From Candidatus Cloacimonadales bacterium (lineage in GTDB: Bacteria > Cloacimonadota > Cloacimonadia > Cloacimonadales > JAIOQZ01), in NCBI GenBank assembly GCA_963665815.1, contig OY762463.1, forward strand, positions 2,880,001 through 2,944,000: 64,000 nt of DNA, given 5' to 3'. The notes beneath the pieces were generated by a model that was not told the DNA's origin, searched no databases, and saw nothing but the letters and a program-made list of their open reading frames with translations. The translations under genes and the position numbers were made by a program. Positions 1-64,000 of this stretch are shown piece by piece (the first letter of the stretch is position 1; each line of letters starts with the position of its first letter).

Positions 1-140
1 ATTGCTGAATTAATCAGGTTAAAATCTGAATGAGCTTATTTTGAATACTTGATAATGAGTTCAAAATTTCATCGAAACTTTTTGCAATAACGGTTTGAGT
101 TTTATTAATAATACAAAGATATTCAATATGGTTTCTTCAT

Positions 141-266
141 TTTCTTTGGTGTCCATAGAAAAGAAGCAAAAGAAAGGACATCTTTTTCAGAATGTATTTT
201 CAGCAAGCTGAAGCCAAAAATCATCCCTGAAATCCTTCCAAGGCTTCCGGATTTCTTAACGGGACA
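141..266. repeat. Putative structured intergenic element (REP/MITE-like or RNA structure)
   Basis: Interleaved complementary segments: tttctttgg(141-149)/caaaagaaa(167-175) and tgtcc(150-154)/ggaca(176-180). Also hairpins ttcag/ctgaa (199-212) and gaaatcc(229-235)/ggatttc(249-255). Confidence 0.3.
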
Positions 267-437
267 ATTTAATATAAAGAGAAAAGAATTAAAATACCCA
301 TATAATCTATATATTCCAAAAAAAACGGAACCTACTCCAAAGATGTTTCATGGAGGACACAGGTGTTAATCTTTTTATTGACTCCAATCCCCTGAAAATT
401 AACTTATCTTTGAAAATCAATTTAGAAGGAGATATCT

Positions 438-1184
438 ATGTATAAATTAGTACTGCTTCGTCATGGAGAAAGCGACTGGAACAAACAGAATCGTTTTACA
501 GGCTGGACTGATGTCGATCTTTCCGAAAAAGGAAGAAAAGAAGCTAAACAAGCAGGTATAGCATTAAAAAAAGAAAACTTTCAGTTTGATGTTGCTTATA
601 CATCCGTACTGAAAAGAGCAATAAGAACTTTATGGATTGTACTCGATGAAATGGATCTGATGTGGATTCCCGTGCATCGCTGCTACAAGCTTAACGAACG
701 TCATTACGGTGATCTGCAGGGTTACAACAAAGCGGAAATGGCAGCTAAAGTCGGTGAAGATCAGGTTCTTGTCTGGAGAAGAAGTTTTGATATTCCACCT
801 CCTGTACTCAGCAAAGACGATGAACGCCATCCATGCCACGACAGACGTTACGCAGAACTCAGCGAAGAAGAAGTTCCCGGAACAGAAAGTCTTAAGCTTA
901 CAATAGATAGAATGCTCCCTTACTGGCACGATGTTATCTCAAAAGATATTCTTGCAGGTAAAAACGTTCTCATTGCCGCTCATGGTAACAGTCTCAGAGC
1001 TCTCGTTAAATATCTCGATGATGTTTCAGAAGAAGCTATAGTAAAGCTTAACATTCCTACAGGTATTCCTCTTGTATATGAACTTGATGAAAACCTCAAG
1101 CCTATAAAACATTATTATCTTGCTGATGAGGAAGCTGTTCAGGCTGCCATGCATAAAGTGGCTAATCAGGGGAAAGCTAAATAG
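438..1184 (+). CDS. gpmA: 2,3-bisphosphoglycerate-dependent phosphoglycerate mutase
   Basis: LRHGES, NRFTGW, LNERHYG and AHGNSLR motifs; SD aggag upstream. Confidence 0.97.
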
Positions 1185-1212
1185 TTATCTAAGTAATAAA
1201 TCACATATTCAG

Positions 1213-1239
1213 TCCCTTCGTTTTCGGAGGGATTTTTTT
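1213..1239 (+). terminator. Intrinsic terminator after gpmA
   Basis: tcccttcg-tttt-cggaggga hairpin followed by a T run. Confidence 0.75.
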
Positions 1240-2362
1240 ATTTTATCTCAATATCATAAACAGTGATAACATTTGATTCATTGTTATACTCAAACAAACG
1301 ATTATTCCTGATGATAAGTTTTGTATCTTTTACTTCTTGTGGTGTACTGTATTTTTTTTTCAGTAAACTTACTAACACACCTTCTGAATAAAACCTGAAC
1401 ACAGTAATTGAATTTTCCAGACTACCGGTTACTGTGACGAACAATCTGTGTTTTTTAATATAATGGATTGAATCCCATACTCTTTTAGTTCTGATAAAGG
1501 GATTTTCTTCGAAAATGTCTTCTCCATATAGTTCACGGATAATTTCTTTTTCCTTTTCTGTTCTTTCCGTCTTTATTTTCTTGTTTTTAAAAGTGTACTT
1601 GTAAGTCAGTTGCTTGTCGAGGACATCAAAACTGGGCTCAGTGTCATTACGGATTCCTACAATTATTTCATCATCTGTTACTACAGCACTTGTTTTGAAA
1701 AAGTCACCTTCCAGCAAAAGGTTAAAGTCTGTTGGTTCCATTTTATAGATGCATATATCATTAAACTCAGAATCAATTTTCTTGACGATATATTGTGTCA
1801 TCAATCCATCATCAACTACAAATGCTTTGTCTCCCATCAGAAAAATGTTTCCATCTTCCCTGTTAACATGAATCTTGTGTGAAGAAAGTCGAAACCTCTC
1901 AAAATCATGTATGCCATTGACATATTCAAGCTTATCATCCAAAGTAACAATTTTCCCCATAGTACTATGCAGATAAATATGATCCGATACATATATTGCG
2001 GAATACTCCTTGGCTTCTGCAGGACCGGAGCCTTTAAAACAATTATTTTTTATCAAATTGCCATTTTGATCATAAATAAAAAGCTCTAAATCATACATGT
2101 TCCAGATATAGTATTTATTATCATAATATGCAGCATCAGTCATGCTGAAAAAAGAGGTCTTGTCTGGAATCAGTTCATTATATCCCTGTATTTCTAAAAC
2201 AGGGCTGAAATTTATTTTCATTTCCGGTCTGGCTGGATTACCCTTATTATATATTATTCTCTTACCTTCAACGATAGTCTCTTCATATGTCAATGTCTGC
2301 CTGCCACATCCCGAAAACCATATTAATACTGATAGAACTAATAATAACATAATGTTCTTCAT
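1238..2362 (-). CDS. Lipoprotein, probable 6-bladed beta-propeller
   Basis: Signal peptide with lipobox FSGC; KGSGPAE motif (GxGPGE-like); beta-rich; C-terminal ITVYDIEIK strand. Confidence 0.65.
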   Translation of the reverse strand: MKNIMLLLVLSVLIWFSGCGRQTLTYEETIVEGKRIIYNKGNPARPEMKINFSPVLEIQGYNELIPDKTSFFSMTDAAYYDNKYYIWNMYDLELFIYDQNGNLIKNNCFKGSGPAEAKEYSAIYVSDHIYLHSTMGKIVTLDDKLEYVNGIHDFERFRLSSHKIHVNREDGNIFLMGDKAFVVDDGLMTQYIVKKIDSEFNDICIYKMEPTDFNLLLEGDFFKTSAVVTDDEIIVGIRNDTEPSFDVLDKQLTYKYTFKNKKIKTERTEKEKEIIRELYGEDIFEENPFIRTKRVWDSIHYIKKHRLFVTVTGSLENSITVFRFYSEGVLVSLLKKKYSTPQEVKDTKLIIRNNRLFEYNNESNVITVYDIEIK

Positions 2363-2496
2363 TTTACTGCTCCTCTTTTTATGCAGAAGTTATAGTCAAT
2401 AACCTTAAATTGATTCTAATTCTTTATACGGTTAAAGTTTAGGGGAATGGATCGGTCAGAGTCAAGTAAATTATCGGATAGAGCAAATGAAAATAA

Positions 2497-2524
2497 AAAG
2501 CCTGCCGAGTAATCAGCAGGCTTT
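2497..2524 (-). terminator. Intrinsic terminator after groES-trxA
   Basis: aaagcctgc...gcaggcttt inverted repeat with an A run on its left (U tract on the minus strand). Confidence 0.7.
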
Positions 2525-2547
2525 AAAATCTAAATAATTATCTGTAA

Positions 2548-2868
2548 TTAGATGTATTGATTGAGTTTTTCTTCGATTTTAGTTTTTGGAACTAAACCGA
2601 TAATCTGTTCTTGAACCTGTCCGCCTTTAAAAAGAAGCAGTGTAGGAATTGACATTACTTGATATTTTGTAGCCACTTGAGGACTTTCATCAACGTTAAC
2701 TTTTACGATGTTTACTTTACCTTTCATTTCTACGGCAAGTTCATCTATTGTTGGAGTCAACGCTTTACAAGGACCACACCATGGAGCCCATAAGTCTACA
2801 AGCACCGGGATATCTGAATTTAATACAACCTGATCGAAATTGGCATCGTTTACGTGTGCTGCTGCCAT
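2548..2868 (-). CDS. trxA: Thioredoxin
   Basis: WAPWCGPC active site, SIPT cis-Pro motif, 106 aa. Confidence 0.96.
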   Translation of the reverse strand: MAAAHVNDANFDQVVLNSDIPVLVDLWAPWCGPCKALTPTIDELAVEMKGKVNIVKVNVDESPQVATKYQVMSIPTLLLFKGGQVQEQIIGLVPKTKIEEKLNQYI

Positions 2869-2872
2869 AATG

Positions 2873-3142
2873 CTACTCGATTACCGCAAGAATGTCATTT
2901 CTTGAAACGATGAGATATTTCTTGTTTTCAACTTCGACTTCTGTTCCGCCGTATTTTCCATAGAGTATCTTATCACCGACTTTTACGATTTCCTGTAATT
3001 CTTCATCTGTACCAACAGCAATGATTTCACCAATTTGTGGTTTTTCTTTAGCTGTATCAGGAATGATGATTCCACCAACTGTTTTTTGTTCTAACGCTTT
3101 AGGTTCAATAACAACTCTGTCGTCGATAGGTTTAATTGTCAT
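2873..3142 (-). CDS. groES: Co-chaperonin GroES
   Basis: IKPIDDRV, GGIIIPDTAKEKP and KYGGTEV motifs. Start moved to ATG 3142, which follows a GGAGG SD. Confidence 0.95.
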   Translation of the reverse strand: MTIKPIDDRVVIEPKALEQKTVGGIIIPDTAKEKPQIGEIIAVGTDEELQEIVKVGDKILYGKYGGTEVEVENKKYLIVSRNDILAVIE

Positions 3143-3198
3143 AAGTACCTCCATTTATTCTTTATTTTTTTAAATTAATTTACTGTACTTTTATTAAA

Positions 3199-3225
3199 TT
3201 AGCAAACTCTTTTTACGACTGCCAG
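3199..3225 (-). promoter_or_regulatory. Degenerate CIRCE (HrcA operator) in the groES promoter
   Basis: Minus strand CTGGCAGTC-N9-GTTTGCTAA versus consensus TTAGCACTC-N9-GAGTGCTAA; lies just downstream of a TTGACT -35 (3237-3232). Confidence 0.6.
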
Positions 3226-3262
3226 TTTTTTAGTCAAGTAATTTTAGTAAAAATGTGATTAA

Positions 3263-4543
3263 TCAGGAACCAATTTCTTTTACAGTATCTCGGTGTTGAT
3301 CAGCTATACAAGAGCAGGAGCCTTTTCTGCATCGTAAGAAGCTCATACCTGCTGCCAGAAATTGAAGAAGTGCTGCCACAATGAACACGAATTTCATATC
3401 GAACAATTTGAGAAGGGCAAATCCCAGAAACGGAGCAAAGAACCCTCTTAATCCTGTTAATGTAACGTGTACGCTTTGATACATGGATGCATCATTTTCT
3501 CCTGCAAAATAAATAGAACCTATGTTCCATGATATATTTAGTCCGGACATGGCAGCTCCGTAAAATATACAGGCAATATACATCAGCAATAATGCATAAG
3601 ATGTTTTGATAAAAATAAGTGAGAGAAGAAGAAAGGTAGGATATATGGCCATTAACAGGAATGAAAAACCTGTAAAGAATATTGGATTAATTTTATCATG
3701 AACTCTTCCGGCAATTGGAGACAGAAACAGCATTCCAAGCTGCATCAGTATACCTTTTGCCAGAAAAGAGTGTGAATAGTCCAGATTGAGATAGTTCTCT
3801 CCCACTAGAAACAGTGGAAGTACAGGTACAACCATAATAAAACCCATGCCATACGTGAAGAAAGCGAGTTCGAAGTAAGCAAAAGCTTTATCCTCTCTGA
3901 GCACTAAAATTGTCCTTTTGATAGGTCTGAGCAGTATTTCCGGCAAAGTTCTTTTAGCTTTTGGAACCTGTGATTTTTTGAAAGTCTTTACAAACGAGAG
4001 CAGCGAAACCCCGATAAAACTCAGTATACCGATGACAAAGAAAATCTTCTTATAATCATGTTCCGAATAATCCAGAATCTTACCTGCTATGTACGACGTG
4101 GACATAGTAATAACAGTTACAATACTGGTGATTATCCCAAAGACTTTCCCCCTGACCTTATTATTGAAGCTATTCTGCAAAAGCGAATTCTGCAGCGGCA
4201 TAAAAAGTGAATTGAAGCTGTACATAATAAACAGCATAATAAATAGATGGGTAAAGTTTGAAATCCAGAGACCTGTCAGCAGGATCAGTCTTCCCCCGAA
4301 AGCAATCCACCAGAAATATCTGGCTTTACGATCCGACTGCTCCAGAATATTTCCCCACCAGATAGAGAAGAAAATCGTTACTGCCCAGACCATGGACAGC
4401 AGGGTAATCTGCCAATCCTCGGCGTTTAGTGCTTTCTTGGCAATAATATCCTGAAATGCTCCGATACTGAGAGCGAATGCGTTCAGCATAAGTGCCGGCA
4501 TAATCAGCCAGAATGATTTTCTTTCTGCTTTATTTAATTTCAT
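3263..4543 (-). CDS. MFS transporter
   Basis: About 12 hydrophobic segments in two halves; RGKVFG and GRVHDK loop motifs. Confidence 0.85.
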   Translation of the reverse strand: MKLNKAERKSFWLIMPALMLNAFALSIGAFQDIIAKKALNAEDWQITLLSMVWAVTIFFSIWWGNILEQSDRKARYFWWIAFGGRLILLTGLWISNFTHLFIMLFIMYSFNSLFMPLQNSLLQNSFNNKVRGKVFGIITSIVTVITMSTSYIAGKILDYSEHDYKKIFFVIGILSFIGVSLLSFVKTFKKSQVPKAKRTLPEILLRPIKRTILVLREDKAFAYFELAFFTYGMGFIMVVPVLPLFLVGENYLNLDYSHSFLAKGILMQLGMLFLSPIAGRVHDKINPIFFTGFSFLLMAIYPTFLLLSLIFIKTSYALLLMYIACIFYGAAMSGLNISWNIGSIYFAGENDASMYQSVHVTLTGLRGFFAPFLGFALLKLFDMKFVFIVAALLQFLAAGMSFLRCRKGSCSCIADQHRDTVKEIGS

Positions 4544-4683
4544 TTATTCTCCGATGCTTAATTGCGAATGAGTATCAATTTTGAGAAGCTTTTTATTATA
4601 ATTTTTGCAGATGATTAAATAAAAATAGATTTACAATTATTGATACAGAAATAACATTTTGTCATTAGATATTTGGAGGAACA

Positions 4684-4998
4684 ATGCACCTAACAAACAT
4701 TGAAAACGTACCCGGAATGAAAATTGTCAGGCATTTTGGTCTTGTGTCTGGATCGACAGTAAGAGCAAAGCACGTAGGAAGAGACTTCATGGCAGGTCTT
4801 AAAAACATCGTTGGTGGAGAACTTAAAGGTTATACTGAACTACTTCAGGAGTCGCGTAATCAGGCGATACAGAGAATGGTAATGCAGGCTAAGGAGATGG
4901 GAGCTAATGCGATTGTAAACATCAGATTCTCGACTTCATCGGTTGCACAGGGAGCTGCAGAGCTCTATGCATACGGCACAGCAGTAATTGTAGAATAA
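4684..4998 (+). CDS. YbjQ/UPF0145 family protein
   Basis: GLVSGSTV...GLKNIVGGELKGYTELL...GANAIV...AYGTAV. Confidence 0.9.
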   Translation: MHLTNIENVPGMKIVRHFGLVSGSTVRAKHVGRDFMAGLKNIVGGELKGYTELLQESRNQAIQRMVMQAKEMGANAIVNIRFSTSSVAQGAAELYAYGTAVIVE

Positions 4999-5005
4999 TG
5001 GAGAC

Positions 5006-5482
5006 ATGATGGAAGAAGGAATGCAACACCTGTTTTCTCTTGGTTTCGTTCTATTTCTGATAATCCTTGGTTATATTATAGGAACTATAAATGAGAAAAA
5101 ACATTATGAATCAATAAAGATAAGGGAAAAGCTCTTTCTCAATCTCCCGGCAGTGACTCTTAAGAATGCTGTTCCTGACGGACTGGAAATTGAGAAGTCA
5201 GAGCTGGTCATCGGTGGAGTTGTTGTTGCTCTGGACTATTTCAAGAAGTTTCTTGCCGGTCTATACAATATTTTTGGTGGAGAAGTTCGTTCATATGAGA
5301 CTCTTGTTGACAGGGCTCGTAGAGAAGCTATCCTCAGAATGAAAGAGAGTGCCGGAGATGCCTATATCATACAGAACATGAGAATTGAGACATCTACAGT
5401 AGGTACAACAGGTAAAAAGAATGACTCAGCCGGAGCTGTTGAAGTAATAGCTTATGGTACTGCAGTTTATATAAAAAAATGA
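5006..5482 (+). CDS. YbjQ-family protein with N-terminal membrane anchor
   Basis: N-terminal TM helix; FGGEVRSYETLVDRARREA and AYGTAV motifs. Confidence 0.85.
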   Translation: MMEEGMQHLFSLGFVLFLIILGYIIGTINEKKHYESIKIREKLFLNLPAVTLKNAVPDGLEIEKSELVIGGVVVALDYFKKFLAGLYNIFGGEVRSYETLVDRARREAILRMKESAGDAYIIQNMRIETSTVGTTGKKNDSAGAVEVIAYGTAVYIKK

Positions 5483-6234
5483 ATTTCAGACCTGTAGAAC
5501 TTAAAGAAAACCATAATATAAACAAAGGCTCCAGAGTTAAAGATTTATTTGTCCTTTTAGGTGGAGTTTTACTGGCAATTATCATTTTGTATTATCTGTC
5601 AGGTCTGCTTGTTGATTTGATTGCTCCGCATCTGCCTGAAAAAATGGAAAAAAGTATAAATTCTCAATATCGAAAGCATTTTATGAAGGAACAGAATGAC
5701 GAAGCTCTCAGCCTGCAAAGTCTTGTAGACTCTCTTGTAGATGGTTCTGACAGAGACCTTGATTTTTGTATTGTCATCTCAAGATCAACCGATGTAAACG
5801 CATTTGCTGTTCCCGGAGGAATAATTACATTGAACAGAGGACTGATTGATTTTGCTGACTCCAGACAGGAACTGGCATTTGTAATAGCCCACGAGTTGGG
5901 GCATTTTCAGCATTACGATCATACAAAAGGAATTGGACGTGGTCTTATAGCAGGTTTGATAATCAGCTTTTTTACAGGTAAAGATAACACTGTTGCCGGT
6001 ATAATGAATCTTTCGGCAGGCAGCATTGATCTGAAATTTTCACGCAGACAGGAATCAGCAGCAGACAGATATGCTGTTCAAAAACTTATTGAGCACTATG
6101 GGAATGCAGATGGAGCAGTCAGTTTTCTGCGTAGGATGAGCCAGCTGGATAACTATGGAAAATTCACAGCATTTTTCAGTACTCATCCTCATCCTGAGAA
6201 GAGGCTTGAACAGGTTATTGACTCAATTAAGTAA
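5479..6234 (+). CDS. M48 family zinc metallopeptidase
   Basis: NAFAVPGG, HELGH (HExxH), SRRQESAAD and STHP motifs; N-terminal TM helix. Confidence 0.9.
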   Translation: MNFRPVELKENHNINKGSRVKDLFVLLGGVLLAIIILYYLSGLLVDLIAPHLPEKMEKSINSQYRKHFMKEQNDEALSLQSLVDSLVDGSDRDLDFCIVISRSTDVNAFAVPGGIITLNRGLIDFADSRQELAFVIAHELGHFQHYDHTKGIGRGLIAGLIISFFTGKDNTVAGIMNLSAGSIDLKFSRRQESAADRYAVQKLIEHYGNADGAVSFLRRMSQLDNYGKFTAFFSTHPHPEKRLEQVIDSIK

Positions 6235-6282
6235 CTTATTAACAAAAAAGGAGATCTTTGCATAAATTGGGTTGCTCATATC

Positions 6283-6347
6283 TTAACTTTTAACATATAT
6301 AAGCCTGTAGAATTATCTGCAGGCTCATAATTATGAATAATTTGACA
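6283..6347 (+). repeat. Direct repeat copy A (terminator-like hairpin plus TTGACA)
   Basis: ttaacttttaacatatataagcctgt (26 bp) is identical to 9361-9386. It continues as the hairpin agcctgtaga/tctgcaggct and then aatttgaca. Confidence 0.85.
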
Positions 6348-6549
6348 ATATATCATAGAAAAACTCATTATACTTCTCAAGAGAGATGCAATAACTCTGA
6401 ACTACAGTAAAGAATTAATTAAGATGAAGAGGAGTAGTTAATACTCAATAAAAGTTTATTCAAATTTATTTATGGAACTAAAATTGCATAAATGATAAAA
6501 AAATATCTGTATCTGATATAGGGGTATGTCAGCAGCAGATAAGGGGGAT

Positions 6550-9339
6550 ATGATGACTATTTCTAATAAAAGAGCTTTTACTTTAGTCATTCTTGTTTTT
6601 TTGATTGCAAACGCAATTGCATTCACAAGTGATATTGATGTAAACCTTTTTAACACACAAACATTACCATTGCCAACAGGCATAACTGAACTTTCAACAA
6701 CAATCGGGTATTCAAGAATTGTTGCAGATCGTTATAACAACCATCTTTTAGTTAGTTTTCTTAACTATAACAGAGTGTTTGTATACGAAAACTCCAATGA
6801 CACCTGGAGTATTTTACAGGAATTACTACCTGCAGATACAACTGATGTCAGTAATTTCGGAAACTCAATCAGCATAACCGAAAATAAAATAGCTGTTGGA
6901 TCAAAGCGCTCTCAGTTTCATGCATTTATTTACGCTTTTGATGGAACACAGTATAGTGAGAGTCAAAGATTATCAGTAAATCCGGATGAGTATTCAGATT
7001 TTTGGGCTTACTGGCATGCATTTACATTGGAGTTACAGTCAGACAATCTCATTATTGGTTGTGATGGTATAAATATGTGCACATACTTCTTAACACTGTT
7101 TTACAAGAATGTTAACAACAGCTATCAGCTCCAGAATTATGATGAAGATGCTGCCTGCAGTAATATAAGCGCAGAAAATGATATTGCTGTTCTTTCCGGA
7201 AAATGGCACGGAGACGAGCCTGGACCGGGAGAATATAGATCAGGCGCATATAGCTATAACGGATCTATCTGGGAACCAGACAATACATTTTCAGATGGTG
7301 CTTCCATGGAAAATATAGACTGGTACTCTAATATCAGGAATGACAGATCAGTCGGTGTCGATGGTATAGATTTGCTCCTTCTAGAACATGATGGAGCAAA
7401 CTGGGGTATATTGAAAACTGCATCAGTTCCGGAAGGACTTCTGACTCTAGAGGCTGAATACAGTGTTCAGCTTAATAATGAAAGCATAATGTTAGGCAGC
7501 AAGCATTTCAGATACAACACAGACGATGATTATGCAATATATTCCTTGAAAGATACGTCTGTTGTTTACCACTGTATCATTCAGGGTGAAGATAATGAAA
7601 ACATACAGGTGCTGGACAATTCATTTGTTTTGACAACACCGAATACTCTTAAGGTTGTTGATTTACCTTCTCTTTCAGCTAACTTCGAGACAACAACATT
7701 CAAGATAGACAATCATTTTGGATTGAAATTGAAAAACGCATCACTTAGCGACTATTCAGTTGAATGGGACCTCAATAATGATGGTTCTATCGATTCATAT
7801 ATGCAGAATCCAATTATTGAAATGGAAGTTACTGATGAAATGGATGTACGTCTTACTGTCTATGATGAAACGGGAAATGAAAGTCATACTATAATAAAAA
7901 CTGTGGCTATAGATAAAGAAGATGCTGGTTACTATACAAGATTAGATTTTTATGATTGGTTACAAAGTTGCGATGGAGGATTTGAAAGAGTCTATGATTT
8001 TGCATCGGATTTTAATGCGAATTCTGATTACATTTTTGCAAGATACAGTTATAATTCAATGTATGATATGGGAGATGCCCTTAGAACTTTTGAAAAATCT
8101 GAAAGTTGGGGAATTTCTTCAATAAATGGTAATTGGTTTGATACTGGAATGCGTGAACATGCAATGATCAGTAATAGTAAAATCTTATTTCAGGGAATTG
8201 GGATCTATAATGACATAGAACGGCAATTCAACTATTGCGAGATTGGAGATGATAGAATTCCTGTGCTCCGTCAACGTGTCTCTACCTATAGTGATAACCC
8301 CAAAACATATCTTGATATTGCGGATAATTATTCAGTGGCAAAGCAAGGTGAGTCTTCACTGATTTTCGGAGAATGGCAGGATTCAATGTTTGTGGATATT
8401 CAACAAGTAACAGTAAATGGAGAGATCAATAGTGCCAGAATTACTGATAGTCACTGTTTAGTTTCAACATTCACTAATGACAGCTTCTACATATCAGTTT
8501 ATAAGAACAATAATAATGTATGGCAACTTCAAAATATTTTTCACGATATAGATTTGACTCCTCAAAATTATGTTTCCAAATCATTAGGAGAATCAATTCT
8601 GAAATATGATGATGGGTTCGTTGTACTTCAGTATTTCAGAACTCCATATAATCCGGATGAAGAATATATCAGAGAATATCATCTGCTTTTTTTCAGGGAA
8701 ATGGACAGCAGTTGGTATATTGTGGACGATTTACTGATTCACAGTTCATCCTCATATCTTCCTGTAAGTGATCTAAGTATTGGAATTTGTAACAGATTTC
8801 TTGCTCATAGAGATATTGAAGAGGAGTCTGTTAAACTGTATTACAAAAATTGGGATGGAGAATGGGAGCTGATAGATGCACTTACAAATCCTGAACAGCC
8901 ATTTGATTCTGGTTTTGGCAATCAGATTGTTATTACAGATGAAGACATTCTCATTTCTGCGCCGACTCAGCAATTGTATGATTCACAGGCAGCTCTTTAT
9001 GTATTTCCTCTTGACAGACTCTATGTGAGCAATGACGACAACGAGGTATCTGCTCCTGATCTGAAAGGCAGTTTGGCAAACTACCCTAATCCGTTTAACC
9101 CAAGTACAACATTTGCCTATTCTATTCCGGAAAGTGGAAACGTAGAGATTGCTGTGTATAATCTCAAGGGTCAGAAAGTGACTTCACTTGTGAATGATTA
9201 TATAGAGCAGGGGAGTCACAGAATACTCTGGGAAGGAAAAGACAGTAACAACAAAAATGTCAGTTCCGGTGTGTATTTCTACCAGCTGAAACTAAACGGA
9301 AAAGCACTTAAAACCAGTAAATGTGTGTTGTTGAAGTAG
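6550..9339 (+). CDS. Large secreted protein: propeller-like repeats, PKD-like segment, C-terminal FlgD-Ig/T9SS-type sorting domain
   Basis: Signal peptide; FGNSISI/FGNQIVI repeats; WDLNNDG PKD-like motif; NYPNPFNP...KCVLLK tail. ATG 6550 follows a GGGGG SD. Confidence 0.75.
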   Translation: MMTISNKRAFTLVILVFLIANAIAFTSDIDVNLFNTQTLPLPTGITELSTTIGYSRIVADRYNNHLLVSFLNYNRVFVYENSNDTWSILQELLPADTTDVSNFGNSISITENKIAVGSKRSQFHAFIYAFDGTQYSESQRLSVNPDEYSDFWAYWHAFTLELQSDNLIIGCDGINMCTYFLTLFYKNVNNSYQLQNYDEDAACSNISAENDIAVLSGKWHGDEPGPGEYRSGAYSYNGSIWEPDNTFSDGASMENIDWYSNIRNDRSVGVDGIDLLLLEHDGANWGILKTASVPEGLLTLEAEYSVQLNNESIMLGSKHFRYNTDDDYAIYSLKDTSVVYHCIIQGEDNENIQVLDNSFVLTTPNTLKVVDLPSLSANFETTTFKIDNHFGLKLKNASLSDYSVEWDLNNDGSIDSYMQNPIIEMEVTDEMDVRLTVYDETGNESHTIIKTVAIDKEDAGYYTRLDFYDWLQSCDGGFERVYDFASDFNANSDYIFARYSYNSMYDMGDALRTFEKSESWGISSINGNWFDTGMREHAMISNSKILFQGIGIYNDIERQFNYCEIGDDRIPVLRQRVSTYSDNPKTYLDIADNYSVAKQGESSLIFGEWQDSMFVDIQQVTVNGEINSARITDSHCLVSTFTNDSFYISVYKNNNNVWQLQNIFHDIDLTPQNYVSKSLGESILKYDDGFVVLQYFRTPYNPDEEYIREYHLLFFREMDSSWYIVDDLLIHSSSSYLPVSDLSIGICNRFLAHRDIEEESVKLYYKNWDGEWELIDALTNPEQPFDSGFGNQIVITDEDILISAPTQQLYDSQAALYVFPLDRLYVSNDDNEVSAPDLKGSLANYPNPFNPSTTFAYSIPESGNVEIAVYNLKGQKVTSLVNDYIEQGSHRILWEGKDSNNKNVSSGVYFYQLKLNGKALKTSKCVLLK

Positions 9340-9360
9340 TTTTTGCTTTTATATAAGTTT

Positions 9361-9426
9361 TTAACTTTTAACATATATAAGCCTGTGGAACTTCTGCAGG
9401 CTTTCTTTATTATAAAGAATTTGACA
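9361..9426 (+). repeat. Direct repeat copy B (terminator hairpin plus TTGACA)
   Basis: Matches 6283-6347; hairpin agcctgtgga/tctgcaggct followed by ttcttt. Confidence 0.85.
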
Positions 9427-9480
9427 TCAATATAATACGATAGAATCTTGTCACATAAATATTAAAGGAGTTCAAAATAT

Positions 9481-9709
9481 CCGGAGCTGTTCAGGAGGGT
9501 CCTGAACTAAGTCGGAGCCGTAAATAATCTGAAAAACTTATATCACGTAAACAATTACAACAAATGGAGTTGGATTGTTTTGAATGCGCCTTGCAGACGT
9601 TGTTATAGTGCATATATCAGTACATTTATGGTTTATTTATTGAGTTTCCCAAACCCTCGAATTAATTAATTCTGACAAAACAATCCCTCCTAAACAGCAG
9701 GAGGAAAAA
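9481..9709 (+). promoter_or_regulatory. Candidate cis-regulatory 5' leader (translational switch/attenuator)
   Basis: Hairpin gttcagga/tcctgaac (9489-9507). SD-sequestering stem cctcct(9686-9691)/aggagg(9699-9704). Competing helix ggattgttttg(9572-9582)/caaaacaatcc(9676-9686). uORFs at 9564-9608 and 9584-9643. Confidence 0.55.
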
Positions 9710-10489
9710 ATGCTGATTAATCGTGAACAACGGGAAACGCTGAATGAACTCTTTGATAAGCTTAAATTAAACAACAAATCAGGAAAAGATAAGGATGCCA
9801 AGATTGAGCAGATTATTGCCTATCTCGAAGTCATCCACTCATTTACCAGAAAATACTCTAAAAAGAAGACGCTTGTACTGATTGAGAGCTGTGCGGGAAA
9901 CGGCTATTTGAGTATGCTTGTTGCCTATTTCTACAAGTATATTGATCCGAGAAAAATTGAGATTCATTGTGTAGATATCAATGCGGAATTGATGGAAAAG
10001 GCTCAAGGGACAGCATCTGAATTCGGACTAAACATGTATTTTCATGCTATGGATGTACAAGACTACAATCCTGTATCTGATGTGCATGCTGTATATTCCC
10101 TGCATGCCTGTGACACTGCAACAGACAAGACCCTGCATCTGGGTGTAAAAGTAAATGCAAAACTGATTCTGTCCGTTTCATGCTGTCAGCACACAATAAA
10201 GAAAGAATTCAGGCAGAAAAAACTGAAAAGTATAACAAAACACAGCATATTTAAAGACCGATTTATCTATATGCTGGGGGATTCTCTGAGAAGTCTGCTT
10301 ATGGAAATGAATGGATATAAGACGAATATCTTTGAGTTCGTCTCTTCGAGATATACAGATAAAAATGTCATGCTGAGAGCTCAGAGATCAAACCTTATAG
10401 CAAAAGATGAAGCTGTAAGTGAGTACAAAATGCTGACCAGTGATTTCGCTCTGAAACCGGTTCTGGAGAAATATCTGGTGATAAAATAA
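9710..10489 (+). CDS. SAM-dependent methyltransferase (Methyltransf_32-like)
   Basis: ESCAGNGYLS motif I, CVD, and the SLHACDTATD...SCC signature. Confidence 0.8.
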   Translation: MLINREQRETLNELFDKLKLNNKSGKDKDAKIEQIIAYLEVIHSFTRKYSKKKTLVLIESCAGNGYLSMLVAYFYKYIDPRKIEIHCVDINAELMEKAQGTASEFGLNMYFHAMDVQDYNPVSDVHAVYSLHACDTATDKTLHLGVKVNAKLILSVSCCQHTIKKEFRQKKLKSITKHSIFKDRFIYMLGDSLRSLLMEMNGYKTNIFEFVSSRYTDKNVMLRAQRSNLIAKDEAVSEYKMLTSDFALKPVLEKYLVIK

Positions 10490-10500
10490 TTCTAAAAAAA

Positions 10501-10528
10501 GAGCAGGGGAAGTCAAATTCCTCTGCTC
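10501..10528. terminator. Terminator between convergent genes
   Basis: gagcaggggaa/ttcctctgctc stem with an A run on its left. Confidence 0.7.
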
Positions 10529-10550
10529 AATTTGCTTAAGTTATATAAAA

Positions 10551-11096
10551 CTATCTACACCACTCACTTCTCAATATCGAGTATATAAGCTGATCCTGCT
10601 TTTCCTCTCCGAACCAGTAATGCTCTCTCATTCTGGCATCTACTTTGAATCCGAATTTTTGCAGTAACTTGTTAGAAGCTGTATTTCCTTCGGCAGTTTC
10701 TGCTACTATCTTATTCAGTTTCATTTCTTCGTCAGAAAAGAATTCTGTCAGAAGTGTTTCCATCATTGCTATTCCATAGCCCTTCCCTCTGAACTCCGGA
10801 GGAAAGTAATAACCGATCTCTATGGATTTGTTTCTTCCGTTGTAATCGAAAGCCTGGAGTCTGCCAACTGCCTGTTCTGTTTCGGAATCAACAATAATAT
10901 AGTTGTCCATTTGTCCGCTGAGAATATTCCTTGCCATTAGCGGATAAAACCTTTCGAAAGTCATATGCTTTTCATATTCATTATCGATTTCATCACAGCT
11001 ATAAAGGTCTTTTCTTTTCTCAGCGATATTCCATTTGTAGATAGATCTGATATGTTCGATGTCATCTTTAGTAAGTTTGATAAGTTTCACATTCAT
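10551..11096 (-). CDS. GNAT N-acetyltransferase (RimJ/RimL-like)
   Basis: EIGY...FRGKGYG, N-x-AS-x-x-LL-x-KFGF and YSILRSEW motifs. Confidence 0.88.
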   Translation of the reverse strand: MNVKLIKLTKDDIEHIRSIYKWNIAEKRKDLYSCDEIDNEYEKHMTFERFYPLMARNILSGQMDNYIIVDSETEQAVGRLQAFDYNGRNKSIEIGYYFPPEFRGKGYGIAMMETLLTEFFSDEEMKLNKIVAETAEGNTASNKLLQKFGFKVDARMREHYWFGEEKQDQLIYSILRSEWCR

Positions 11097-11109
11097 AAAA
11101 TACTTCCTC

Positions 11110-12159
11110 TTATTTCACTTCGTAAATGAAAATTGTATCAGTAGAAGTCAGCAATAATATATTGCTTTCTGTATCCTATAATATTTTGTTATTCTCATAT
11201 CTGGGATTTTCATTAATATAATTACATATAGTATTTCCATCAAGATCAAAAATGAATATACTACTCTTATATTTTTTTGCAAAATCGGGTGCATATCCTG
11301 AACATGTTTCTGCAATAATCCATTTATTCACAGGGCAATACACTATATCACTGTATGCTTGAAGAGATTCAAACTTTCTTTGACCATTCAAATTGTACAT
11401 CCTTGGTTCTGGCATATCCACATTCTTAAATCCTGGTGGATAGACATCCGCAAGTAAAGAATCATTCTTGAAGAGCTTTATCTTAAAATCAGGAAATGCT
11501 CTTGATTCGCATCTGATTTGTTCATTTTCTGTTATTGGTAGATAAATGGACATATTGTGAAAGAAATTAGCAAAAGGAGATGAGTAATCTCCTTCCAAAT
11601 CAACAGTTTCTATTCTGTAACTGAAAGATTGATCATTTAGATCAATAACCACAACATTTCCCTCTTCTTGGGCTGAAAACATATTTGACAAGTAAAGTTT
11701 ATTATTCGAGATTACTATTCTGGAGGGTTTGATTGGTAAGCTGATATCTTGACTAAACTCGAATAATGAATCAAGAACTACTATTTTACGACCATCAGAA
11801 TCACAACAATAGTATTTACTGTCAAAATTATTGAATTCAAAATCACTGAACCAGACAAATTCACCTGGTCCCTTACCTTTAGAAAGCTGAACTTTACGTT
11901 TTAACTGGCTATTATTTCCAAATTTATTTTTATCAAATATAATAAGCTCATAAGTATCCTTATTGAAAATCACAATTTCATTTGATGAATTGAGTTTAAT
12001 GCTTTCAGGATTTAACTCGTGTTCAATATCATTTGCATCTGTGTATACTTGTATAGAATCAACCAGGTTTATACTTACAGATTTCTCAATTTTCTTTTGT
12101 CTAGTACCGCAAGAAATAATAAATATGAGCAGCAGTATAAAAAGCTGATGAAACTTCAT
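11110..12159 (-). pseudogene. 6-bladed beta-propeller lipoprotein with an in-frame TAG near its C-terminus
   Basis: Lipobox IISC and GKGPGEF motif. After the TAG at 11178-11176 the frame continues DTESNILLLTSTDTIFIYEVK-TAA(11112-11110), abutting the SD of the GNAT gene. Confidence 0.65.
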
Positions 12160-12300
12160 CTAAGAACCTCCAACATCAGAATACTGTGAACAGTAAACTG
12201 AATACATTTTTTTGTATAACTCATTTTTCTCCAGTAGAAATTCATGTTTTCCCTGGCAGGCAATGTTATTATTTGAAATCAGTATAATATTGTCAGCCAA
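12160..12300 (-). pseudogene. 3' remnant of an ABC exporter (C-terminus of the nucleotide-binding domain)
   Basis: Translates as LADNIILISNNNIACQGKHEFLLEKNELYKKMY...GGS*, matching the ADxIxVxxxGxIxExGxHxELLxxxxxYxxLY tail of MsbA/PCAT-type exporters. No start; its stop abuts the lipoprotein ATG. Confidence 0.7.
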
Positions 12301-12518
12301 CTGACTGTTCTGTTTCGGAATCAACAATAATATAGTTGTTCATTTGTCAGATGAGAATAGTCCTTGCTATCAGTGGATAAAACCTTTCGAAAGTCATATT
12401 CATTATCGATTTCATCACAGCTATAAAGGTCTTTTCTTTTCTCAGGGATATTCCATTTGTAGATAGTTCTGATATGTTCGACATAGTCTTTAGTCAGTTT
12501 GATAAGTTTCACACTCAT
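12296..12518 (-). pseudogene. Truncated, frameshifted duplicate of the GNAT gene at 10551-11096
   Basis: Near-identical DNA to 10863-11096, with an 11-nt deletion between tcatat microhomologies; homology stops at ~12296. Confidence 0.88.
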
Positions 12519-12668
12519 AAAATTCTTCCTTTTCTTCGATAGAGCAATTTATGGGAGGTTTGATATAGAAATCAAGTTTTTTTTAGCATAGAATCTTTAA
12601 ATTATTTTATAGACAAAAACGCAGAGCTTTTTTTTATTATGGAAATCAAATTATCTGAGAGGTGAATT

Positions 12669-13151
12669 ATGAAGACTATTGTAGAATCAATTAATATACC
12701 TGAAGGTGCAAATATAATCTTCGGAATGTCTCACTTTATCAAGACTGCCGAAGACCTTTATGAAGCTATAATCAACGTTAATCCCGGAATAAAGTTCGGA
12801 GTAGCGTTCAACGAAGCATCCGGTCCGTGCCTTGTGCGCGTGGAAGGCAATGACGATGAACTGAAGAAGATTGCTGCTGATAATATGCTGAGACTTGGCT
12901 GTGGTCATACATTTCTGATAATTCTGGGGAATGTTTTTCCAATTAATGTTATGCCATCTGTAAAAGCATGCCGAGAGGTTGTGAATATTTTCTGCGCAAC
13001 AGCAAATCCTGTTCAGGTAATTATTGCGGAAACTGATCAGGGTCGCGGAGTCATGGGAGTAATCGACGGATTTACACAGAAAGGAATAGAAACTGACGAA
13101 GATATCAAAAAACGCAAAGATTTTCTACGTATGATTGGTTATAAGAGATAA
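12669..13151 (+). CDS. Adenosine-specific kinase family protein (DUF355)
   Basis: [24 protein letters not shown] and CATANPVQV motifs; C-terminal LRMIGYKR. Confidence 0.85.
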
Positions 13152-13693
13152 TGCGAGCATTTACTGCCTTTAATCTGCCTGCTGAGATGAAAGAAAGCTT
13201 CTCAGAAGTTATAGATAACCTCAGATCGGTCTGTGGTAACAGTGTTAAATGGGTTGAGGATGAAAATCTGCATATTACACTGCTTTTTCTGGGAGATATA
13301 CCTCCTTCGGCAGTGAAAGATATAGACTATTATATGAATGATCTGCTTTCCGGTTTTGGTAGTTTTGAAGTGAAGGATCCGATTATTGAGGTTATGCCCG
13401 GGAAAAATCCGAGAATAATCTGGGTGCGTTTTGAAACAGAAAGGGAAGATGTAAAGGCTTTACCAAAGCGCTTGAGAAACAGACTTGATTTTCTCGATAT
13501 AGAGAATAAGAAATTTAAAATGCATGTTACGCTCGGAAGAGTAAAAAAAACATTGAATAATCAGATGGTACAACATATTTTGACATCGGAAATCAAACCG
13601 GATAAATGCCAGATTGAAGAAGCTGCTCTCTATAAAAGCATCTTAAGACCGCAGGGACCGGTATATGAAACAATAAAACAATACGAACTTTGA
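13151..13693 (+). CDS. thpR: RNA 2',3'-cyclic phosphodiesterase (2H phosphoesterase)
   Basis: Two HxT motifs (HITL, HVTL); MRAF N-terminus; S-x-L-x-P-x-GP-x-Y C-terminus. Confidence 0.88.
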   Translation: MRAFTAFNLPAEMKESFSEVIDNLRSVCGNSVKWVEDENLHITLLFLGDIPPSAVKDIDYYMNDLLSGFGSFEVKDPIIEVMPGKNPRIIWVRFETEREDVKALPKRLRNRLDFLDIENKKFKMHVTLGRVKKTLNNQMVQHILTSEIKPDKCQIEEAALYKSILRPQGPVYETIKQYEL

Positions 13694-13714
13694 TATTGAT
13701 AATTCGGAGGAATA

Positions 13715-14758
13715 ATGGCTGACAAAACAAAAGATGCTTCTTTAAAAAACACAATATCTCAACTTGAGAAGAAATATGGTGTCGGTGCAATCATGAGAAT
13801 GGGCGACAAACCCAAACTCACTGTTGATGTAATCCCGACTGGTGCTTTAAACCTGGATGCTGCTCTGGGAATCGGTGGAATCCCTAAAGGCAGAATTACC
13901 GAAATTTACGGTGCTGAAGCATCCGGTAAAACAACTCTTTCACTGCATATTGCAGCGGAAGCTCAGAAATTAGGTGGAACAATAGCATTTATTGATGCTG
14001 AACATGCTCTTGATCCAATCTATGCAAAGAAACTTGGTGTTGATACTGACAGTATGCTGATCTCTCAACCGGACGGTGGAGAACAGGCACTGGAAATTGT
14101 GGAAGCACTTGTCCGTAGTAACGCAATCGATCTTATTATTGTTGACTCTGTTGCTGCTCTTGTACCAAGACAGGAAATCGAAGGAAATATGGGTGACAGC
14201 CATGTTGGTATTCAGGCACGACTTATGTCTCAGGCTCTGAGAAAGCTGACTGGTATTGTAAGTAAATCCAATACTGCTGTAATCTTCATTAATCAGACAC
14301 GTATGAAGATTGGTGTTGCCCCTTACATGAATCCTGAAACAACTACCGGTGGTGTAGCTCTTAAATTCTATTCATCTTTAAGACTGGAAGTAAGAGGATC
14401 AGGATCAATCAAGGAAACATCCAGTTCCGGTGCTGAAATTGTTGGTAAAACAACAAAAGTAAAAGTTGTGAAAAACAAGTTTGCTCCACCTTTCAAAACT
14501 GTTGATTTCCCGATTATCTTTGGAATCGGTATTTCTCATATTCACATTATTCTTGATTTGAGTGTTAAGCATAATATCATCAAGAAGAGCGGTTCCTGGT
14601 ATTCTTACGGTGAAATCCGTCTGGGTCAGGGAGCTGAAAAAGTAAGTGAATTCCTGAAGCAGAATCCTGAAATCCTGACAGAGATTGAAGACAAAATCAA
14701 AGTAGAGCTGGGAATGATTGAAGTAGAAGCAGATGAAAAATCTGAAGATAAAGAATAA
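13715..14758 (+). CDS. recA: Recombinase RecA
   Basis: GAEASGKTT Walker [31 protein letters not shown]. Confidence 0.99.
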
Positions 14759-15353
14759 GACTAAAACAATCTATCTTGTTGAAGTTGAAAACAATATTAT
14801 AGGGACTCTACCGGGTAGAGTCCTTTTTAACTATGTAGAGCAGGTTTTCTACGAACAAACTATATCTGAGGAAGACTACGAAAAACTCTTCGACAGAATG
14901 AAAGATTACGCCAGAGAACTGCTCTATAAACAACTCAGCAGACAGGAGCGTTGTTTGCACGATTGCCGGGAGTTCCTGAGACAAAAGCATTTTTGCTATG
15001 AAATCCGGGAAGAACTGCTGAAAACAGCACAGGATAAGAATTTTATCAACGATGCCAGATTTTGTGATTTATATGTCAACTCCATGGTGTTGAGAAACAA
15101 GTCAGAGCAGTGGATAAGACAGAATCTGATGATGAAGAAAATTGATTCTCAGATTGTAGATAAAACAATCCGGGAAGTTATGTCCGGAGAAGTGAAGAAT
15201 GAAATTCTACAGGAAGAAGTGGCTAAAGCTCTGCGCCGATACGACAGATTCGACTATTATAAGAAAAGGGAGAAGGTTATCGCATCACTGTATAGAAAAG
15301 GTTTCAGATTTGATGAGATTTCCGGGGAGCTGGAGAGGCAGATAAAAGAATGA
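14733..15353 (+). CDS. recX: Regulatory protein RecX
   Basis: Overlaps the recA end; FINDARF and LYRKGF motifs. Confidence 0.8.
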
Positions 15354-15380
15354 ATCAAGGGTGACAGTATCATATACAAA

Positions 15381-15405
15381 AGAGACGCTCGTTAAAAGCG
15401 TCTCT
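15381..15405. terminator. Hairpin between recX and the convergent gene
   Basis: agagacgct/agcgtctct perfect 9-bp stem. Confidence 0.65.
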
Positions 15406-15506
15406 GAAATATACATAGTTAGCTATCCAGAAATTTTCATTTCTGTCACGCTGAATAATGCAAACCAAAGTTTAACTATTAATTGTTAAACTTAGATCCA
15501 ACTGCA

Positions 15507-17765
15507 TTATTTCATCAATACAATCTTACGAGTTTCGATATGATTTCCGGTAATCATCTTCACAAAGTATACACCGGACGAAACAGATTTTCCTGATTCT
15601 GAGTCCCCATGCCAGACAACATTATGATCACCTGCTGAGACAGATTTATCCACCAGAGTTTTAACTCTCTGACCTTTCATGTTGTACACTGAAACCTGAA
15701 CATCTGTTTCTTCCTTAACAGAGTAATCTATGTTTGTTTCAGGATTGAATGGGTTAGGGTAAATTCCCAGGATTCCCAGTTTTGTAAATTCTTCTGGCTT
15801 ATCATCATCCAATGATACTGAAACAGGTCCGTAGAACTCTGTATTTCCTGACATTGATACAGACTCAAGCCAATAGTAGTAGGTGTTATCCAGTTCAACT
15901 TCATCATCACAGAAGTCATAGTTATGTTCTGTAGACAGATTACTTGCAGTTATTATTGATGTGTTAACCTTAAGAGCACCATTCAGGCTGTTCATTTCGT
16001 TCCTGAAGATGTTATAACCGCTCATATCAGTTTCAGACTTTGTAATCCAGTTAAGTTCAACAAAGTTGCTGTTAGTTCTACTTGCATTGAAAGAAGAAAG
16101 TGTAACCGGAAGTGAATTGTCATTACCACCGGCAGGCACAAACTCAGAGAATACGTTAAGTCCCTGGATTGTTATGTATGGATAGTTGTAGACCAATGTT
16201 GCACCGAGATCGACAACTACATCCTGCCATGGAGAGCTGTCATCATCTCTTTTGAGGAAGCTAAGTGTAGCAAAGTTTTCTATCCCTTCAACCTCACTGA
16301 GGTCGAATGTAATATCGTAAGTTCCAACGTCACCTGCGGAAGATTCCACATGCCAGTAGTTATTCGCAATGTTAACGATATTTGCAGGGAGGTTACCCAC
16401 AACATTCGGTTCATTGAAGTTCTGGGTCAGATCTATAGTTGTTTCCAGGTGATTACCTGTAAACTGGAGTCTTACATCTGCATCCATGAAATTAAATTCA
16501 TCATTGCTATTTGCAGGGATAGTAATTTGAGTATTTACCGGCGGTAAGATATAGTCAGCAATTTCATAAAAGTAAGCAGCTCCGGTTAAAACAGCATTAC
16601 TGTATGCATTTGGAGCGCCAATAAGAACACGGTTATTATCCATGGCTATGTTTGCACCAAATATATATCCATCACCACCGTCACTGGCGAGAAATTTCTG
16701 CTGTTCATTCCAGGATGTACCGTCAAAATGATAGATGTAAGCAGAACCTGAAGAAGCACCAAGCTGATCATCATAATTTGCACCCAATAATGCATAGTTT
16801 TCTGTGATTGATACAGTATAGCCTAACCAGTCTCCTTCATCTCCGTCTGACGCCAGAAGTTTCTGCTGCTCAATCCATGTTGTCCCGTCAAAGTAATATA
16901 CATAAGCAGCACCTGCTGAATTAATGTTGTCATCATCTCCTAACGCACCTACAATTGCACGGTCTTCAAAAATTGAGACTCCTATACCGAAAAAATCTCC
17001 CGGTTCAAGAGTCGCGGGAGTAAGCTTCTGCTGCTCGAACCAAATTGCTCCGTCATAGTGAAAAATGTATGCTGAGCCTGTATGAGTTCCATCACCATCT
17101 GCATAGGCTCCCACAATAACATTATCATTATTAATTGAAGTGACGATTCCGAATTTATCTCCGGCTGCACCGTCGGAAGGCAACAGTTTCTGTTGTTCTA
17201 CCCAGTTTACACCGTTAAAGTGGAATATGTATACCGAGCCGGACTCAACCCCATTGGTACCATCTCCATATGCTCCAACCACTGCATAATCGCCGGAAAT
17301 TGAGACAAAACAGCCGAAATATTGATCCGCACAGGCATCGGAAGAAGTCAGTTTCTGCTGTTGTATCCAGCTTGAGCCATCATAATGGTAAATATATGCA
17401 GAACCCGACCAGTTGCCATCTTCATCATCGCCTACACATCCAATAATTACATTGTCTCCTGATATTGAAGCTTTATAGCCGAACCAGTCACCTGCTGCAC
17501 CATCTGGTGGTATTAACTTCTGTTGTTCAACCCAGTTTGTTCCATTGTAGTGATAAATATAAGCTGAACCTGAATCTTGTCCGTTATCATCATCTTTAAT
17601 AGCTCCGACAACAGCATAATCCCCGGAGACTGAGATAGCAGATCCAAATCCGTCAGAATCAGCCCCATCTGAATCAATAAGCTTTTGATTTTCATTTTGA
17701 ATTGTTGTTGCCGTTAAAACTAAACAAGAAATGAGAAAAATCATAAGTAAACCTGTTTTTTTCAT
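15507..17765 (-). CDS. Secreted FG-GAP repeat beta-propeller protein with FlgD-Ig/T9SS-type C-terminal domain
   Basis: About 7 repeats of ~55 aa (QQKL-x-x-SDG-x-x-GD-x-FG-x-x-VSI-x-GD...GSAYIYH); LPVTLSSF linker; IYPNPFNP...KIVLMK tail. Confidence 0.88.
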   Translation of the reverse strand: MKKTGLLMIFLISCLVLTATTIQNENQKLIDSDGADSDGFGSAISVSGDYAVVGAIKDDDNGQDSGSAYIYHYNGTNWVEQQKLIPPDGAAGDWFGYKASISGDNVIIGCVGDDEDGNWSGSAYIYHYDGSSWIQQQKLTSSDACADQYFGCFVSISGDYAVVGAYGDGTNGVESGSVYIFHFNGVNWVEQQKLLPSDGAAGDKFGIVTSINNDNVIVGAYADGDGTHTGSAYIFHYDGAIWFEQQKLTPATLEPGDFFGIGVSIFEDRAIVGALGDDDNINSAGAAYVYYFDGTTWIEQQKLLASDGDEGDWLGYTVSITENYALLGANYDDQLGASSGSAYIYHFDGTSWNEQQKFLASDGGDGYIFGANIAMDNNRVLIGAPNAYSNAVLTGAAYFYEIADYILPPVNTQITIPANSNDEFNFMDADVRLQFTGNHLETTIDLTQNFNEPNVVGNLPANIVNIANNYWHVESSAGDVGTYDITFDLSEVEGIENFATLSFLKRDDDSSPWQDVVVDLGATLVYNYPYITIQGLNVFSEFVPAGGNDNSLPVTLSSFNASRTNSNFVELNWITKSETDMSGYNIFRNEMNSLNGALKVNTSIITASNLSTEHNYDFCDDEVELDNTYYYWLESVSMSGNTEFYGPVSVSLDDDKPEEFTKLGILGIYPNPFNPETNIDYSVKEETDVQVSVYNMKGQRVKTLVDKSVSAGDHNVVWHGDSESGKSVSSGVYFVKMITGNHIETRKIVLMK

Positions 17766-18142
17766 AAGCTTCTCCTCTGTGTTCTGTGATATATTGTTTT
17801 TTAAAAAAGTAATAAATCGGATTTATGTCAATAAAAAAAGTGTTGTTACTATATTTTATCTCTTGCGAATAATATACTTGTACAATTGGTAACAGTGACC
17901 GGTATATTTATTCTTGTTATAACGGTGAAGATTTCTGGTTTTGAATAAGTATGCAGTTGAACAGTACTAATGACGGTAAAGGAATATAGATTGTGAGGAT
18001 TATTTATTACTCGACAATCATATTACGATGCGATTTCTTTCTGAATTTATTGAGCTGATAGATTGTGCATTATCCATTCTGAATCTGATTCGTACCTTTT
18101 TCTTTTGACAAAAAGTAGCGGTTCGTAAAACAATACACCACT

Positions 18143-18778
18143 ATGGAAAAAAGTATAAACGGATTCTTTTCAAGACATAACGAAAAGCTCCTGAACGCTG
18201 TCAGGAAGTACACTGTCGGGATTGCCGGCTGTGGAGGTCTTGGGTCTAACATTGCCTTTGCTCTGGTACGTATCGGCATAAAAAGAATTGTTATGGCAGA
18301 TTTCGATGTGGTTGAACCGCATAATCTGAATCGTCAGCAGTTTTTTATGGATCAGATAGGAAAACCCAAAGCAGAAGCTCTTAGTGATAACCTTAAGAGA
18401 ATCAGTCCTTGTACTGATATTGAATTCCATGTGAAGAAAATAAATGAAGATAACATTGATGAGCTTTTCGGAAATGTGGATATTATGGCTGAGGCCTTCG
18501 ATAGAGCTGAAATGAAAAAAATGCTCATTGAAGAATGGCTGATCAAATATCCCGAAAAGTCTATTGTGGCTGCATCCGGAATAGCCGGATATGGCAGAAA
18601 TGATATACTGAAAACTCGAAAAATTGGTAACCTGTATGTCTGCGGAGATGAATGCTCTGAGCTGGAGGAAAATGTATCTCCTACGGCACCGAGAGTTGCA
18701 ATTGCGGCTAACATGCAGGCTAATCAGATAATAGAAATTATTATGGAGAAAGAATATGGTTCAACAGATAATGGTTAA
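18143..18778 (+). CDS. thiF: ThiF-family E1-like sulfur-carrier adenylyltransferase
   Basis: GCGGLGS, DFDVVEPHNLNRQ, EAFD and YVCGD motifs. Confidence 0.85.
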   Translation: MEKSINGFFSRHNEKLLNAVRKYTVGIAGCGGLGSNIAFALVRIGIKRIVMADFDVVEPHNLNRQQFFMDQIGKPKAEALSDNLKRISPCTDIEFHVKKINEDNIDELFGNVDIMAEAFDRAEMKKMLIEEWLIKYPEKSIVAASGIAGYGRNDILKTRKIGNLYVCGDECSELEENVSPTAPRVAIAANMQANQIIEIIMEKEYGSTDNG

Positions 18779-18962
18779 TGGAAGCAGTATGGACTGGGAA
18801 CAGGACTTGACCATTAAAGGAGTTTTGAAACGTAAAAACTATACTTTCAAACTGTTAGTCGTAAAGGTTAACGGAAAACTGATAAAAAAAGATAAATACG
18901 ATACAACAACAATACCGCCCGGAGCTAGTGTGCAGGTTCTGCATCTGATGAGTGGTGGATAA
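18756..18962 (+). CDS. thiS: ThiS/MoaD-like sulfur carrier (ubiquitin-like)
   Basis: 68 aa, two VNG motifs, C-terminal GG. Confidence 0.85.
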
Positions 18963-18972
18963 GGAGACTTAT

Positions 18973-19254
18973 ATGTTTAAAACTAATGAATACTTTGATG
19001 GTAAAGTAAAATCAATTGCTTTTGATACAAATGACGGACCTGCTACAATAGGTGTTATGGCAGGAGGTGAATATGAGTTTGGGACATCCACAGTAGAATA
19101 TATGACTGTTATTGAAGGTGTTATGGTTGTTCTCCTTCCGGGAGAAGAAGAGTGGAAAACTTTTGCAAAGGGAGAAACTTTCATAGTTCAGAAAGATAAA
19201 AAATTCAATCTGAAAATAGAAGGGAATGCGGCATATTTATGTCTCTATAAATAG
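18973..19254 (+). CDS. ppnP: Pyrimidine/purine nucleoside phosphorylase
   Basis: [17 protein letters not shown]...GEYEFGT...AYLCLY; ATG 18973 follows aggag. Confidence 0.9.
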
Positions 19255-19264
19255 CGGAGGATAA

Positions 19265-20689
19265 ATGACCTTAAAAGAAATCAAAAAAATTATAGAAGAA
19301 AAAAAGATTAAGACAATAGATCTGAAATATTCAGATCTGGCAGGAAACTGGTATCACATATCATTCCCACCGGATAAACTTGATAAGGTTATGACTGAAG
19401 GAATATCTTTTGATGGTTCAAGTATTCCCGGAATGAGATCGGTTGAATCCGGTGATATGGTTATTCTTCCGGATATTACAACTGCAATGGTTGATCCGTT
19501 TACAAGATATCCTACCTTAAGAATGCTTTGCTTCATCTGTGATGCAGATACAAGAATTGGTGTTGCTAAAGACCCGAGAAGCGTTGCTAAGAGAACAGAC
19601 GACTACATGAAGTCTACAAAGATAGCAGACCAGTCATTCTGGATTCCTGAATTCGAATTCTATCTTTTTAATGATGCAGTTTTCAGAAATGGTAAATATG
19701 AAGCAGGATACAAGTTTACATCCGCAGAATCCAAAGAAGTACTACCGGGTAAGTACGTGGACAGAGACGGTACAGCCGTTGCTCACAGAAAGGGTTATCA
19801 TATAGATACACCGTTTGACAAATATGCAGATGTTCGTCAGGAAATGGTAAATCAGATGGAAGATATTGGTGTTGACGTGCGTTATCACCACCATGAAGTC
19901 GGTCTTGCAGGTCAGGAAGAAATCGAAACAGAAATGATGGAATTCAGCAATATTGTAGATAAGATGATGTATATCAAGGATATTATTCACAATACTGCAT
20001 TGAGAAACGACCTTACAGCTACATTCATGCCTAAGCCATTATATGATGAAGCTGGAAACGGAATGCACTTCCATATTCAGCTCAGAAAAAAAGGCAAGAA
20101 TGTATTCTTTAAAAAAGGTGAATATGCAGACCTTTCCATTGAAGCTCAGTATTTCATCGGTGGAATCCTGAAACATGGACGTTCTCTAACTGCATTCACA
20201 AATCCAAGCACAAACTCATTCAAGAGACTTCTTCCGGGATTTGAAGCACCTGTGAAATTGTTCTATGGGCTTGCTAACAGATCTGCAGCAATAAGAATAC
20301 CTAAATACGTTACAACCGAAGAAACAAAACGTATTGAATTCAGAACAGGTGACGGAACATGTAATTATTATCTGGCAATGAGTGCTCTTTTAATGGCAGG
20401 GCTTGACGGTATTCAGAACAAGATTCTTCCTACTAAGGAAAACGGATACGGTCCGTTTGATGATAACGTGTTTGCCTGGTCAGATGAGAAGAAAGATATG
20501 CTTGAGTCAATCCCTGAAAGTCTTGAAGAAGCACTTCAGGCTCTGAAGGATGATCATGAGTATCTTCTCAAAGGTGATGTATTTAATAAAGAATTGATAG
20601 ATAGTTGGATAACAGAAAAAATGAAAGAAGTGGTTGCGGTTAAAAACAGACCTCATCCGTTCGAAATGAGTCTTTACTACAGTTTATAA
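19265..20689 (+). CDS. glnA: Glutamine synthetase type I
   Basis: FDGSSI, HHHEV, ATFMPKP, GNGMHFH, NRSAAIRIP and RIEFR motifs. Confidence 0.96.
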   Translation: MTLKEIKKIIEEKKIKTIDLKYSDLAGNWYHISFPPDKLDKVMTEGISFDGSSIPGMRSVESGDMVILPDITTAMVDPFTRYPTLRMLCFICDADTRIGVAKDPRSVAKRTDDYMKSTKIADQSFWIPEFEFYLFNDAVFRNGKYEAGYKFTSAESKEVLPGKYVDRDGTAVAHRKGYHIDTPFDKYADVRQEMVNQMEDIGVDVRYHHHEVGLAGQEEIETEMMEFSNIVDKMMYIKDIIHNTALRNDLTATFMPKPLYDEAGNGMHFHIQLRKKGKNVFFKKGEYADLSIEAQYFIGGILKHGRSLTAFTNPSTNSFKRLLPGFEAPVKLFYGLANRSAAIRIPKYVTTEETKRIEFRTGDGTCNYYLAMSALLMAGLDGIQNKILPTKENGYGPFDDNVFAWSDEKKDMLESIPESLEEALQALKDDHEYLLKGDVFNKELIDSWITEKMKEVVAVKNRPHPFEMSLYYSL

Positions 20690-20701
20690 TTTGGAGGTGA
20701 A

Positions 20702-21847
20702 ATGGATTATTTTTTAACTGAAGACCAGATTGAAATCAGAGATATTGCAAGAAAAATTGCACAAGAGAAGATAAAACCCCTGCGCGAGGAGTACGACGAA
20801 GAAGGAACTTTCCCATGGGATATCGTAAAAATCATGGCTCAGACAGATCTTTTTGCTGTTCTGATTCCTGAAGAATACGATGGTATCAGCGGAAAAGTTA
20901 TGGATCTTGCTATTGTTACAGAAGAACTCAGTAAGGTTGATGCAGGTATAGCTCTCTCATTTGGAGCAACAGGTCTTGGACTATACCCTATACTTCTTTC
21001 AGGAAATGAAGAGCAGAAACAGAAGTATCTTCCTCAGATTGCTGCAGGAGAAAAACTCGCTGCTTTCGCTCTTACAGAAGCTAATGCCGGTTCAGATGCC
21101 GGTGGTATTGAAACAACTGCTGAAAAAGATGGTGATTTCTATATACTTAACGGTACAAAACAGTGGATTACTAACGGTTCAGAAGCTGATATCTACACAG
21201 TTTTTGCAATGACAAACAAAGCAAAAGGTGCCCGTGGTGCTTCCTGCTTCATCGTTGAAAAAGGTACTCCCGGTTTTACATTCGGTAAAAAAGAAAACAA
21301 AATGGGAATCAGAGCTTCAGCTACAACAGAATTGATTTTTGAAAACGTAAGAGTTCCAAAAGAAAACATGGTTGGAAGAGAAGGAACAGGATTCATGGTT
21401 GCCATGAAAACATTCGATAAATCTCGCCCTATGGTTGGTGCTCAGGCAGTAGGTATTGCTCAGGGAGCATATGAAGAAGCTGCTCGTTACTCAAAACAGA
21501 GACATCAGTTTGGGAAACCTATTTCATCATTCCAGGCTATTCAGTTTATGCTTGCTGATATGGCAACACAAATTGAAGCTGCCAGAGCACTGGTATATGC
21601 TACTTCAAGAATGATTGACAGTGGTGTGAAAAAGTACTCTAAAGAATCTGCAATGTGTAAAACTTTTGCTTCAGACGTAGCTATGAAAGTTACGGTCGAT
21701 GCAGTACAGGTTCTTGGCGGTTATGGATATATGAAAGAATATCCTGTAGAAAAAATGATGAGAGATGCAAAGATTACTCAGATCTATGAAGGTACAAACC
21801 AGATTCAGAGATCAATTATTGCATCTAATCTGTTAAAAGAATTTTAA
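20702..21847 (+). CDS. Acyl-CoA dehydrogenase (butyryl-CoA dehydrogenase-like)
   Basis: FALTEANAGSD, NGTKQWITNG, GGYGY and IYEGTNQIQR motifs. Confidence 0.93.
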   Translation: MDYFLTEDQIEIRDIARKIAQEKIKPLREEYDEEGTFPWDIVKIMAQTDLFAVLIPEEYDGISGKVMDLAIVTEELSKVDAGIALSFGATGLGLYPILLSGNEEQKQKYLPQIAAGEKLAAFALTEANAGSDAGGIETTAEKDGDFYILNGTKQWITNGSEADIYTVFAMTNKAKGARGASCFIVEKGTPGFTFGKKENKMGIRASATTELIFENVRVPKENMVGREGTGFMVAMKTFDKSRPMVGAQAVGIAQGAYEEAARYSKQRHQFGKPISSFQAIQFMLADMATQIEAARALVYATSRMIDSGVKKYSKESAMCKTFASDVAMKVTVDAVQVLGGYGYMKEYPVEKMMRDAKITQIYEGTNQIQRSIIASNLLKEF

Positions 21848-21863
21848 TAAGGTAAATATATTG

Positions 21864-21897
21864 AAAACCGTTGGAATTTATGTTCAACGGTTTTTTT
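21864..21897 (+). terminator. Intrinsic terminator after the thiF-acd operon
   Basis: aaaaccgttg/caacggtttt stem with a T tract. Confidence 0.75.
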
Positions 21898-21949
21898 CTT
21901 GCCAATTTTCCGGTGAATTATCAATATATGTAAAAATACATATGGGGGA

Positions 21950-23287
21950 ATGTTTGTGGTTAAACGAATTTTTGTAATAACATTATTTCTGATAGTTTCA
22001 ATTATGATGTTCGCAGATGGATCATCTGAATGCAGTAGGAGCTTAATGTACTTCAGGAAGAGTATCAGGTATGATTTTGGATATTATAATTTATGCCAAA
22101 ATGTAAAAAGAGGAGAACACAGTCATTTTGACGATATAGAATTGAGAGACGAGTCTAAAATGAACTCATTTCGTCCGGAGTTCAACTTTTATAATGAGAC
22201 TCCCGGATTTTTTTTCAGTAATGATTTTGCTGCATCATATAGTATGATTAAGGTAAATAGTGGTAGTCACAGGATAAATGCGATGAACAGTATGGACTAT
22301 GAATTGGGTAAGGTAAATAGTGGTAGTTACAGGATAAATGCGCTGAACAGCATGGACTATAAATTTGGTCAGGAAAGAGCTTTCAAAATTAGTCTTGATG
22401 CGTACTTTCAGTATATGTCAAGAAAGCATGAAAGCACTAATAATATTGAAAGATGCTATGAAGATGATCTCTCAATAACCGGCGATCTTTTTATTGGTAA
22501 AAGTAATGGGAGAATTGTTGATTCAGCCGTTTATAATACAGCTTTGCAAGTTGTTGATTTCCTTAACTTGACCCTTTCGGCAAACCTGACAGAAAAAGAT
22601 GTAGATGCAGTTTGTGAATATTTGGCAAACAGACCAAAATACAATTACATCGAAATCCTGAATCTGGTTAACATTGATGATAATGCAAGATTGAACCAAC
22701 ATGAAATATTCAAAATGAATTCGATCATGACTTCAGTAGCACATGTAAGAAACTCAGGAAAAGAAGCTTCTCTAGGATTGTTTTGTGAGTATTCTCGTCT
22801 GGAAGATGATATGGTGGAACAAGAATATCACGGTTTAAATGTAAGAAGTCGTAATGTTGAAGAAACTTTCTATGGAATAAAGCTGAATATTGAAAAACAT
22901 ATAAAACTAAACTCTATCCTTGATGCAGGAGGATTTATTGAAGGAAGAACAGGAATGGCTCTTGATACCAGCAGTGAAAATAATGATACTGTAATTGCAT
23001 TCAGGGTTTTAGGAGGAGTGTCGTTGTTTCATGAATCATTCAGAGGTATTTCATCAGAAATTGCTACAATTTTTACTTATTATGGAAATGCTGATAATGC
23101 CTGTAAAATTTCTCGGAGCAACATTAATCTGGTTTATAGCTGGAATACAATATTAGATTTTTACGTATCTGCTATATATAATGCAGTAATTTATGAAGGG
23201 GATCCTGTCTATACAATAAGTAGTTTTGAAGTTCTGGAAGATGAGAATGAATTCAGTGCAGTAAGTGGTATAAAGTATAAATTATAA
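21950..23287 (+). CDS. Hypothetical secreted protein, possibly an outer-membrane beta-barrel
   Basis: Signal peptide; alternating hydrophobic strands; C-terminal GIKYKL. Confidence 0.5.
   Translation: MFVVKRIFVITLFLIVSIMMFADGSSECSRSLMYFRKSIRYDFGYYNLCQNVKRGEHSHFDDIELRDESKMNSFRPEFNFYNETPGFFFSNDFAASYSMIKVNSGSHRINAMNSMDYELGKVNSGSYRINALNSMDYKFGQERAFKISLDAYFQYMSRKHESTNNIERCYEDDLSITGDLFIGKSNGRIVDSAVYNTALQVVDFLNLTLSANLTEKDVDAVCEYLANRPKYNYIEILNLVNIDDNARLNQHEIFKMNSIMTSVAHVRNSGKEASLGLFCEYSRLEDDMVEQEYHGLNVRSRNVEETFYGIKLNIEKHIKLNSILDAGGFIEGRTGMALDTSSENNDTVIAFRVLGGVSLFHESFRGISSEIATIFTYYGNADNACKISRSNINLVYSWNTILDFYVSAIYNAVIYEGDPVYTISSFEVLEDENEFSAVSGIKYKL
22249..22368 (+). repeat. In-frame 60-bp tandem duplication
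   Basis: Encodes KVNSGSHRINAMNSMDYELG then KVNSGSYRINALNSMDYKFG. Confidence 0.9.
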
Positions 23288-23292
23288 AATAA

Positions 23293-23316
23293 AGGCTGTC
23301 AGTTAAAAGGCAGCCT
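23293..23316. terminator. Hairpin between convergent genes
   Basis: aggctgtc/ggcagcct stem. Confidence 0.55.
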
Positions 23317-23319
23317 GTT

Positions 23320-23916
23320 TTAAAATCTGAGAATTACTCTACATGGACTTCCTGAAACATTCTGTAAGTTCAGAGGCACTGCGACAATTTCACCATCTTC
23401 AGGAATATTCTCACAATTCTCAAGATCCTCTATCAGATATTTATCTCTTTCTGCCAGTATCCTGTTGAAGTAATAGTTTTTCTTACCTTTAATCTCGATT
23501 TCCTGCATTATTATCCATACTTTTACCGGTAAAGAAAGCAGTACTTCAAATTTACCTAAACCGATAGTAATTTTGTTATTCACTGTACTTCGCAGAAACA
23601 AGAATTTTTCATCATGGTATTTATCTTTGAGTTTTTTTGGAGATAATATGGCAATATCCAACTCATTCAAAAGAAGGTAACTACCAAACATATTATTTAG
23701 ATGCAGGCATTCAAGAGTATCTCCATTTTCTGAAAAATGTGCAGGAGCATCGATATGTGTTCCTGTCTGTGTTCCTAGTTCAACCTTACTGACTCGGAAA
23801 TTATTCTCCTGTATTGTGCCCCATTCCGAAATGATAAAAGGTGGATCAGAATAATCGTCATCTGAGTAGAGAATAGTCTCACTATTAAGCTTTCGAGTCA
23901 AATCTATGTATTTCAT
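23320..23916 (-). CDS. Cyclase/kynurenine formamidase-like metal-dependent hydrolase
   Basis: IDLT N-terminus; QTGTHIDAPAH (HxGTHxDxPxH-like); GSPCR C-terminus. Confidence 0.8.
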   Translation of the reverse strand: MKYIDLTRKLNSETILYSDDDYSDPPFIISEWGTIQENNFRVSKVELGTQTGTHIDAPAHFSENGDTLECLHLNNMFGSYLLLNELDIAILSPKKLKDKYHDEKFLFLRSTVNNKITIGLGKFEVLLSLPVKVWIIMQEIEIKGKKNYYFNRILAERDKYLIEDLENCENIPEDGEIVAVPLNLQNVSGSPCRVILRF

Positions 23917-23954
23917 GATAATCTATTTATAAAGTGCGTCAATACTAATTGAGA

Positions 23955-24734
23955 TTATCTGGCAGAATAACCACCATCAATAAGAATATCTGTACCGGTA
24001 ATCCATTTGGATTTATCAGATAAAAGGAAACTACATACCTCGGCAACATCTTCTGGCTTACCTGTACCAAGAGGATGCATGTCATATATATTTTGCTTCA
24101 TATCTTCTGGAAATTCTTCCATCATTTCTTTAACAAGGTCTGTTTCTACAATGCCGGGAGAAACAGAATTTATTCTATGACCCTTATCGGCAATTTCAAG
24201 AGAAACTGCTTTTACAGCACTTACAATTGCACCTTTGGATGCACAATAACTAACCTTGCATCTTTCTCCCAAAGTTCCCATGACACTTGAGATAAGAACA
24301 AAAGAAATTGAACCAACTTTATTCTTTTTCAGTTTCGTAATACTTTTAACAAAGCTGAATGCAGCAAAGGCGTTAATCTCAGCCAATTTTCTAAAATCAT
24401 CCCTTGTTGTTTTCCTTAAAGGTTTAAGAATAGCATCCCCAGCAGCATATACTAAACCATGAATTTCTCCATGCTCATTAAAAATGCGCTTTACTTCTGA
24501 ATCAATATTATCTTCATCTGCAAAATTTATTACAGCTACACAATGAGATTCTGTATTAGTTGTGATTTTATCCTGTACAGCCTTAAGTTTAGCCTTATTA
24601 CGCCCAGCAAGTATAACTTTAGCCCCATAATCAGCAAGAGCTATAACACACGCTTCACCGATACCGCCAGTTGCACCACATACGATTATGTTTTTTCCAC
24701 TTAAGTATTCTTTATTCAAAATTATCTTCTCCAA
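23955..24734 (-). CDS. SDR oxidoreductase (FabG-like), copy 2
   Basis: CGATGGIG, YCASK and WITGTDILIDGG motifs. The start is a TTG overlapping the ACP end; its exact position is uncertain. Confidence 0.9.
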   Translation of the reverse strand: MEKIILNKEYLSGKNIIVCGATGGIGEACVIALADYGAKVILAGRNKAKLKAVQDKITTNTESHCVAVINFADEDNIDSEVKRIFNEHGEIHGLVYAAGDAILKPLRKTTRDDFRKLAEINAFAAFSFVKSITKLKKNKVGSISFVLISSVMGTLGERCKVSYCASKGAIVSAVKAVSLEIADKGHRINSVSPGIVETDLVKEMMEEFPEDMKQNIYDMHPLGTGKPEDVAEVCSFLLSDKSKWITGTDILIDGGYSAR

Positions 24735-24945
24735 TTAATTTGATCAGATCGTTAATTGATCCTAATTCCTGAAGTTGGTTTGCTTTAAATTGAATTCCGA
24801 ATTTTTTATGTACAAATGCAATGATACTGAGTACTGCAAATGAATCATAGTCTTCCACGTCATCAAGATTAGTATCTAACTCAAGCTCATCTTCTTCAAG
24901 TTCTAATACTTCGATAATTTCTGCTAAAAATTCTTTCTTTGTCAT
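24712..24945 (-). CDS. Acyl carrier protein, copy 2
   Basis: 77 aa, acidic, YDSFAVL phosphopantetheine motif. Confidence 0.88.
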   Translation of the reverse strand: MTKKEFLAEIIEVLELEEDELELDTNLDDVEDYDSFAVLSIIAFVHKKFGIQFKANQLQELGSINDLIKLIGEDNFE

Positions 24946-24956
24946 TATATTCTCCT

Positions 24957-25955
24957 TTAAATTTCTATAACTGTTCCACCCCAGGAATACCCGACACCAA
25001 AGCCAAGAAGCAATACCTTATTTCCTTTGACTATTTCACCTGAATCCAAAAGCTTTTTCAGGGCTATTGGTATTGTTGAAGAGACTGTATTACCTGTTTC
25101 TTCCATGCTGAGGAAGAATTTTTCCTTGGGAATATCACACAAATCCTTCAAATAATTCAACATATATTTATTTGCCTGATGGAATACAAAATAATCAATA
25201 TCATTGATATCAAGATTATTTATACTTAAAGTGTTCTTGAATGTTACTGGAACATGGCTGATAGTAAAATTAAATATTTCAGGTCCATTCATGTAGATAT
25301 CATTATCCGATCTGAAACTACCCTGTCCATCATCTTCAGCAATGAGTTCAGGATTATAGCGATTTCTCGTTCCACCGTTTTTCACAATAAGATTATCCGC
25401 ACCGGACCCGTCAGTACCTAGAGAGAATTCAAGTAAATGTTCCTTATCAGACTGGGAAATTATTGTAGCTGTGGCTGCATCTCCGAAAATTGTTCTGTTC
25501 GCCAGATCATTTTCATTTATATATTTTGAGTATGTTTCTGCTGTGATAAATAATACGTTTCTCGCAACTCCGGCACTAATGAGTCCTTTTATCATTGCCA
25601 GACCATATACAAAACCTGAACAACCAAGATTGAAGTCAAAAGCTCCGATACTGTCTTTTAGACCCAACTTATCCTGGAGAATACATGCCCCGGATGGAAG
25701 ATAATATTCGGGACTCTGTGTACAATACACTAAAAAGTCAATATCATCTTTATTGAAATCTTCCAGTATTCTGTTTCCGGCTTTAATAGCCAGATCAAGA
25801 GCTGTTTCGTTTTCTGACACTACATGTCTGCTTCTGATTCCTGTTTTTTTGAATACTTTGCTGGATTTCCATTTTTTAAACCTATCTTCCAGATACTGAT
25901 TTGTGACTTCACCTTCAGGAAAAACAAACTCTATTTTTTCTATTCTTGATCCCAT
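24957..25955 (-). CDS. 3-oxoacyl-ACP synthase III-like (FabH), copy 2
   Basis: C-H-N catalytic triad in NLGCSG, HQAN and GNT; GFGVGYSWG. Confidence 0.92.
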   Translation of the reverse strand: MGSRIEKIEFVFPEGEVTNQYLEDRFKKWKSSKVFKKTGIRSRHVVSENETALDLAIKAGNRILEDFNKDDIDFLVYCTQSPEYYLPSGACILQDKLGLKDSIGAFDFNLGCSGFVYGLAMIKGLISAGVARNVLFITAETYSKYINENDLANRTIFGDAATATIISQSDKEHLLEFSLGTDGSGADNLIVKNGGTRNRYNPELIAEDDGQGSFRSDNDIYMNGPEIFNFTISHVPVTFKNTLSINNLDINDIDYFVFHQANKYMLNYLKDLCDIPKEKFFLSMEETGNTVSSTIPIALKKLLDSGEIVKGNKVLLLGFGVGYSWGGTVIEI

Positions 25956-26010
25956 TATTCCTCCTTAGTTTTGTACTTTTCTATATTTATGAAAATAATT
26001 TTAAGCGGGA

Positions 26011-26784
26011 TTATTTTGCTGAGTATCCACCATCAATTACAAAGTCTGTACCTGTAATCCACCTTGATCTGTCCGATAAAAGAAAGTTGCACAACTCGGC
26101 AACATCCTTAGGTTGTCCTGTACCTAAAGGATACGTTTTCAGTATTCTTTCCTTCATGTCAACGGGATACTTTTCCATAATCTTTTTGACAATGGGTGTA
26201 TTTACAATCCCCGGAGAAACGGAGTTAATCCTGTGTCCTTTATCTGCTAATTCCAAAGCAATTGCTTTTACTCCACTTATGACTGCACCTTTAGAAGCAC
26301 AATAAGCAGCTAATCCTCTATTTGCGACATTTCCCATAATGCTCGATATAATAACGAAAGACATCTGCGACACCTTGTTTTTCTTGAGCTTCATGATGCT
26401 TCTTACAAAACTGAATCCTGAAAATGCATTTATATCAAGTAAACTACGGAAATCTTCTCTGGTTGTTTTTCTTAATGGTTTCGTAATCTCAAAACCTGCA
26501 GCATGAATAAAACCATGAATCTGTCCATGCTTATCGAAAATTGATTTGACTACTGAATCAATACTATCATCATTAGTCAAATCAACAATAGCAATATCAT
26601 GAATTTTATCGTGTAACTTCAATAAAACAGATTTCAATTTTTCTTCATTTCGACCTGTAAGTATTACTCTCGCCCCGCTATCAGCAGCTTCAATAACACA
26701 AGCTTCACCTATACCCCCAGATGCACCGGTAATCAATATTGTTTTATCAGCAAGCATTTTTTTATGCAAATTTATCTTCTCCAA
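26011..26784 (-). CDS. SDR oxidoreductase (FabG-like), copy 1
   Basis: TGASGGIG, YCASK and WITGTDFVIDGG motifs. Confidence 0.9.
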   Translation of the reverse strand: MEKINLHKKMLADKTILITGASGGIGEACVIEAADSGARVILTGRNEEKLKSVLLKLHDKIHDIAIVDLTNDDSIDSVVKSIFDKHGQIHGFIHAAGFEITKPLRKTTREDFRSLLDINAFSGFSFVRSIMKLKKNKVSQMSFVIISSIMGNVANRGLAAYCASKGAVISGVKAIALELADKGHRINSVSPGIVNTPIVKKIMEKYPVDMKERILKTYPLGTGQPKDVAELCNFLLSDRSRWITGTDFVIDGGYSAK

Positions 26785-26995
26785 TTAACTTGATAAGATC
26801 ATTGATAGAAGATAACTCCTGTAATTGATTTGCCTTGAATTGTATTCCAAATTTTTTATGTACAAATGCTATAATGCTTAATACGGCAAATGAATCATAA
26901 TCTTCAACATCATCAAGATCTGTGTTAAAATCTAACTCATCTTCTTCAAGCTCTAAAACCTCGATTATTTCTGCTAAAAATTCTTTCTTTGTCAT
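26762..26995 (-). CDS. Acyl carrier protein, copy 1
   Basis: YDSFAVL motif; 70 of 77 residues identical to copy 2 by manual count. Confidence 0.88.
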   Translation of the reverse strand: MTKKEFLAEIIEVLELEEDELDFNTDLDDVEDYDSFAVLSIIAFVHKKFGIQFKANQLQELSSINDLIKLIGEDKFA

Positions 26996-27006
26996 ATTTT
27001 TCTCCT

Positions 27007-28005
27007 TTAAATTTCAATAATTGTTCCACCCCAGGAATACCCAACACCAAAACCAAGAAGCAATATTTTACTTCCACTGTCTATTTTATTCAATTTAATT
27101 AATTTAGATAAACCTATAGGAATTGTACATGATGAAGTATTACCTGTTTCCTCTAGATCTATATGGAATTTTTCAACAGGAATTTCACACAAATCCCGCA
27201 AATATTTCAAAATATATTTGTTAGCTTGATGGAATACAACATAATCAATATCTGAAATATCCATTTTGTTCTTTTCTAATGTATTTTTAAATGTTACTGG
27301 AACATGACTTATGGTGAAATTGAAAATTTCAGGTCCATTCATATAAATATTGTTATCTGTCCTGAAATTACCCAACCCATCGTCCTGAGGAACAAGGTCA
27401 GGATTGTATAGGTTTTTCCGACCACCATTTTTTACAACAAGATTATCTACTCCGGTACCATCTGTTCCAAGAGAAAATTCATGAAAATGCTCTTCATCAC
27501 TTTGAGATATTATTGTAGCTGTCGCGGCATCACCAAATATAACTTTATTTGCAACATCATTTTCATTTATGTATTTTGTAAGTGTATCTGCCGTAACAAA
27601 AAGTACTTTTCTCGCAATCCCAGATTTTATCAGTCCTTTAATAATTGAAAGCCCATATACATATCCGGAACAACCAAGAGTAATATCCAAAGCTCCAATT
27701 GAATCTGATAAACCAAGCTTATCCTGTAAAATACATGCGCCTGACGGAAGATAATATTCCGGACTCTGAGTACAATATAACAGAAAATCAACTTCTGACT
27801 TGTCATAATCCTGCAAGATATTAGTTCCGACCTTAAACGCCAGATCCAATGCTGTTTCTCCATCAGATACAACATGCCTGCTTTTGATTCCCGTGTTTTT
27901 ATACACTTTACGTGATTTGAATTTTTTATATTTTTCTTCCAGATATTCATTAGTGATTATCTTCTCAGGCAGATAATATTCAATTTTCTCTATTTTAGAA
28001 CCCAT
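27007..28005 (-). CDS. 3-oxoacyl-ACP synthase III-like (FabH), copy 1
   Basis: TLGCSG, HQAN and GNT motifs; GFGVGYSWG. Confidence 0.92.
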   Translation of the reverse strand: MGSKIEKIEYYLPEKIITNEYLEEKYKKFKSRKVYKNTGIKSRHVVSDGETALDLAFKVGTNILQDYDKSEVDFLLYCTQSPEYYLPSGACILQDKLGLSDSIGALDITLGCSGYVYGLSIIKGLIKSGIARKVLFVTADTLTKYINENDVANKVIFGDAATATIISQSDEEHFHEFSLGTDGTGVDNLVVKNGGRKNLYNPDLVPQDDGLGNFRTDNNIYMNGPEIFNFTISHVPVTFKNTLEKNKMDISDIDYVVFHQANKYILKYLRDLCEIPVEKFHIDLEETGNTSSCTIPIGLSKLIKLNKIDSGSKILLLGFGVGYSWGGTIIEI

Positions 28006-28113
28006 CTCCGACCTTCTATTTTTTTATGCATTTTACTGATTTTTTTTATAACATTACATGTGTCAAGCAATATGTAGTGATATTGTAAAACGAATCTCAA
28101 GGCATTTCGCTTT

Positions 28114-28863
28114 CTAGTAAAATGATAACACATAATGCCAGTCTGAGATTTCAGATTTTTCATAAACTGCAATCTTAACTTTGTCATTCCATTCATACTC
28201 AACATAACCTTTATCAGAAGCAATTATTTTTTTTACGGCATCAGTAAGAGTATATGAGTCTAACTCAAACACATTTATCAGACAATAATCCCTTTTCTCA
28301 AAATCGAACATTGCTATACCCTGACTGTTTACAGCATAGAAGTCCATATTTTCCGGAATTGTAATATTTGCCTTGATCCGATTCCAGAATTCATCAAGGT
28401 ATATCGAAGATGCTACTATCCCTGTTACTTCTCCATCCTTTATGACCGGAACAGCAATAACAAATGATTTCTTTCCACTGGTCTTTCCAATTATTGGATA
28501 CCCTACAACATCCTTCCCCGCAAGTAAAGTCGGAAAATACGCCCTGTCACTGAGATTAGCTTTGACTTTACCCCTTTCTGAAGTATAATAAGATCCATCA
28601 GGTAAAGCATACCAGTATAATGCAGCTATTTTTTCAGGATCATCCTTTAGTGCATTCAAAATATTCTCCCAATCACCTTCCTTTGCAATCCCCGACTCTG
28701 CAATATTTTGTAATCGGGTTAGTTCTCCGGCTATAAAGCCCTCAGATCTGTTTATAGCATCCTCAAGAATGATTCTGGAAGCAGCTATTTTTGTCTCCGT
28801 AGAACAGGAAACTGTTATTGACAAAATGATAAAGATAAGTGACAATATAAAAACTTTCTTCAT
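28114..28863 (-). CDS. Stand-alone Cache-domain lipoprotein
   Basis: Lipobox TVSC; LSDRAYF...PIIGKTSGKKSFVIAVPV...G dCache pattern; no TM helix or output domain. Confidence 0.75.
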   Translation of the reverse strand: MKKVFILSLIFIILSITVSCSTETKIAASRIILEDAINRSEGFIAGELTRLQNIAESGIAKEGDWENILNALKDDPEKIAALYWYALPDGSYYTSERGKVKANLSDRAYFPTLLAGKDVVGYPIIGKTSGKKSFVIAVPVIKDGEVTGIVASSIYLDEFWNRIKANITIPENMDFYAVNSQGIAMFDFEKRDYCLINVFELDSYTLTDAVKKIIASDKGYVEYEWNDKVKIAVYEKSEISDWHYVLSFY

Positions 28864-28929
28864 AATATTTTCTCCTTGCATTTACGATAAGATACGAAAT
28901 GCGGTTAAGAAGTGTCAAGATTTTGAATT

Positions 28930-28956
28930 TTAGCAGTCTCAAATAAAGAGTGCTAA
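28930..28956 (+). promoter_or_regulatory. CIRCE element upstream of clpB
   Basis: TTAGCAGTC-tcaaataaa-GAGTGCTAA, one mismatch to consensus; TTGACA at 28964-28969. Confidence 0.9.
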
Positions 28957-29021
28957 TTTTTTCTTGACACCTATCACAGACTGATTATCTTTTGGGTAAA
29001 GAAAACAAAAATGGAGGAAAA

Positions 29022-31592
29022 ATGAACTTTTCAAAATTTACAGTGAAATCTCAGGAAGTAATTCAGAATGCTGTCCAGATTGCCCGTGAAAACGGTCATC
29101 AGGAAGCAAAATCACCCCACCTTCTGCTTTCATTGCTTAATACGGAAGATTCATTTGCAGATTCCCTGCTTAAGAAAATGGATGTGGACATAAATCTCCT
29201 TCAGGAACAGCTTCAGAACAGTCTCAGCAAATATCCTAAAATTCAGAACTTGCAGCAGGCTTATCTGTCTCAGGAGTTGGATTCAATACTGAGAGATTCT
29301 GAAAAAAAAGCAAAATCCATGGCAGATGAATTTATCAGCATTGAGCATATAATGTTGTCACTTGTAGATAAAGCAGTTGATGCTGCTCAGCTGATTAAAG
29401 CCTTCGGCATCAAAAAAGATACACTCCTGACAGCACTGAAAGATATAAGGGGATCACAGAGAGTAACTGATCAAAATCCCGAAAACAAGTATCAGGTACT
29501 GAAAAAGTACACCCGAAATCTGACCGAACTTGCTTCTCAGGGCAAACTAGACCCTGTTATAGGACGTGATGATGAGATAAGACGCATAATTCAAATTTTA
29601 TCGAGAAGAAGAAAAAATAATCCGGTACTGATAGGTGAACCGGGAGTTGGTAAGACAGCAATTATAGAAGGTCTTGCCAGAAGAGTTATTAATAATGATG
29701 TCCCTGAACCCTTAAAAAACAAAAAGATCCTTGAACTTGACATGGGCTCACTTATTGCGGGAGCAAAATTCAGAGGAGAATTCGAAGACAGACTTAAAGC
29801 AGTTTTAAAAGAAGTAGAAAGCTCTGAAGGGAGCATTATTCTGTTTATTGATGAACTTCATACAGTTGTAGGAGCAGGTGCAGCAGAAGGTGCTGTGGAT
29901 GCATCCAACATGCTTAAACCGGCATTGGCAAGAGGATTTCTGCACTGTATTGGAGCAACAACTCTGGATGAATACAGAAAATATATTGAGAAAGATTCCG
30001 CCCTTGAAAGGCGTTTCCAGCCTGTTCATGCAAAAGAGCCAACTCTGGAAGATACAATATCAATCCTCAGAGGAATTAAGGATAAATATGAGGTTCACCA
30101 TGGAGTACAGATCACAGATTCATCATTGGTTGCCTGTGCCGTACTTTCTGACAGATACATTTCCGACAGATTCCTTCCTGATAAAGCTATTGACCTGATG
30201 GATGAAGCCTGCTCCTATCTTAAGATGCAAATTGATTCCCTACCGGAAGAACTGGATGAGATTGAAAGAAAAATCAGGCAGCTTGAAATAGAAAAACTAT
30301 CTATCCAACAGGAAAAGAGTAAGACTTCTGAATCAAAACTGAAGATGGTTAAAGCTCAGATTTCTGAGCTTTCAGACAAGCAGAAAGATCTTCGTGCTCG
30401 CTGGAACTACGAGAAACAGCTTCTGAATGATATTGGAACAACATCCGAGCAGATTGAGTCAACAAAATCTCAGGCAGAGATTTATGAACGCCAGGGTGAA
30501 TATAACAAAGTTGCAGAATTAAAATACGGAAAACTGGTTGAGCTGCAGAATAAACTGACTGATCTCAAGGGTAAACTACAGGAAATTCCTTCAGATAAGC
30601 AACTCCTCAAAGAGGAAATATCCGAAGAAATCATTGCAACTATCGTTTCACGCTGGACAGGTATTCCTGTATCCAAACTTGTACAGGGTGAGATGGATAA
30701 ACTACTCAAAATGGAGCAGAAGCTCTCTGAAAGAGTGATTGGACAGGATAAAGGCATAACAGCCCTGAGTAATGCTATCAGGAGATCCAGAGCCGGTATA
30801 GCTGATTCTTCCAAGCCAATTGGTTCATTCTTGTTTCTTGGTCCTACCGGGGTAGGTAAAACAGAACTGGCTAAAACCCTTGCTGATTTCATGTTCAATA
30901 CAGAAAAAGCACTGATCAGAATTGATATGTCTGAGTACATGGAAAAACACTCTGTGGCAAAACTGATTGGTGCACCTCCCGGATATATAGGCTACGATCA
31001 GGGAGGATACCTCACAGAATCAGTCAGAAGATCACCATACAGTGTAATCCTTCTGGATGAGATTGAGAAAGCCCATTCGGATGTCTTCAATATTCTGCTT
31101 CAGATTCTGGATGACGGAAGACTTACAGACAGCAAAGGCAGAACTGTAGATTTTAAGAATACTGTGATCATAATGACTTCCAATATGGGATCTGATTTGA
31201 TTTTTGAAGCTGAAAATCCGGAAGATATTGAGAACAGTATTATGGAGATTATGAAGCAGTATCTCAGACCGGAATTTATCAATAGATTGGATGAAATCAT
31301 CATGTTCCACAAACTGAACAGCAGCCAGATAAGCAAAATTGTTAAGCTCCAACTCGACAATCTTGTAAAAAGGTTGCAGAGTAGCGAAATTCATTTAACT
31401 TATACTGTAAATGTTCTTAACAAAATAGCTGAGGTCGGATACGATCCGCAGTACGGAGCACGACCTGTCAAACGAGCTGTACAGAAATATATTGAGAATG
31501 AGTTATCCAGATTTATCATTGGAAACATGGATGTAAAAGCGGTAAATGTAGACTTTATCAACGATGAATTTGTGTTTGATAAAACTAACTGA
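29022..31592 (+). CDS. clpB: ATP-dependent chaperone ClpB
   Basis: Two AAA+ domains ([16 protein letters not shown]), long coiled-coil middle domain, [12 protein letters not shown] 29022 follows ggagg. Confidence 0.96.
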
Positions 31593-31637
31593 AAAGAAAA
31601 AATTTGACATTTAAAAACAGGAAATGAAGGTAATGAC

Positions 31638-31910
31638 ATGATAAAAAAAGAAATAACTATTGAAAATCCGTTAGGTCTTCATGCCAGACCTTCTGCACTT
31701 TTGTGTCAGATAGCTCAGCAATACAGAGCTGACTTATCCATTACTAAGGATGACATCAGAGTCAATGGTAAATCCATTCTTGGAGTACTGAGTCTGGCTG
31801 CTGAGCATGGTTCTGTTCTGGAACTTGAAGTATCAGGACCTGACGAAGATACCCTATTGAAGGACTTGATGGGGATATTCAGTTCAAATTTTGAAGATGC
31901 TTACATATGA
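31638..31910 (+). CDS. ptsH: Phosphocarrier protein HPr
   Basis: GLHARP (His15) and GKSILGV (Ser46) motifs. Confidence 0.93.
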   Translation: MIKKEITIENPLGLHARPSALLCQIAQQYRADLSITKDDIRVNGKSILGVLSLAAEHGSVLELEVSGPDEDTLLKDLMGIFSSNFEDAYI

Positions 31911-31937
31911 TATTTGACATATTGTCTTGTAAAGACA

Positions 31938-31967
31938 GAAGGCTGTGAATTAGTTTTCACAGCCTTC
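31938..31967. terminator. Terminator between convergent genes
   Basis: gaaggctgtgaa/ttcacagccttc perfect 12-bp stem. Confidence 0.75.
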
Positions 31968-31987
31968 ATTTTATAAATTAGAAAAAT

Positions 31988-34813
31988 TTACTTCATTAAT
32001 ACCATTTTCTTTGTTACAACAGTATTTCCTGAATTCAGTCTGTAAAAATATACTCCTGAGCTTACATCAGTTGAATTACTGTCTTTTCCATTCCAGATAA
32101 TGCTGTGATTACCTGAATCAAGCTGATCGTTAACAAGTGTTTTGACAAGCTGACCCTTAATGTTATACACGGATAATTTAACATTACCTGAGTTCTTCAG
32201 ATTGAAACTTATAGTTGTTTCAGGGTTGAAAGGATTAGGGTAATTTGATACTCCAAAAACTGGTTTGGATACATTATTGTTGGATACAGTCGATCCAAGA
32301 ATAACTCTGAGCATCATATTCTTATCCTGATCCATTGACCAGTCATCCTGAATCTGAGCTCTGACATAGGTTCTGCCAAAAGTATCACTGTCGTATCCGG
32401 TATGGATATCATCATTGCCTGTGAGACCTACATACACGTTTCCATTCTCAAATGTAGCATTAATATACTCAGGTACTCTTATAAAGTTCCAGCCTGTTGT
32501 CAGTTCGTCAGCACTGACATCGAATGATGCAAAAACATTCTCAGGATGATTGCTGCCATCCCAGAACTTGAGTTGAATGTCAGATGTAGTTACATCAGCG
32601 AGATAGAGTTGAATCCAGTCAATCTCCAGATCAGATAATTCATTTGTGCCAAGATCAAAATCTGTACTACTGAACATGTTTGCTAGGAAGTGCACGTGTG
32701 GATAATCGTACATTCCATTGGCTACACCATCATCATTAAAAAGTAAATGAGTATTTTCCGGAATATATGTTGGAAATGAGTAATTCATCTCAGAACTTGT
32801 ATAAACCGGTAAATCATAATCTGCAGTAATAGCATACTGGCAGATATTATCTGTTACAGGACTGTTATCTGTGAATAAAACTGCATTCGGAGCAATATTA
32901 TCTTCAAGAAGTACATAATCAGAAGATGGACCTTCTTTTCTGTATATTGAATATCCTGTTCTCTGGATTTCTCTATCATTATTTGTTATCTGAATCGGAT
33001 TTCCGTTAGCATCTTCAATATATGCTTTAATTATCCAGTTAAGACCAGAGTTGTATTCCCATGGATAAACATCAACTTTATAGTAACCTGAGTTGTTGTT
33101 AACAGCAGTTTCAGCTATGCCGCAAGCTGTTGTGTCAATTCCAATCGAGGAATATCCGACCATGTATTCGCGTCCATAGACAATTTCAACAGGAGAGTTA
33201 AGGATTACTTCAGTTAATGTATCCGGGTTCACAGTAACGGGCTGTTCGCAAAGTAGCTCGAAGTTTGATGTAACATCCCAGATTTTAACACTGTACTGGT
33301 CCAGAGGCGAAGTACCCCAGAAAGCAACTTTAGTAATGCTGTTGCCAATATAATCAACAAGATCATTTGCTCTGTATCTATTACCAACATCAAATACAAG
33401 TTCTTCGTCTACAGATACATAACTCCATAATTCATCAGGAGTCCAGGAAAGCCATCCTGTAGAACTATTATAGTCTTCCGGAGCTGTCCAGGCAAGATTT
33501 ACTACATCAGCAGCTTGTGTTGAGATTCTTAAATCCTGTGGGGCTGCCGGTTGTGAAAAGTAGTTTCTTATTTGGAAATCATCGATATATATACCGTTCC
33601 CGGAGTTATCTGTACTATTAGTGTTTAAGGTGAACTTGAATTGAACAGGTCTTCCGGCAAATCTATCAAGATTATTGGTTCCGTTATACTCTGTGAAATT
33701 TTCAAGTGCAAAGATGTAATCAATATGATTCCATTCTGAATTTTGAGTTATATGTGAGTTATTGAAGTGCATTCTTGTCCAGTATGTATCGTTTACTTGT
33801 TTAATACTGACAGTGTAATAATCATTTAGCAGGTATGAGTCAGTATCACCAATATCAGGGAGATCTAATTTCACCCAGTAAGAAATTTGATTTGATCCGG
33901 AGATCGGAATATTAATAATGGGACTGATCACATCATTTTGCAGTCCTGTTTCAACGGGACAATGATATGCTCCGGAGCTGTTATGAGTTTCATCAGTCAC
34001 ATGTTCCCAGAAAGATCCGCCTACAACACCGGCGAAACCCGGAACAAGTTGCGAATCACCTGCTGCACCATCAGCATCACTTACGAGAAGACCTGCAATA
34101 TTGATATCATCAAGCTGAACACCAAACCATTCGGGATTTCCGTCTGCATCATTAGTACATGAGTTACCGTCTGAGCCAAAAGCAAATCGGATTCTCACAT
34201 TCTGCCCCGCATAATTACTGAGATCAAAATTAGAATTGATCCAGCCATTACTGTTTCCTGACCAGCACGATACACCAACACCTTCATCAAAAATATCACC
34301 AAATGCATGGCAGCTTGTATTATCATACTGTGGGCTTCCGCTCAGGACTGTCCAGTTAAGACCGTCATCCGTAGATATTCTTACATTGAAACCATCCCAG
34401 GCATTATAGCCAGCTGGAAATTCTCCAGTTGCCTCTTCAATATAATATTTCATTTTGAAAGTGAGAGTTGCGTTACTCGGCAAAGTTAGCAATGGAGAAT
34501 CCAGAACAACATACCTTTCGTTGTGATATCCGTTAATTTCTTCATCAGCCATCCACCAGAAGTGACCATAATCACTTGTGGATTCAGATACGTGCCACGC
34601 TTCAGTCCAGTTTTCAGGTTCTGTTGCATCAGCGATTCGCCATTCATTATCTGCTGATTCAAAACCTTCTGAATAAACTATATTATATGGCCTTTCCGGC
34701 TGTTCCCTGTCCAGAACAGGACGAACATTCAATTCACTGAGATTATAACTCGGATGTGAAGCAAACAGTGTTATTGATATAAGAACTACTGACAGCAATC
34801 CGATAAATTTCAT
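31988..34813 (-). CDS. Secreted multidomain protein (jelly-roll/cleaved-adhesin-like and FN3-like) with FlgD-Ig/T9SS-type C-terminal domain
   Basis: Signal peptide; [19 protein letters not shown] and GIYIDDF motifs; [20 protein letters not shown]...KKMVLMK tail. Confidence 0.8.
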
Positions 34814-34959
34814 ATATTCTCCTACATATTGAGATTTTTACATAATAACGTGTTTCTGATTTCATTGTTACCTAATTATGCAAAGGTTCTCATGTTATTT
34901 TTTTGCTTTTTATAAGTCGTATATATCTATTTGTGTAAAGCTTTTTTTCAAGTATTTAC

Positions 34960-35529
34960 TTAATCGTAAGATATTTGGAGTTTGAAATTCCTGTCAGGCA
35001 TGAAGTTTTTCTTACTCCATAAATAGTATCTGTAGTTTCCTGATGCAGATTCAGAATCAGGTTTATAAGCAAAATTGTCTATGGTGATATCTGATTGTAC
35101 TTTCAGCTTATAGGTTACTTCCTCAAATTCTTCTTTCCATTTTTTTGTCGTAAGCAGAATATACTCAACATGATTACCAAGAAAAGGTTGTTTATAGCCG
35201 ACATTATAACTTACAACACTTTCGGGTGGTATCATTACAGTAAAATAAGATCCATGATTATCATTCTTAACAAGAGCGTTTGAAGAGTCTTCACAACAGT
35301 ATGCAAAAATCGAATCTGGTTCCAGATAAGTTGAATCCTTAGGATATGGGTAAAACATAGTTGTTTTCACATATTCATCCGTATTGTTTCTGAAAAAGTA
35401 AATGCCATCAATATAGAAAGCATTTTCTTTCAGAGTAAAATCAATATCCTCCCGGATAAATGAAATCTGCCCTGCCTGAAGCAAATTAAGCACAACAGAC
35501 AGGACAACTGTTAAATATACTTTTCTCAT
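34960..35529 (-). CDS. Hypothetical secreted protein (DUF4424-like)
   Basis: Signal peptide; ISFIREDI, YILLTTKKW and NFMPDRN segments; start codon overlaps the upstream stop. Confidence 0.55.
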   Translation of the reverse strand: MRKVYLTVVLSVVLNLLQAGQISFIREDIDFTLKENAFYIDGIYFFRNNTDEYVKTTMFYPYPKDSTYLEPDSIFAYCCEDSSNALVKNDNHGSYFTVMIPPESVVSYNVGYKQPFLGNHVEYILLTTKKWKEEFEEVTYKLKVQSDITIDNFAYKPDSESASGNYRYYLWSKKNFMPDRNFKLQISYD

Positions 35530-36563
35530 TATTTCAATAATGTCATTTTATTTACAGATAGAATATTGCCGTCAGCTTTGAGCCTGCAATAATATATCCC
35601 GGATGCAGTCTTTCTTCCTGAGCTGTCCTTACCATTCCATGTAACTGAGTTTTCCCCAATAGCCATATTGCTGACTGGGATTGATCGGACTATCTGACCT
35701 TTTGTGTTGAACACTTCTACTTTTACATCAGAGTATTGTTTTTTTAGTGAAAACACTATTTCTGTTTCTGGGTTGAATGGATTCGGATAGTTTGCAATCC
35801 TCAATTCAGATTGAGGAATTGTTTCCTCGTCGATTCCCTGTGAGTAATTATCAAGAGTTATGGTTATTGAATCAGTTGTCCCCGGATCTCCCATATAGCT
35901 GTAAGAATCATACAGTGTTGAGTTGATATAAGTCTGCAGCTGAACTCGCCTACAAGGTAAACTGGAGCGAACATATATACCGTTTGATTGATTTCCCAAG
36001 CTTTGTCCATCCCATTGGTTTCCGTCAAAAGTTATTTCAGCATTATCTACTTCTCTACCGTTAGAATCGAGTAGCTTAACAGTTAAATCTGTAAAAGGAT
36101 TTCCAAGACTGTCAGCATGGCACCACCAGAATATAAAGCTTTCATTGCAATATAATGGCACTATTTTAAGTATATCCCCGGCTGTCAGCGAATTAAGCGG
36201 GGTGCCCTGTCCATACTGGCAAGGACAGACATCACCTGTGATGCTTATATTATCTCCGGCTGGAGTAATTTTTAAATCTGTTCCCAGATCAATTGATGAT
36301 ATTACAGGGGAAGTCCAGATAGTATCATCAGATGAATAATATACATAGAAGTCAACACTTCCATTGTTACAGTTAAATGTGTACTGGAGTGAATCATCGC
36401 GCGAAACTGAATTTGCTCTGCCTAAGATATGTTCCTCCATTGTAATTTCCCAATTTCCCTGATCATCCAACAGTTTAATCTGAGTCAACACAGGTACAAC
36501 AATTGGATTTGCAAACAATATCCCTATAGATATAAATAGAAGATATAGTAATTTTGTTTTCAT
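35529..36563 (-). CDS. Secreted protein with FlgD-Ig/T9SS-type C-terminal domain
   Basis: Signal peptide; [10 protein letters not shown]...WNGKD...KMTLLK. Confidence 0.8.
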   Translation of the reverse strand: MKTKLLYLLFISIGILFANPIVVPVLTQIKLLDDQGNWEITMEEHILGRANSVSRDDSLQYTFNCNNGSVDFYVYYSSDDTIWTSPVISSIDLGTDLKITPAGDNISITGDVCPCQYGQGTPLNSLTAGDILKIVPLYCNESFIFWWCHADSLGNPFTDLTVKLLDSNGREVDNAEITFDGNQWDGQSLGNQSNGIYVRSSLPCRRVQLQTYINSTLYDSYSYMGDPGTTDSITITLDNYSQGIDEETIPQSELRIANYPNPFNPETEIVFSLKKQYSDVKVEVFNTKGQIVRSIPVSNMAIGENSVTWNGKDSSGRKTASGIYYCRLKADGNILSVNKMTLLK

Positions 36564-36649
36564 TGATTAACCTCCTAATGACTAATTAATTTATTGCCCA
36601 ATATTTATTTACGCATCATTTTATTATGCAAAATTTATTCCAAAAAAAA

Positions 36650-37201
36650 TTATTCTTTAAATACTCTTTCCGTATTCCATGTTAAATCACAGTTCTTAAC
36701 AAAATTAACCAGATTTCTGATGTCATTGTAAGCATCTTCAGGTGTGTAAGACATATCGATATCTTTTACTACTCTGTATTCCTTGAAAGTCATTCTGAAA
36801 AAATCAAAAGGTTCCATAGCTTTAAGAAGCTCAATATTCTGTTTAGACAATGTTACCTCGGCAACATCCTTTTCGACATCCCTTAGATTGTATACTTCAT
36901 TGAATTTTGCATCATTCAGCTTTACAGCACGTGATAACTTCCATTTATCAAGAAATCTTGTGAGCTTGTTGAAATGTGTTATAAACATGTAATGTTGTGT
37001 TTTGAAGTTAATCTCGATCTTAACTTCCTTGCGTGACATAAAATCAAACTTTACAGGATATTTGTCTACAGTACCGAATAATCTTGGAATTGAACCAAGA
37101 TTTTCCCCGGATCCACTTCTTCTGTCAATTACCAACTCAGATACGATTTCCGATTCCTTAAGCAAAGTTGAAAGTTCGTTCAGAAAATTGTCACCAACCA
37201 T
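36650..37201 (-). CDS. Hypothetical protein
   Basis: 183-aa ORF with an SD (aagga) and plausible codon usage. Confidence 0.6.
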   Translation of the reverse strand: MVGDNFLNELSTLLKESEIVSELVIDRRSGSGENLGSIPRLFGTVDKYPVKFDFMSRKEVKIEINFKTQHYMFITHFNKLTRFLDKWKLSRAVKLNDAKFNEVYNLRDVEKDVAEVTLSKQNIELLKAMEPFDFFRMTFKEYRVVKDIDMSYTPEDAYNDIRNLVNFVKNCDLTWNTERVFKE

Positions 37202-37299
37202 ATAACCGTCCTTTATAGTTTATAAGCCAATTAAGGACGTTTTATCTTCAAATGTCAATAATAAAATTTGTTCAGGATAAGATTAATTACTTATCAAGA

Positions 37300-38043
37300 T
37301 TAAAGATATTTCTTATATAAACTACATCCGAGGGACATGATCCCGTAATGTCGTATTACAAGGAATGTGAGCGGGAGGGTTACGAGCAGTCCGAATCCAA
37401 GCAGAAGAGTAGAAACAATAATATACACAAACATAATAAACGCTATGAAAAACTGCTGCCAGCGAGTTTCAGCTCCGCCTTTGTAAGCAGCATAAACAGC
37501 CTTAAACGGATTAACATTGTATCTGTTCATGATGAATGGAACCGGGATTACTATAGCTGCCCAGTATAATACTAACACCAGTCGAACAAGGTGAAGGATA
37601 GGGTCAAATACAAAACTGAATACCGGCTCTCCCGTACATACTACCTTAATTACAAAAAAGTATATTATGTTGATCAAAGTAAAAAGTAAATACTTTGGGT
37701 ATGATTTGAGGTTGGCAAAATAGTTGCCAGTTTTGAAATCGCAGATATTCGTAAATTCAAATGGGATCAATGCCAGTGGAATGAGAAGTGTCAAAGTACC
37801 ATTCAGAATGAAATACTTATCTCTCAAAAGAAAAGCTGCAGCACAAATTGGAAGCAGTATAATCAAAACATAGAATATCGAGAAGATATATGCTTTAGAT
37901 TTATCTTTTTTGATCTCGTTCCACGTTTCTCGTATTGCCTGTTTGGCAGAAAGCTTATCTTTTATGATAGTTGTTTCAGTTCCGCAATTCGTGCAGAAAA
38001 AAGCAAATTCATCAATATCTTTTTTACATTCTATACATCTCAT
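37300..38043 (-). CDS. Zinc-ribbon-containing membrane protein
   Basis: N-terminal CxxC...FCxxCG followed by about 5-6 TM segments. Confidence 0.75.
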   Translation of the reverse strand: MRCIECKKDIDEFAFFCTNCGTETTIIKDKLSAKQAIRETWNEIKKDKSKAYIFSIFYVLIILLPICAAAFLLRDKYFILNGTLTLLIPLALIPFEFTNICDFKTGNYFANLKSYPKYLLFTLINIIYFFVIKVVCTGEPVFSFVFDPILHLVRLVLVLYWAAIVIPVPFIMNRYNVNPFKAVYAAYKGGAETRWQQFFIAFIMFVYIIVSTLLLGFGLLVTLPLTFLVIRHYGIMSLGCSLYKKYL

Positions 38044-38622
38044 TGTAATTCCATCCGATTTGAATTTATTGTTAAAGGGATTAATATCTTTTTTTTTGTC
38101 AAATTAATTCCTGAATTAGGCATTTCTTCATTTTAATAGAGCTGCTCTGACTTAATGTCTATATACTGTTTTTTCGTGACTAAAAAAGATTATCTTTTAC
38201 TCATACTGCATTAACGAAAAGATTCCTGAAATATTAACAATTTATTCAAAAAATAAGAATATACATTTCAATTATATGAGATTTTCAATTTGATAGCAAC
38301 TTGAAATTTTTTAGATTGGATACTTCTTCATTTATTCTAAAATATAGTAATAATAGTATTGAGGCAAATTCTGAGTGTTAATCACCAATAACATTTATTT
38401 AAATATTTTTATAACAAATATAGAATTAAAAAGTTGCAATACTCGATTAGTCATAAACTATTGAAAAACAAACACATTTAAGCATTGTTTAATATATTTT
38501 ATAATAGCGGCATTAATTTTATAGGGATAAATATAATATTTTACTTGCCATAAATTCCATGCAGAAAAATCAGAGTATTAGAAATTATAATAATAGTAGA
38601 AAATATAATATAAGGAGTTTAA

Positions 38623-39186
38623 ATGTCAGCAACGAATATGACAATACTTGGATTTCTCATGTATAAGCCTATGCATGGCTATGAATTCAAAAGAGAAATT
38701 CAGTGTCGGAGTATGGAACTCTGGGCAGGGATCAAACTGCCAGCCATATATAAAGCACTGCCAAGACTGGAAGAAGATGGGTATATACTTGGTGAACTAA
38801 TCAAGGGTGATACATCTCCGGATAAGAAAGTTTATGAGATAACTGAATCGGGAAAGAAATACCTGAGGAAAATCGTGTTGAAGAAGCTTTTCGATATGAG
38901 TCAGCCAAAAGGGTTCTGGTTAGCACTTGTATTTATAAACGGAGTGATAAAACTTAGTGAATTCAAAGACGCATTGGAGCAGCAGTATGAATTCTATTAC
39001 AATGATTTCATCGGCAAAAAAGAATTCAGAAAAAACGTTGAAGAGCAGTATTTTTCACTACCATTTAACTGGCAGGCTATGCTTGATATGGGAACTGAGT
39101 TCTCTTACTATAATACAAAAATGTTTGAGAGTCTTCAAAGACTGTTAACATATAAAGAAAATCAGGAAATATTTTTACAGGAGTAG
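38623..39186 (+). CDS. PadR family transcriptional regulator
   Basis: ILGFL..PMHGYE, IYKAL.RLE..GYI and KKVYEITESGK motifs. Confidence 0.9.
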   Translation: MSATNMTILGFLMYKPMHGYEFKREIQCRSMELWAGIKLPAIYKALPRLEEDGYILGELIKGDTSPDKKVYEITESGKKYLRKIVLKKLFDMSQPKGFWLALVFINGVIKLSEFKDALEQQYEFYYNDFIGKKEFRKNVEEQYFSLPFNWQAMLDMGTEFSYYNTKMFESLQRLLTYKENQEIFLQE

Positions 39187-39188
39187 AA

Positions 39189-40499
39189 ATGAGGATAACA
39201 ATAATAATATGTTTAACTCTTATAGTCATGTTTTTACCTGCATTGGAGATTGATCTTGATCAGGCAAAGAGCTTAGCTCTGAAGAACAACCATTTATTGA
39301 AGAAAAGTGAGAAAGATTTGAAAGCATCACAATGGAATCTGATCAAGGCCTATAGTAATCTTGGACCATCAGTAGAGCTCACAGGATCGAAATCCTATTT
39401 CGATGACACTATTGTTATGCCGGCACCTGCAAATGCTTATGATGAGCAAAGCAGTCATGGATTCAGTATTTCTCAACCATTATTAGTGGGAGGGAGCCTT
39501 TTCCTGAATTCTAGAATTCAGAGCAATTCGAAAAAAATTGCAGTAGTTGGTTATTCTACTCAAAGGCTTCAGACAATTGCTGATGTGGAATCCAAATACT
39601 TCACTGTGCTTCAAAACGAGAATTTGCTGGAAGTAGCCAGAAAATCACTTAAGCATGCCAGAGAAAATGAGGCTATTGCTAAAGTCAGATATGATTCCGG
39701 TACGCTTACACAAGCGGAATATTTCAGAGTAAAATCTGAAACAGCTTCTCGTGAAGTGTCTATGCTGCAGGCTGAATCTGTATGGAACATCAGCAAAGAA
39801 GATCTGGCAAATTTTCTGGTAGTCAAAGAAGATCTGATTGTAAAGGAAATCATTCTGGCTCAGGTAGAATCAGAAGCATCAGGATATGACAGTTTTTCAA
39901 TATCCAATATTAATGAGTTTGTGAAAAATGCTGTTTCTTATGCAATGAATAACAATAACAGCCTGAAATCATCAAAACTTGGACTGAAAACAGCAAAGTT
40001 GAGTAAATATATGAGTGCCGGACAATTTTTACCAACAATTACACTTGGTTATTCAAAAAGCTGGGAAAAAAAGGGAGATAATGATGAAAACGACAGTGGA
40101 ACACTAAGACTGTCTGCCTCACTTCCGATTTTTCCTATAATTGATAATTTTTCGAGTTACAGAAGTTCAGCCAACAGTTATTCTTCAGCTTTCTACAATC
40201 ATGAGAACACAAAAGATCAGATTAGTCTTGCTGTAAAAAATTCTGCTTATGGGATGATAACTGCAGCAAAATCAATCAAATCTGCTAAACTGGCGCTTGA
40301 CTACGCAGAACAAACCTATATGCAGATGCAGGAAAGATTTCGACAGAATCTTATTTCTGCAACTGATCTTCTTGATACAGAGATAATGTACATCTCTACT
40401 CAGAATCAATATACAAAAAGTCTTTATGATTTTCTCAAAGCAAAATCAGCCTTATTAAATCAATTAGGAGTGGAAAATGAAATTCCGAATTTTAAATAA
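39189..40499 (+). CDS. TolC-family outer membrane efflux protein
   Basis: Signal peptide; two OEP-type repeats; position in an RND operon. Confidence 0.88.
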   Translation: MRITIIICLTLIVMFLPALEIDLDQAKSLALKNNHLLKKSEKDLKASQWNLIKAYSNLGPSVELTGSKSYFDDTIVMPAPANAYDEQSSHGFSISQPLLVGGSLFLNSRIQSNSKKIAVVGYSTQRLQTIADVESKYFTVLQNENLLEVARKSLKHARENEAIAKVRYDSGTLTQAEYFRVKSETASREVSMLQAESVWNISKEDLANFLVVKEDLIVKEIILAQVESEASGYDSFSISNINEFVKNAVSYAMNNNNSLKSSKLGLKTAKLSKYMSAGQFLPTITLGYSKSWEKKGDNDENDSGTLRLSASLPIFPIIDNFSSYRSSANSYSSAFYNHENTKDQISLAVKNSAYGMITAAKSIKSAKLALDYAEQTYMQMQERFRQNLISATDLLDTEIMYISTQNQYTKSLYDFLKAKSALLNQLGVENEIPNFK

Positions 40500-41586
40500 A
40501 GAATCAAAAAATAGACTTGTGATGTTTACTGTAATGCTGTTTGTTCTTCTTACAGCATGTAAGGGCGGACCTTCAAACAGGACTGCAAACAAGAATGAAG
40601 AGGCAAAAAGCATTCCGGTAATAGTAAAGAAAACCGAGCTCAAAGATCTCAAAGAATATATAAAAGTAACCGGCAAACTGGAAGGCATTACCGATATTGC
40701 ATTGATCAGCGAAACTGCCGGAAAGGTAATAGAAGTACATAAAACGCTGGGAGACTGGGTGGAAAAAGGTGAATCAATTGGTAGAGTTGATAATACAGAT
40801 TATCTGCTACAGTATAAGCAATCGGAAGCAAGTGTTTTGTCTTCAGAAGCCTCTTTATCAACTGCCCAGATGAATTTCGATGCTGTGAAAAATCTTCATG
40901 ATGCAGGAAATGCATCTGATTCTGAGCTGTTAACTGCAGAAAGTAATCTTAAGGGAGCTCAAGCGGGATTAAGCGGAGCAAAAGTTGCAATGGAAAAAGC
41001 AAGAAAAACTCTTGATAGTTCAAATCTTGTTGCTCCACGTTCAGGATATATCTCAAACATTGCTATTGAAGAAGGTGATTTACTCAATATAGGTTCAATG
41101 GTCTGCAATATTGTAAACACCAGAAAGCTGATTATAAGAACCGGTGTTGGAGAATCCAATATCACCAAGTTGAAAAGAGGTCAGGAAGTTCAAGTTTATC
41201 ATAAGCTGCTTGAAAAGAGTATTAAAGGTATAATAACTGGTAAAGGTATAAAACCTGAAGGACAAACTGCGAACTACCCTATAGAAATCACTCTGGAAAA
41301 TCCGGATAGAATTCTATATCCCGGTATGATTATAGAAGGCAAAATACTTTCGAAAATATACAAGGATGTAATTTATACTTCACTGAACAATATCAAAAAG
41401 CAGTACGATGATAATTTCGTGTTTACCATTTCTGCAGATAACAAAGCTGTAAGGAAAAAAGTTATTCTGGGAACACAGATAGAAGAAAATGTGATACTGA
41501 AAAGTGGAATTGGACCAGACGAAAATCTGGTAGTAGAAGGAATGGATAATCTTGAAGACAATGTTGCAGTTGAAATCAGGAAATAA
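40477..41586 (+). CDS. RND efflux periplasmic adaptor (MFP) lipoprotein
   Basis: LTAC lipobox; GKVIEV..LGDWVEKG lipoyl half; APRSG; LYPGM. Confidence 0.9.
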   Translation: MKFRILNKESKNRLVMFTVMLFVLLTACKGGPSNRTANKNEEAKSIPVIVKKTELKDLKEYIKVTGKLEGITDIALISETAGKVIEVHKTLGDWVEKGESIGRVDNTDYLLQYKQSEASVLSSEASLSTAQMNFDAVKNLHDAGNASDSELLTAESNLKGAQAGLSGAKVAMEKARKTLDSSNLVAPRSGYISNIAIEEGDLLNIGSMVCNIVNTRKLIIRTGVGESNITKLKRGQEVQVYHKLLEKSIKGIITGKGIKPEGQTANYPIEITLENPDRILYPGMIIEGKILSKIYKDVIYTSLNNIKKQYDDNFVFTISADNKAVRKKVILGTQIEENVILKSGIGPDENLVVEGMDNLEDNVAVEIRK

Positions 41587-41600
41587 GACAAGGAGCTGTT

Positions 41601-44600
41601 ATGTCTGTAGCAAAATTTTCTGTTAACAATTCTGCCTTGATAAATATCATAATGATTATGGTGTTTCTCTGGGGTATTTACCAGATGGCAGTTATGCCAA
41701 AGGAAGAAATGCCTGCTGTTGAATTTGGCATGATCTATATTGGTGTGGTCTATCCGGGTGTATCTCCAACAGAAATGGAGCAGTTTGTAGTAAATAAGAT
41801 AGAAGATGAAATATCAGATGTGGATGATATTGATTTCATAGATTCAGAAGCACAGGAAGGTCGATGTTCTATAATGGTTCAGTTCAAACCGGATGCGGAT
41901 ATTGAAAAAGGCTGGAATGACCTTAATGCTGAAATGGATAAGGTCAAAGATCTGCCTGAAGATGCCATGGATCCGATTATCATGCGTATCAACATGAGAG
42001 AAGTGAATGAAATGTGCGATATATCACTTGGTGGGGATTTTTCTGCAAATGCAATAAGAGAAATCGCAGAGAATATGAAAGACGGTATTCTGGACCTTAA
42101 AGATATTTCCAAGGTTGATATTTATGGAACTCAGGAAAGAGAAATCTGGGTTGAAGGAGATATTAATAAGCTGGAACAATATGGTCTTACTCTTGATGAT
42201 TTGTCTAATGCAATCAGAAACAGTAATATGAATGTTCCCGGTGGAAAAATAGATTTCGGAAGAGTGGAATTCATTTTAAGAACTATTGGTGAGTTTGATG
42301 ATACAGAAGATATCGAAGAGCTTATTATCAGAATGGACTCCCACGGCAGAAGCATCAAGGTAAAAGATGTTGCTGTTGTTAATGATACGTTGCAGGAACA
42401 GGATGTTATCAGTAAGCTGGATGGTCATAAAAGTGTCAGTCTTTTTGTTTATCAGGATGCTGATGGAAATATCATGTCTGTTATGAAAGATGTGAGAAAA
42501 TTTGTCGAAGAATTTAAAGAGACTGTCCCCGGGCTTCAAGCAACAATCCGTAATGACAGCTCAATCCCGGTAAAAAACAGTATTAATACACTTGGAACAA
42601 GTGCATTTCTGGGGATTATTCTTGTATTCATCATTCTTATGATTTTTATCGGTTGGAGAAACGCTATTTTTGCAGCTCTTGGGATACCTTTCAGTTTTCT
42701 CCTTACATTTATTCTCATGCGTCAATTTGATGTAACAATGAACAACCTGAGTTTGTTTGGTCTGGTTCTTGTTCTTGGGATGATTGTGGATGATGCTATT
42801 GTTGTACTCGAGAATGTTCATAGATATATGGAACAGGGATTATCACCCAAAGAAGCAGCGATTAAAGGTACTAATGAGATTATGTGGCCGGTGATTGCAG
42901 CAGTAACAACAACTATTGCCGCATTTACACCAATGCTGCTTATGCAGGGAATGATGGGGAAATTCATGCGTATTTTTCCTATTGTTGTGTCTCTGGCTCT
43001 TGCCGCATCCCTGTTTGAAAGTCTCGTAATCCTGCCATCACATATTGCTGAGTTTTCTAAACCATTGAAAAACAAAGCAAAAGAAGCATCCAGAATGATG
43101 AACTTCCTGATTTCAAGGTATCAGAGAGCATTGAAGTTCGCTTTAAGTCACAGATTCCTGACAATTTCTCTGGTGATACTGGCAATGTTCCTGTCATTAG
43201 GTTGTGTAGCAGCAAGATTAGTTAAATTTGAGTTCTTTCCTGCTCAGCAGCCTAAAACAGTGATTCTGCATCTGCAAACTCCTGTTGGAACTGACCTGGA
43301 TGAAACAAACAGAATAGTATCCAGTGTAGAAAACTACATTATGACAATGGAAGAACACACAGATGTTGAAGCAATTGTAACAACGGTCGGGCAGTATATT
43401 GAGCAGCATGACAGACAGGTTGCAACATCAAATGCGGAAATCAAAATTGATTTAAGAGAAGCTGATGAGCGAGAGTTTGGTTATGATCATATTAAAAATG
43501 TAATACGTGAATATGTAAGCAATCTTCCGGGTGTATACACATACAAGTTCTCGACTCAGAGAGGTGGTCCGCCAACAGGAGCAGATGTTGAACTGCGTAT
43601 TAAAGGTGATAACCTGAACAGACTGGACTATATATCTGATGTAATTAAAAATGAGCTTGAGAAAATACCCGGTGTTGTTGATATTGAGGACTCCTTCAAA
43701 CCTGGGAAAAAAGAAATTCAGCTTATTCCTGATCTGGAAAAACTTGGTATTTACGGATTAACCCTTGGTCAGGTTGCATCTGCTGTCAGAATTGCTTCTT
43801 ATGGTTCAACAGTTTCTGAATTCAGAGGTGATGGTCTGGATGAGTATGATATTGTTGTACGCCTTAAAGAATCACAGATGAATAATATTGAAGACTTGAA
43901 AAATCTGACCCTGAGAACACAATCCGGCAGTATAGTTGAACTGAGAGATATTGTTGAAATGAAACTGGAAAACAGCCTTTCATCAATAAAACACAGAGAT
44001 GGTGACAGAATTATCACAATTACTGCGTCTACATCTTTGTACGAATCAAACGGGATAATGACAAAACGTACACCTGATGAAGTAACATACATACTTAAAG
44101 GTGGAAGTCAGAAAGGGCTTTTGCAAAGACTAATTAACTCTATTCTTAAACTGTTTGGAAAGGAAATTCAGGAGAAGAAGGGAATTCTCGAAAACTTTGG
44201 TGGTAGATTCCCCGGATACACAATGGAATATGGCGGTACTGCTGAAGAACAGGCAAAATCTTATGGTTCGTTGTATCTTGCATTCGGAATAGCGATTCTG
44301 CTGGTGTTTGCAATTCTGGCAACTCAGTTCAAGTCGTATATTCAACCTTTGATTGTGATGACTACAATACCTTTTGCATTCATCGGAGTTATATTCGGAC
44401 TTCTTGTAACGCGTCTGCCGTTCTCAATAAACACACTTGTAGCAATTGTAGCACTGGTTGGTGTTGTTGTTAATGATTCGCTTGTACTGGTTGATTTCGT
44501 GAACAGAGAACGTGAGCGAGGTATTAACAGATGGCAGTCACTTATTAATGGTGGATCAATCAGGCTCAGACCAATTATACTGACAACCATTACTACAATT

Positions 44601-44843
44601 ATAGGGCTTATGCCTATGATTATTGCTCCCGGTGATGCCGGTAGAGACTGGAGACCAATGGCAGTTGCAATTGCATTTGGTCTTGCTTTTGCCACAATAC
44701 TTACTCTGTTTGTAATTCCGGTAATCTACTCAATTGTTGACTCTATTGGTGGGAAAATGGGTATATCCAGATTCAAGAAGCACATGACATTCAAGGAAGC
44801 ACTTGAGTCAGGTGAAATCCAGTTAATGGAAAAGAAAAAATAA
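41601..44843 (+). CDS. RND efflux permease (AcrB/AcrD/AcrF family)
   Basis: GMIVDDAIVVLEN, GVVVNDSLVLV and RLRPIILT motifs; 1080 aa. Confidence 0.95.
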   Translation: MSVAKFSVNNSALINIIMIMVFLWGIYQMAVMPKEEMPAVEFGMIYIGVVYPGVSPTEMEQFVVNKIEDEISDVDDIDFIDSEAQEGRCSIMVQFKPDADIEKGWNDLNAEMDKVKDLPEDAMDPIIMRINMREVNEMCDISLGGDFSANAIREIAENMKDGILDLKDISKVDIYGTQEREIWVEGDINKLEQYGLTLDDLSNAIRNSNMNVPGGKIDFGRVEFILRTIGEFDDTEDIEELIIRMDSHGRSIKVKDVAVVNDTLQEQDVISKLDGHKSVSLFVYQDADGNIMSVMKDVRKFVEEFKETVPGLQATIRNDSSIPVKNSINTLGTSAFLGIILVFIILMIFIGWRNAIFAALGIPFSFLLTFILMRQFDVTMNNLSLFGLVLVLGMIVDDAIVVLENVHRYMEQGLSPKEAAIKGTNEIMWPVIAAVTTTIAAFTPMLLMQGMMGKFMRIFPIVVSLALAASLFESLVILPSHIAEFSKPLKNKAKEASRMMNFLISRYQRALKFALSHRFLTISLVILAMFLSLGCVAARLVKFEFFPAQQPKTVILHLQTPVGTDLDETNRIVSSVENYIMTMEEHTDVEAIVTTVGQYIEQHDRQVATSNAEIKIDLREADEREFGYDHIKNVIREYVSNLPGVYTYKFSTQRGGPPTGADVELRIKGDNLNRLDYISDVIKNELEKIPGVVDIEDSFKPGKKEIQLIPDLEKLGIYGLTLGQVASAVRIASYGSTVSEFRGDGLDEYDIVVRLKESQMNNIEDLKNLTLRTQSGSIVELRDIVEMKLENSLSSIKHRDGDRIITITASTSLYESNGIMTKRTPDEVTYILKGGSQKGLLQRLINSILKLFGKEIQEKKGILENFGGRFPGYTMEYGGTAEEQAKSYGSLYLAFGIAILLVFAILATQFKSYIQPLIVMTTIPFAFIGVIFGLLVTRLPFSINTLVAIVALVGVVVNDSLVLVDFVNRERERGINRWQSLINGGSIRLRPIILTTITTIIGLMPMIIAPGDAGRDWRPMAVAIAFGLAFATILTLFVIPVIYSIVDSIGGKMGISRFKKHMTFKEALESGEIQLMEKKK

Positions 44844-44863
44844 AAGATTAATCAATATTAATG

Positions 44864-44895
44864 AGCCTGTCGGGAATTTTCTGACGGGCTTTTTT
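44864..44895 (+). terminator. Intrinsic terminator after the RND operon
   Basis: agcctgtcgg/ctgacgggct stem plus T tract. Confidence 0.75.
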
Positions 44896-45111
44896 CTTTG
44901 AAAACACAGAATGCACGGAATAGGGAAATATAATTTTTAGTCAGAACTTGTCCGGCATATTTACTACTTAGTCGGAAACCACCCTACCCATCGGGCACGA
45001 CTCCATGGGATTTGAATTTTATCGATGTTTCATATCTCTATAGCATTTCTGCCGATCGCGTAGAGGTAACCGGACGATTGACTCAGATCAGCATAGTGAG
45101 ACAACTTATAT

Positions 45112-45151
45112 TTATGTAAATACGGAATTATATTCCTGATTTGCATAAAAT
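45112..45151 (+). repeat. 40-bp palindromic direct repeat, left copy
   Basis: ttatgtaaatacggaattatattcctgatttgcataaaat; 39/40 identical to 46380-46419. Confidence 0.92.
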
Positions 45152-45216
45152 AATTGACAAGTTTATCTGTATCTGCAATGATGATACATGTTTCACACGT
45201 ACAAAGAGGTAATAAA

Positions 45217-46377
45217 ATGTATAAGAAAAGAGATCTGCAAGATCATATTATAAAGGCTCTTGAGTACTTTCCTGTTGTTACCATTACAGGTCCGAGGCAA
45301 TCAGGGAAGACAACTTTTTGTCGTAAGAATTTCCCTGATTACAAATACGTCTCTTTGGAAGATCCGGATACCAGAGAATTTGCTCGAGAAGATCCTCGAG
45401 GGTTTTTAAAGCAATATCCTGACCGAACCATTATTGATGAGTTCCAGAATGTTCCCGAGCTAACTTCATATCTGCAAGGGCACATCGACGATGTTAATGA
45501 TACAGGTATGTATATTTTGACCGGATCAAACCAGTATTTAATGATGGAGAATGTGTCACAATCACTTGCAGGAAGAACTCAGATAATCAGATTATTGCCA
45601 TTTTCTTACAATGAAATACATAAAGACAGCGAAATCAGCCTGGAGCAGGTCCTGCATAAAGGGGGATATCCTCGTATATTTGAAAAGAATATTCCACCGG
45701 CTGATTTCTATTCATCCTACTTCGATACATATTTGCAGAAAGATCTTCGAAATGTACTGAAGGTTATGGATTTGAATCTTTTTCAGCGTTTTGTGACTTT
45801 GTGTGCTGCCCGTACTGCTCAAATAGTCAACCTGAGTTCCTTTTCCAATGAACTTGGCATTGACTCTAAAACTGTTAAGCGTTGGATTTCCATACTGGAG
45901 TCAGGTTATATTGTTAAACTGGTAAGTCCATATTACAAAAACTTCAACAAACGAGTTGTCAAATCTCCCAAGATGTATTTTCTGGATGTTGGACTTGCAT
46001 CCTATTTACTGGGAGTTAAAGAATCAGATCAGCTTATGAATCACCCGTTAAATGGCGAATTGTTTGAAACTTTCATTTTTTCTGAATTACAGAAACAAAT
46101 TATGCATGGGAATATGAAAGCAAACCTGTATTTCTACAGAGATAGTAACGGAAAAGAAATTGATTTTGTTATTGAGTCCGGCATGCAAACCAGACTTGTA
46201 GAAGTGAAGCTTACATCCACACCGTCTAAAGTTAATTTCAAGAATCTGATTTCGCTTCGAGAACAATTTGGTGCAAACTCGTATTCATACTTGTGCTATG
46301 GTGGCGACTTAAAGCAGACAATGTATGATACAGAGCTGGTAAGTTTCAGGAATTCCGGTTCAATTTTAACGAAGTAA
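45217..46377 (+). CDS. AAA+ ATP-binding protein (AAA_14 plus DUF4143-type, nuclease-like C-terminus)
   Basis: GPRQSGKTT, IIDEFQ, LTGS, SLAGR, GGYP, KSPKMYFLD.G and EIDFV...EVK motifs. ATG 45217 follows gagg; TTGACA at 45154. Confidence 0.9.
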   Translation: MYKKRDLQDHIIKALEYFPVVTITGPRQSGKTTFCRKNFPDYKYVSLEDPDTREFAREDPRGFLKQYPDRTIIDEFQNVPELTSYLQGHIDDVNDTGMYILTGSNQYLMMENVSQSLAGRTQIIRLLPFSYNEIHKDSEISLEQVLHKGGYPRIFEKNIPPADFYSSYFDTYLQKDLRNVLKVMDLNLFQRFVTLCAARTAQIVNLSSFSNELGIDSKTVKRWISILESGYIVKLVSPYYKNFNKRVVKSPKMYFLDVGLASYLLGVKESDQLMNHPLNGELFETFIFSELQKQIMHGNMKANLYFYRDSNGKEIDFVIESGMQTRLVEVKLTSTPSKVNFKNLISLREQFGANSYSYLCYGGDLKQTMYDTELVSFRNSGSILTK

Positions 46378-46379
46378 AA

Positions 46380-46419
46380 TTATGTAAATACGGAATTAGA
46401 TTCCTGATTTGCATAAAAT
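46380..46419 (+). repeat. 40-bp palindromic direct repeat, right copy
   Basis: ttatgtaaatacggaattagattcctgatttgcataaaat, starting 2 nt after the ATPase stop codon. Confidence 0.92.
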
Positions 46420-46439
46420 TACCCTGTCTCGTAAACTCG

Positions 46440-46513
46440 ACATCTACCCGTAGATGTTTCCGCAGGAATACATCCAGAATTGACGTAGATGTTTCTGAAA
46501 GAATACATCCAGA
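46440..46513. repeat. GTAG-type REP-like cluster
   Basis: acatctac-cc-gtagatgt inverted pair, then two units 35 bp apart of cGTAGATGTTTC-n5-GAATACATCcaga (46449-46478, 46484-46513), each a hairpin. Confidence 0.6.
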
Positions 46514-46645
46514 TTCAGGCTGATGTTTTTTGGCAAAAACATCAAGGGAGAACATTGTAAGTGCAGAACTTTTTGATTACTGAGAGGTTCTGACAACTTT
46601 AAATACATGTATTGTAATGATGTTCAGATAGTGTTTGATAAAAGA

Positions 46646-47425
46646 TCAATCCCATTGATCCACAAATACTACAACACCTTTTTTTATAAAGAATTGGGTG
46701 AGTATTTCTGTGAACTCATCACTGCTTTTATCTTGTTTAGACTCAAGTATTTTCTCAATTTCATCTCTGAACTCAGCATCATCAATTTTATTGAACTTGA
46801 TCTTATGATTATAATAGAGCTCGCCCAAGACTATTAAATGGTCTAAAGATAATTTTCCTGAGTTTACAAGTAAAATATCTGCACATTCCAGATTGATAAC
46901 AGCAATGTTCTTTGTTTCCCTTTTCAACAGCATAGTAATAGCTTCTTTTGAAAGTTTTCTTATTCCAGAGCAATCTCCAAGACTATGTCCATACTTTCTA
47001 ACAAAAATGGACTTATATTTATCTGAATCCAGTTTTTTAATATCAGAAAAAGATGAAAAGAACAGTTCTGAACTAAAAGCATGAGGACTGTCTTTTGCTA
47101 TTGTTAACTCCTTACTGCCATTGAAATAGAAATTATAACATGGTACTTGTTTTAGATTATCAATTTTATATACTTTTGTGGTGTATTCTCGTTTTACACT
47201 GAATTCATCCTTTATAAGATAGCTCAGCAGGTTTGTTGAAGAGTTCAACTTTCCCAGCTTACCAATACTCATTCTATCAGACCATGTCAGTGATATGAAA
47301 GCTGTGTCAGCAACATTATCTTTAGTAATAAGTTCAACTTCTGCTACAATCATTCCTGGGGCATCAGCAGTAAGATAACATATTGGTACAATTATAAACA
47401 ACATTACTATTACTGCAAGTCTCAT
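46646..47425 (-). CDS. Hypothetical exported protein
   Basis: SD aggagg; N-terminal signal/TM segment; no recognised motif. Confidence 0.55.
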   Translation of the reverse strand: MRLAVIVMLFIIVPICYLTADAPGMIVAEVELITKDNVADTAFISLTWSDRMSIGKLGKLNSSTNLLSYLIKDEFSVKREYTTKVYKIDNLKQVPCYNFYFNGSKELTIAKDSPHAFSSELFFSSFSDIKKLDSDKYKSIFVRKYGHSLGDCSGIRKLSKEAITMLLKRETKNIAVINLECADILLVNSGKLSLDHLIVLGELYYNHKIKFNKIDDAEFRDEIEKILESKQDKSSDEFTEILTQFFIKKGVVVFVDQWD

Positions 47426-47578
47426 AATTCCTCCTTTTCTTTAGGAAAAATGTATGTGATAATAAAGCTAGGAAGCAAATTTTATTGATCATATTTTCTC
47501 CTATTTGTAGCAACTTAGGTTAGTTATATAATACTAGTCAAGTAATTTAGTTATGCTCCTTTACAAAATGTTAAGCTT

Positions 47579-48106
47579 CTACCTATACCTATCCTCTTCA
47601 CTATAAATACACCCGCAATACTGCTGGCGGTACATTCCCAACCGTTTCGATTCCTCTATCCCGAATTTCCAGTGCTCCCTGAAATCCTTATACAGGAACT
47701 TCACTCCGACTTCCTTTGCTGCTGCTTCTCCAATACTCCTGATAAGCTCGTGCTTCTGGAATTTACTGTAAAGCAGGGTTGTCGTAAAGTAGTCAAACTT
47801 GCCTTTTCTGGCAATATGCGCAGCAGCTTTAAGTCTTACATAGTAGCAGTAACTGCATCTCTGGGACTCTCTGTAGACAACGTTTCTCAGGAATTCACCT
47901 ATATCATACTCGTCCTGCCAGATCACCCTGATATCATTCTGTTCGGTAAACTCTAGGAACGTCTCTTTTCTTCTGTTGTATTCTGTCAGAGGGTGGATGT
48001 TGGGATTATACCAGAACCCGAAAACCTCGTAACCTTCTTCCTTAAGGGCTGTATGCGGACCTATCATGCAGGGGCCGCAGCATGTATGCAATAATACTCT
48101 TTTCAT
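47579..48106 (-). CDS. queH: Epoxyqueuosine reductase QueH
   Basis: LLHTCCGPC, YNPNIHP..EY.RR, RCSYCY..RL and YRQQYCGCIYS motifs. Confidence 0.92.
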   Translation of the reverse strand: MKRVLLHTCCGPCMIGPHTALKEEGYEVFGFWYNPNIHPLTEYNRRKETFLEFTEQNDIRVIWQDEYDIGEFLRNVVYRESQRCSYCYYVRLKAAAHIARKGKFDYFTTTLLYSKFQKHELIRSIGEAAAKEVGVKFLYKDFREHWKFGIEESKRLGMYRQQYCGCIYSEEDRYR

Positions 48107-49008
48107 TATCCCTTCAATATTTCGTCTGTGGTTTTAAAATGCAGTTTACCGATCTTCTCAAGCTCTTTTCCTGAGTGTTTACTTACAAATTGTTTACCTA
48201 ATTTGATAATGTCTGCTCCTGCTCCCGATTTCAATTCGATGTCATATTTACGGGATAGATGTTTAAGGACTTTCAGGTAATTGTATCTGGCAACAATTGA
48301 GGCCGCCGCAACAGCAATATCACGTTCGCCTTTGGTTGCAGCTCTCAGCGGGATGTTCTTCAGTTCTTTCAGACCTGATGAGATTGTATTCATGTTACTG
48401 AACTTATCGAGAAAGGCACCGTCGAATTGTCTTCTTTTTGCCAGATTGACAATCGCTCTGGCGTGCATCCACGCAAGCAGTTCATTGAGCTTTTTGCCCT
48501 GCTGAGTAAAACGGGCATATAATTCATTGTATTTTTCAGGAGTGAGAATCATAACTTCATAAGAACCACGCAGCTTGGTGGCTATAGCGCTGTTCATCTT
48601 TTCCAGAGCATCAAAGCTTTTGACTGTTTTAGAATCTCTGACTTTAATAGCAGCTAGTTGTTTTTTTACATAATCATCGCAATAAAAGGCACATACTACG
48701 AGCGGCCCGAAATAATCACCTTTTCCAGCTTCGTCAGATCCTGACCACTTTTTCCAGTCATGCAGTTTTTCTTCGGATATCGGTCCGGAAATAACAGTCT
48801 GAAGCTGTTTTTTCAGAAGGGAATCTTTCCCCTGAATAACGTATTTCGTGCCTTTTTTCTCTGTATGGTATATATTGATTTTGCAAGTGTATTCAGCCTT
48901 GGAAAGTGTAAGACTGATCCCGTAAGGAATTTCCTTTTCATCGGAAACCATAATCCCCAACTGATTGATCTTTTTAACAAATTCTGCAGTAATTTCCAGT
49001 ATCTTCAT
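48106..49008 (-). CDS. rnhC: Ribonuclease HIII
   Basis: GSDEAGKGDYFGPLVV, DSK, AVAAASIVAR and KLHFKT motifs; likely start ATG 49008. Confidence 0.9.
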   Translation of the reverse strand: MKILEITAEFVKKINQLGIMVSDEKEIPYGISLTLSKAEYTCKINIYHTEKKGTKYVIQGKDSLLKKQLQTVISGPISEEKLHDWKKWSGSDEAGKGDYFGPLVVCAFYCDDYVKKQLAAIKVRDSKTVKSFDALEKMNSAIATKLRGSYEVMILTPEKYNELYARFTQQGKKLNELLAWMHARAIVNLAKRRQFDGAFLDKFSNMNTISSGLKELKNIPLRAATKGERDIAVAAASIVARYNYLKVLKHLSRKYDIELKSGAGADIIKLGKQFVSKHSGKELEKIGKLHFKTTDEILKG

Positions 49009-49290
49009 GTTTATTCCGTTTTGAGAGATAATTGCTCTCATCAGTTTAGTATGATCATTAAAATATGTCATGTAATAAATGACAAACAATTTCTACAATA
49101 AATTGTAAATTTTCTGATATTGTTAAGGATTATCTGAAATAAAAAGGATGATTTACAGTTTTAATCATATATACTCAGAGAAAAGACAAAACAGGAATAA
49201 TATATTTAATTATATAAATAAATAAACATCATTTGACAAACAAACTCAATTTCGTAGTTTGTAAACTGCAATAATTTTGGAGAAATATTA

Positions 49291-50535
49291 ATGACGAGAA
49301 CTAAATACGTATTCATGGCAATGCTTATAGCAGCATTCGCATTCTCAGGCAGTCTTTTTGCTAATTCAATATTCGCATCAAGTGACGGAACTGAATATCC
49401 CGAAAGATTTTACGGTTACGATTCCTATTCGGCAGGTATGGGTTATACCGGAGCAGGCGACCTTTTCAGAATCAATAATTACACTGCTAATCCTGCATTA
49501 ATGACAACCAGCAGCAATGTGAATTTTTCTGCCTCAATAAAACTTGGTTATAACACTTATAAACAGGATATTAACAACCAAAGCGAATCTTACAGAGATG
49601 ACGGACTTATTTTATCTCAGTTCAGTTTTGCTTTTCCGTACAATAATAACAGATTTGGCGCTAATATTCAGGCTTTTTCCTCAGGAAACTTTGAAAATGA
49701 AGTCAAGGGTATAGTAATTGATGAAGATAATGAGTATGATCTTAAAAACAGCATTACAAGAAACATGTATCAGTTTAATCTGAATTACGCTTACAAGCTT
49801 GATAAACTCAGTCTTGGAGCATCCGTGAACTATCTACTCGGAAGTAACAATCTTGAAATGTCTCACGACCACGATTCATATATCGATACATACTATATGG
49901 ATATTCGCAGATATAACGGAGCAGCATATACTATTGGGGCAACCTATGATTTTACTAAATATTCAGCAGGTATTTCTTATAGAACAAAAGCTGATCTTTC
50001 CGGCAAAAGAGAACTGGAAACTGTTGTACATGATGATGATAACAGAATCAGTCTGAGCACAGATGATATGGAAATTGCCGACGAATTATGTCTGGGCTTT
50101 GCTGCAAAAATCAAAGATGAGTTCAAAATGACTTTCGATACTCACTTTGAAAGATGGTCAGAGATTTCCGATGATTATAATGATTCTTACATGGTTGGAT
50201 TTGGTGCGTCATACGACCCATACAAAAAGAAAGATAACTTTTTCCTGAAAATACCTGTCAGAGCAGGATACAGTCTCCGTAAACTACAGTATAAGATGAA
50301 TAATGAAGATATTATGGAACATACTTTGACAATGGGTATCAGTCTGCCAATTAAATCTACAAAGCAGGCGATTACATTTTCTGTTGAATTGATGAAGCGT
50401 GGAGATAAATCAAAACATGGAATCGAAGATAACGGTATCATGTTTACAATCGGTTCACAGGGATTTGATGTATTCAGTAGAAGAAAGAACAAAACCGGGC
50501 ATAGAGATATTCCAAAGCCTGATTCAAATTATTAG
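49291..50535 (+). CDS. Outer-membrane beta-barrel, FadL/OmpP1/PorV-like
   Basis: Signal peptide; GMG-x-x-G...NPA hatch motif; amphipathic strands. Confidence 0.65.
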   Translation: MTRTKYVFMAMLIAAFAFSGSLFANSIFASSDGTEYPERFYGYDSYSAGMGYTGAGDLFRINNYTANPALMTTSSNVNFSASIKLGYNTYKQDINNQSESYRDDGLILSQFSFAFPYNNNRFGANIQAFSSGNFENEVKGIVIDEDNEYDLKNSITRNMYQFNLNYAYKLDKLSLGASVNYLLGSNNLEMSHDHDSYIDTYYMDIRRYNGAAYTIGATYDFTKYSAGISYRTKADLSGKRELETVVHDDDNRISLSTDDMEIADELCLGFAAKIKDEFKMTFDTHFERWSEISDDYNDSYMVGFGASYDPYKKKDNFFLKIPVRAGYSLRKLQYKMNNEDIMEHTLTMGISLPIKSTKQAITFSVELMKRGDKSKHGIEDNGIMFTIGSQGFDVFSRRKNKTGHRDIPKPDSNY

Positions 50536-50558
50536 ATAATAAATTTTAAAGAGGGTCT

Positions 50559-50726
50559 ATGAAAATAGATAAAGAACTATGTGATGTCTGTAGTACATGT
50601 GCTGCAGCATGTCCTGTTGATGCAATAACAATCAGCGAATTCGATGTAAAAATAGATGAAGAAAAATGTGTGCATTGCGGTAATTGTATTATCAGCTGTC
50701 CGATCAGTGCGATTTCGGAGGAATAA
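50559..50726 (+). CDS. 2[4Fe-4S] ferredoxin, 55 aa (absent from the ORF track)
   Basis: MKIDKELCDVCSTCAAACPVDAITISEFDVKIDEEKCVHCGNCIISCPISAISEE; two CxxCxxCxxxCP motifs; SD gaggg; its stop overlaps the next ATG (TAATG). Confidence 0.95.
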   Translation: MKIDKELCDVCSTCAAACPVDAITISEFDVKIDEEKCVHCGNCIISCPISAISEE

Positions 50727-51907
50727 TGTTTTATGATGTAGTCGTGGTTGGTGCCGGCCCGGCAGGAGCAGTAGCAGCCTGGTATGCAGCGAAAAGCGGA
50801 GCTTCCGTTCTGCTTCTTGAGAGAGACAGAGAACCAGGAATTCCTGTAAGATGTGCCGAAGGTGCTTCTCAGGCAGGAGTTCATGAATTTCTCGACCCTG
50901 ATCCACGCTGGGTTTCCGCAAAGACCAATACACTTAGAATTATATCTCCTGATGGAAACCATGCTGATCTTAATCACTTGAGAGATGCTTACATTCTTGA
51001 GAGAAGAGTTTTTGATAAAACCTTATGCGATAAAGCGTGCAATGCCGGAGCAAAACTTCTTGTCAAAGCTGATGCTGTAAGGCTTTACAAAGAAAATGAC
51101 GTTGTAAAAGGTGTTGTTTTCAGGCATCTTGGAGAAGAGAAAACTGTCCGTTGTAATATCGTTATAGGAGCAGACGGCATCGAATCAAAAGTCGGCCGTT
51201 GGGCAGGAATCAGAACCGAACTGAAGGTTGAAGATCTGGAACCTACAGCTCAATATACACTTACAGGAATCAAAGTTGATTCAACTGTCAGTCAGTTTTT
51301 TGTAGGTGCTAAATACGCTCCGGGGGGTTATGCCTGGATTTTCCCGAAATCCGAGACCTCCGCTAATGTTGGACTGGGAATTGCAACACAGATGGCAGAA
51401 GGGAAAAACGCTAAATACTATCTTGATAAATTTGTAGATGATGTATTCCCGGATGCATCGAGAAACTATCTTGTTCTCGGCAGTGTACCTACTTCCGGAA
51501 CACTTCCGCAGATCACAACTGACAATGTTATGCTTGTAGGGGATGCAGCCCGTCAGGTTGATCCGCTTACGGGTGCAGGAATTCTCAACGGTATGTTTGC
51601 AGCTAAAATTGCCGGAACTATTGCCGGTGATGCTTTAAAGAAGAAAGACTTCTCAAACAAATTCCTGAAGAAATATCAGAAGCAATGGCATAATGATCTT
51701 GGTAAAAGACTGGCTATTCTTCATGAGTTGAAAGAAACTTATTTCGGATTTTCGGAAGAACGCTTCAATAATATTGTTAAGAGTCTGAATAAAATGCCGT
51801 CATCAGATATCGATGTTAAGAAACTGTTTGTAACAGCAGTAAAGGATGATCCGAAACTTGTACTACAAGTAAGTAAAGCATTTCTCATAGGAAATTTTAT
51901 AAAGTAA
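50726..51907 (+). CDS. Geranylgeranyl reductase family FAD oxidoreductase (digeranylgeranylglycerophospholipid reductase-like)
   Basis: YDVVVVGAGPAG, PVRCAEG, GADG, APGGYAWIFPK (PxxYxWxFP) and GDAARQVDPLTGAGI motifs; start ATG 50726 follows ggagg. Confidence 0.88.
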   Translation: MFYDVVVVGAGPAGAVAAWYAAKSGASVLLLERDREPGIPVRCAEGASQAGVHEFLDPDPRWVSAKTNTLRIISPDGNHADLNHLRDAYILERRVFDKTLCDKACNAGAKLLVKADAVRLYKENDVVKGVVFRHLGEEKTVRCNIVIGADGIESKVGRWAGIRTELKVEDLEPTAQYTLTGIKVDSTVSQFFVGAKYAPGGYAWIFPKSETSANVGLGIATQMAEGKNAKYYLDKFVDDVFPDASRNYLVLGSVPTSGTLPQITTDNVMLVGDAARQVDPLTGAGILNGMFAAKIAGTIAGDALKKKDFSNKFLKKYQKQWHNDLGKRLAILHELKETYFGFSEERFNNIVKSLNKMPSSDIDVKKLFVTAVKDDPKLVLQVSKAFLIGNFIK

Positions 51908-52498
51908 ATGAAAAAGAAATACAGAACGGAAATTTACAGGAAGCTGATTCACATCAGCTCTCTTGCTATCCCGATGTCTTTCCGTTTCATTGTTAGTAGA
52001 ACCACTATGCTTCGCGTACTGATTCCATTAACGCTTATTGTATTTGCAATAGAAATAATCAGATTAGAGAATAAGTCACTCAAACGTATATTTTACAGTC
52101 TTTTCGGCATTATGCTGAGGCGTCATGAAATAAATAATTACACAGGTGCATCTTATCTGATGGTATCGGCTATTTTCTGTATATCATTTTTCCCGGCAGA
52201 TATAGCATTCCTGGCATTATCATCTCTGGCAATTGGAGATACTTTTGCCGCTATCATAGGTATGATGTACGGGAAAAGAAAGATCCGCGGATCGAAGAAA
52301 AGCCTGGAAGGATCACTGGCATGCTTTGTAACAACATGTGCTTATGCTCTGTTGTTCGGAGCCCATCCGTTGATTGCTATTGTTGGAGGTATATCCACGA
52401 CAATAGCTGAAACTTCGTCAATCCCGATTGATGACAATATAAAAATCCCAATAATATCAGCAGTGGCTATGACAGCGGCTCAGCTGTTTATCTTTTAA
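51908..52498 (+). CDS. CTP-dependent polyprenol/phytol/dolichol kinase family membrane protein (SEC59/VTE5/DGK1-like)
   Basis: RKLIH, GDTFAAIIG, KKSLEGS and DDN motifs; multiple TM segments. Confidence 0.85.
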   Translation: MKKKYRTEIYRKLIHISSLAIPMSFRFIVSRTTMLRVLIPLTLIVFAIEIIRLENKSLKRIFYSLFGIMLRRHEINNYTGASYLMVSAIFCISFFPADIAFLALSSLAIGDTFAAIIGMMYGKRKIRGSKKSLEGSLACFVTTCAYALLFGAHPLIAIVGGISTTIAETSSIPIDDNIKIPIISAVAMTAAQLFIF

Positions 52499-52507
52499 GA
52501 GGTTTAA

Positions 52508-53449
52508 ATGTTATTATCATTTGTAATCCCTGTTTTTAATGAAGAAGAATCCCTGAACACTCTGTACTCGGAGATAATCGAGAACGCAAAAGCTTATGAT
52601 TACGAGATCATATTTATTGATGATGGTAGTACCGACAAAAGTTTTGATGTTATGAGCAGTCTTGCAGATAAAGACTTGAATGTAAAGATTGTCAGATTCA
52701 GAAAAAACTTTGGTAAGGCTACAGGTCTGAATGTCGGATTCGAACATGCTCAGGGTGATATAGTATTCACAATGGATGCAGATCTTCAGGATGACCCGAA
52801 GGAAATACCGAGATTCATAGAAAAAATGAATGAAGGCTATGATCTTGTTTCGGGTTGGAAAGAAAACAGAAAAGATCCTATTCATAAGACTCTGCCTTCA
52901 AAGCTGTTTAACAAAGTAACCTCAAAAACATTTAATGTTAATCTGCATGATCATAACTGTGGATTCAAAGCATACAAAAAAGAAGTTATTCAGGAACTGG
53001 ATATCTATGGAGAACTACACAGATTTGTTCCTCCTCTGGCGGGAGCAAAAGGATTTAAAATAACTGAAATCCCTGTGCATCATCGTAAGAGAGAATTCGG
53101 TAAATCCAAATATGGGTCAAAGAGACTTCTCAGAGGTTTTCTCGATCTTCTTACAGTCAAGCTGGTGACGCACTATAACCAGAGCCCTCTGTACTTATTC
53201 GGTAGAACCGGTACGATGTTTTTCAGTATTGGATTTCTGATAAATCTTTATCTGACTATCATGAAATTTGGTTTTGGACAGCCACTGGCAAACAGACCTT
53301 TGTTATGGTTAGGCATCCTTTTGATTATGGTAGGAATTCAGTTTTTCTCTATCGGATTGATTGGTGAGTTAATAGTGAATCAGAACAGACATCGGAATAA
53401 ACGTACAACATATTCTATAAAAGAAAAAGTAAATATTGAAAAGGAGTAA
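52508..53449 (+). CDS. GT2 polyprenyl-phosphate glycosyltransferase (DPM1/ArnC/GtrB-like)
   Basis: IPVFNEEE, DDGSTD, RKNFGK, MDADLQDDP and GKSKY motifs; two C-terminal TM helices. Confidence 0.9.
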   Translation: MLLSFVIPVFNEEESLNTLYSEIIENAKAYDYEIIFIDDGSTDKSFDVMSSLADKDLNVKIVRFRKNFGKATGLNVGFEHAQGDIVFTMDADLQDDPKEIPRFIEKMNEGYDLVSGWKENRKDPIHKTLPSKLFNKVTSKTFNVNLHDHNCGFKAYKKEVIQELDIYGELHRFVPPLAGAKGFKITEIPVHHRKREFGKSKYGSKRLLRGFLDLLTVKLVTHYNQSPLYLFGRTGTMFFSIGFLINLYLTIMKFGFGQPLANRPLLWLGILLIMVGIQFFSIGLIGELIVNQNRHRNKRTTYSIKEKVNIEKE

Positions 53450-53453
53450 ATCC

Positions 53454-55166
53454 ATGAGTAATAAAGAAGTTATAAATAAAATCCCACGTAAATACTACGC
53501 AGAAGATATCAATATCACGGAATGGGAAAAAGTAGAGCCATTATATAATGAGCTCCTCGAGATGGAAGTTAACTCAGCAGATGACCTTGTAGCAATGATG
53601 GAAAAATACAGTGAGCTGGAATTTATCCTCATGAACGAAATGGCATGGCGTTATGTTCGCATGACCTGCTACGCCGATGACAAAGAAAAAGAAGAAGCAT
53701 TCAATGATTTCTACGGAAATATTGTTTCTCCTGCAATGAACTACGACTTCAAACTCAAAAAGAAATACTATGAAAGTCCATATAAAAAAGAGTTATCCGA
53801 TGAAAGATATTCTCACCTGAATAAAATTATTTCCAAAGATATTGAGATGTTCAGAGAAGAAAATATATCTCTGATGACCGAAGAACGTAAACTGGCAAAT
53901 AACTACGGATCAATTCTTGGTGGAATGACTGCCGAATATAAAGGTGAAGAAAAAACCATGACTCAGCTTGCTGTGTTTATGAAAGATCCGGACAGATCAG
54001 TCAGAGAAGAAACCTGGAAACTCAGATTCGGTAAGCTTCTTGAAAACAGCAAAAAACTGGATGATCTCTTTAATGAGCTGATGAAGATTCGTAACAAAAT
54101 TGCGGCTAATACTGGGTTTGATAACTATAGAGATTATGAACATAAGAATAAAGGTAGGTTCTCGTATACTCCTGAAGATGTAATGGAATTCCATAAATCT
54201 GTTGAAGAATACGTTGTTCCTTTCATGAAAGAAAAAAACGAAGAAAGAAAACGGAAGCTCGGTGTTGAAAAACTTGAACCATGGGATACAAGTGTTGATC
54301 TTGACGGAAAAATTTTAAAACCGTTCAAAGATACAGATGAGCTCATTGCTCTGTCACAGAATGTTCTCGGAAAAGTTAAACCTGAATTCGGTAAACAGCT
54401 TGAGTTAATGAACAACACAGGACTGCTTGACCTTGCTAACAGAAAAGGCAAAGCTCCGGGTGGATATAACTATCCGCTTCCTGAACTGGGATCATCATTT
54501 ATATTTATGAACTCAGTAGGGCTGCAGTCTGATGTAAGTACTTTACTTCACGAAATGGGACATGCTCTCCATGCAAAAGCTGTTACTGACGAACCTCTGG
54601 CGATATATTCAGAACCACCTAGTGAAGTAGCTGAACTTGCTTCCATGTCTATGGAGCTTCTTTCTATGGATTACTGGGATGAGTATTATGACAATGCCGA
54701 GGATCTGAAGAAAGCTAAACGTGAGCAGCTTGAAGGTACTCTTATGTTCCTGCCATGGTGTATGGTTGTGGATGCTTTCCAGCAATGGATTTACACATCA
54801 GGTGAACACACAAACGAAGAAAGAGCAGAATACTTCAGTAATTTGATGGATCGTTTCGGACTTGGTGAATATTGGGCGAACTATTCAGAAGAGAAGAAGA
54901 ATCGCTGGATGTTCCAGCTTCATATCTTCGAAGTACCTTTCTATTATATTGAATACGGTATTGCTCAACTCGGTGCTCTCAGTATTTACAAGAACTACAA
55001 AGAAAATCCGGGGAAAGCAGTTAAAGACTATGAAGCATTCCTGAAATTGGGTTACTCAAAATCCATGAAAGAAATATATGAGACAGGTGGAATTGATTTC
55101 AGTTTCTCAGCTGATCATATTAAGAAAATTGTAGCTTTTGTAAAAGAAGAACTGCAAAACCTGTAA
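53454..55166 (+). CDS. pepF: Oligoendopeptidase F (M3B)
   Basis: RKGKAPGGY, HEMGH, EVAELASM and PFYYIEY motifs; ATG 53454 follows aggag. Confidence 0.88.
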   Translation: MSNKEVINKIPRKYYAEDINITEWEKVEPLYNELLEMEVNSADDLVAMMEKYSELEFILMNEMAWRYVRMTCYADDKEKEEAFNDFYGNIVSPAMNYDFKLKKKYYESPYKKELSDERYSHLNKIISKDIEMFREENISLMTEERKLANNYGSILGGMTAEYKGEEKTMTQLAVFMKDPDRSVREETWKLRFGKLLENSKKLDDLFNELMKIRNKIAANTGFDNYRDYEHKNKGRFSYTPEDVMEFHKSVEEYVVPFMKEKNEERKRKLGVEKLEPWDTSVDLDGKILKPFKDTDELIALSQNVLGKVKPEFGKQLELMNNTGLLDLANRKGKAPGGYNYPLPELGSSFIFMNSVGLQSDVSTLLHEMGHALHAKAVTDEPLAIYSEPPSEVAELASMSMELLSMDYWDEYYDNAEDLKKAKREQLEGTLMFLPWCMVVDAFQQWIYTSGEHTNEERAEYFSNLMDRFGLGEYWANYSEEKKNRWMFQLHIFEVPFYYIEYGIAQLGALSIYKNYKENPGKAVKDYEAFLKLGYSKSMKEIYETGGIDFSFSADHIKKIVAFVKEELQNL

Positions 55167-55177
55167 AAAGATGTCTA

Positions 55178-56536
55178 ATGGATGCTGATAATATATTTTC
55201 GGTTTCTGAAATAAATTTTCACGTCAAAAACGTACTGGAGAACTCACTTTCCAGAATGTATATTGAAGGTGAAGTAGCAAACTTTACAGCTCATCACTCA
55301 GGACACTTTTACTTCTCCCTGAAGGATGAGCTGTCCTCTATTCGCTGTGTATTTTTTAAATCTGCCAATAAAGGACTGGCTTTTACTCCCAAAACAGGAG
55401 ACAAGGTCATTTGTACCGGAAACATTACTGTTTATGTAAAAAACGGAAGTTATCAACTACAGGTTGCAAATATGTATCCCGCAGGGAAAGGTCTGTTGCA
55501 GATTAAGTTTGAAGAACTGAAAGCAAAGCTGGCAGAGGAAGGCTTGTTTGAGCCTGAGCATAAAAAGGAAATACCGGAGTTTCCGCGTAAAATCGGACTG
55601 GTGACATCTCCTGACGGAGCAGCAGTAAAAGACGTTATATCTGTGAGTGAGCGTAGGTTCCCGGTTGATCTTGTTGTATATCCGGCTCTGATGCAGGGAG
55701 ATAAAGCCTCTGAGACAATTGTAAAAGGTATAGAGTACTTTAATTCATGCGATGATATCGACCTGATAATTGTAACACGTGGGGGAGGATCTCAGGAAGA
55801 TCTGTTTGTTTTTAATGACGAACGTATTGCCAGAGCTGTTTATAAATCCAAAATACCTCTGATTTCTGCTATAGGGCATGAGATAGATTTTACCATCTGT
55901 GATTTTGTTGCTGATCTGCGAGCTCCAACACCCTCATCTGCAGCTGAAATAGCCGTTCCGAATAAAGAAAACGTGATTGCGGATTTGATGATGAAATATT
56001 CCCGTATACTTTCTTTATTCAGGAGTAAGCTGGATTTCTCTGAGAAACAGTTAATGAGATTTAAACTCAGACTTGCAGATAGACACCCTAAAAACGTTCT
56101 CAGGCAAAACAGACAGGAAATGGAAAAGCTTAGTTTGAGACTGTTGAGCAGTAAAAATCAAGTGCAGGACATGAGAAATTCTGTATCTTATGAGAACGAT
56201 AAACTCCGTAAATATTTGAATAAGTTCCGAATAGATTTGTTGAACAGGCAGAATCAAGTTATGCAGAAGTTCAGAAGTTTGAAAAGCAGTTCAGATAAAT
56301 GGCTCATGAATAGAAGTGACGATCTGAGAAGCAGAAAGGAAGATTTGCGGGAGCTGTCTCCATATAATGCTCTCAAGCGTGGATATGCTGTCCTGAAAAA
56401 GGAACGTAAAATACTTAAGTCTGTAAAACAGATGGAAAAGGGCATGGCGTTCCAGATTGTACTGAATGACGGGATAGCTGAATGTGAATGCATAGATATT
56501 GTCGGTAAGTCAGAAGATAGAGATAATTTCATGTAA
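55178..56536 (+). CDS. xseA: Exodeoxyribonuclease VII large subunit
   Basis: GEVANF...SGHFYFSLKD, RGGGS, SAIGHEID and APTPS motifs. Confidence 0.95.
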   Translation: MDADNIFSVSEINFHVKNVLENSLSRMYIEGEVANFTAHHSGHFYFSLKDELSSIRCVFFKSANKGLAFTPKTGDKVICTGNITVYVKNGSYQLQVANMYPAGKGLLQIKFEELKAKLAEEGLFEPEHKKEIPEFPRKIGLVTSPDGAAVKDVISVSERRFPVDLVVYPALMQGDKASETIVKGIEYFNSCDDIDLIIVTRGGGSQEDLFVFNDERIARAVYKSKIPLISAIGHEIDFTICDFVADLRAPTPSSAAEIAVPNKENVIADLMMKYSRILSLFRSKLDFSEKQLMRFKLRLADRHPKNVLRQNRQEMEKLSLRLLSSKNQVQDMRNSVSYENDKLRKYLNKFRIDLLNRQNQVMQKFRSLKSSSDKWLMNRSDDLRSRKEDLRELSPYNALKRGYAVLKKERKILKSVKQMEKGMAFQIVLNDGIAECECIDIVGKSEDRDNFM

Positions 56537-56676
56537 TTAATAAACATCTGTGACGTTCTGAAAAAAGAAAGTAATCTTAATTGTTGACATTATGCAGTAA
56601 AAGATTTCTATAAGGTGTCATGGTAGTTGTTTTTCAACAACTTGCATGTAAATGACTGAATTGAAATGAGGTTCCA

Positions 56677-58539
56677 ATGCTGGAAAAGATAAAGAAACCA
56701 AGAGATATACGAAAACTGGGATTCAAAGAACTTATTTTGCTTGCTGAAGATGTGAGACAACGAATTATTGAAGTAACAGCCCAAAACGGGGGACATCTTG
56801 CTCCTAGTTTGGGAGCAACGGATATTGCAATTGCCTTGCTGAAAGTATTTGATCCGGTTACACATAGAATCGTCTGGGATGTGGGACATCAGTCTTATGC
56901 CTGGAAGATACTGACTGAAAGAAACGAACGCTTTGATACTCTCAGACAATTTGGTGGAATAAGCGGATTTAACAACATATTCGAGAGCAAATACGATGCA
57001 TTCAGTGTTGGGCACTCCAGTACATCCATTTCGGCTGCTCTTGGGATAAATGTTGCTGATGAGCTTCAGGGAATTAACCATAGAACTATCGCTGTTATCG
57101 GTGACGGAGCTTTGACAGGGGGGATATCTTTCGAAGCAATAAATAATGCAGGTGGAATGCAGAAGAATTTGATTGTTATCTTGAATGACAATGAGATGTC
57201 CATTTCAAAAAATGTGGGAGCATTGCAGAATTATCTTACGAATGTGCTCGTGAGTAAATCCTACAATTCTCTTAAAGACAAAGTCTGGAATTTATCTCAG
57301 GCACTACCTACAGCGATCAAAAGAAAATTTATTACCGGAGCACAAAAGTTAGAGGAATCTCTGATAAATATCCTTGTACCGAATATTATTTTCGAAGATC
57401 TCGGATTCAAGTATGTTGGTCCAATAGATGGACATGATATTCCGAGAATGGTTAGAATTTTGAACAAAGTACACCATAATGTGATTGGTCCCGTGTTTAT
57501 TCATATGCTTACCCAGAAAGGAAAAGGCTGTCACTTTGCTGAAGATAACTCGCAGAAATTCCACGGAGTCGGACCTTATGAGAGAAAAACCGGCGTAACC
57601 AAGATGAAACCTACTTCTTATTCCGGTGCATTCGGGAAAAAACTTTGTGAGTTGGCAAAAACAAACAAAAAAGTTGTTGCTGTTACTGCTGCCATGACCG
57701 ATGGAACGGGACTGACTGACTTTGCTAAAAAATTCCCTAAACGTTTTTTTGACGTAGGTATAGCAGAACAACATGCCGTGACTTTTGCCGGAGGTATGGC
57801 TGTCAGGGGAATTAAACCGTTCGTTGCTATATATTCGACATTTATCCAGAGAGCTTTCGATCAGGTTGTGCACGATATAGCTATGCAGAAATTACCTGTA
57901 GTGATATGCCTCGACAGAGCCGGATTGGTTGGAGAAGACGGAGCAACCCATCAGGGTGTATTCGATCTTTCCTTCCTCAAGACCGTTCCTGAACTTATTA
58001 TTATGGCACCATCCTGCAGGCAGGAACTGGAGCAGATGCTTGATTTTGCTGCCGAGTATCAAGATGGACCAATTATCATTAGATATCCTCGTGGAACTGC
58101 CAGAATGTGTGAGAGAGAACTCCCGTCAGTGGAATCTTATAAATCAGAAGTAATCCGAGAAGGTAAGAAGATTGCAGTGTTCTCAATCGGTAAAGCTCTG
58201 GAGGATGCAGAGAATATTTGCGATCTGATAGAAAAAGAAACCGGTAATAAAGCGGGGCTGGTGAATCTACGATTCCTGAAACCTCTTGATAAGGAAACAC
58301 TCGATACAATTGCCAAAAACTACGATTATGTTGTAACGCTTGAGGATAATGCCCTTATCGGTGGAATGGGCGAATCTGTAAAAGCCTACTATTGTAATTC
58401 CGATGTAAAAGTATATAGTTATGGTATCCCGGATTTCTTTGTTGAACACGGAGCTGTAAAAGTACTTAAAGAACACCTTAACCTGACACCTGAACAGGTT
58501 TGGGAAGATCTGAAGACAGTTATTGCAGAAGAGTTCTGA
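56677..58539 (+). CDS. dxs: 1-deoxy-D-xylulose-5-phosphate synthase
   Basis: GGHLAPSLG, WDVGHQSY, GDGA..G...EA.NN, GIAEQHAV and GEDGATH motifs. Confidence 0.97.
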   Translation: MLEKIKKPRDIRKLGFKELILLAEDVRQRIIEVTAQNGGHLAPSLGATDIAIALLKVFDPVTHRIVWDVGHQSYAWKILTERNERFDTLRQFGGISGFNNIFESKYDAFSVGHSSTSISAALGINVADELQGINHRTIAVIGDGALTGGISFEAINNAGGMQKNLIVILNDNEMSISKNVGALQNYLTNVLVSKSYNSLKDKVWNLSQALPTAIKRKFITGAQKLEESLINILVPNIIFEDLGFKYVGPIDGHDIPRMVRILNKVHHNVIGPVFIHMLTQKGKGCHFAEDNSQKFHGVGPYERKTGVTKMKPTSYSGAFGKKLCELAKTNKKVVAVTAAMTDGTGLTDFAKKFPKRFFDVGIAEQHAVTFAGGMAVRGIKPFVAIYSTFIQRAFDQVVHDIAMQKLPVVICLDRAGLVGEDGATHQGVFDLSFLKTVPELIIMAPSCRQELEQMLDFAAEYQDGPIIIRYPRGTARMCERELPSVESYKSEVIREGKKIAVFSIGKALEDAENICDLIEKETGNKAGLVNLRFLKPLDKETLDTIAKNYDYVVTLEDNALIGGMGESVKAYYCNSDVKVYSYGIPDFFVEHGAVKVLKEHLNLTPEQVWEDLKTVIAEEF

Positions 58540-58540
58540 A

Positions 58541-59884
58541 ATGAATTCTAATGATACAATAGCCGCAATATCAACTCCTTCCGGAAACGGTGCAATATCT
58601 GTAATAAGAATCAGTGGTCCGGATTCATTCGAGACTGTTCAATCTATATTCAGCTCGAAACTGCCCGAACCAGGTACAATTAAGTATGGAAAAATTACAG
58701 ATGATTCAAGAGTGATTGATGATGTTGTAGTAACCTGTTTCAAATCTCCTGCAAGTTACACAGGAGAGGATATTGTTGAGATTTCCTGTCATGGAAATCA
58801 GTTTATTGCTAGGCAGATTCTGGAAGTACTCCTGATAAAAGTCAGAATTGCAGAACCCGGAGAATTTACTCAGAGAGCATTTCTGAATGGGAAAATGGAT
58901 TTAACACAGGCAGAGGCTGTTGGTGATCTGCTTATGGCTAAAACAAGGATTTCTCAGATGGCAGCTCTTGATCAATTGCATGGTGTTCTGCATAAGAAAA
59001 TCAGCAAAATCCATAAAAAAATGACTGATACAAGAATTCTGCTTGAACTGGAGATAGATTTTTCGGAGCAAGAATTACCGGATATAGATGTAGAATCTGT
59101 AGTTACTGACTTGGCTGATGTTAAAGCGAAGCTTGAGAATCTTGCAGAGTCAGGAGATGCCGGATTAATAATCAGAGATGGATTTCGTATCAGTTTTGCC
59201 GGAATGCCTAATGTTGGTAAATCAAGTCTTTTCAATGCCTTTCTGGAAACAGAAAGAGCAATTGTTACACCGGTACCGGGTACAACAAGAGATTATATAG
59301 AAGAAGCTGTTTCCATTGAAGGATATCTGGTCAGATTTTTTGATACTGCAGGGCTAAGGGATTCTGATGATCACATTGAATTAATGGGAATGGAAAGATC
59401 CCGAAAAATGATAGATGAGTCACATTGTATATTTGCAGTTTATGATGCATCAAATGTTCTGACAGGAAGTGAGTGCCAGGAGACATTTGAAGGGCTGAAT
59501 AAACCTGTAATAAAAATTGCGAATAAATCAGATTTGATATCTGAAGAACAAAAACATTTATTGAATGAAAAGAATTATATAGTTTGTTCAGCAGTAACCA
59601 AAGAAGGTTTTAAGTTACTGGAAGAAACAATAATAGATTTAATTAACACCGGTGCGGCAGAAATTCATGACGGTATGTTGACGAATACAAGGCAGATTTC
59701 TGCTTGCAGAAGAGCTGTTAATGGAGTGGATAGGAGCATAACAGCACTTGAATCCGGTTTGGGATTTGAGTTTGCTGCATTTGATTTAAAAGAGGCGTGT
59801 CAGGCACTTGAGGAAATAACGGGTGCAGTTTCAACAGATGATCTTCTTAATAGAATTTTCTCGAATTTTTGTATAGGTAAATAG
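58541..59884 (+). CDS. mnmE: tRNA modification GTPase MnmE
   Basis: DTIAAISTP, GMPNVGKSS, GTTRD, DTAG and NKSD motifs; C-terminal FCIGK. Confidence 0.97.
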   Translation: MNSNDTIAAISTPSGNGAISVIRISGPDSFETVQSIFSSKLPEPGTIKYGKITDDSRVIDDVVVTCFKSPASYTGEDIVEISCHGNQFIARQILEVLLIKVRIAEPGEFTQRAFLNGKMDLTQAEAVGDLLMAKTRISQMAALDQLHGVLHKKISKIHKKMTDTRILLELEIDFSEQELPDIDVESVVTDLADVKAKLENLAESGDAGLIIRDGFRISFAGMPNVGKSSLFNAFLETERAIVTPVPGTTRDYIEEAVSIEGYLVRFFDTAGLRDSDDHIELMGMERSRKMIDESHCIFAVYDASNVLTGSECQETFEGLNKPVIKIANKSDLISEEQKHLLNEKNYIVCSAVTKEGFKLLEETIIDLINTGAAEIHDGMLTNTRQISACRRAVNGVDRSITALESGLGFEFAAFDLKEACQALEEITGAVSTDDLLNRIFSNFCIGK

Positions 59885-59993
59885 CTATTCATAATTAAAG
59901 AATTCAGATTATAATTTTATTGCTAATACAGCATATTTTAAGTATCTTATTATTGCAAAGTAAATATCAATCAGAATTAAGGAGTATGTAAGT

Positions 59994-62108
59994 TTGAGCA
60001 TTAAAGCCAAAAGGATTCTTGGTCTGGTCATTCTTATATTGATTTATACAGGCTTTATCATTTATAATGAAAAAGAAGTTGTCAAGAATGCAAGATCAGA
60101 ACTCACAAAACATGTAACCGTTGTGGAGAATGCTTTATGGAACTATAATAAGCAGAGTTCACAACAGTATTTGAAGATGGTGTCGAAATACTCCAATTAT
60201 GCTAGCGTGATCGTATACAATTCCGATGGAGAAGTATTTCTGGAAATGAAATCTGATAAATTCAGTGCTCTGGACAGTTTTTTATACAATCTTAAGATAA
60301 TTCGAATTATTCCTATGAGTCTTGATGTCTTCAGAAAAGGTTTGAAGATTGGTACAATTGAAGTGAAACAAAAACATGATACTGTATACCTTTATAGTAT
60401 TTTGTTCCTTATTTTCTGTTTGCTGTATCTGAGTTATCTCGGATTATTGAAAACTATTTATATAAAACATGAGCTGGAAATTAAAGTTGGTGAAAGAACG
60501 ATAGATCTGGAAAAAACCAATGAAAGACTTTTTGACAGCGAGAGAAAATACAGAGATCTTACTGAAAGTATTTCAGACTGGATCTGGGAAGTTGATGTAG
60601 AATCAAGATATGTTTATGCCAGCCCGAAAATTAAGGATTTGCTGGGTTATACTCCTGAGGACGTACTTGGGAAAACTCCGTATGACCTTATGCTTCCGGA
60701 TCAAATTAACATGAAAAAACTGGAATTCAGAAAATATGTGCTTCTGAAGCAGCCTTTCGATAATGTTGAAAATCAGTGTATTCATAAAAACGGATCAGTT
60801 GTAACTCTTGAAACAAGCGGAGTACCTATTTTCGATAAATATGGTAATGTGACTGGATATCGCGGGATTGACAGAGATGTTACCGAGAGAAAAAAATCTG
60901 ACACGGAACTTAAAAACCTGAGAAATTATCTGAGTAACATCATTAACTCCATGCCATCAATGCTGATTGTTGTAAATTCAGATGGAATTATCACGCAATG
61001 GAATTATGAGTCAGAAAAAAGATCAGGTATTTCCTCGGATGCTGCTGTTGGAAAAATGCTGACTGATATTCTTCCGTTCCTGGAGAAAGAACTGGATAGA
61101 GTGGATGTGGCCATCAATACAAGACAGACTCAGATAGATTCAAAAGTGCTGAGAGATGCAACAGGAAAACTGACTTATGAGGATGTTGTGATATACCCTC
61201 TGATCGCAAATGGTGTTGAAGGTGCTGTAATACGAATAGATGATGTTACTGATCAGGTAAAAATGGAAGAAATCATTGTGCAGTCGGAAAAAATGCTCTC
61301 GATAGGTGGTCTTGCAGCAGGTATGGCTCATGAAATAAATAATCCGCTTGCCGGTATGATGCAGAATGCTGACGTCCTCATGAGAAGGCTTTCTGCTAAC
61401 AGTAAGGGGAACGTACAGGCAGCCGAAAGCGTGGGTACAGATATGGATGCTATCCGTGGATTTATGGAGAGAAGACATATTCTCAGAATGCTTAAACTCA
61501 TCCATGAATCGGGAACCAGAGCAGCTAAGATTGTTGATAATATGCTGAGCTTTGCCAGAAAAACAGATTCAGATGCAAACTACTTCAGTATGCCTGAACT
61601 CTTGAATTTAACAATCAGCCTTGCAGAAAATGATTATGATTTGAAAAAGAAGTATGATTTCAGGCAGATTAATATTAAAAAAGAATATAAGGATGATCTC
61701 CCGAATGTGTTCTGTGAATCAAGTAAGATTCAGCAGGTTTTCCTTAATCTGCTTAAGAATGGTGCAGAAGCAATGTCACAGAAGATTGCTGAAATGCAGA
61801 ACAAAGGTGAAGACTATACGCCTCAATTTATTGTAAGAATATATAATGCTTCTAAAAATATGGTTGGAATTGAGATAGAAGACAATGGTCCTGGAATGAA
61901 TGATGAGATAAGAAGACGTGTTTTTGAACCGTTCTTCACGACGAAGGGTGTTGGTCTTGGTACCGGGCTTGGATTATCAGTATCTTATTTTATCATCACG
62001 GAAAATCATGGTGGAACCATGAAAGTTGATTCTGTTAAGGGTGAGAAAACGAAATTTACCATACAGCTTCCTGTTAAGAAGCATGAACAGGAACATAACA
62101 GTCTATGA
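59994..62108 (+). CDS. PAS-domain sensor histidine kinase (NtrB-like)
   Basis: Two TM helices, two PAS domains, AHEINNPL H-box, and N/G1/F/G2 boxes (DNGPG, FEPFFTTK, GTGLGL); TTG start. Confidence 0.93.
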   Translation: MSIKAKRILGLVILILIYTGFIIYNEKEVVKNARSELTKHVTVVENALWNYNKQSSQQYLKMVSKYSNYASVIVYNSDGEVFLEMKSDKFSALDSFLYNLKIIRIIPMSLDVFRKGLKIGTIEVKQKHDTVYLYSILFLIFCLLYLSYLGLLKTIYIKHELEIKVGERTIDLEKTNERLFDSERKYRDLTESISDWIWEVDVESRYVYASPKIKDLLGYTPEDVLGKTPYDLMLPDQINMKKLEFRKYVLLKQPFDNVENQCIHKNGSVVTLETSGVPIFDKYGNVTGYRGIDRDVTERKKSDTELKNLRNYLSNIINSMPSMLIVVNSDGIITQWNYESEKRSGISSDAAVGKMLTDILPFLEKELDRVDVAINTRQTQIDSKVLRDATGKLTYEDVVIYPLIANGVEGAVIRIDDVTDQVKMEEIIVQSEKMLSIGGLAAGMAHEINNPLAGMMQNADVLMRRLSANSKGNVQAAESVGTDMDAIRGFMERRHILRMLKLIHESGTRAAKIVDNMLSFARKTDSDANYFSMPELLNLTISLAENDYDLKKKYDFRQINIKKEYKDDLPNVFCESSKIQQVFLNLLKNGAEAMSQKIAEMQNKGEDYTPQFIVRIYNASKNMVGIEIEDNGPGMNDEIRRRVFEPFFTTKGVGLGTGLGLSVSYFIITENHGGTMKVDSVKGEKTKFTIQLPVKKHEQEHNSL

Positions 62109-62136
62109 ACTTGTCAGATAGATTATGGAGGATACA

Positions 62137-62526
62137 ATGTCGTCAAAGGCAATAGAAGATTTATTCATACTAGTTCTTGATGATGATGATGCAATAAGAA
62201 TCAGTTTGCAGATTTATCTTGAGGATGAAGGATTCAATGCTTATTCTGCTACTAGTGCGGAAGAAGGACTTGAAATTGTAAAAACTAATGAGGTTGATCT
62301 CGTTATTGTTGATCTACGTCTGCCTGAGATGAATGGTATAGATTTTGTAAAAGAATCCATAAAGATATCTCCGAATACAAAGTACATTATCCATTCCGGT
62401 TCACTGGAAATGGATTCACTTATGGATATTATGACAGATCACAGAGTATCAGACAATTTTCTGCATAAACCTGTTTCTGAAATTGAATTCTTTAAAAAAG
62501 AGATACTACGAGTTTTGGATGTTTAA
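62137..62526 (+). CDS. Single-domain response regulator (receiver)
   Basis: LDDD, IVDLRLP phospho-acceptor, HKP; ATG 62137 follows ggagg. Confidence 0.9.
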   Translation: MSSKAIEDLFILVLDDDDAIRISLQIYLEDEGFNAYSATSAEEGLEIVKTNEVDLVIVDLRLPEMNGIDFVKESIKISPNTKYIIHSGSLEMDSLMDIMTDHRVSDNFLHKPVSEIEFFKKEILRVLDV

Positions 62527-62600
62527 TTATTTAAAATAAAGAAATCCGTTGACTTGTCATTATACAGTTTTTTTGTGGCAAAAAAAGACCGGATGAATAT

Positions 62601-63782
62601 ATGGAACAAACTAATCACCTGTTGCTGCATTTAGCAGTTATAATATTCCTTTCAAAAATACTTGGAGCAATATCAAGAAAGTATAAACAACCACCGGTTA
62701 TAGGAATGCTTTTACTGGGTATAGTTCTTGGTCCCACAGCATTTCATTTTATTGAATCAGGTGAGGCTATATTCTGGTTTGCCAAACTGGGTGTACTGTT
62801 TCTTCTGTTTGAAGCAGGACTTGAAACGGATATCAAGAGAATAAAAAAAGACTCTAAGGAAGCTCTTCTTCCGGCTCTCGGTGGAGTAACAATTCCCTTC
62901 ATCATGGGTTTTCTTCTATCATATATTATTGATCCCAATCTTTTCAAAGCTCTGGTTATCGGGGTTATTTTCACAGCAACAAGTGTAAGTATATCTGTTA
63001 TTACTCTGTTAGATCTGGATAAAATGAAGGGCCCCGAGGGACGATGTATAATAAATGCTGCAATTATCGATGATATTCTGGGAATTATACTTGTAACGTT
63101 TATTTTCGGTATGAGTGTTGCCGGAGAGGGAACTCCGGGATCATCCAATATGGAATTGATTTTCTCAATAGGTAAGATTGTGCTTTTCTTTGTTGTTATA
63201 ACAGTTGTAGGACTGTTTATCATCAAGCCTGTATTTATGAATCTGAAAAAAATGTATCTGGCCCCTGCTTTTTTCTCGCTCAGTATTGCTTTTGTTTTTG
63301 CATATTCCTGGTTTGCAGAATATTCCGGAATAGCTGCAATTACCGGCGCATACTTTGCAGGTCTTTTTCTTGGTCAGACAGATTATAAACACCAGATTCA
63401 AGAGAATACTTCTCAATTAGGCAAATCATTTTTTGTAGATATGTTTTTTGTTAATATTGGTCTCGAAATAAATTTGATGGAAGTAGAAAGCAATTGGATT
63501 TTTATGTTGATTTTTGTTCTGCTCGCAATTTCCGGAAAAATTTTCGGATCCAGCATTGGTGCAAGATTAACCGGATTCGACTGGATTCGTTCAATGCGTA
63601 TTGGAACCGGCATGATTCCACGTGGAGAAGTTGCTCTTATAATAGCAAATATGGCATTGCAAAAGAACATTATCAGCAGCAGTGAATTGTCAGCAACAAT
63701 TATAATGGTAATAGCAACTGCAATACTGACACCAATTTTATTAAAATATTCATTTACAAAACTTCAACGAAAAACATTTTAA
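62601..63782 (+). CDS. Cation:proton antiporter (CPA2, NapA-like)
   Basis: LFEAGLETD, ATSVSI, AAIIDDILG and GMIPRGEVA motifs. Confidence 0.92.
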   Translation: MEQTNHLLLHLAVIIFLSKILGAISRKYKQPPVIGMLLLGIVLGPTAFHFIESGEAIFWFAKLGVLFLLFEAGLETDIKRIKKDSKEALLPALGGVTIPFIMGFLLSYIIDPNLFKALVIGVIFTATSVSISVITLLDLDKMKGPEGRCIINAAIIDDILGIILVTFIFGMSVAGEGTPGSSNMELIFSIGKIVLFFVVITVVGLFIIKPVFMNLKKMYLAPAFFSLSIAFVFAYSWFAEYSGIAAITGAYFAGLFLGQTDYKHQIQENTSQLGKSFFVDMFFVNIGLEINLMEVESNWIFMLIFVLLAISGKIFGSSIGARLTGFDWIRSMRIGTGMIPRGEVALIIANMALQKNIISSSELSATIIMVIATAILTPILLKYSFTKLQRKTF

Positions 63783-63818
63783 TGGTATGGTAACAATAAT
63801 TGGCTCTGGAGAAACGAA

Positions 63819-64000
63819 ATGTGGTCGAATTATATTAATACAGATCTTATAATACTGAATCCGGTTGTGAAAAGTAAAGATGAGCTTTTCAGTAAAATGG
63901 TAAATCATGCATATAATCATGATCTTATAGTAAAAAATGATGAGTTTCTTTCTGCTCTAAAAGATCGAGAATCAAAAGGTAATACTCAGATAATGAAGGA
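63819..64000 (+). CDS. PTS EIIA type-2 (fructose/nitrogen-regulatory-like) domain protein, partial at the window edge
   Basis: MWSNYINTDLIILN...SKDELF...ALKDRESKGNTQIMK matches the RE-x-x-x-x-T pattern that precedes the AIPH site; SD ggag. Confidence 0.7.
   Translation, partial: MWSNYINTDLIILNPVVKSKDELFSKMVNHAYNHDLIVKNDEFLSALKDRESKGNTQIMK

Follow-up and report, generated by a model that had tools for sequence, protein, structure and literature searches.

Five genes in the window, the 64,000-nucleotide stretch of Cloacimonadales DNA analysed here, form a run at positions 49291–53449, all on the + strand, and look like three neighbouring units rather than one demonstrated pathway. We give an approximately even chance to a composite in which a BamG-type outer-membrane protein, a ferredoxin and geranylgeranyl reductase (GGR) for ether lipids, and a kinase and GT2 glycosyltransferase for a sugar carrier stand side by side in a phylum-wide syntenic block.

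Gene content, family and fold assignments, synteny and co-occurrence are what the analysis shows, whereas all substrates, the path of the electrons, the sugar and the consumer of the sugar donor are what we infer. The barrel would be a FadL-fold accessory subunit, of the BamG type, in the machine that inserts proteins into the outer membrane. Electrons would pass from the ferredoxin to the FAD-dependent, archaeal-type GGR, whose main task would be to saturate the geranylgeranyl chains of archaeal-type ether lipids, built by a GGGP synthase and a GGPP-synthase/UbiA (DGGGP-synthase-like) pair encoded elsewhere in the genome; GGR may additionally reduce the carrier lipid. The kinase would phosphorylate a free, undecaprenol-like polyprenol with CTP, and GT2 would glycosylate the resulting polyprenyl phosphate with a hexose, glucose being the probable sugar and UDP-glucose its source. 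A periplasmic GT-C enzyme, for instance a TMEM260-like protein, may use this lipid-linked sugar as its donor.

Genes of the run, with dxs further downstream (positions in the window)
Feature	Position	Strand	Description
OMP	49291–50535	+	414 aa, FadL-fold outer-membrane beta-barrel, signal peptide
Ferredoxin	50559–50726	+	55 aa, 2x[4Fe-4S], two CxxCxxCxxxCP motifs
GGR	50726–51907	+	393 aa from ATG, archaeal-type FAD-dependent geranylgeranyl (prenyl) reductase
Kinase-like	51908–52498	+	196 aa, polytopic membrane protein, CTP-transferase superfamily
GT2	52508–53449	+	313 aa, ArnC/GtrB/DPM1-type polyprenyl-phosphate glycosyltransferase, two C-terminal hydrophobic segments
dxs	56677–58539		

The gene run and its barrel protein

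The five co-oriented genes and their spacing are confirmed as given in the initial annotation: 23 nt separate the barrel gene from the ferredoxin gene, the ferredoxin and GGR genes overlap by 1 nt at a TAATG junction, the GGR and kinase genes abut (0 nt), and 9 nt lie between the kinase and GT2 genes. The dxs gene, previously placed about 3 kb downstream, was found 3.2 kb beyond GT2 and scores 746 bits with TIGR00204 (cut-off 466). Since the tight co-oriented run extends past GT2 into genes for an M3 peptidase, xseA, dxs and mnmE, short gaps are not a marker of one pathway here. The gene order is kept among relatives: in a sample of 80 related loci, 74 of which were assessable, the ferredoxin and GGR genes stand immediately 5′ of the kinase gene in 56 of the 74 (the tblastn distance from GGR to kinase has a median of 17 nt), and a GT2 gene stands immediately 3′ of the kinase gene, no more than 400 nt away, in 71, an arrangement that exceeds chance.

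The barrel protein is best read, from its sequence and its modelled structure, as a BamG-type subunit of an FCB-style BAM complex, separate from the lipid genes. It matches the NCBIfam BamG model NF053685 with an E-value of 3.7e-41 and 141.5 bits, under the cut-off of 250, and is the top BamG match of the whole genome (141.4 bits; runners-up, 47.4 and 44.4), while no Pfam family was matched even at E ≤ 10. The best three Foldseek matches of its AF2 model (pLDDT 86) are the Bacteroidota BAM-complex chains 9n2d_B, 9hiv_F and 9hjm_F, taken as BamG from entry titles and chain lengths; the match to 9n2d_B has an E-value of 9.8e-21 and TM scores of 0.78/0.83, and FadL and TbuX rank below the BAM chains (E about 1e-14, TM 0.5–0.6). 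The earlier label "FadL-like" is right for the fold; the best sequence and structure matches are to BamG. The accessible part of PMC12611786 describes BamG as an essential, FadL-like protein with conservation across six of the seven other FCB phyla. A recJ-like gene (TIGR00644, E 3.4e-97) is present in 47 of 55 related loci, and in every locus read or mapped it stands between the barrel gene and the next gene.

The reductase and ether-lipid synthesis

The ferredoxin, recognized by Fer4 (E 3.6e-16) and Fer4_10 (E 3.4e-13), is presumed to be the electron donor of GGR. Their coupling, already noted at the TAATG junction, recurs among relatives: every one of the 56 loci where GGR is adjacent also holds a ferredoxin, and a natural fusion of the two exists (P0103, 468 aa). 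GGR exceeds the cut-off of TIGR02032 (229.5 bits versus 158.8) and aligns over residues 3–380 with PDB 3oz2 (E 6.2e-63); its best equivalog model, the Thermoplasmatales DGGGPL reductase, gives 245 bits versus a cut-off of 780. The translation contains GxGxxG and VGDAARQVDPLTGAGI besides the two motifs reported before, PVRCAEG and PGGYAWIFP (PxxYxWxFP). Profile and structure-sequence matches also bear out the families previously assigned to the ferredoxin, GGR and the polyprenyl-phosphate GT2.

A search for the ether-lipid synthases, which the initial annotation had proposed, found in the same genome a GGGP synthase (GGGPS; TIGR01769, 201 bits versus a cut-off of 161.55) and, immediately following a polyprenyl synthase gene, the only UbiA gene, which is DGGGPS-like; the latter two genes form the GGPP-synthase/UbiA pair. 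Among 151 genomes of the phylum (GGR threshold E ≤ 1e-40, lists compared by eye), GGR occurs in 75, GGGPS in 66 and both in 64, a co-occurrence that is statistically weak because the independent losses behind it are few, perhaps four. In all 64 double-positive genomes GGR is 47–100% identical to the protein described here, and copies of at least 47% identity are confined to GGGPS-positive genomes (64 of 66). The only GGGPS-positive genomes without GGR are G036 and G102, the latter consisting of 440 contigs; the families f2 (GGR in 2 of 68) and f12 (0 of 6) are without both. GGGPS and DGGGPS activities of Cloacimonetes have been verified and Euryarchaeota-like GGRs noted, according to the available text of Villanueva et al. 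2021 (PMC7852524), so the presence of archaeal-like GGRs in Cloacimonadota is already known.

Eleven genomes (f5, f6 and genus g26 of f2) that are without GGGPS at the thresholds used hold an intact GGR of 31–41% identity; ten of them are also without UbiA, the exception being G128 of f5 with its weak UbiA match. Five regions were fetched from this group, and in each of them GGR lies within the same block: the divergent gene is immediately 5′ of the kinase gene in G024, G068, G133 and G128, and immediately 5′ of GT2 in G050, a genome without the kinase. Three aligned GGRs from GGGPS-less genomes keep PVRCAEG, APGGYxWxFPK and VGDAARxxNxxxGGGI. Such intact, motif-bearing reductases indicate that GGR has some role where ether-lipid synthases are missing. 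The residence of divergent GGRs in the block of GGGPS-less genomes also speaks against a clean split of the units.

The kinase–GT2 pair and alternative readings

The kinase-like protein is most likely a CTP-dependent lipid (polyprenol) kinase of the SEC59/VTE5/DGK1 type. This earlier assignment is favoured by motif comparison and by the source names of relatives ("SEC59/DGK1/VTE5 family", "dolichol kinase", "phosphatidate cytidylyltransferase"), although the match to Pfam PF01148 (E 0.0018, 18.6 bits) is under the cut-off of 24. The motif GDT..AA..G..G.RK....KS.EGS is invariant, D111 of GDT being kept in 28 of 28 sequences, and the signature KR..KD..PGHGG..DRFD of the genome's own CdsA is absent from the protein. 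The folds closest to its AF2 model (pLDDT 93) are CdsA 4q2e (Z 8.8) and CarS 5guf (Z 8.0, rmsd 2.8 Å over 95 residues); the fold does not separate kinase from cytidylyltransferase.

GT2 matches Pfam Glycos_transf_2 (E 6.8e-36) and, over its full length (residues 3–303), ArnC 9hwj (E 3.6e-54), as well as GtrB 5ekp (E 3e-33) and Dol-P-Man synthase 5mlz (E 1.8e-22). UDP-glucose as its sugar source is suggested by relatives, in which a UDPGP-family gene lies 3′ of GT2 (28 of 61 loci). In this phylum the SEC59/VTE5-like kinase and the ArnC/GtrB-like GT2 are found together almost everywhere; the kinase is present in 140 of 151 genomes, including all 68 of f2 and all six of f12, and 17 of 74 loci have the pair but no GGR. 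Of the five genomes behind five GGR-less loci, four have no archaeal-type GGR anywhere and one has nothing closer than a 28% paralog. Ferredoxin–GGR and kinase–GT2 are split, in the order to which f13 belongs, by 2–4.4 kb of genes recognized by eye as thiamine biosynthesis genes. A TMEM260-like GT-C protein, tied to the kinase–GT2 pair by co-presence only, occurs in 148 of 151 genomes, and a search of the present genome for a PMT_2 GT-C gave no match.

The initial annotation had read the genes as one operon that reduces, phosphorylates and glycosylates an isoprenoid alcohol. In such a scheme, ferredoxin and GGR would saturate a polyprenol or polyprenyl phosphate at one or several of its isoprene units, the kinase would (re)phosphorylate it and GT2 would form a partly saturated polyprenyl-phosphate-hexose resembling a dolichol derivative; ether lipids might be saturated by this GGR as well. 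As an obligatory pathway this is not supported, since 72 of the 74 f2 and f12 genomes sampled have kinase and GT2 but no GGR, and saturation is therefore dispensable for their function. A well-conserved GGR without GGGPS occurs in no lineage, thiamine genes are interposed between the pairs in one order, and, because the block also holds unrelated genes (BamG-like, recJ), position alone is weak evidence. Moreover, no GGR-family enzyme is known to carry out the alpha-saturation defining dolichol. In favour of the scheme, GGR abuts the kinase gene here and precedes it closely in most relatives, and in three lineages that have neither GGGPS nor a DGGGPS-like UbiA, ferredoxin and an intact GGR with its catalytic motifs are retained at the same position, beside the kinase (G024, G068, G133) or GT2 (G050). 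In Haloferax, saturated dolichol phosphates disappear together with the saturated diether lipids when GGR is deleted, according to the available portion of PMC10821996. Overall, we regard the single-pathway or dual-use scheme as a tentative second reading, and a saturated polyprenyl-phosphate-sugar carrier, to which the eleven GGGPS-less genomes with intact GGR (in the block in five regions) point, as possible, if somewhat doubtful.

It is unlikely that the kinase is instead a DGK1-like, CTP-dependent diacylglycerol kinase replacing a missing DgkA, with GT2 a mere neighbour. The complete genome yielded no DAGK_prokar (DgkA) gene, and yeast DGK1, a member of the same superfamily, has the same conserved Asp (PMC2459266, accessible part), invariant here as D111; but the adjacency of GT2 and of UDPGP genes in relatives suits a carrier-lipid role better, as do other members of the kinase family fused to HpnI-like lipid glycosyltransferases. 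A CarS-like CTP:archaetidate cytidylyltransferase would fit the size and fold of the kinase-like protein, and CarS was not detected in Cloacimonetes MAGs according to the available text of PMC7852524; however, the protein occurs in 74 of 74 sampled f2 and f12 genomes, all without GGGPS, and with the CdsA signature absent we consider this highly improbable. Just as improbable is the salvage route proposed earlier, in which the barrel imports phytol, phytanyl or archaeol lipids that are then reduced, phosphorylated and reused. The FadL fold and the 23-nt distance to the ferredoxin gene would suit it, but the barrel is nearer to BamG chains than to FadL transporters (E 1e-20 versus 1e-14; TM 0.78 versus about 0.6) and no other protein of the genome is a good BamG candidate, recJ separates the barrel gene from the lipid genes in the relatives read or mapped, and the genome has no VTE6/DUF92 second kinase for the diphosphate step.

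Comparison with known systems

With BamG of the Bacteroidota BAM complex (PDB 9n2d, 9hiv, 9hjm), its best sequence-family and structure match, the barrel has in common the FadL-type architecture of about 400 aa, but it reaches only 141 bits versus the cut-off of 250. The kinase-like protein shares the CTP-transferase superfamily fold and the conserved Asp motif with SEC59/DOLK, VTE5 and yeast DGK1, from which it differs as part of a clade of short (196 aa) bacterial proteins barely seen by PF01148; to our knowledge, no member of this clade has been characterised. ArnC, GtrB (sll0501) and Dol-P-Man synthase, like GT2, combine a GT-A domain with a C-terminal membrane region and align with it nearly end to end, whereas the scores of GT2 stay under the equivalog cut-offs (ArnC, 207.7 versus 529; PgfS, 179 versus 500).

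The ether-lipid pathway described for Cloacimonetes, members of the same phylum, likewise comprises GGGPS, a DGGGPS-like UbiA, a polyprenyl synthase, MEP genes and Euryarchaeota-like GGRs; the ferredoxin partner, the kinase and GT2 neighbours and GGR in GGGPS-less lineages are not mentioned in the available text of PMC7852524, where the words "kinase" and "dolichol" each occur 0 times. The FAD fold, the catalytic Cys motif and YxWxFP are common to GGR and the Thermoplasma acidophilum enzyme (PDB 3oz2). In Methanosarcina acetivorans, too, a small 2[4Fe-4S] ferredoxin gene adjoins the GGR gene, and the Methanosarcina enzyme depends on the ferredoxin encoded in its own locus (PMC10821996, accessible part). 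In contrast to the archaeal systems, the host is a bacterium, GGR scores far under the NCBIfam equivalog cut-offs (245 versus 780; 171 versus 580), and the ferredoxin gene is located upstream and translationally coupled. The Haloferax volcanii enzyme, finally, is a precedent for one archaeal GGR saturating both membrane lipids and a glycan carrier.

Gene run and outer-membrane barrel

The five open reading frames recognized in the initial annotation, coding for an outer-membrane barrel, a ferredoxin, an archaeal-type geranylgeranyl reductase (GGR), a 196-aa SEC59/VTE5/DGK1-like candidate lipid kinase (the kinase-like protein) and a GT2 glycosyltransferase, were borne out at the positions in the Table, as were the junctions between them (23 nt, a TAATG overlap, 0 nt and 9 nt) and the GGR motifs PVRCAEG and PGGYAWIFP. 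The window comes from a complete genome of 3.96 Mb on a single contig (the own genome, G000). Past GT2, the same-strand, tightly spaced run goes on with genes for an M3 oligoendopeptidase (TIGR02289, E 4e-182), xseA, dxs and mnmE, so that close spacing in this region is not enough to delimit a pathway. The dxs gene (TIGR00204, 746 bits) is indeed situated 3.2 kb downstream, but as one among unrelated housekeeping genes rather than as a partner of the cluster. Scanning positions 48900–56800 for promoters and terminators yielded 21 promoter-like and 5 terminator-like sites, no excess over shuffled sequences (24.4 and 3.8). Upstream of queH/rnhC, the window also holds a 407-aa ORF with the P-loop motif GPRQSGKTT and a 259-aa ORF with a hydrophobic N-terminus.

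Table. Positions of genes and open reading frames in the window, elsewhere in the own genome (G000) and in related loci (L numbers)
Feature	Location	Position	Strand
407-aa ORF	window	45154-46377	+
259-aa ORF	window	46646-47425	-
Outer-membrane barrel	window	49291-50535	+
Ferredoxin	window	50559-50726	+
GGR	window	50726-51907	+
Kinase-like protein	window	51908-52498	+
GT2 glycosyltransferase	window	52508-53449	+
M3 oligoendopeptidase, xseA, dxs, mnmE	window	53454-59884	+
Second GGR-family gene	L002, 1492-2631	G000:C1:2825117-2825980	
Eukaryote-type UDPGP	L116	G000:C1:3182542-3183750	
TMEM260-like/DUF2723 GT-C	own genome, outside window	G000:C1:143616-144113	
RecJ-like gene	L012	4072-5613	
RecJ-like gene	L089	5388-6962	

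The barrel had been described as FadL-like and as a possible entrance for salvaged lipids. Against Pfam it gave no family match even at E ≤ 10, FadL/TodX included. The NCBIfam model of BamG (NF053685) recognized it with E 3.7e-41 and 141.5 bits, under the equivalog cut-off of 250, and in a BamG search of the own genome the barrel was by far the top match, the runners-up scoring 47.4 and 44.4 bits. Its AlphaFold model, built on 31 Cloacimonadota homologues (pLDDT 86.1), has the 14-strand barrel fold. The three highest-ranking structures, 9n2d_B, 9hiv_F and 9hjm_F, stem from three Bacteroidota BAM complexes (E 1e-20 to 2e-18, TM 0.75–0.83; for 9n2d_B, E 9.8e-21 and TM 0.78/0.83), and these chains were taken as BamG from the entry titles and chain lengths (390–406 aa); FadL, TbuX and TodX ranked below them (E 1e-14 to 1e-12, TM 0.5–0.63). 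According to PMC12611786, BamG is a FadL-like subunit in the outer membrane, BAM function depends on it, and it is conserved in six of the seven other FCB phyla. The barrel is best read as a BamG-type protein, its predicted structure being nearest to BamG among the FadL-fold barrels. The FadL-like fold is retained, but a role in import or salvage is the less likely reading, since BamG is the better match in both sequence and structure; a BamG at this place would remove the false lead towards lipid import and would extend the Bacteroidota-type BAM to Cloacimonadota.

Reductase, kinase-like protein and glycosyltransferase

The 55-aa protein encoded before GGR is a 2x[4Fe-4S] ferredoxin, and a natural ferredoxin-GGR fusion of 468 aa (P0103) occurs among the relatives. 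GGR exceeds the curated cut-off of TIGR02032 (229.5 versus 158.8 bits) and aligns over residues 3–380 to Thermoplasma GGR (3oz2, E 6.2e-63); the FAD-binding GxGxxG, the catalytic Cys (RCxEG), YxWxFP and the GD motif were all present in the alignments to 3oz2 and within alignment A3. The nearest model is the Thermoplasmatales DGGGPL reductase, with a score well under its equivalog cut-off, and all three archaeal DGGGPL reductase equivalogs compared, NF041160, NF041080 and NF041385, were missed (245.2/780, 171.1/580 and 116/700 bits/cut-off, respectively). As stated in the accessible portion of PMC10821996, the Methanosarcina GGR depends on a ferredoxin encoded in its own locus, and when the Haloferax GGR was deleted, dolichol phosphates and diether lipids were both lost in their saturated form. 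Euryarchaeota-like GGRs are already known from Cloacimonetes MAGs, for which the available sections of PMC7852524 also give verified activities of the ether-lipid synthases GGGPS and DGGGPS; Cloacimonadota and Cloacimonetes both appear as source names on the protein relatives. Within the partial texts covered, the literature search returned no paper in which the GGR of Cloacimonadota is tied to a ferredoxin or to the kinase-GT2 pair, and GGR is not mentioned in the available part of PMC11868695. The own genome has a second GGR-family gene (L002), some 55 kb ahead of the window, of the ChlP/BchP-like bacterial type (TIGR02032, 215.5 bits), which stands alone without an adjoining ferredoxin gene and the product of which is devoid of PVRCAEG at the aligned position.

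The kinase-like protein scored 18.6 bits (E 0.0018) against PF01148, under the gathering cut-off of 24; some of its relatives carry a precomputed match to this family. As far as named, these relatives all belong to the same phylum, their source names being "SEC59/DGK1/VTE5 family protein", "dolichol kinase" and "phosphatidate cytidylyltransferase". An alignment of 28 sequences revealed an invariant E..RK..H in the N-terminal part, a central GDT.AA..G...G.RK.....KS.EGS and a C-terminal E...DN...P; D111 of the GDT motif, which corresponds to the conserved CTP-transferase Asp (D177 in DGK1), is invariant (28/28) and aligns with the D..A...G motif of CdsA (4q2g). The C-terminal DDN..P presumably reflects a likeness to dolichol and phytol kinases. 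VIA-align placed the model (pLDDT 93) about equally close to CdsA (4q2e, Z 8.8) and CarS (5guf, Z 8.0), CdsA was the sole match of the alignment in a PDB profile search (E 0.008), and Foldseek against the PDB gave no match at E ≤ 0.001, the best being CdsA with E 0.16. These fold matches place the superfamily and leave kinase and cytidylyltransferase activity undistinguished; a search for a solved SEC59/VTE5/DGK1-family kinase for comparison found none. The canonical CdsA of the own genome, encoded next to uppS, carries the signature KR..KD..PGHGG..DRFD, which the kinase-like protein lacks. A role as CarS analogue was set aside as unlikely in view of distribution and motifs. When 1.84 billion representatives were searched with a profile, 7607 relatives came up at E ≤ 0.001, of which 265 had E ≤ 1e-30. 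The matches listed include distant members with a fused HpnI-like (GT21) lipid glycosyltransferase (P0341, P0360, P0342) and one fused to the dephospho-CoA kinase CoaE (P0322).

The catalytic domain of GT2 matches PF00535 with 124.2 bits (cut-off 23.3). Residues 3–303 of 313 align to residues 10–309 of ArnC (9hwj, E 3.6e-54) and residues 3–302 to residues 28–324 of GtrB (E 3e-33), and owing to this near end-to-end alignment the C-terminal membrane part of ArnC/GtrB is covered as well. Archaeal Dol-P-Man synthase was matched over almost the full length (E 1.8e-22), and the cut-offs of the ArnC equivalog NF007986 (207.7 bits versus 529) and of PgfS were missed.

Gene order and distribution in the phylum

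Relatives of the kinase-like protein were confirmed in 437 instances in species-representative genomes, and the best 80 loci of the 437 were kept, among them one of the same genus (L010, 96–97% identity). The window proteins and a RecJ-like protein were mapped onto these loci by tblastn (E ≤ 1e-5, coverage at least 40%). Where at least 1100 nt were available downstream of the kinase gene (74 of these best 80 loci), GT2 started within 400 nt in 71 and at 1857 nt in one, and was not found in two. GGR ended within 400 nt upstream of the kinase gene in 56 of the 74 loci with at least 1500 nt on that side, at 641 nt in one, and was absent from 17; each of the 56 adjacent GGR genes (56/56) was accompanied by a ferredoxin match. 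With at least 4300 nt upstream (55 of the best 80 loci), the barrel was present in 52 and the RecJ-like gene in 47 loci. The prevailing orders were barrel-recJ-Fd-GGR-kinase-GT2 (32/55, Fd denoting the ferredoxin) and barrel-recJ-kinase-GT2 (13/55); the window's own order without recJ, barrel-Fd-GGR-kinase-GT2, occurred in 4/55, and other or incomplete orders in 6/55. Most Cloacimonadota thus carry a gene for a RecJ-like DHH exonuclease (assigned by TIGR00644, E 3.4e-97, under the model cut-off) directly after the BamG-like barrel and before Fd-GGR or the kinase gene, as exemplified by L012 and L089, a place at which the window has no recJ. Five genomes with GGR-less loci were searched, four of which had no archaeal-type GGR and one a 28% paralog only. 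By eye, thiamine biosynthesis genes fill the 2–4.4 kb between Fd-GGR and kinase-GT2 in family f13, from the other order of the class, and in the small genomes of family f12 the kinase-GT2 pair is located between secA-like and adk-like ORFs. GGRs of two MAGs labelled Armatimonadota (L019, L025) are almost identical to those of L017 and L033, which bear the label Cloacimonadota; their end branches in the GGR tree measure about 0.03. This is probably due to a binning or labelling error.

Among 151 genomes of the phylum with a completeness of at least 85%, the kinase was found in 140, the UbiA family in 78, GGR (E ≤ 1e-40) in 75 and GGGPS (PF01884) in 66. Compared by eye, GGR and GGGPS occurred together in 64 genomes, the GGRs of which share 47–100% identity with the window GGR (two being partial at contig ends); two genomes had GGGPS only (G036, G102), 11 GGR only and 74 neither. 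Family f2 has GGR in 2/68 and the kinase in 68/68 genomes, and f12 in 0/6 and 6/6, respectively. This distribution speaks for kinase-GT2 as a separate unit and for an association of the well-conserved GGR with the ether-lipid synthases. In the own genome, GGGPS clears the TIGR01769 equivalog cut-off (201 versus 161.55), the sole UbiA gene is located directly behind a polyprenyl synthase gene, and UppP/BacA is present.

Of the 11 GGR-only genomes, two are from f5 (G024, G128), seven from f6 and two from genus g26 of f2 (G068, G133). They encode GGRs with 31–41% identity to the window GGR and without internal stops. Repeating the GGGPS search at E ≤ 0.01 in G024, G068 and G133, as well as in the genomes to which L060 and L080 belong, did not retrieve the gene, and UbiA was found in 0/9 genomes of f6, in 0/2 of g26 and not in G024, G128 giving a weak match. 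The respective blocks read barrel-recJ-Fd-GGR-kinase-GT2 in G024, barrel-recJ-GGR-kinase-GT2 without a ferredoxin match in G068 and G133, Fd-GGR-kinase-GT2 on a 6-kb contig of G128, and barrel-recJ-Fd-GGR-GT2 in G050, a genome without any kinase match. Three aligned GGRs of GGGPS-less genomes retain PVRCAEG, APGGYxWxFPK and the GD/GGGI motif. A quick tree, which gives neither root nor order of events, separated the GGGPS-less GGRs, in two groups on long branches, from every GGR associated with GGGPS, subject to long-branch warnings; its outgroup was a single, very long paralog (L090), and L002 was dropped by the coverage filter (at least 330 residues).

When ORFs of 150 aa or more are considered, the one nearest to GT2 on its downstream side belongs to one shared cluster in 28 of 61 loci (among the best 80 of 437), two scanned members of which are UDPGP-family proteins (PF01704, E 3e-141 and 2e-133); in another 13 of the 61 it codes for an FtsX/MacB-type permease. 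The eukaryote-type UDPGP gene of the own genome (PF01704, E 1.6e-133) is about 250 kb away, and 0/14 control genomes had a UDPGP match. A TMEM260-like/DUF2723 GT-C, an open frame of about 800–1000 aa, is found in the own genome and in 148/151 phylum genomes, usually as a single copy. Human TMEM260 uses Dol-P-Man as substrate. The TMEM260-like GT-C, linked to GT2 by co-presence only, might be the enzyme that consumes a polyprenyl-phosphate sugar.

Alternative readings and comparison with known lipid pathways

The saturated-isoprenoid reading proposed for the five genes is partly supported, and the run is best read as three neighbouring units: a BamG-type barrel, an Fd-GGR pair for ether-lipid saturation, and a polyprenol kinase paired with a hexosyltransferase that acts on polyprenyl phosphate. 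We give this arrangement, for which we infer the substrates, an even chance. Alternatively, GGR might serve a bacterial dolichol-like carrier, as its single or as one of two uses, which seems possible but doubtful. Cloacimonadota would then run a dolichol-like cycle in the archaeal and eukaryotic style, with the ferredoxin-driven GGR partly saturating a polyprenyl carrier, a CTP-dependent SEC59/VTE5-like kinase recharging it, and an ALG5/GtrB-like GT2, fed in many relatives by the eukaryote-type UDPGP enzyme, making saturated polyprenyl-phosphate-glucose for the TMEM260-like GT-C; the retention of GGR in lineages without GGGP/DGGGP synthases would be a trace of the carrier role. An intact GGR beside carrier-lipid genes after loss of the ether-lipid synthases suggests a second, GGGPS-independent substrate, for which the polyprenyl carrier is the obvious candidate, with the dual use in Haloferax as precedent. 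For a role of GGR on DGGGP-type lipids speaks its co-occurrence with GGGPS, in 64 of the 66 GGGPS-positive genomes.

Should the kinase-like protein phosphorylate DAG instead, it would resemble DGK1, in which the conserved Asp of the CTP-transferase domain (D177) has a role according to the available part of PMC2459266. This DAG-kinase reading shares the remaining probability with two minor rivals. Family searches of the complete own genome found neither DgkA nor VTE6/DUF92 nor a PMT_2 GT-C. Substrates are established for very few members of the dolichol/phytol-kinase superfamily (PMC9782597), of which the kinase-GT2 pair represents an uncharacterised bacterial branch, present in almost the whole phylum.

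No other bacteria with working archaeal-type ether-lipid synthases are as well documented as the Cloacimonadota, which lend themselves to testing the "lipid divide". If Fd-GGR provides the saturation step, the ether-lipid pathway would be complete and its likely electron donor named. If GGR also acts on a glycan carrier, these bacteria would possess a saturated dolichol-like carrier, a trait thought to be typical of archaea and eukaryotes.
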